DNA of 9,522 nucleotides from Candidatus Baldrarchaeum yapensis (GTDB lineage Archaea > Asgardarchaeota > Baldrarchaeia > Baldrarchaeales > Baldrarchaeaceae), in assembly GCA_016840465.1 (NCBI GenBank), contig JAEOSH010000070.1, positions 1 to 9,522 of the forward strand. The letters are read 5' to 3'. Made by a program: the position numbers and the translations under genes. The notes beneath the pieces were generated by a model. That model ran no database searches, was not told where the DNA came from, and saw only the letters and a list, made by a program, of their open reading frames with translations. This document shows, piece by piece, positions 1 through 9,522 of this stretch (positions are counted from its first letter, which is position 1; each line of letters begins with the position of its first letter).

Positions 1-617
1 CTCTCCTCCAATAGCGATAGTATTTTTTCGTAATCTTCTCTTCCCGCTATACATCCTTGGTTTCTCGCATGGATGTGTGCCCAATCTATCACAGGGACTG
101 TTCGTGGGATCTCCTCGCACATGTTGATGACTTCTTCTAAAGTTCCGAGTTGTGACGTTTTACCGGTGGTCTCCGGACCGAGTAGTACGTCTGTTATACC
201 TTCGCGCTCGGCATTTTCGAGGACTTCTTTAAGGGCATCTATGCACATTTTAAGCGCCTCTTCTGGATTCTTTTCACCGTAATACCCTGGGTGGAACACC
301 ACCAGACGCGCGCCCATCCAGTGTGCCGCCTTTAGCGCATCGAACAACCTTTTCTTTGACTGTTCATATGTTGTCTTTTTATCAGAAGATAAATTTATGT
401 AGTACGGAGCATGTAGTGACAGAAGGACGTCGCATTTTTTCGCATTTTCGCCTAATATTCTTGCTTTCTCTTCTTTTATCCTTACCCCTCTCACCGCCTG
501 GTATTCGTAAGCGTCTAGGCCCTTTTCTATGAGGAAGAAGGGAACTTCCTCAGTTGGTCCTTTATATCCAATGGGGTTTCCGGCGGTGCCGAACCTGGGC
601 CTAGAAGTCATACTCAT
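1..617 (-). CDS. nfo: Endonuclease IV (AP endonuclease family 2, TIM barrel); C-terminal part runs off the window, so it is absent from the ORF track
   Basis: Manual translation from ATG 617 (or ATG 611, better spaced from GAGGGT at 618-623) is open to base 3. It reads MSMTSRPRFGTAG...GLDAYEYQAVRGV...LSLHAPYYINLSS...AAHWMGARLVVFHPGYYG...LGPETTGKTSQLGTLEEV...VIDWAHIHAR. HAPYYINL, VFHPG, ETTGK and DWAH match the metal-binding motifs of archaeal endonuclease IV. Confidence 0.93.
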   Translation of the reverse strand, partial: MSMTSRPRFGTAGNPIGYKGPTEEVPFFLIEKGLDAYEYQAVRGVRIKEEKARILGENAKKCDVLLSLHAPYYINLSSDKKTTYEQSKKRLFDALKAAHWMGARLVVFHPGYYGEKNPEEALKMCIDALKEVLENAEREGITDVLLGPETTGKTSQLGTLEEVINMCEEIPRTVPVIDWAHIHARNQGCIAGREDYEKILSLLEE

Positions 618-621
618 ACCC

Positions 622-1449
622 TCAGATGAAAAGGGGTATTACTTGGTAGAGCACGTGTGAACATATGCATGGAAGGATTCTCCTATTTCTTAACTGATAT
701 AGGAGGCCGAGTAGCAGGTTTTCTATGAACATTGGTAGGAAAAGCCATAAAGCGTATGTGTACGAGAAGATTATAAACATAAGTGTTACGAGGAGGGAGG
801 AGAGCAGTAGCCCTTTTCTTTTCCCGCTGCTGTTTTCAAGTCCCTGCTGAATGAGTACACGTGCGAAGAACTCCTCTGAAATTGGTGTTATTAGGCCGGT
901 GCTTACCAAGAAAAGCGCGTAATCTTCAGGTTTTGCCGTCTTAAAAACTGTTTCCACGAATTCATAGAGAGGATACGGTGGTAATAATGTATCCTCCACC
1001 GTATAAATGACCCAAACGACCGCGATTAGAATCCCCGCCCAAACGATGCCGATGAGGATATCCGAAAGTAATGAGCGAGAGTCCTCATAGGATACTCCGA
1101 GCTCCTCCTTTTTGTTAATGTACCATGCTACTGGGATCAGCAGAACCGCCTTCGTTGCGGAGATGACAGAAAGAATTGCCAGGTCGGGTAGATCGAGTAC
1201 AAGCGGTCCATATAGTACTATTAGAATGTATGCGCATGAGTTTATGGCGACGAGTAGGAGTAAAAAGCCCAATATTAATGCTTTCAGGGAAGTTTTCCAG
1301 GTTAGGATTTTCGGTTCGACGGGAGTTGGGGGTTTAAACTGAGGGGGAGGAGTTTCTAGTGGCGTGTTGCAGATCGGGCAATACTTTATGGACGGGGCTC
1401 TGATTTCAGCGCCGCATTTTGGGCATATTCTTATTTGATCCGATGTCAC
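622..1449 (-). CDS. Zn-ribbon-fused CPBP family (CAAX protease-like / Abi) multi-pass membrane protein, catalytic motifs partly degenerate
   Basis: GTG start. N-terminal CPKC-x12-CPIC Zn ribbon, Pro-rich linker (ETPPPQFKPPTPVEPK), about 7-8 hydrophobic segments. Motif 1 PISEEFFAR (EExxxR), then GLLLSSLL, LGLLYQ and CSHVLYQ occupy CPBP motif positions. Stop lies 4 nt upstream of the nfo ATG at 617, suggesting co-transcription. Confidence 0.8.
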   Translation of the reverse strand: MTSDQIRICPKCGAEIRAPSIKYCPICNTPLETPPPQFKPPTPVEPKILTWKTSLKALILGFLLLLVAINSCAYILIVLYGPLVLDLPDLAILSVISATKAVLLIPVAWYINKKEELGVSYEDSRSLLSDILIGIVWAGILIAVVWVIYTVEDTLLPPYPLYEFVETVFKTAKPEDYALFLVSTGLITPISEEFFARVLIQQGLENSSGKRKGLLLSSLLVTLMFIIFSYTYALWLFLPMFIENLLLGLLYQLRNRRILPCICSHVLYQVIPLFI

Positions 1450-1562
1450 GCCCGGACCTTCCTAATATTGTTCTCGGTAATTAATATGATGATGTTACAA
1501 GGCATTAAATATTCTTGCACGACTATAGTCCTTGGTCTTATTTCAAATTAACTCTTGGGCTG

Positions 1563-3056
1563 ATGCTATTGAGGGTCACCAATGGCTTCGATGACTTATT
1601 ATGTGCAAAGACGAATTTAGAGATTTTCATTTGCTTAATGTGTGGAAGTATTCTCCGTAGCGGAGATGTTGATGTCAAGAAGAAAATGTACTTCTTATGC
1701 AAGAATTGTAATTCGAAATACGAGCGTTTGGGCGATCTTCCCGCGTGTAAGAGGTGTGGCTCCTCCCGTCTCCTTCTTCTCACAAGATATATAAAAACCT
1801 GCAAGTTTTGTGGATCGGAAAAAATACTTCCGTTATCTCAACTTAAGGCCCTCGTGTTGAAGCGAGCACGGCAGGTAATTGCGGTTGCTAGAGAGGTATT
1901 GAACTCGGTATCATCTCTTGTGCGAAGGTTTGAGAAAATAAAAGGAATTGCGTTGGAGGCGCGGTCTGCTGGTTTTCATCACTTCCCGATAATAGAATTG
2001 AGTTTAAAGAAATTTTCGGATAGATTACGCGATATAAAGTTGCTAATATCTCAGAAACTCCATAGGATACTTAACGACATGCTTGCGTGTGTGGAGTTTT
2101 TGGGGGGGAGTAATGGGGAGAAAATGGTGCTCGCGATGGAAAAGTCGAAAAGTCTAATCGATGAGATCGAGAATATCAAGAACGAGATAAGTAATGTTAA
2201 GGATAAACTGATGGGGGAACTTTTCGAGATTTCGATACCAATATACACGCTATACTATAACAGTCGTCTTTTTAGCAGGTATGGAAGGTTTATCCGTTTG
2301 CAAAACCATGAAAAACCGATATTTGTCCTTGATGGGATTCTAACCACGCGCTCTGACGGCAGAAAGAGTGTCTGTATGGTCATACTGACTAACATGAGGA
2401 TAATTGCACTTCAGATAGATAAGTACTATAAGGTGCCGAGGATATTTTGCGAGTATGAACTTATGTCGATCAAGGGAATGAGAGAGATGGGGGTGCTGAG
2501 AAGGATCCTTCTCCTGAAGTTCAGTAACGGGAGTGTGAAATTTCAGTCATCACCCGAAATTTTGAAATTGTTGCGTGAGTATATGGAAATTGCGCTCAAT
2601 TACGAAAATTATTCGATTAAAGAACCGTATAAGGAAGTATTTGACAAGATCACGGTATCTATCGAAGATTTGGACAAGATGATTGTCGAATTTGAAGAGA
2701 AGTTGAGAAATGCGCAGAAAGTGGGCACTAAGGAATCGAAAACAAAACACGATCGAATGGATACTAGCCGCGCAAAAACGAACCTAGTAAGAGAAGTTAA
2801 TGGGCGGAAGTCCTATCTGGAAATGCGGAAGAAGGAGTTAATATCACTACTGGAAGAACTGGAGCGAAAGTTCAAAGAGGGAATAATTTCTGTGGAGGAC
2901 TATTTCAGATACTATCGTACATGGATGGGGGAACTCTACTCCATAAATGCGCAACTTGGCGAATCGGACAAAACGTCGGAAGATAGTATGCATGGAAACT
3001 TAAATATTGTTTCTGAGAACAAGAAAGTGGGTAGTAATGAAGCAGACGACAAGTGA
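1563..3056 (+). CDS. Multidomain protein: four CxxC Zn-ribbon half-sites, long helical region, PH/GRAM-like domain, coiled coil, C-terminal steadiness-box (ESCRT-I headpiece-like) hairpin
   Basis: Open frame 1515-3056; start uncertain (TTG 1515, ATG 1563, see findings). CLMC, CKNC, CKRC, CKFC at 1602-1810. EKPIF...VILTNMRIIAL...YELMSIKGM...ILLLKFSNGSVKF at ~2307-2600 resembles PH/GRAM-like folds. LEELERKFKEGIISVEDYFRYY at 2808-2957 matches the steadiness box of the Vps23-like gene in this window. Confidence 0.75.
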   Translation: MLLRVTNGFDDLLCAKTNLEIFICLMCGSILRSGDVDVKKKMYFLCKNCNSKYERLGDLPACKRCGSSRLLLLTRYIKTCKFCGSEKILPLSQLKALVLKRARQVIAVAREVLNSVSSLVRRFEKIKGIALEARSAGFHHFPIIELSLKKFSDRLRDIKLLISQKLHRILNDMLACVEFLGGSNGEKMVLAMEKSKSLIDEIENIKNEISNVKDKLMGELFEISIPIYTLYYNSRLFSRYGRFIRLQNHEKPIFVLDGILTTRSDGRKSVCMVILTNMRIIALQIDKYYKVPRIFCEYELMSIKGMREMGVLRRILLLKFSNGSVKFQSSPEILKLLREYMEIALNYENYSIKEPYKEVFDKITVSIEDLDKMIVEFEEKLRNAQKVGTKESKTKHDRMDTSRAKTNLVREVNGRKSYLEMRKKELISLLEELERKFKEGIISVEDYFRYYRTWMGELYSINAQLGESDKTSEDSMHGNLNIVSENKKVGSNEADDK

Positions 3057-3297
3057 GATAAAGGAGATTTTTAACTCAATAGAGCAGTCACTTATCGAGG
3101 GCTGGAATTTTCTCTTAACAGTAGGAACATATGCGGCTCTTTTTACAATGGGAATAGGCGCAATACTCTGGTTTTCCGGATTTGATACTGTAAAGGGTAA
3201 GAGAATGTTGCTCGGCGGGGTAATTTTATGCGCGGTAGTTCGCATCCTTGCAACAATTTCGCCAAGAGAACTGATCCAGGCAGTTTTAGGAAAGTAG
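3037..3297 (+). CDS. Small two-TM membrane protein (~86 aa), VirB2/TrbC-pilin-like layout, function unknown
   Basis: ATG 3037 follows GTGGGT and overlaps the upstream stop by 20 nt. An amphipathic N-terminal helix is followed by TM1 (FLLTVGTYAALFTMGIGAILWFSG), a short basic loop (FDTVKGKRM) and TM2 (LLGGVILCAVVRILA). Confidence 0.72.
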   Translation: MKQTTSEIKEIFNSIEQSLIEGWNFLLTVGTYAALFTMGIGAILWFSGFDTVKGKRMLLGGVILCAVVRILATISPRELIQAVLGK

Positions 3298-3310
3298 CAG
3301 AATACGAATA

Positions 3311-3934
3311 CTAAGGCACATGTATTTGTATAACAGACTTCTTCTTAATCCATCTAGCCTTACCCCTCTTGACAAGTATCTCGAACAACGTTAATACTTC
3401 GTCAAGCGGCATCTTCCTTAGTTCCTCGGGGCCCTCGGAGATAATAGTAAGTGGCGTCATCTCCAGCATGCCGTTCCTGATAGCATAATCGTATAACTCG
3501 TCAGCAAACTCCTCTAGGCTCTTCCAGAAAATTCTGATAGAAGTCTCACCGCGCCAGCGCGCGACACCGCTCTCCACCAAATACGCGAATATTTCCTTCA
3601 GATCCTCGCCACCTAACTTCGAAAACGGATACACCTTGGAGATCTTAGATATCGACAGCACATGCTCAAAGTGCGCCGCTGCCCACTTTACTAATAGATC
3701 TCCCCAGCTTTTGAGCCACGATTTGAGGTACATCTCTTGCTTTGGCCTAATGTACATCCACGGATACTCAACCCACTCTGGTAGTGCAAACTCGGTGCCT
3801 CTCTCCTCATGGATCCTTTCCGAAACTTTAACTCTTTGCACTTCGGCAACTTTAATATCAAGTTTACTCTCTTCATCTATCTCTTCTGTTTCTTCCTTTT
3901 TCTTCCCGCGAACCTTTTCTCTCTCGATATTCAT
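3311..3934 (-). CDS. vps25: ESCRT-II subunit Vps25-like (tandem winged helix) with a charged N-terminal extension
   Basis: LPEWVEYPWMYIRP...KSWGDLLVKW parallels the eukaryotic Vps25 N-terminus (WPWQYxFPPFFTLQP...AWCSLVL). WKSLEEFADELYDY...LFEILVKRGKARWI parallels its second WH domain. Preferred start is ATG 3934, 7 nt after GAGGT that overlaps the vps4 stop; the ORF track extends to 3985. Confidence 0.88.
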   Translation of the reverse strand: MNIEREKVRGKKKEETEEIDEESKLDIKVAEVQRVKVSERIHEERGTEFALPEWVEYPWMYIRPKQEMYLKSWLKSWGDLLVKWAAAHFEHVLSISKISKVYPFSKLGGEDLKEIFAYLVESGVARWRGETSIRIFWKSLEEFADELYDYAIRNGMLEMTPLTIISEGPEELRKMPLDEVLTLFEILVKRGKARWIKKKSVIQIHVP

Positions 3935-3944
3935 CCCCCAAACC

Positions 3945-5090
3945 TCATGCAGAATATGCTCTCGCCCAATCTTCATATTTGGCAATTTCTTCCTTCGATA
4001 TCGATGGCTTTATTCTCTTAAGTGCCTCTAGAAAATCATCCATCGTAATGGGACGAATTTTCTCTGTCTTCAAAAGAAGTCCCTGCTCGTCGAGTTCCCT
4101 AATAGGGATCATCGCAGCCTCCCTGCATACTAAGGCAATATCCGCACCACTATACCCATCGGTTAATTCTGCAAGTTTGTCAAAATCAACTGAAGGATCG
4201 AGATCTAGACCACGTGTGTGAATCTTAAATATCTGAACCCTGGCATACTTATCGGGAGGCGGCACGTATATCCTACGCTCAAACCTCCTTCTCATTGCGG
4301 GATCTATCTCCCAAGGCCTGTTCGTTGCACCTATGACCACTATTCTTTCATCGGACTCCGACTTCAACCCATCCATCTCCAATAAAAACTGGGTCTTCAA
4401 CCTACGCTCCCCACCTATCTCGTCCTCCCTCCTCACGCTCGCAATAGAGTCTACCTCATCGATGAATATTATTGCCGGTTGCCTCTCCCTCGCTAAGGTG
4501 AACAACGTCTTAACAAGTTTTTCAGACTCCCCTAACCACTTAGACACGAGAGTTGCAGCATCCACGTTGAAAAATGTAGCATTGCACTCGGCGGCTACAG
4601 CCTTTGCCAGTAATGTCTTTCCACAACCGGGTGGGCCAAAAAGTAGTATTCCCTTCCACGGCCTCCTCGCGCCCTTGAATAGATCGGGACGTAGCATCGG
4701 AATTATTATCGCCTCCCTCAGAATGCCCTTCGCCTCTTCGAGATCTGCAATGTCATTAAAGGAAATCAACGGGCGCTCAGTTACTATTGCGGATTCTATG
4801 ATCTCAGAAAGCTGTTTCAAATCTTCTGGCAGTTCACTTGCCTTCTTTTCGGGTACTGGCATCCTTCTGGATACGTACCTCCTGAGTTCCTTGCAACGCT
4901 CTATATACTCTTGCGCGCGCTGATAATAGAGCGCCCTCAACTTGCGATTTTCTGTCAACTTTGCAAGTTGAAGTAACGTTTCCGCGGCCTTGAGGTAATA
5001 CTTGATCGACGCCTCATAATCTCCTTTCCGGTCGAGTTTTATTGCCATCTTCGCAAAATAAGACGCATAGTTTAGTAACTGGGCGCCCAT
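3945..5090 (-). CDS. vps4: Vps4 AAA+ ATPase with N-terminal MIT domain (ESCRT-III disassembly)
   Basis: MIT three-helix pattern (AIKLDRKGDYEASIKYY...QEYIERCKEL), Walker A GPPGCGKT, pore loop SKWLGESEK, Walker B IIFIDEVD, sensor 1 GATNRPW, Arg finger AMRRRFERR, C-terminal helix SISKEEIAKYEDW. Start placed at ATG 5090 because the track start (5150) lies inside the TATA box. Confidence 0.96.
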   Translation of the reverse strand: MGAQLLNYASYFAKMAIKLDRKGDYEASIKYYLKAAETLLQLAKLTENRKLRALYYQRAQEYIERCKELRRYVSRRMPVPEKKASELPEDLKQLSEIIESAIVTERPLISFNDIADLEEAKGILREAIIIPMLRPDLFKGARRPWKGILLFGPPGCGKTLLAKAVAAECNATFFNVDAATLVSKWLGESEKLVKTLFTLARERQPAIIFIDEVDSIASVRREDEIGGERRLKTQFLLEMDGLKSESDERIVVIGATNRPWEIDPAMRRRFERRIYVPPPDKYARVQIFKIHTRGLDLDPSVDFDKLAELTDGYSGADIALVCREAAMIPIRELDEQGLLLKTEKIRPITMDDFLEALKRIKPSISKEEIAKYEDWARAYSA

Positions 5091-5142
5091 ATCTCTTCTC
5101 TCCGAGAAAATTTGCAATATACCCGTGTTTAATTCCGCAATA

Positions 5143-5163
5143 GTAAACATATAAAGATTTTAC
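5143..5163. promoter_or_regulatory. Archaeal BRE-TATA element in the divergent vps4 / ESCRT-III intergenic region
   Basis: The - strand reads GTAAAATC-TTTATATG (purine-rich BRE-like stretch then TTTATA). The + strand reads GTAAAC-ATATAAAG at 5149-5156. It lies ~40 nt from GTG 5195 and ~60 nt from ATG 5090. Confidence 0.6.
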
Positions 5164-5194
5164 TTGTGTTAGTATTTTTCGGAAGGAGGCATCC

Positions 5195-5818
5195 GTGGTG
5201 CCCCTCTCAGATGCCATGAGGAAGTTCATAAGATGGCTTAAAGGCGTACCTAGTACTAGGAACCTATCGACACAATTGCACATTTTGTCAAAGAAACTCG
5301 AATTTCAAAGAAGAAAATTCGAGAGTGAGGCATACAAGTGCAGAGAAAAGGCCAAAAAGTACCGTATGGAGGGGGATTACGAAGCTGCAAAAACCTACGC
5401 AGAATACTACCTCAGGTACAAAAAATGGGCTCTCGGACTGGATATGTACCGACTACGCATGGATATGATCCTCGCAAAACTGCAACAGAGCCAGGCATTG
5501 GCAGATCTCGCCCAGATAATGCAAGATCTCAAGTACATACTGATGGGAGTAAAGGACTTGGTCAGTGCAACTGGCATCGCCGAAACGATTAGCGACGTTG
5601 AGAGAATAATGGGAGAGATAGATGTCGCGGCGGAAGTGGCAGGGAATAGCATAGAGAGAATCAGCGTGGATACAAAGGTGTCCCCCGATGAGGTGAATAA
5701 AGTACTTGCTGAAATAGACCAGGAGTTGGGTATAGAGACCGGAATGGCTCTCCCAGAGCCCGGAAAGAAAATAGAAGAATTAGAAAAGGAGATAAAGAAA
5801 CTTAAGGAAGAATTTTAA
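5195..5818 (+). CDS. ESCRT-III subunit, Vps2/Vps24/Vps46 class
   Basis: GTG start 5 nt after GGAGG (5185-5189). Basic helical hairpin (KKLEFQRRKFESEAYKCREKAKKYRMEGDYEAAKTYA...YLRYKK), acidic C-terminal half, VNKVLAEIDQELGIE...LP, and a terminal MIM1-like helix EELEKEIKKLK. Confidence 0.88.
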   Translation: MVPLSDAMRKFIRWLKGVPSTRNLSTQLHILSKKLEFQRRKFESEAYKCREKAKKYRMEGDYEAAKTYAEYYLRYKKWALGLDMYRLRMDMILAKLQQSQALADLAQIMQDLKYILMGVKDLVSATGIAETISDVERIMGEIDVAAEVAGNSIERISVDTKVSPDEVNKVLAEIDQELGIETGMALPEPGKKIEELEKEIKKLKEEF

Positions 5819-5831
5819 GGAGTTGATGTAA

Positions 5832-6470
5832 ATGTCGTTCCTTAAGAGATTAAAGGGAGCCCTTACGGGAGGATCAAAAAAGAACATTGACCGCACGATC
5901 GCCGAACTAATGTCCGTTATCAACGTTTTGCAACTCCGAACCAAAGAACTGGAAAGACGAGCAATGGCGAGCAGAGAAAAGGCAAAGGAGTTCATAAGGG
6001 CAGGAAATAAGGTGCTTGCTCGTCATCACCTAAAGCGTTATGTGCGCTACTCAAAATATCTGGAACGGTACTATAAGTTTGCCGCAAACTTAGAGGATAC
6101 GATCATGGAGATAAAAACAGCCCAAGATGTTGTGCAACTCGAAAGAGCACTAGAAAAGGCATCTAACATCCTAGAAAAGACGAAAACATTTGTATCTCGG
6201 GAAAAGGCATTTGAGACCATGGGTAGGGTTCAAGGACTCTTTGAAGAAATAGAAACTGCCTCCGAAATCCTCAGTGGAGACATAGAAATACCAGGAGAGG
6301 AAGAGGAGGTTGAAAAGGAGTACGAAAAATTGCTAACCGAGATCACGCTCGAGGCAGAAGCTGAACTCCCACGGGTGGCAACCGCGGAAAAAGAAGTTGC
6401 CGTAGAAGATGAACTAAAAAAGGAAGTCGAGAAACTAAAGAAGGAGGAGGAAGAGAAAGAGAAGGAATGA
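5832..6470 (+). CDS. ESCRT-III subunit, Vps20/Vps32(Snf7)/Vps60 class
   Basis: ATG after AAGGAG. Amphipathic N-terminus MSFLKRLKG, TIAEL...LERR...AKEFIRAGNKVLARHHLKR...LEDTIMEIKTAQ (Snf7 pattern), acidic tail with EEEEVEKEYEKL, LPRV and a terminal helix DELKKEVEKLKK. Confidence 0.9.
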   Translation: MSFLKRLKGALTGGSKKNIDRTIAELMSVINVLQLRTKELERRAMASREKAKEFIRAGNKVLARHHLKRYVRYSKYLERYYKFAANLEDTIMEIKTAQDVVQLERALEKASNILEKTKTFVSREKAFETMGRVQGLFEEIETASEILSGDIEIPGEEEEVEKEYEKLLTEITLEAEAELPRVATAEKEVAVEDELKKEVEKLKKEEEEKEKE

Positions 6471-6484
6471 AAGGGGGATGACAA

Positions 6485-7255
6485 TTGTATTCGGGTATAG
6501 ACTTCGATCAGATTCTAGCACGCGAAGCCCAACTTATGATAAACAGGGCACCCGGATTCGAACCAGTACATGGAGATCTTAGAAGATGGAGAGGAAAAGT
6601 GAAAACTGGGAGAAACCAATGGGTGGAAGTCGAGATAATCGTCCCAGACGGATATCCCCATGTGCCACCGGAAGTTAAGGTATTAACTCCTATCAAGCAT
6701 CCCTACGTCGATAGTCAGGGAAAACTTCATCTTCCAATTCTTGAGTCATGGCGTCCTCATTACCACTTGCACCACGTCGTCAACACAATAAAGGGCCTCT
6801 TTGTGAGGTACCCACCCGAGGAGGTCACGCCACCTAAACCTCCCCTCCACAAAGAACCATCTAAGGATATTGCAACTCTACAAAAGAAGATACAAATACT
6901 GGAAGAGCAAATAAAGGCGCTACAAAGGGAACTGCATGAAAAAGATGTTGAAATCGTACGTCTAAAAAATATGATACACTACAACATTCCTGATAGGACA
7001 ATGGCAACATCATCAAGAGATATACTTGATGAAGCCCTGCCAGAAGACCCGGAGGAAAGGTTAAGAATAGAATTGGAGTGCGAACTGCAAGCAATAGAGG
7101 ATATGTTGCATATCCTCGAAGAAAAATTCGAAGCGGGCGAAATACCCCCAGAGGACTACCATAAACTCTACACAAACTACCTGAAGCGAATGTATAAGGT
7201 CAAAAAACTTCTCGAAGGTATGAAAAAGGGTGAAGGTAGTGAAAAGAGCAGATAA
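6485..7255 (+). CDS. vps23: ESCRT-I Vps23/TSG101-like: UEV (Cys-less E2 fold), Pro-rich linker, coiled coil, steadiness box
   Basis: TTG start after GGGGGATGA. E2-fold motifs WRGKV, VPDGYPHVPPEVKVLTPIKHPYVDSQGKLHLPILESW, with His at the catalytic Cys position and HPY instead of HPN. PPEEVTPPKPP linker, heptad stretch IATLQKKIQILEEQIKALQREL, and steadiness box AIEDMLHILEEKFEAGEIPPEDY. Confidence 0.88.
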   Translation: MYSGIDFDQILAREAQLMINRAPGFEPVHGDLRRWRGKVKTGRNQWVEVEIIVPDGYPHVPPEVKVLTPIKHPYVDSQGKLHLPILESWRPHYHLHHVVNTIKGLFVRYPPEEVTPPKPPLHKEPSKDIATLQKKIQILEEQIKALQRELHEKDVEIVRLKNMIHYNIPDRTMATSSRDILDEALPEDPEERLRIELECELQAIEDMLHILEEKFEAGEIPPEDYHKLYTNYLKRMYKVKKLLEGMKKGEGSEKSR

Positions 7256-7847
7256 GACGTTAGAACTGAAAGCTGAACTTTTTGCATGTATTGCCACATT
7301 AGACAACCTCATGCGAAACTTCCAAGACGGAAAGATAGACCCCGCAACCTATAGAAGGCAGTTCAAATCGCTACTCCACGACATATTCAAGTATAAGCAG
7401 ATGCTTGAAGAAATGAACATAAACGTCGAAGACTTTATACGTGAGGAAAGACTGGACGAGAAATATCCTCTTGCAATGAGGAAATTCGCTAAGGAAGGAG
7501 AAACGGAAGCACCAGTGCTACAAACTACAACAACATCAGCAAAACTCGCAGTGAAGGCCTCCGATATAGTCGCCAACCTTATAACAATAATTGATTGTAC
7601 AAAACTCCACGATCTCGTCACAATTAAAATGATAGCACCACTTCTCGAGGAAACGATAACTCTACTTGTAAACTTCCCAGGTCTGCCTCCAAATTACTGG
7701 GTTGTCGTAGATATGAGAAACTGGCTAAATAAATTACTATCAATGGATCCGGAGGCAAAATTGGATGCTAAAACTTCTAAAGAACTGGAATTTCAGGCGG
7801 TGAGATGGTTAAACGACTTTAGGCTCCGGCTACGTGAAATGCAATAA
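7230..7847 (+). CDS. vps28: ESCRT-I subunit Vps28 (full length: N-terminal headpiece hairpin and C-terminal four-helix bundle)
   Basis: AELFACIATLDNLMRNFQDGKIDPATY...VEDFIREERLDEKYPLAM parallels eukaryotic Vps28 (AELFAVVKTMQALEKAY...IDEFCRKFRLDCPLAM). CTD LITIID...GLPPNY...NWLNKLLSM...LD...LEF. Overlaps vps23 by 26 nt; alternative start GTG 7239. Confidence 0.92.
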   Translation: MKVVKRADKTLELKAELFACIATLDNLMRNFQDGKIDPATYRRQFKSLLHDIFKYKQMLEEMNINVEDFIREERLDEKYPLAMRKFAKEGETEAPVLQTTTTSAKLAVKASDIVANLITIIDCTKLHDLVTIKMIAPLLEETITLLVNFPGLPPNYWVVVDMRNWLNKLLSMDPEAKLDAKTSKELEFQAVRWLNDFRLRLREMQ

Positions 7848-7868
7848 TAAATACTGAGGTTTTGTAGA

Positions 7869-8165
7869 ATGAGTAGAGCAACTGGCATAATAGAACTCAG
7901 AGAGCGTCTATTAAAGTTAATAGATATGGTGGAACTAAGATTAGATGCTGAGTATATATTGGAGGAATTAGATGTGATAAGATATCTTATGAAGGCATAT
8001 TTGGGTCCTAATCATCAGGTGACAAAGGAAGTAGAGGAATGGTATAATACTCTCATGCAGAAATATCGCAATAATATGGGGGAGAGGATATCGGACGATG
8101 AAAGAAAAATTCTCTCTCTTAAGGCAAGCTCTTGGTATAATATCGTAAAATCGATCTTATTTTAG
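7869..8165 (+). CDS. Stand-alone Vps28 C-terminal-domain-like four-helix protein (98 aa)
   Basis: ATG after GAGGT, operonic between vps28 and vps22/36. Aligns by eye end to end with the adjacent Vps28 CTD (LID..L, G-PN..V, W.N.L, L...A..W.N). Confidence 0.7.
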   Translation: MSRATGIIELRERLLKLIDMVELRLDAEYILEELDVIRYLMKAYLGPNHQVTKEVEEWYNTLMQKYRNNMGERISDDERKILSLKASSWYNIVKSILF

Positions 8166-8177
8166 GGGGATGAATTT

Positions 8178-8918
8178 TTGGGGCTTCATGAAATTGAGAA
8201 GAAATTGAAGATGAACGCAGCTTTTAAGCAGAAAAGATTAGAACTCATGCTCACAGAGTTGGAAATGCTGATGCAGGGAATGAGGGACCTCTCCCAAAAA
8301 CTTGAAGAGTTCGAAGAAAAATACGGAGACATAATATCTCTTCATCCGGAATATAGGAAAAAGATAGAGGATCTAAAAAGAGAACTGGGAATATCGCCTG
8401 TTGTAGAGAAAGTGGAAAAGCCGAGCTTTTGGGAGAGATTGCGCGGGAAAGGACCATTTTATAATACACTTGCGATGAAAATTCTGAGAATCGCACTTCC
8501 TCTTGCAAAGAAAACAGGCGGGATACTCACACTGGCTGAACTTCTAACGACATTAACAAAGAAATTCCCAACAATGCAAATAAAAACAACAGATGTATTA
8601 AAGGCCCTAAACGTGTTAAAAGAAGAAGGACTGATCGCAGACGTGAGAAAACTCAAAAGTGGCGTCGTATTAATTGAGGTGCTCCCGGTAGAATTATCAA
8701 ACGATCAGCACGAGGTGTTATCGCTCGCGTCCGATAAGGGATGGGTAACCCTTGATGAAGTGCTGTTGAAAACGGGTTGGACTCAAGAACGTGCACGGAG
8801 GGTGCTTAAAGAACTTGAAAACTCCGGTATTGCTGTCTTTGACCCCAATTATGCAAAGGGAGGAAGATGGTTCTTCCCGGGCCTTAAGAGTGCATCTAAG
8901 GCTAGTTCTTCCCCTTAA
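8178..8918 (+). CDS. vps22: ESCRT-II Vps22/Vps36 (EAP30 domain) subunit
   Basis: TTG start after GGGGGATGA. GLHEIEKK N-terminus, FEEKYGDIISLHPEYR...LGISP...FW...GPFYNTLAMKI...GGILTLAEL, DVLKALNVL, VLPVELSNDQHEVL, GWTQERARRVL and WFFPGL all track Vps22/SNF8. No GLUE domain. Confidence 0.92.
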   Translation: MGLHEIEKKLKMNAAFKQKRLELMLTELEMLMQGMRDLSQKLEEFEEKYGDIISLHPEYRKKIEDLKRELGISPVVEKVEKPSFWERLRGKGPFYNTLAMKILRIALPLAKKTGGILTLAELLTTLTKKFPTMQIKTTDVLKALNVLKEEGLIADVRKLKSGVVLIEVLPVELSNDQHEVLSLASDKGWVTLDEVLLKTGWTQERARRVLKELENSGIAVFDPNYAKGGRWFFPGLKSASKASSSP

Positions 8919-9288
8919 ACATTTCTTCTAAACTTTTTTCCTCCTTCTCACCTCGTCGCTTGATAGTAATTTTCGGCTCATAACCCTCTATCTTTCTCTC
9001 TAAAATCTTGACATCCACCTGGGACAACTTCGTTACCAAGGATCCCATTCGCAGCGCATCCATAATTATATTTTCTATGCGCCTCGCGACATTGGGCTTA
9101 TTCCTTTTAAGTTCAGAGAAATACTCGTACGCATCCGGTAACATCACCACCCTCATAATTTCATCCATCTTCCTCTCCATCTCCTTTCTTCTTTCCTCGA
9201 TCTTCCTACGCTCCTCAACCTTCTTCATAAGTTGAATCATCTTCCTCCGCATCAATCTCTGAAGCTCTAGATCCTCACTCTCGCCCAC
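8902..9288 (-). CDS. PDCD5/TFAR19-like double-stranded DNA-binding family protein
   Basis: GTG after GAGGAG. EDLELQRLMRRKMIQL...IMRVVMLPDAYEYFSELKRNKPNVARRIENIIM...GSL...LSQVDVKIL follows the PDCD5 pattern (DxELExIRxxRL...ILRxILTPEARERL...KPExAxxVExxL). Confidence 0.78.
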   Translation of the reverse strand: MGESEDLELQRLMRRKMIQLMKKVEERRKIEERRKEMERKMDEIMRVVMLPDAYEYFSELKRNKPNVARRIENIIMDALRMGSLVTKLSQVDVKILERKIEGYEPKITIKRRGEKEEKSLEEMFKGKN

Positions 9289-9328
9289 AGCGATCTCCTC
9301 AAAAACTTTGTAAAATATTCACTCCATC

Positions 9329-9342
9329 AGTTTATAAAAGCA
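9329..9342 (-). promoter_or_regulatory. Probable TATA box of the PDCD5-like gene
   Basis: The - strand reads GCTTTTATAAACT, about 43 nt upstream of GTG 9288, with SD GAGGAG at 9295-9300. Confidence 0.5.
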
Positions 9343-9420
9343 CTCTCAGAGGAATATCTCAGACGATAAAACGAAAAGAGCCCACCAAAAGGTTGTCTTT
9401 TGTCAAACCCTGCACCTCAA

Positions 9421-9522
9421 TCACCTCCCGCCACCTATCCGCACGAAGAGGCCGGCCAGCGCCTCCAGCATCAACATCCGCCTAACGTTGTGCGCCGCCG
9501 TCCTGAAAACAACAAACGAGGC
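9421..9522 (-). mobile_element. Probable C-terminal end of a DDE transposase (IS4/IS5/IS1182-like clan), truncated by the window
   Basis: The frame reads ASFVVFRTAAHNVRRMLMLEALAGLFVRIGGGR* (stop 9421-9423). AAHNVRR resembles the (A/Y)HN(L/I)RR helix that ends many DDE transposases. GC is 63/102 (62%), clearly higher than the flanking genes. Only 33 aa are visible. Confidence 0.5.

Follow-up and report, generated by a model that had tools for sequence, protein, structure and literature searches.

The protein encoded at positions 1563 to 3056 of the 9,522-nucleotide stretch of Candidatus Baldrarchaeum yapensis DNA analysed here (the window) belongs, by its sequence, to the Asgard-specific family Znr_CC_PH_SB (asCOG cog.011556), and we favour, at a probability of roughly 60%, the reading that it is a modular archaeal ESCRT adaptor which docks on the ESCRT-I headpiece via Vps28. 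Asgard ESCRT-I serves as a model for the origin of the eukaryotic sorting machinery, and Znr_CC_PH_SB is a published candidate both for the place of Vps37 and for membrane binding of the Vps36-GLUE type. The copy described here is a somewhat reduced further member of that family, not a new architecture, and adds little in kind; it offers a compact test case, in which all ESCRT layers and exactly three hairpin proteins share one locus. It also yields a concrete prediction from the complex model, i.e., that residues 437–464 of the target bind residues 11–48 of Vps28, which bears on the third-subunit versus alternative-Vps23 models.

The window spans a complete ESCRT locus of the Asgard type, with every ESCRT layer present; its genes are the following:

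3–617, minus strand: nfo-like gene
622–1449, minus strand: CPBP protease with a zinc ribbon
1563–3056, plus strand: Znr_CC_PH_SB-family gene, the target (P0001), from the ORF, its homologues and the AlphaFold model
3007–3297, plus strand: small ORF with two transmembrane segments (2-TM ORF)
3311–3985, minus strand: Vps25
3945–5150, minus strand: Vps4
5195–5818, plus strand: Snf7-family ESCRT-III, first gene
5832–6470, plus strand: Snf7-family ESCRT-III, second gene
6485–7255, plus strand: UEV-Vps23 (Pfam Vps23_core, 3.2e-6; UEV and UQ_con domains)
7230–7847, plus strand: Vps28 (Pfam VPS28, 2.3e-16)
7869–8165, plus strand: 98-residue ORF
8178–8918, plus strand: EAP30/Vps22 gene (EAP30 spans residues 1–222 of 246)
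8902–9288, minus strand: PDCD5-like gene

The target ORF runs from an ATG at 1563 to a stop codon at 3054–3056 and encodes 497 residues. The N-termini of its homologues coincide with this ATG in the family alignment, and a TATA-like AT-rich box at about 1504–1514 would place the alternative start, TTG 1515, upstream of the transcript.

An AlphaFold model of the target, obtained with a 36-sequence alignment (pLDDT 87.8, pTM 0.70), resolves the following modules, all on the plus strand:

residues about 20–90: zinc knuckles and strands, as seen in the AlphaFold model
1632–1709: zinc ribbon 1, C24xxC27 with C46xxC49, the cysteines being near-invariant in the family, with modelled strands at residues 22–24 and 36–46
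1746–1811: zinc ribbon 2, C62xxC65 with C80xxC83, with near-invariant C62, C65, C80, P81 and C83
1833–2291: antiparallel three-helix coiled-coil stalk, residues 91–243
2316–2597: unsplit PH-superfamily domain, residues 252–345
2664–2741: single helix, residues 368–393, from the modelled secondary structure, followed by a disordered linker at about residues 394–407 (pLDDT below 50)
2781–2996: steadiness-box helical hairpin, residues 407–478, with helices at 407–438 and 444–478

The three helices of the stalk (91–135, 143–179 and 185–243) are all modelled at high pLDDT, and the PH domain consists of seven strands and a C-terminal helix. The four CxxC motifs claimed in the initial annotation were found at C24, C46, C62 and C80, and its PH-like domain was likewise seen in the model. 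The coiled coil that it placed before the hairpin is real, but its position was misjudged: the three-helix bundle is, as modelled, an intramolecular coiled coil N-terminal to the PH domain, and just the single helix and the disordered linker adjoin the hairpin. Scanned alone, P0001 reached threshold for neither Pfam nor NCBIfam, the PH and zinc regions included, so that family-level scans were needed for domain assignment; among 36 relatives, Pfam matches were obtained to bPH_3 (15), zf-B_box (8) and Vps23_core (6).

These relatives emerged from an exhaustive search, a word-indexed search having retrieved the target alone. The exhaustive search recovered 41 representative homologues, many of them full length at about 500 residues, to which the target is 18–36% identical. 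Of 61 genomes from the same phylum, 47 contain matches, with full-length proteins of ~500 residues in about a dozen families, and the zinc module, the PH domain and the hairpin consensus are common to the family alignment. The membership of the target is established indirectly, since it is linked to the published protein through a homologue, P0012: P0001 matches P0012 with an E value of 4.2e-12 over residues 16–371, and P0012 has three signature strings in common with ThorAB25_08990, the Thorarchaeota protein that was used as 'SB' in the two-hybrid work of Hatano et al. 2022 (Supplementary Data 1; PMC9192718).

The family was named Znr_CC_PH_SB (also Znr_PH_CC_SB) by Makarova et al. 2024 in mBio (PMC10936438), where it was described as Asgard-specific and probably ancestral and was proposed to be a component of ESCRT-I whose PH domain associates with the membrane. 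A RING-CC-PH-SB protein had been drawn in the scheme of Hatano et al. 2022 (PMC9192718), and the distinct architecture claimed in the initial annotation was thus already in print under both names. The target has the same order of zinc module (reduced), coiled coil, PH domain and steadiness box as the published family, is homologous to it and lies in an ESCRT locus; the two have in common the phylum-wide spread, the siting by ESCRT-III, Vps4 and Vps25, and a proposed ESCRT-I-linked membrane role. We note two differences. First, the published zinc module has three sites (PMC10936438), whereas four of the six CxxC pairs remain in the target and in P0003, its closest relative at 36% identity, which leaves two zinc sites. 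Second, the target gene adjoins vps25 rather than lying tail to tail with a Vps20-class ESCRT-III gene.

Six CxxC pairs are present in 29 aligned relatives, and pairs 1 and 3 of the family are jointly missing from the target and from P0003. By its sequence, therefore, the target has a reduced zinc module of two Cys4 sites, versus three in most relatives. Because pairs 1 and 3 were lost at once, they may form a single metal site, interleaved with that of pairs 2 and 4, an arrangement which would fit the B-box matches of eight of the 36 relatives. The zinc families matched by the target and its relatives are DZR_2, zf-B_box, DZR and Zn_Ribbon_TF only, DZR_2 giving a weak match to residues 24–83 of the target (E 0.001). 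No RanBP2-type/NZF finger was among the Pfam matches listed for the window proteins or the 36 relatives. The fingers were initially likened to NZF fingers, a label which does not hold, as they are zinc-ribbon or B-box-like.

In yeast Vps36, the PH domain is split by NZF fingers and joined to EAP30 winged helices. The target, like the Vps36/EAP45 GLUE protein, combines a PH fold with zinc fingers in one protein. However, its PH domain is contiguous, its zinc module lies ~160 residues upstream, and it ends in a hairpin rather than in EAP30 winged helices. Among solved structures, yeast Vps36 (2cay) ranks first both in a PDB profile search with the family PH domain (E 0.04) and in a Foldseek search with the modelled domain (E 2.1e-5, TM 0.73, 21% identity), with other PH/GRAM domains equalling or beating Vps36 by VIA-align Z. 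A search of the Swiss-Prot part of the AlphaFold DB returned generic PH domains only, with one Vps36 at rank 3, and in searches with the whole model the PH domain and, owing to the pairing of a helical bundle with a PH domain, DH-PH proteins predominated. At the sequence level, the P0001 PH domain has no Pfam match up to E 1, and the GLUE family (PF11605) is weakly matched by 10 of 35 relatives (best E 0.037), bPH_3 and GRAM fitting better. A specific GLUE assignment was rejected on the generic PH and DH-PH proteins that the fold searches return, and the 'GLUE' label of the initial annotation gives way to an unsplit PH domain of the bPH/GRAM/GLUE branch, with yeast Vps36 leading the solved structures by no more than a narrow margin. 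By analogy, this domain may bind a membrane or a ligand. The accompanying remark that the Vps22/36 protein encoded here has no GLUE domain proved correct, the window's Vps22 being EAP30 only. An EAP30 fusion in other genomes was considered as a Vps36 orthologue and set aside, since its winged helices share 42% identity with Vps22 of the window and lie closer to human SNF8 than to VPS36.

The C-terminal hairpin ties the target to ESCRT-I. Two segments of the neighbouring proteins are relevant here:

7043–7213, plus strand: steadiness box of UEV-Vps23, residues 187–243 (Pfam Vps23_core, 3.2e-6), which aligns with the target hairpin
7260–7373, plus strand: Vps28 N-terminal hairpin, residues 11–48, the predicted docking surface, which receives all confident model contacts

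By BLASTP, the C-terminus of the target aligns without gaps with the window's Vps23 (15 of 47 residues identical, E 5e-6); the pairwise BLASTP comparison of the hairpin with the window's Vps28 alone is not significant. A profile built from 31 family hairpin sequences matches the Vps23 alignment at 98.3% (E 1.3e-14) and the Vps28 alignment at 94.4% (E 8.6e-8) in hhalign. The single hairpin pattern that the initial annotation had read in the three proteins is thereby borne out, and the target hairpin is, on these alignments, homologous to the steadiness boxes of Vps23 and Vps28, far beyond chance. In a profile search of the whole genome (2.27 Mb, 96% complete), exactly three significant steadiness-box hairpins were found, all inside the window, i.e., those of the target (3.8e-20), Vps23 (5.9e-9) and Vps28 (2.0e-8), with the next match at 0.011, in agreement with the earlier claim of a third steadiness-box protein tied to ESCRT.

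The relationship of this hairpin to those of the eukaryotic subunits was addressed by a PDB profile search, in which yeast Vps23 from the solved ESCRT-I core ranked first (1.1e-6, 31.2 bits), followed by human VPS37B (6vme_C; 4.8e-4, 22.7 bits) and TSG101 (0.017). In a control search, the hairpin profile of the window's own Vps23 preferred TSG101 (8e-4) over VPS37B (0.12). Orthology to either Vps37 or Vps23 was not assigned from the PDB ranking, the control with the Vps23 profile showing that such a ranking cannot settle it. By sequence the nearest hairpins are those of yeast Vps23 and of the window's Vps23, and the target shares with Vps23/TSG101 a predicted Vps28-binding face. It differs from them in having no UEV or UQ_con match, the UEV-Vps23 of the locus being encoded by a separate gene, and in its stalk, an intramolecular three-helix bundle ahead of a PH domain.

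For the gene neighbourhood of the family, flanks of at most ~9 kb around each of 37 orthologues were searched with the window's proteins; the loci represent about 12 families and hence are not independent. At least one ESCRT gene was found in 30 of the 37 loci, and an ESCRT-III gene lies within about 9 kb in 28 of them, often 40–250 bp away and convergent (tail to tail). The seven ESCRT-free loci include short contigs and three weak matches to the N-terminus only. The tie to ESCRT, which the initial annotation had made dependent on such linkage, thus survives. Across genomes, ESCRT-III, Vps4 and Vps25 are more frequent companions of the gene than are Vps23 and Vps28. Linkage to Vps28 was dropped as a measure, as the two genes lie on the same contig and no more than 15 kb apart in only a few genomes, and a distance of 373 kb separates them in one complete genome. 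In relatives of the same order, the gene follows the second ESCRT-III gene; here it lies on the other side and converges on vps25/vps4.

A three-chain complex model was built from Vps23 residues 180–256, Vps28 residues 1–110 and the target hairpin, each entered as an alignment. The model scored 0.73 versus 0.35 for the best control, a mark reached in calibration by 58 of 80 solved complexes versus 2 of 110 mismatched pairs, counts which hold only roughly here, as our own alignments and three chains were used. At least 97% of contacts are common to the three model runs, and the pLDDT of the partner is 81 or higher. The confident contacts all pair residues 437–464 of the target, in the conserved second helix, with residues 11–48 of Vps28; none between the target and Vps23 is listed in the three-chain model. 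The target thus probably docks on Vps28, as a predicted contact. Resemblance to the solved ESCRT-I headpieces 2f66, 2p22 and 6vme, instead of true binding, may account for the passing score. With an unrelated protein in place of Vps28, the model still scored 0.35 and had 39 confident contacts, so that the hairpin may be generally sticky to steadiness-box hairpins and may have some affinity for Vps23. In the solved yeast core, Vps23 is the subunit on which Vps37 packs, and Vps23 itself packs on Vps28. Because the modelled contacts fall on Vps28, they look more of the Vps23 type than of the Vps37 type. Hatano et al. 2022 (PMC9192718) report two-hybrid results that suggest possible binding of the free-standing SB protein to Vps28.

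The mechanism that we propose would begin with the hairpin plugging into the ESCRT-I headpiece by its conserved second helix, packed on the Vps28 N-terminal hairpin. The PH domain, perhaps together with the zinc module, would then anchor the complex at a membrane, cargo or partner, and the signal would be relayed from Vps28 to Vps22/Vps25 and then to ESCRT-III/Vps4. Within this reading, the target may be a third blade next to UEV-Vps23 or may substitute for it; the former has its appeal, given exactly three hairpins in the genome. The initial annotation had the protein completing an ESCRT-I headpiece while supplying lipid or cargo sensing, and this proposal stands in part: the docking model, the synteny and the zinc and PH modules that the target carries speak for it, and what falls away is the Vps37-like identity. 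The hairpin is nearer to Vps23 than to VPS37B, 6 of 36 relatives match Vps23_core, Mod_r is not matched, and the modelled contacts are with Vps28. 'Vps37-like', 'NZF' and 'GLUE' are analogies only.

The alternative that survives best, though we consider it unlikely, is that the target is a true Vps37 equivalent, i.e., the third blade of a 1:1:1 headpiece that packs on Vps23, with the helix upstream of the hairpin joining the Vps23 stalk. In its favour, exactly three hairpins occur in the genome, all in a single locus; the target would be the third hairpin protein and carries a hairpin homologous to that of Vps37 (6vme_C). In addition, the family profile ranks VPS37B above TSG101, the reverse of the order given by the window's Vps23 profile, and the hairpin scored 0.35 against Vps23 with Vps28 replaced. 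The related genomes that have no family member include small ones or those with a fused Vps23-Vps28, and in lineages of this fused or small-genome kind a second Vps23 copy fills the third place (Hatano 2022, PMC9192718). However, the three-chain model contacts Vps28, with no confident contact reported with Vps23, and the best PDB match is yeast Vps23. At the Pfam level, a scan of P0001 up to E 0.1 gave no Mod_r match, Mod_r (PF07200) is absent from the 25 families listed for the 36 relatives, and no Mod_r/Vps37 match was found among the ten window proteins scanned, upholding the earlier statement that no Vps37 is recognisable in the window. The architecture also differs, as the target bears zinc, stalk and PH modules that Vps37 does not have, and, in contrast to the stalk helix of Vps37, its long coiled coil is intramolecular and precedes the PH domain. 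Finally, Vps37 is regarded as a eukaryotic innovation (Hatano 2022, PMC9192718).

A weaker rival, to which we assign a smaller chance still, is that the target is a CdvA-like recruiter acting directly on ESCRT-III and independently of ESCRT-I, its PH domain and coiled coil forming a membrane-bound scaffold that nucleates or positions the Vps20/32/60-class neighbour. Both proteins would then be adaptors upstream of ESCRT-III. Consistent with this, the most conserved neighbour is ESCRT-III rather than Vps23 or Vps28, one relative matches Pfam CdvA, published work has linked the steadiness-box and CdvA hairpins, and two-hybrid data hint at Vps25-bypassing routes to ESCRT-III (Hatano 2022, PMC9192718). 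The hairpin also superposes on the CdvA filament structure at 0.7 Å over 71 residues; however, such superposition of helical hairpins comes easily, and the PDB profile search finds Vps23, VPS37B and TSG101 but not CdvA at E values up to 10. No PRC barrel and no ESCRT-III-binding peptide were identified in the target, for which partners other than those of CdvA would be expected, and the neighbouring genes are mostly convergent and therefore not co-transcribed.

More speculative, and in our view rather improbable, is a broader scenario in which the zinc-stalk-PH head is a portable membrane or cargo sensor mounted on different ESCRT layers. Here it would form a UEV-free second ESCRT-I through a Vps23-type, Vps28-binding hairpin, and in one lineage it is mounted on ESCRT-II through Vps22-type winged helices; the eukaryotic Vps36 GLUE-plus-finger module, and perhaps Vps37, would then have descended from it. 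That the target is unrelated to ESCRT, i.e., a generic zinc/PH protein with a chance hairpin likeness and accidental siting, is in keeping with the sub-threshold Pfam and NCBIfam scans of P0001 alone but is effectively refuted by the strong profile homology, the synteny over about 12 families and the Vps23_core matches of the family.

The 2-TM ORF at 3007–3297 was rejected as a conserved partner, with zero tblastn matches near any orthologue. The closest named relatives of the neighbouring proteins are found in Freyarchaeota/Jordarchaeaceae metagenome-assembled genomes.

In one Asgard family, the zinc-stalk-PH module of the target protein P0001 is joined to a different C-terminal part, namely EAP30/Vps22-type winged helices in place of the steadiness box. 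Two such fusion proteins, each from a related genome, are encoded at the following positions.

Locus L037, 9025-10842, genome G044: fusion protein P0097
Locus L046, 9001-10806, genome G052: fusion protein P0096

The module is the same as that of the target, as BLASTP aligned the fusions to P0001 residues 22-373 with an E-value of 3e-14, and the winged-helix part was recognized by Pfam EAP30 in both proteins (3.8e-8 and 1.8e-11, both over the cut-off). The domain order of these fusions resembles that of Vps36, and the PH domain of P0096 matched the Vps36 GLUE domain at 1.8e-4. A canonical Vps22 is encoded approximately 8 kb from the fusion gene. The winged helices of the fusion share 42% identity with the window's Vps22, and human SNF8 is a closer match to them than human VPS36, so the EAP30 fusion is probably an independent one.

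The target family is present in the genomes of family f7 (loci L017-L019, L021 and L038). A full Vps28 was detected by Pfam in none of the six f7 genomes (0/6); a short Vps28-like N-terminal hairpin is instead encoded directly upstream of the Vps22 winged helices or as a fusion with them. The published 'Vps22' ThorAB25_09030 (Hatano et al. 2022, PMC9192718) exhibits the same hairpin/winged-helix arrangement.

Within the window, one ORF lies between vps28 and vps22.

7869-8165, + strand: 98-aa ORF

Its product resembles the four-helix domain at the C-terminus of Vps28, with a BLASTP match to Vps28 residues 125-195 at E 0.002, and an orthologue occupies the equivalent position in L020. Separately encoded Vps28 C-terminal domains have been mentioned previously (Makarova 2024, PMC10936438).

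Three further features concern the surroundings of the target gene itself.

3-617, − strand: nfo-like endonuclease gene
1504-1514: AT-rich TATA-like box, ~50 nt upstream of ATG 1563
3007-3297, + strand: small ORF predicted to encode two hydrophobic helices, overlapping the target gene at its 3′ end

The small ORF has no match in Pfam or NCBIfam, and a tblastn search beside all 37 target orthologues returned 0 matches. By these searches it is not a conserved partner of the target, and it may be no gene at all. In several related genomes (L014, L015, L017, L019 and L022), an nfo-like gene is found within a few kb of the target orthologue, a locally conserved synteny for which no functional connection is evident. 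The TATA-like box overlaps an alternative TTG start at 1515, from which the database entry for the target (513 aa) begins; this version is probably 16 residues too long.

Follow-up and report, generated by a model that had tools for sequence, protein, structure and literature searches.

Leu64 and Glu68 of VPS4A are key residues for MIM1 binding, and Glu68 presumably pairs with Arg190 of CHMP1A, a contact supported here solely via the LIP5 and Vta1 homologues. In MIM1 complexes the central Arg of the motif pairs with the Asp65 and Glu68 equivalents on the MIT domain's helix 3, and the terminal Arg with an acidic residue on helix 2 (PMC5141497, PMC6862464). In Asgard archaea, leucine-rich MIM1-like tails have already been predicted on most ESCRT-III subunits of both classes (PMC7240154, PMC8970359, PMC9192718), binding of the MIT domain to both subunits has been reported by ITC (PMC7240154), and two-hybrid binding is described as well. 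Published docking models of Asgard Vps4/ESCRT-III recognition disagree with one another, and the PDB entries that we searched include no solved Asgard MIT-tail complex.

The window analysed here, a stretch of 9,522 nucleotides from Candidatus Baldrarchaeum yapensis, is an Asgard ESCRT cluster as judged by Pfam. Vps25 (ESCRT-II; 3311..3985) and Vps4 (3945..5090) lie on the minus strand, and the plus strand carries two Snf7-family genes followed by Vps23 (UEV), Vps28, a 98-aa ORF and Vps22 (6485..8918; Pfam and context). Vps4 is an AAA ATPase of 381 aa that combines an MIT domain (residues 9-70), the AAA domain, the lid and Vps4_C and adjoins the other ESCRT genes; its ATG at 5090 is the start chosen by public gene callers. 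The first Snf7-family gene (5195..5818) encodes an ESCRT-IIIA subunit (Vps2/24/46 class), with a Snf7 domain nearest CHMP1/2/3 and CHMP1B and CHMP1A as its best solved relatives, and the second (5832..6470) an ESCRT-IIIB subunit (Vps20/32/60 class), nearest Snf7 and Asgard IIIB, with Heimdall ESCRT-IIIB 9FTL and Snf7 as its best solved relatives. The source genome (96% complete) contains one MIT protein, this Vps4, and two ESCRT-III genes, both in the window. Two further frames resemble genes of known layout, each with weak Pfam matches: a 513-aa zinc-ribbon ORF (1515-3056), laid out like Znr_PH_CC_SB of Asgard archaea, and the 98-aa ORF that follows Vps28 (7869-8165), laid out like a separate Vps28 C-terminal gene (PMC10936438).

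The AlphaFold model of the MIT domain (pLDDT 96) is a three-helix bundle (H2-21, H25-45 and H49-75; 4866..5087, minus strand) that superposes on the VPS4A MIT structures 1YXR and 2JQ9 at about 1.1-1.2 A and also matches the VPS4B and yeast MIT structures, with Foldseek E-values all above 0.001. The Asgard MIT profile aligns with yeast Vps4 without gaps, placing Lys opposite Glu68 and Glu37 opposite Asp38. The preliminary description had placed Lys67 at codon 4890-4892, in helix 3, in place of the Glu68 equivalent, and the gapless profile alignment and an AAG codon on the minus strand bear this out. For comparison, we take YLDRAEKL to be the motif of human VPS4A; the yeast motif is computed output. 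Glu64 (4899..4901), the equivalent of VPS4A Asp65 and yeast Asn65, is still acidic, so that only one of the two known acidic partners of the MIM1 Arg is reversed here. Glu37 (4980..4982), the equivalent of yeast Asp38, is the canonical partner of the terminal MIM1 Lys/Arg and is reversed in Thorarchaeia. Tyr56 (4923..4925) replaces yeast Arg57 and may face the Ile that stands for the leading acidic residue in the IIIA tail, a pair without covariation.

Both tails end in a MIM1-like helix on the plus strand, and the peptides given earlier, EELEKEIKKLK (5774-5806) and DELKKEVEKLK (6408-6440), are exact translations. The IIIA helix (5771..5806) reads Ile(-3), Leu(0), Glu(+3, codon 5789-5791), Ile(+4), Leu(+7) and Lys(+8), and the IIIB helix (6405..6440) Glu(-3), Leu(0), Glu(+3, codon 6423-6425), Val(+4), Leu(+7) and Lys(+8). 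The assignment of these tails to a MIM1-type register is supported, although the consensus quoted for it lacked one x, the published form being (D/E)xxLxxRLxxL(K/R) (PMC5141497); under the corrected spacing the leading D/E is Glu in IIIB and Ile in IIIA. Hydrophobic residues occupy 0, +4 and +7 in both helices (L/I/L in IIIA, L/V/L in IIIB), and the terminal Lys at +8 stands opposite Glu37 in both. The central position carries Glu in both tails instead of Arg, as had been proposed; in the full-length A-type profile, the IIIA Glu aligns with Arg191 of CHMP1B. The tail profile finds generic or designed heptads as its best matches, and Glu stands at +3 in 22% of same-shaped helices in the open frames of this genome (8/36, both tails included). 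Neither window tail has a full MIM2 core (hydrophobic-Pro-x-hydrophobic-Pro); the corresponding regions contain the incomplete cores LPEPG in IIIA (5750-5765) and LPRVA in IIIB (6363-6380). A MIM2 core is found in 40 of 76 Asgard B tails. Relatives of the same order keep it in IIIB, so that here, where both tails lack a full core, the helix may be the main handle for Vps4.

Among 400 genomes of the phylum, 342 yielded a Vps4, and the MIT domains and tails compared here come from a range of families. The tail register was set by the hydrophobic positions only, with the tested charges kept out, and the tails of G283 and G129 were excluded from the pair statistics. MIT position 67 is Lys or Arg in 101 of 137 Asgard Vps4s and in the majority of members of 22 of 29 families, and tail position +3 is Glu or Asp in 103/122 A-type (84%) and 49/61 B-type (80%) tails. 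Set against the 22% background in the genome, these frequencies mean that the swap is real, but that it is the ordinary Asgard state. A basic residue at 64 or 67 faces 89 of the 103 acidic A tails, which fits a replaceable partner within a basic patch. The reversed polarity thus appears to be a group-wide variation on an established docking site, found in most Asgard archaea. Novelty specific to the locus was considered and rejected, the pattern being the Asgard consensus.

Several lineages depart from this state. In the family that includes Harpocratesius (L102, L107, L108, L115, L119, L125, L130 and L145-L152), where most members have two A-type paralogues, MIT 67 is mostly acidic, like its eukaryotic counterpart, and the tail Glu is kept; the Asp or Glu at 67 is usually accompanied by Lys, Arg or His at 64, and a single genome, G131, combines Asp64, Asp67 and tail Glu. 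This pairing of an acidic 67 with tail Glu is that of Prometheoarchaeaceae. In a Loki-related family (G279-G281; loci L154, L155 and L201) the IIIA tail carries a eukaryote-like Arg at +3 with Asn or Ala at MIT 67, and IIIB keeps its Glu. With the queries used, neither Vps4 nor an MIT domain was found in five genomes of family f25 (G292-G296, 75-83% complete), nor ESCRT-III in the four of them searched for it, and a loss of the ESCRT system in this family is possible. Separately, contig C213 of G129 carries three clustered short frames of 105-113 aa with MIT-like domains (L172, L174 and L176).

Covariation of the two positions across Asgard Vps4/ESCRT-III pairs, which the preliminary description had put forward as a check, is modest. 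With the tail classes pooled, 67/+3 ranks 7th of 1072 MIT-by-tail pairs (24th for A tails alone and 61st for B tails alone) with a family permutation p of 0.008, and the A-type family table (20/0/4/3) gives a Fisher p of 0.012. The B-type family table is not significant, and neither is the tree-based test on independent pairs (median p 0.25), the pairs being too few; they lean the predicted way (3.3 same and 0.1 opposite, of 6), and in about 6.6 of the 10 independent pairs that differ at 67 the tail is unchanged. By our count, losses of the acid from A tails fall together with a non-basic 67 in 5/7 to 6/8 cases (binomial p about 0.005-0.016). Position +3 is Arg with Asn or Ala at 67 in the Loki-related family and Lys with Tyr at 67 in Asgardarchaeia, and co-changes at 67/+3 within a family occur in G004 and G046 (both Gln/Gln) and in G320 (Ile/Thr). 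Njordarchaeales combine a hydrophobic +3 with Leu, Met or Gln at 67; their tails have an ambiguous register and were counted nonetheless, so that part of the support for 67/+3 depends on that register. Coupling runs in one direction only, since a change at 67 leaves the tail Glu in place; it is retained when that position is Gln, Ser, Thr, Asn, Trp, Asp or Glu. The Asgard sample contains no full reversal to an acidic 67 with a basic +3, and the acid-acid pairs (18 A and 4 B tails) all belong to one family. No covariation was seen at the pairs 56/-3, 64/+3 and 41/+1. High ranks and a fitting geometry are also seen for 44/+1 and 60/-1, but these pairs were chosen after the fact and their p-values are not counted.

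A cleaner swap than the one proposed at 67/+3 is found at the second bridge, between MIT 37 and tail +8. In Thorarchaeia, assigned through named proteins (L086, L087, L105, L110, L113, L120, L121, L124, L126, L129 and L222-L237), MIT Glu37 is replaced by Lys or Arg and the tail Lys(+8) by Glu in 10/10 A and 8/9 B tails, whereas +8 is Lys or Arg in all 101 A tails whose MIT 37 is acidic. The sister lineage has Asn37 and one tail switched. The pair ranks 2nd of the 1072 (family-level permutation p=0.0045), and the flip is one evolutionary event. It occurs in both paralogues, at a pair that eukaryotic structures had already pointed to, and therefore also supports helical docking of the B subunit. 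Judged from these sequences, the Thorarchaeia flip supports a MIM1-type tail register better than any other evidence at hand and does so separately from 67/+3.

Structure prediction of the MIT domain with the IIIA tail gave a score of 0.49 against 0.01 for the best control and returned no contacts; in calibration 58 of 80 solved pairs attained this mark, as did 2 of 110 mismatched ones, with 7 of those solved pairs and both mismatches at or below 0.60. The runs agree in at least 97% of contacts, with a partner pLDDT of at least 57. This prediction weakly favours binding of the IIIA tail, and likeness to solved MIT-MIM1 complexes may explain the score.

Taken together, we lean towards the view that the tails dock in the MIM1 register with opposite polarity on the helix 3 side, as the prevailing Asgard state. 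The C-terminal amphipathic helix of both tails would occupy the Vps4 MIT groove between helices 2 and 3, and do so in the eukaryotic Type 1 (MIM1) register, with the hydrophobic residues at 0, +4 and +7 filling the groove, and the docked tails would recruit Vps4 for polymer disassembly. Lys(+8) would pair with Glu37 as in eukaryotes, and on the helix 3 side Glu(+3) would meet a basic patch, most often through Lys67, for which other residues can stand in; we infer both this binding mode and the Lys67-Glu(+3) contact. Such a state would tune affinity and register rather than act as a lock-and-key code of the locus. This explanation has to accommodate the missing acidic-67/basic-+3 genome, the acid-acid tails of one family, the small number of independent pairs, the single origin of the Thorarchaeia flip and the acidic Glu64 beside the tail Glu. 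Glu is also common at that helix position in coiled coils, published MM-GBSA lists do not highlight the Lys (Odin K70 is absent and Loki K70 stands at -0.63), and C-terminal point mutants of Loki ESCRT-IIIB still recruited VPS4 in one cell assay (bioRxiv 10.1101/2021.11.29.470303). In another reading the register holds, but Lys67 and Glu(+3) form no meaningful pair, the two sides having changed independently towards eukaryotes: Glu would serve to stabilise the helix or to bind some other partner, and Lys67 would be retained for intrahelical bridges to Glu64 and Glu68 or for general attraction to the acidic tail. The persistence of tail Glu with so many residues at 67, the unchanged tails in most independent pairs, the heptad-like background and G131 all agree with this; that Arg, Lys, Gln, Thr or Ile at +3 mostly accompanies a non-basic 67, including co-changes within families, and that the opposite direction is almost absent (0.1 of pairs) make it unlikely, if still worth weighing. 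Helices that lie outside the helix 2/3 groove altogether, in coiled-coil or polymer contacts, with Vps4 recruited by proline motifs or other regions, would also suit the heptad-like pattern, the use of MIM2 by crenarchaeal CdvB and the MIT-independent recruitment reported for Loki (bioRxiv 10.1101/2021.11.29.470303). Such an arrangement is most improbable given the Thorarchaeia flip at a pair predicted beforehand and the incomplete MIM2 cores of both window tails.

The preliminary description went further, reading the interface as an inverted salt bridge that forms a co-evolved code of this locus and might render this Vps4 selective towards the ESCRT-III of its own cell. What survives from this claim is a polarity at the Glu68/Arg pair opposite to the eukaryotic one, with modest covariation; the bridge itself is only inferred and Glu64 is unreversed. 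An obligatory bridge acting as a specificity code draws some support from complementary charges in this locus and in 74/122 A-type pairs, from the lack of Loki/Heimdall cross-reaction in one focus assay, and from the failure of human CHMP1B to recruit Heimdall VPS4 (bioRxiv 10.1101/2021.11.29.470303). We nevertheless regard it as very unlikely. The 67/+3 pair is common to most Asgard lineages and so cannot tell them apart, which, with the tail Glu kept beside several non-basic residues at 67, speaks against a code peculiar to the locus. As for selectivity, a genome with one MIT protein and two ESCRT-III subunits offers no competing MIT domain, and published assays have Lys-type Asgard Vps4s working in part with Arg-type eukaryotic subunits: human CHMP1B recruits Loki VPS4, whose published residues R68/K70 fit the Lys type, via its MIT domain (bioRxiv 10.1101/2021.11.29.470303), and yeast cells null for vps4 are rescued in part by four Asgard Vps4s (PMC7240154). 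A lower affinity across domains is possible.

With regard to origins, a tentative scenario, which we rate as somewhat short of probable, is that a Lys/Glu bridge served both ESCRT-III types in the archaeal ancestor of eukaryotes, and that eukaryotes moved to Glu/Arg and kept the helix on the A class only. Present-day Asgard archaea would then show half-way states, a neutral 67 with tail Arg and an acidic 67 with tail Glu, alongside the separate Thorarchaeia flip. The direction of change would follow from how widely the Lys/Glu state is scattered over an unrooted tree. The analysis offers a residue-level model of how Asgard Vps4 may recognise ESCRT-III, suggests from the Asgard pattern how the eukaryotic division of labour between MIM1 and MIM2 could have arisen, and supplies natural swap pairs and a possible reason why cross-domain complementation is merely partial.

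The interface described here is real and group-wide, a variant on the Type 1 MIT-MIM theme that lacks the central Arg, and it probably works like MIM1. Searches of protein representatives yielded no eukaryotic MIT set, since long multi-AAA proteins dominate for full-length Vps4 and the matches listed for the MIT profile are only Asgard-labelled or unnamed proteins, so that the eukaryotic side of the comparison rests on PDB entries and papers. The published Asgard Vps4/ESCRT-IIIA/ESCRT-IIIB systems (PMC7240154, PMC8970359, PMC9192718, PMC11804906) have the same three proteins and gene neighbourhood and, in their accessible portions, define the motif by its leucines; they mention neither the Lys/Glu polarity nor the 37/+8 flip of Thorarchaeia nor covariation between residues. 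Full-text searches of open papers turned up no description of either the reversed polarity or the flip, although the figure alignments of those papers would display the residues. Crenarchaeal CdvC-CdvB (2W2U) likewise consists of an MIT-bearing AAA ATPase recruited by an ESCRT-III tail, but CdvB places an extended proline-rich MIM2 motif, whose complete core the tails here lack, in the helix 1/3 groove. With the eukaryotic Type 1 complexes (VPS4A-CHMP1A 2JQ9, yeast Vps4-Vps2 2V6X, LIP5-CHMP1B 4TXQ and Vta1-Did2) the locus shares the MIT fold, an A-type subunit whose best solved relatives are CHMP1A and CHMP1B, and a C-terminal amphipathic helix with hydrophobic residues at 0/+4/+7 and a terminal Lys opposite a helix 2 acid. 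Unlike in those complexes, Glu takes the place of the central Arg and Lys that of MIT Glu68, in IIIA the leading D/E is Ile and Arg57 is Tyr, and the helix is also present on the Asgard B-type subunit, whereas eukaryotic subunits of the Vps20/Snf7 class use MIM2.
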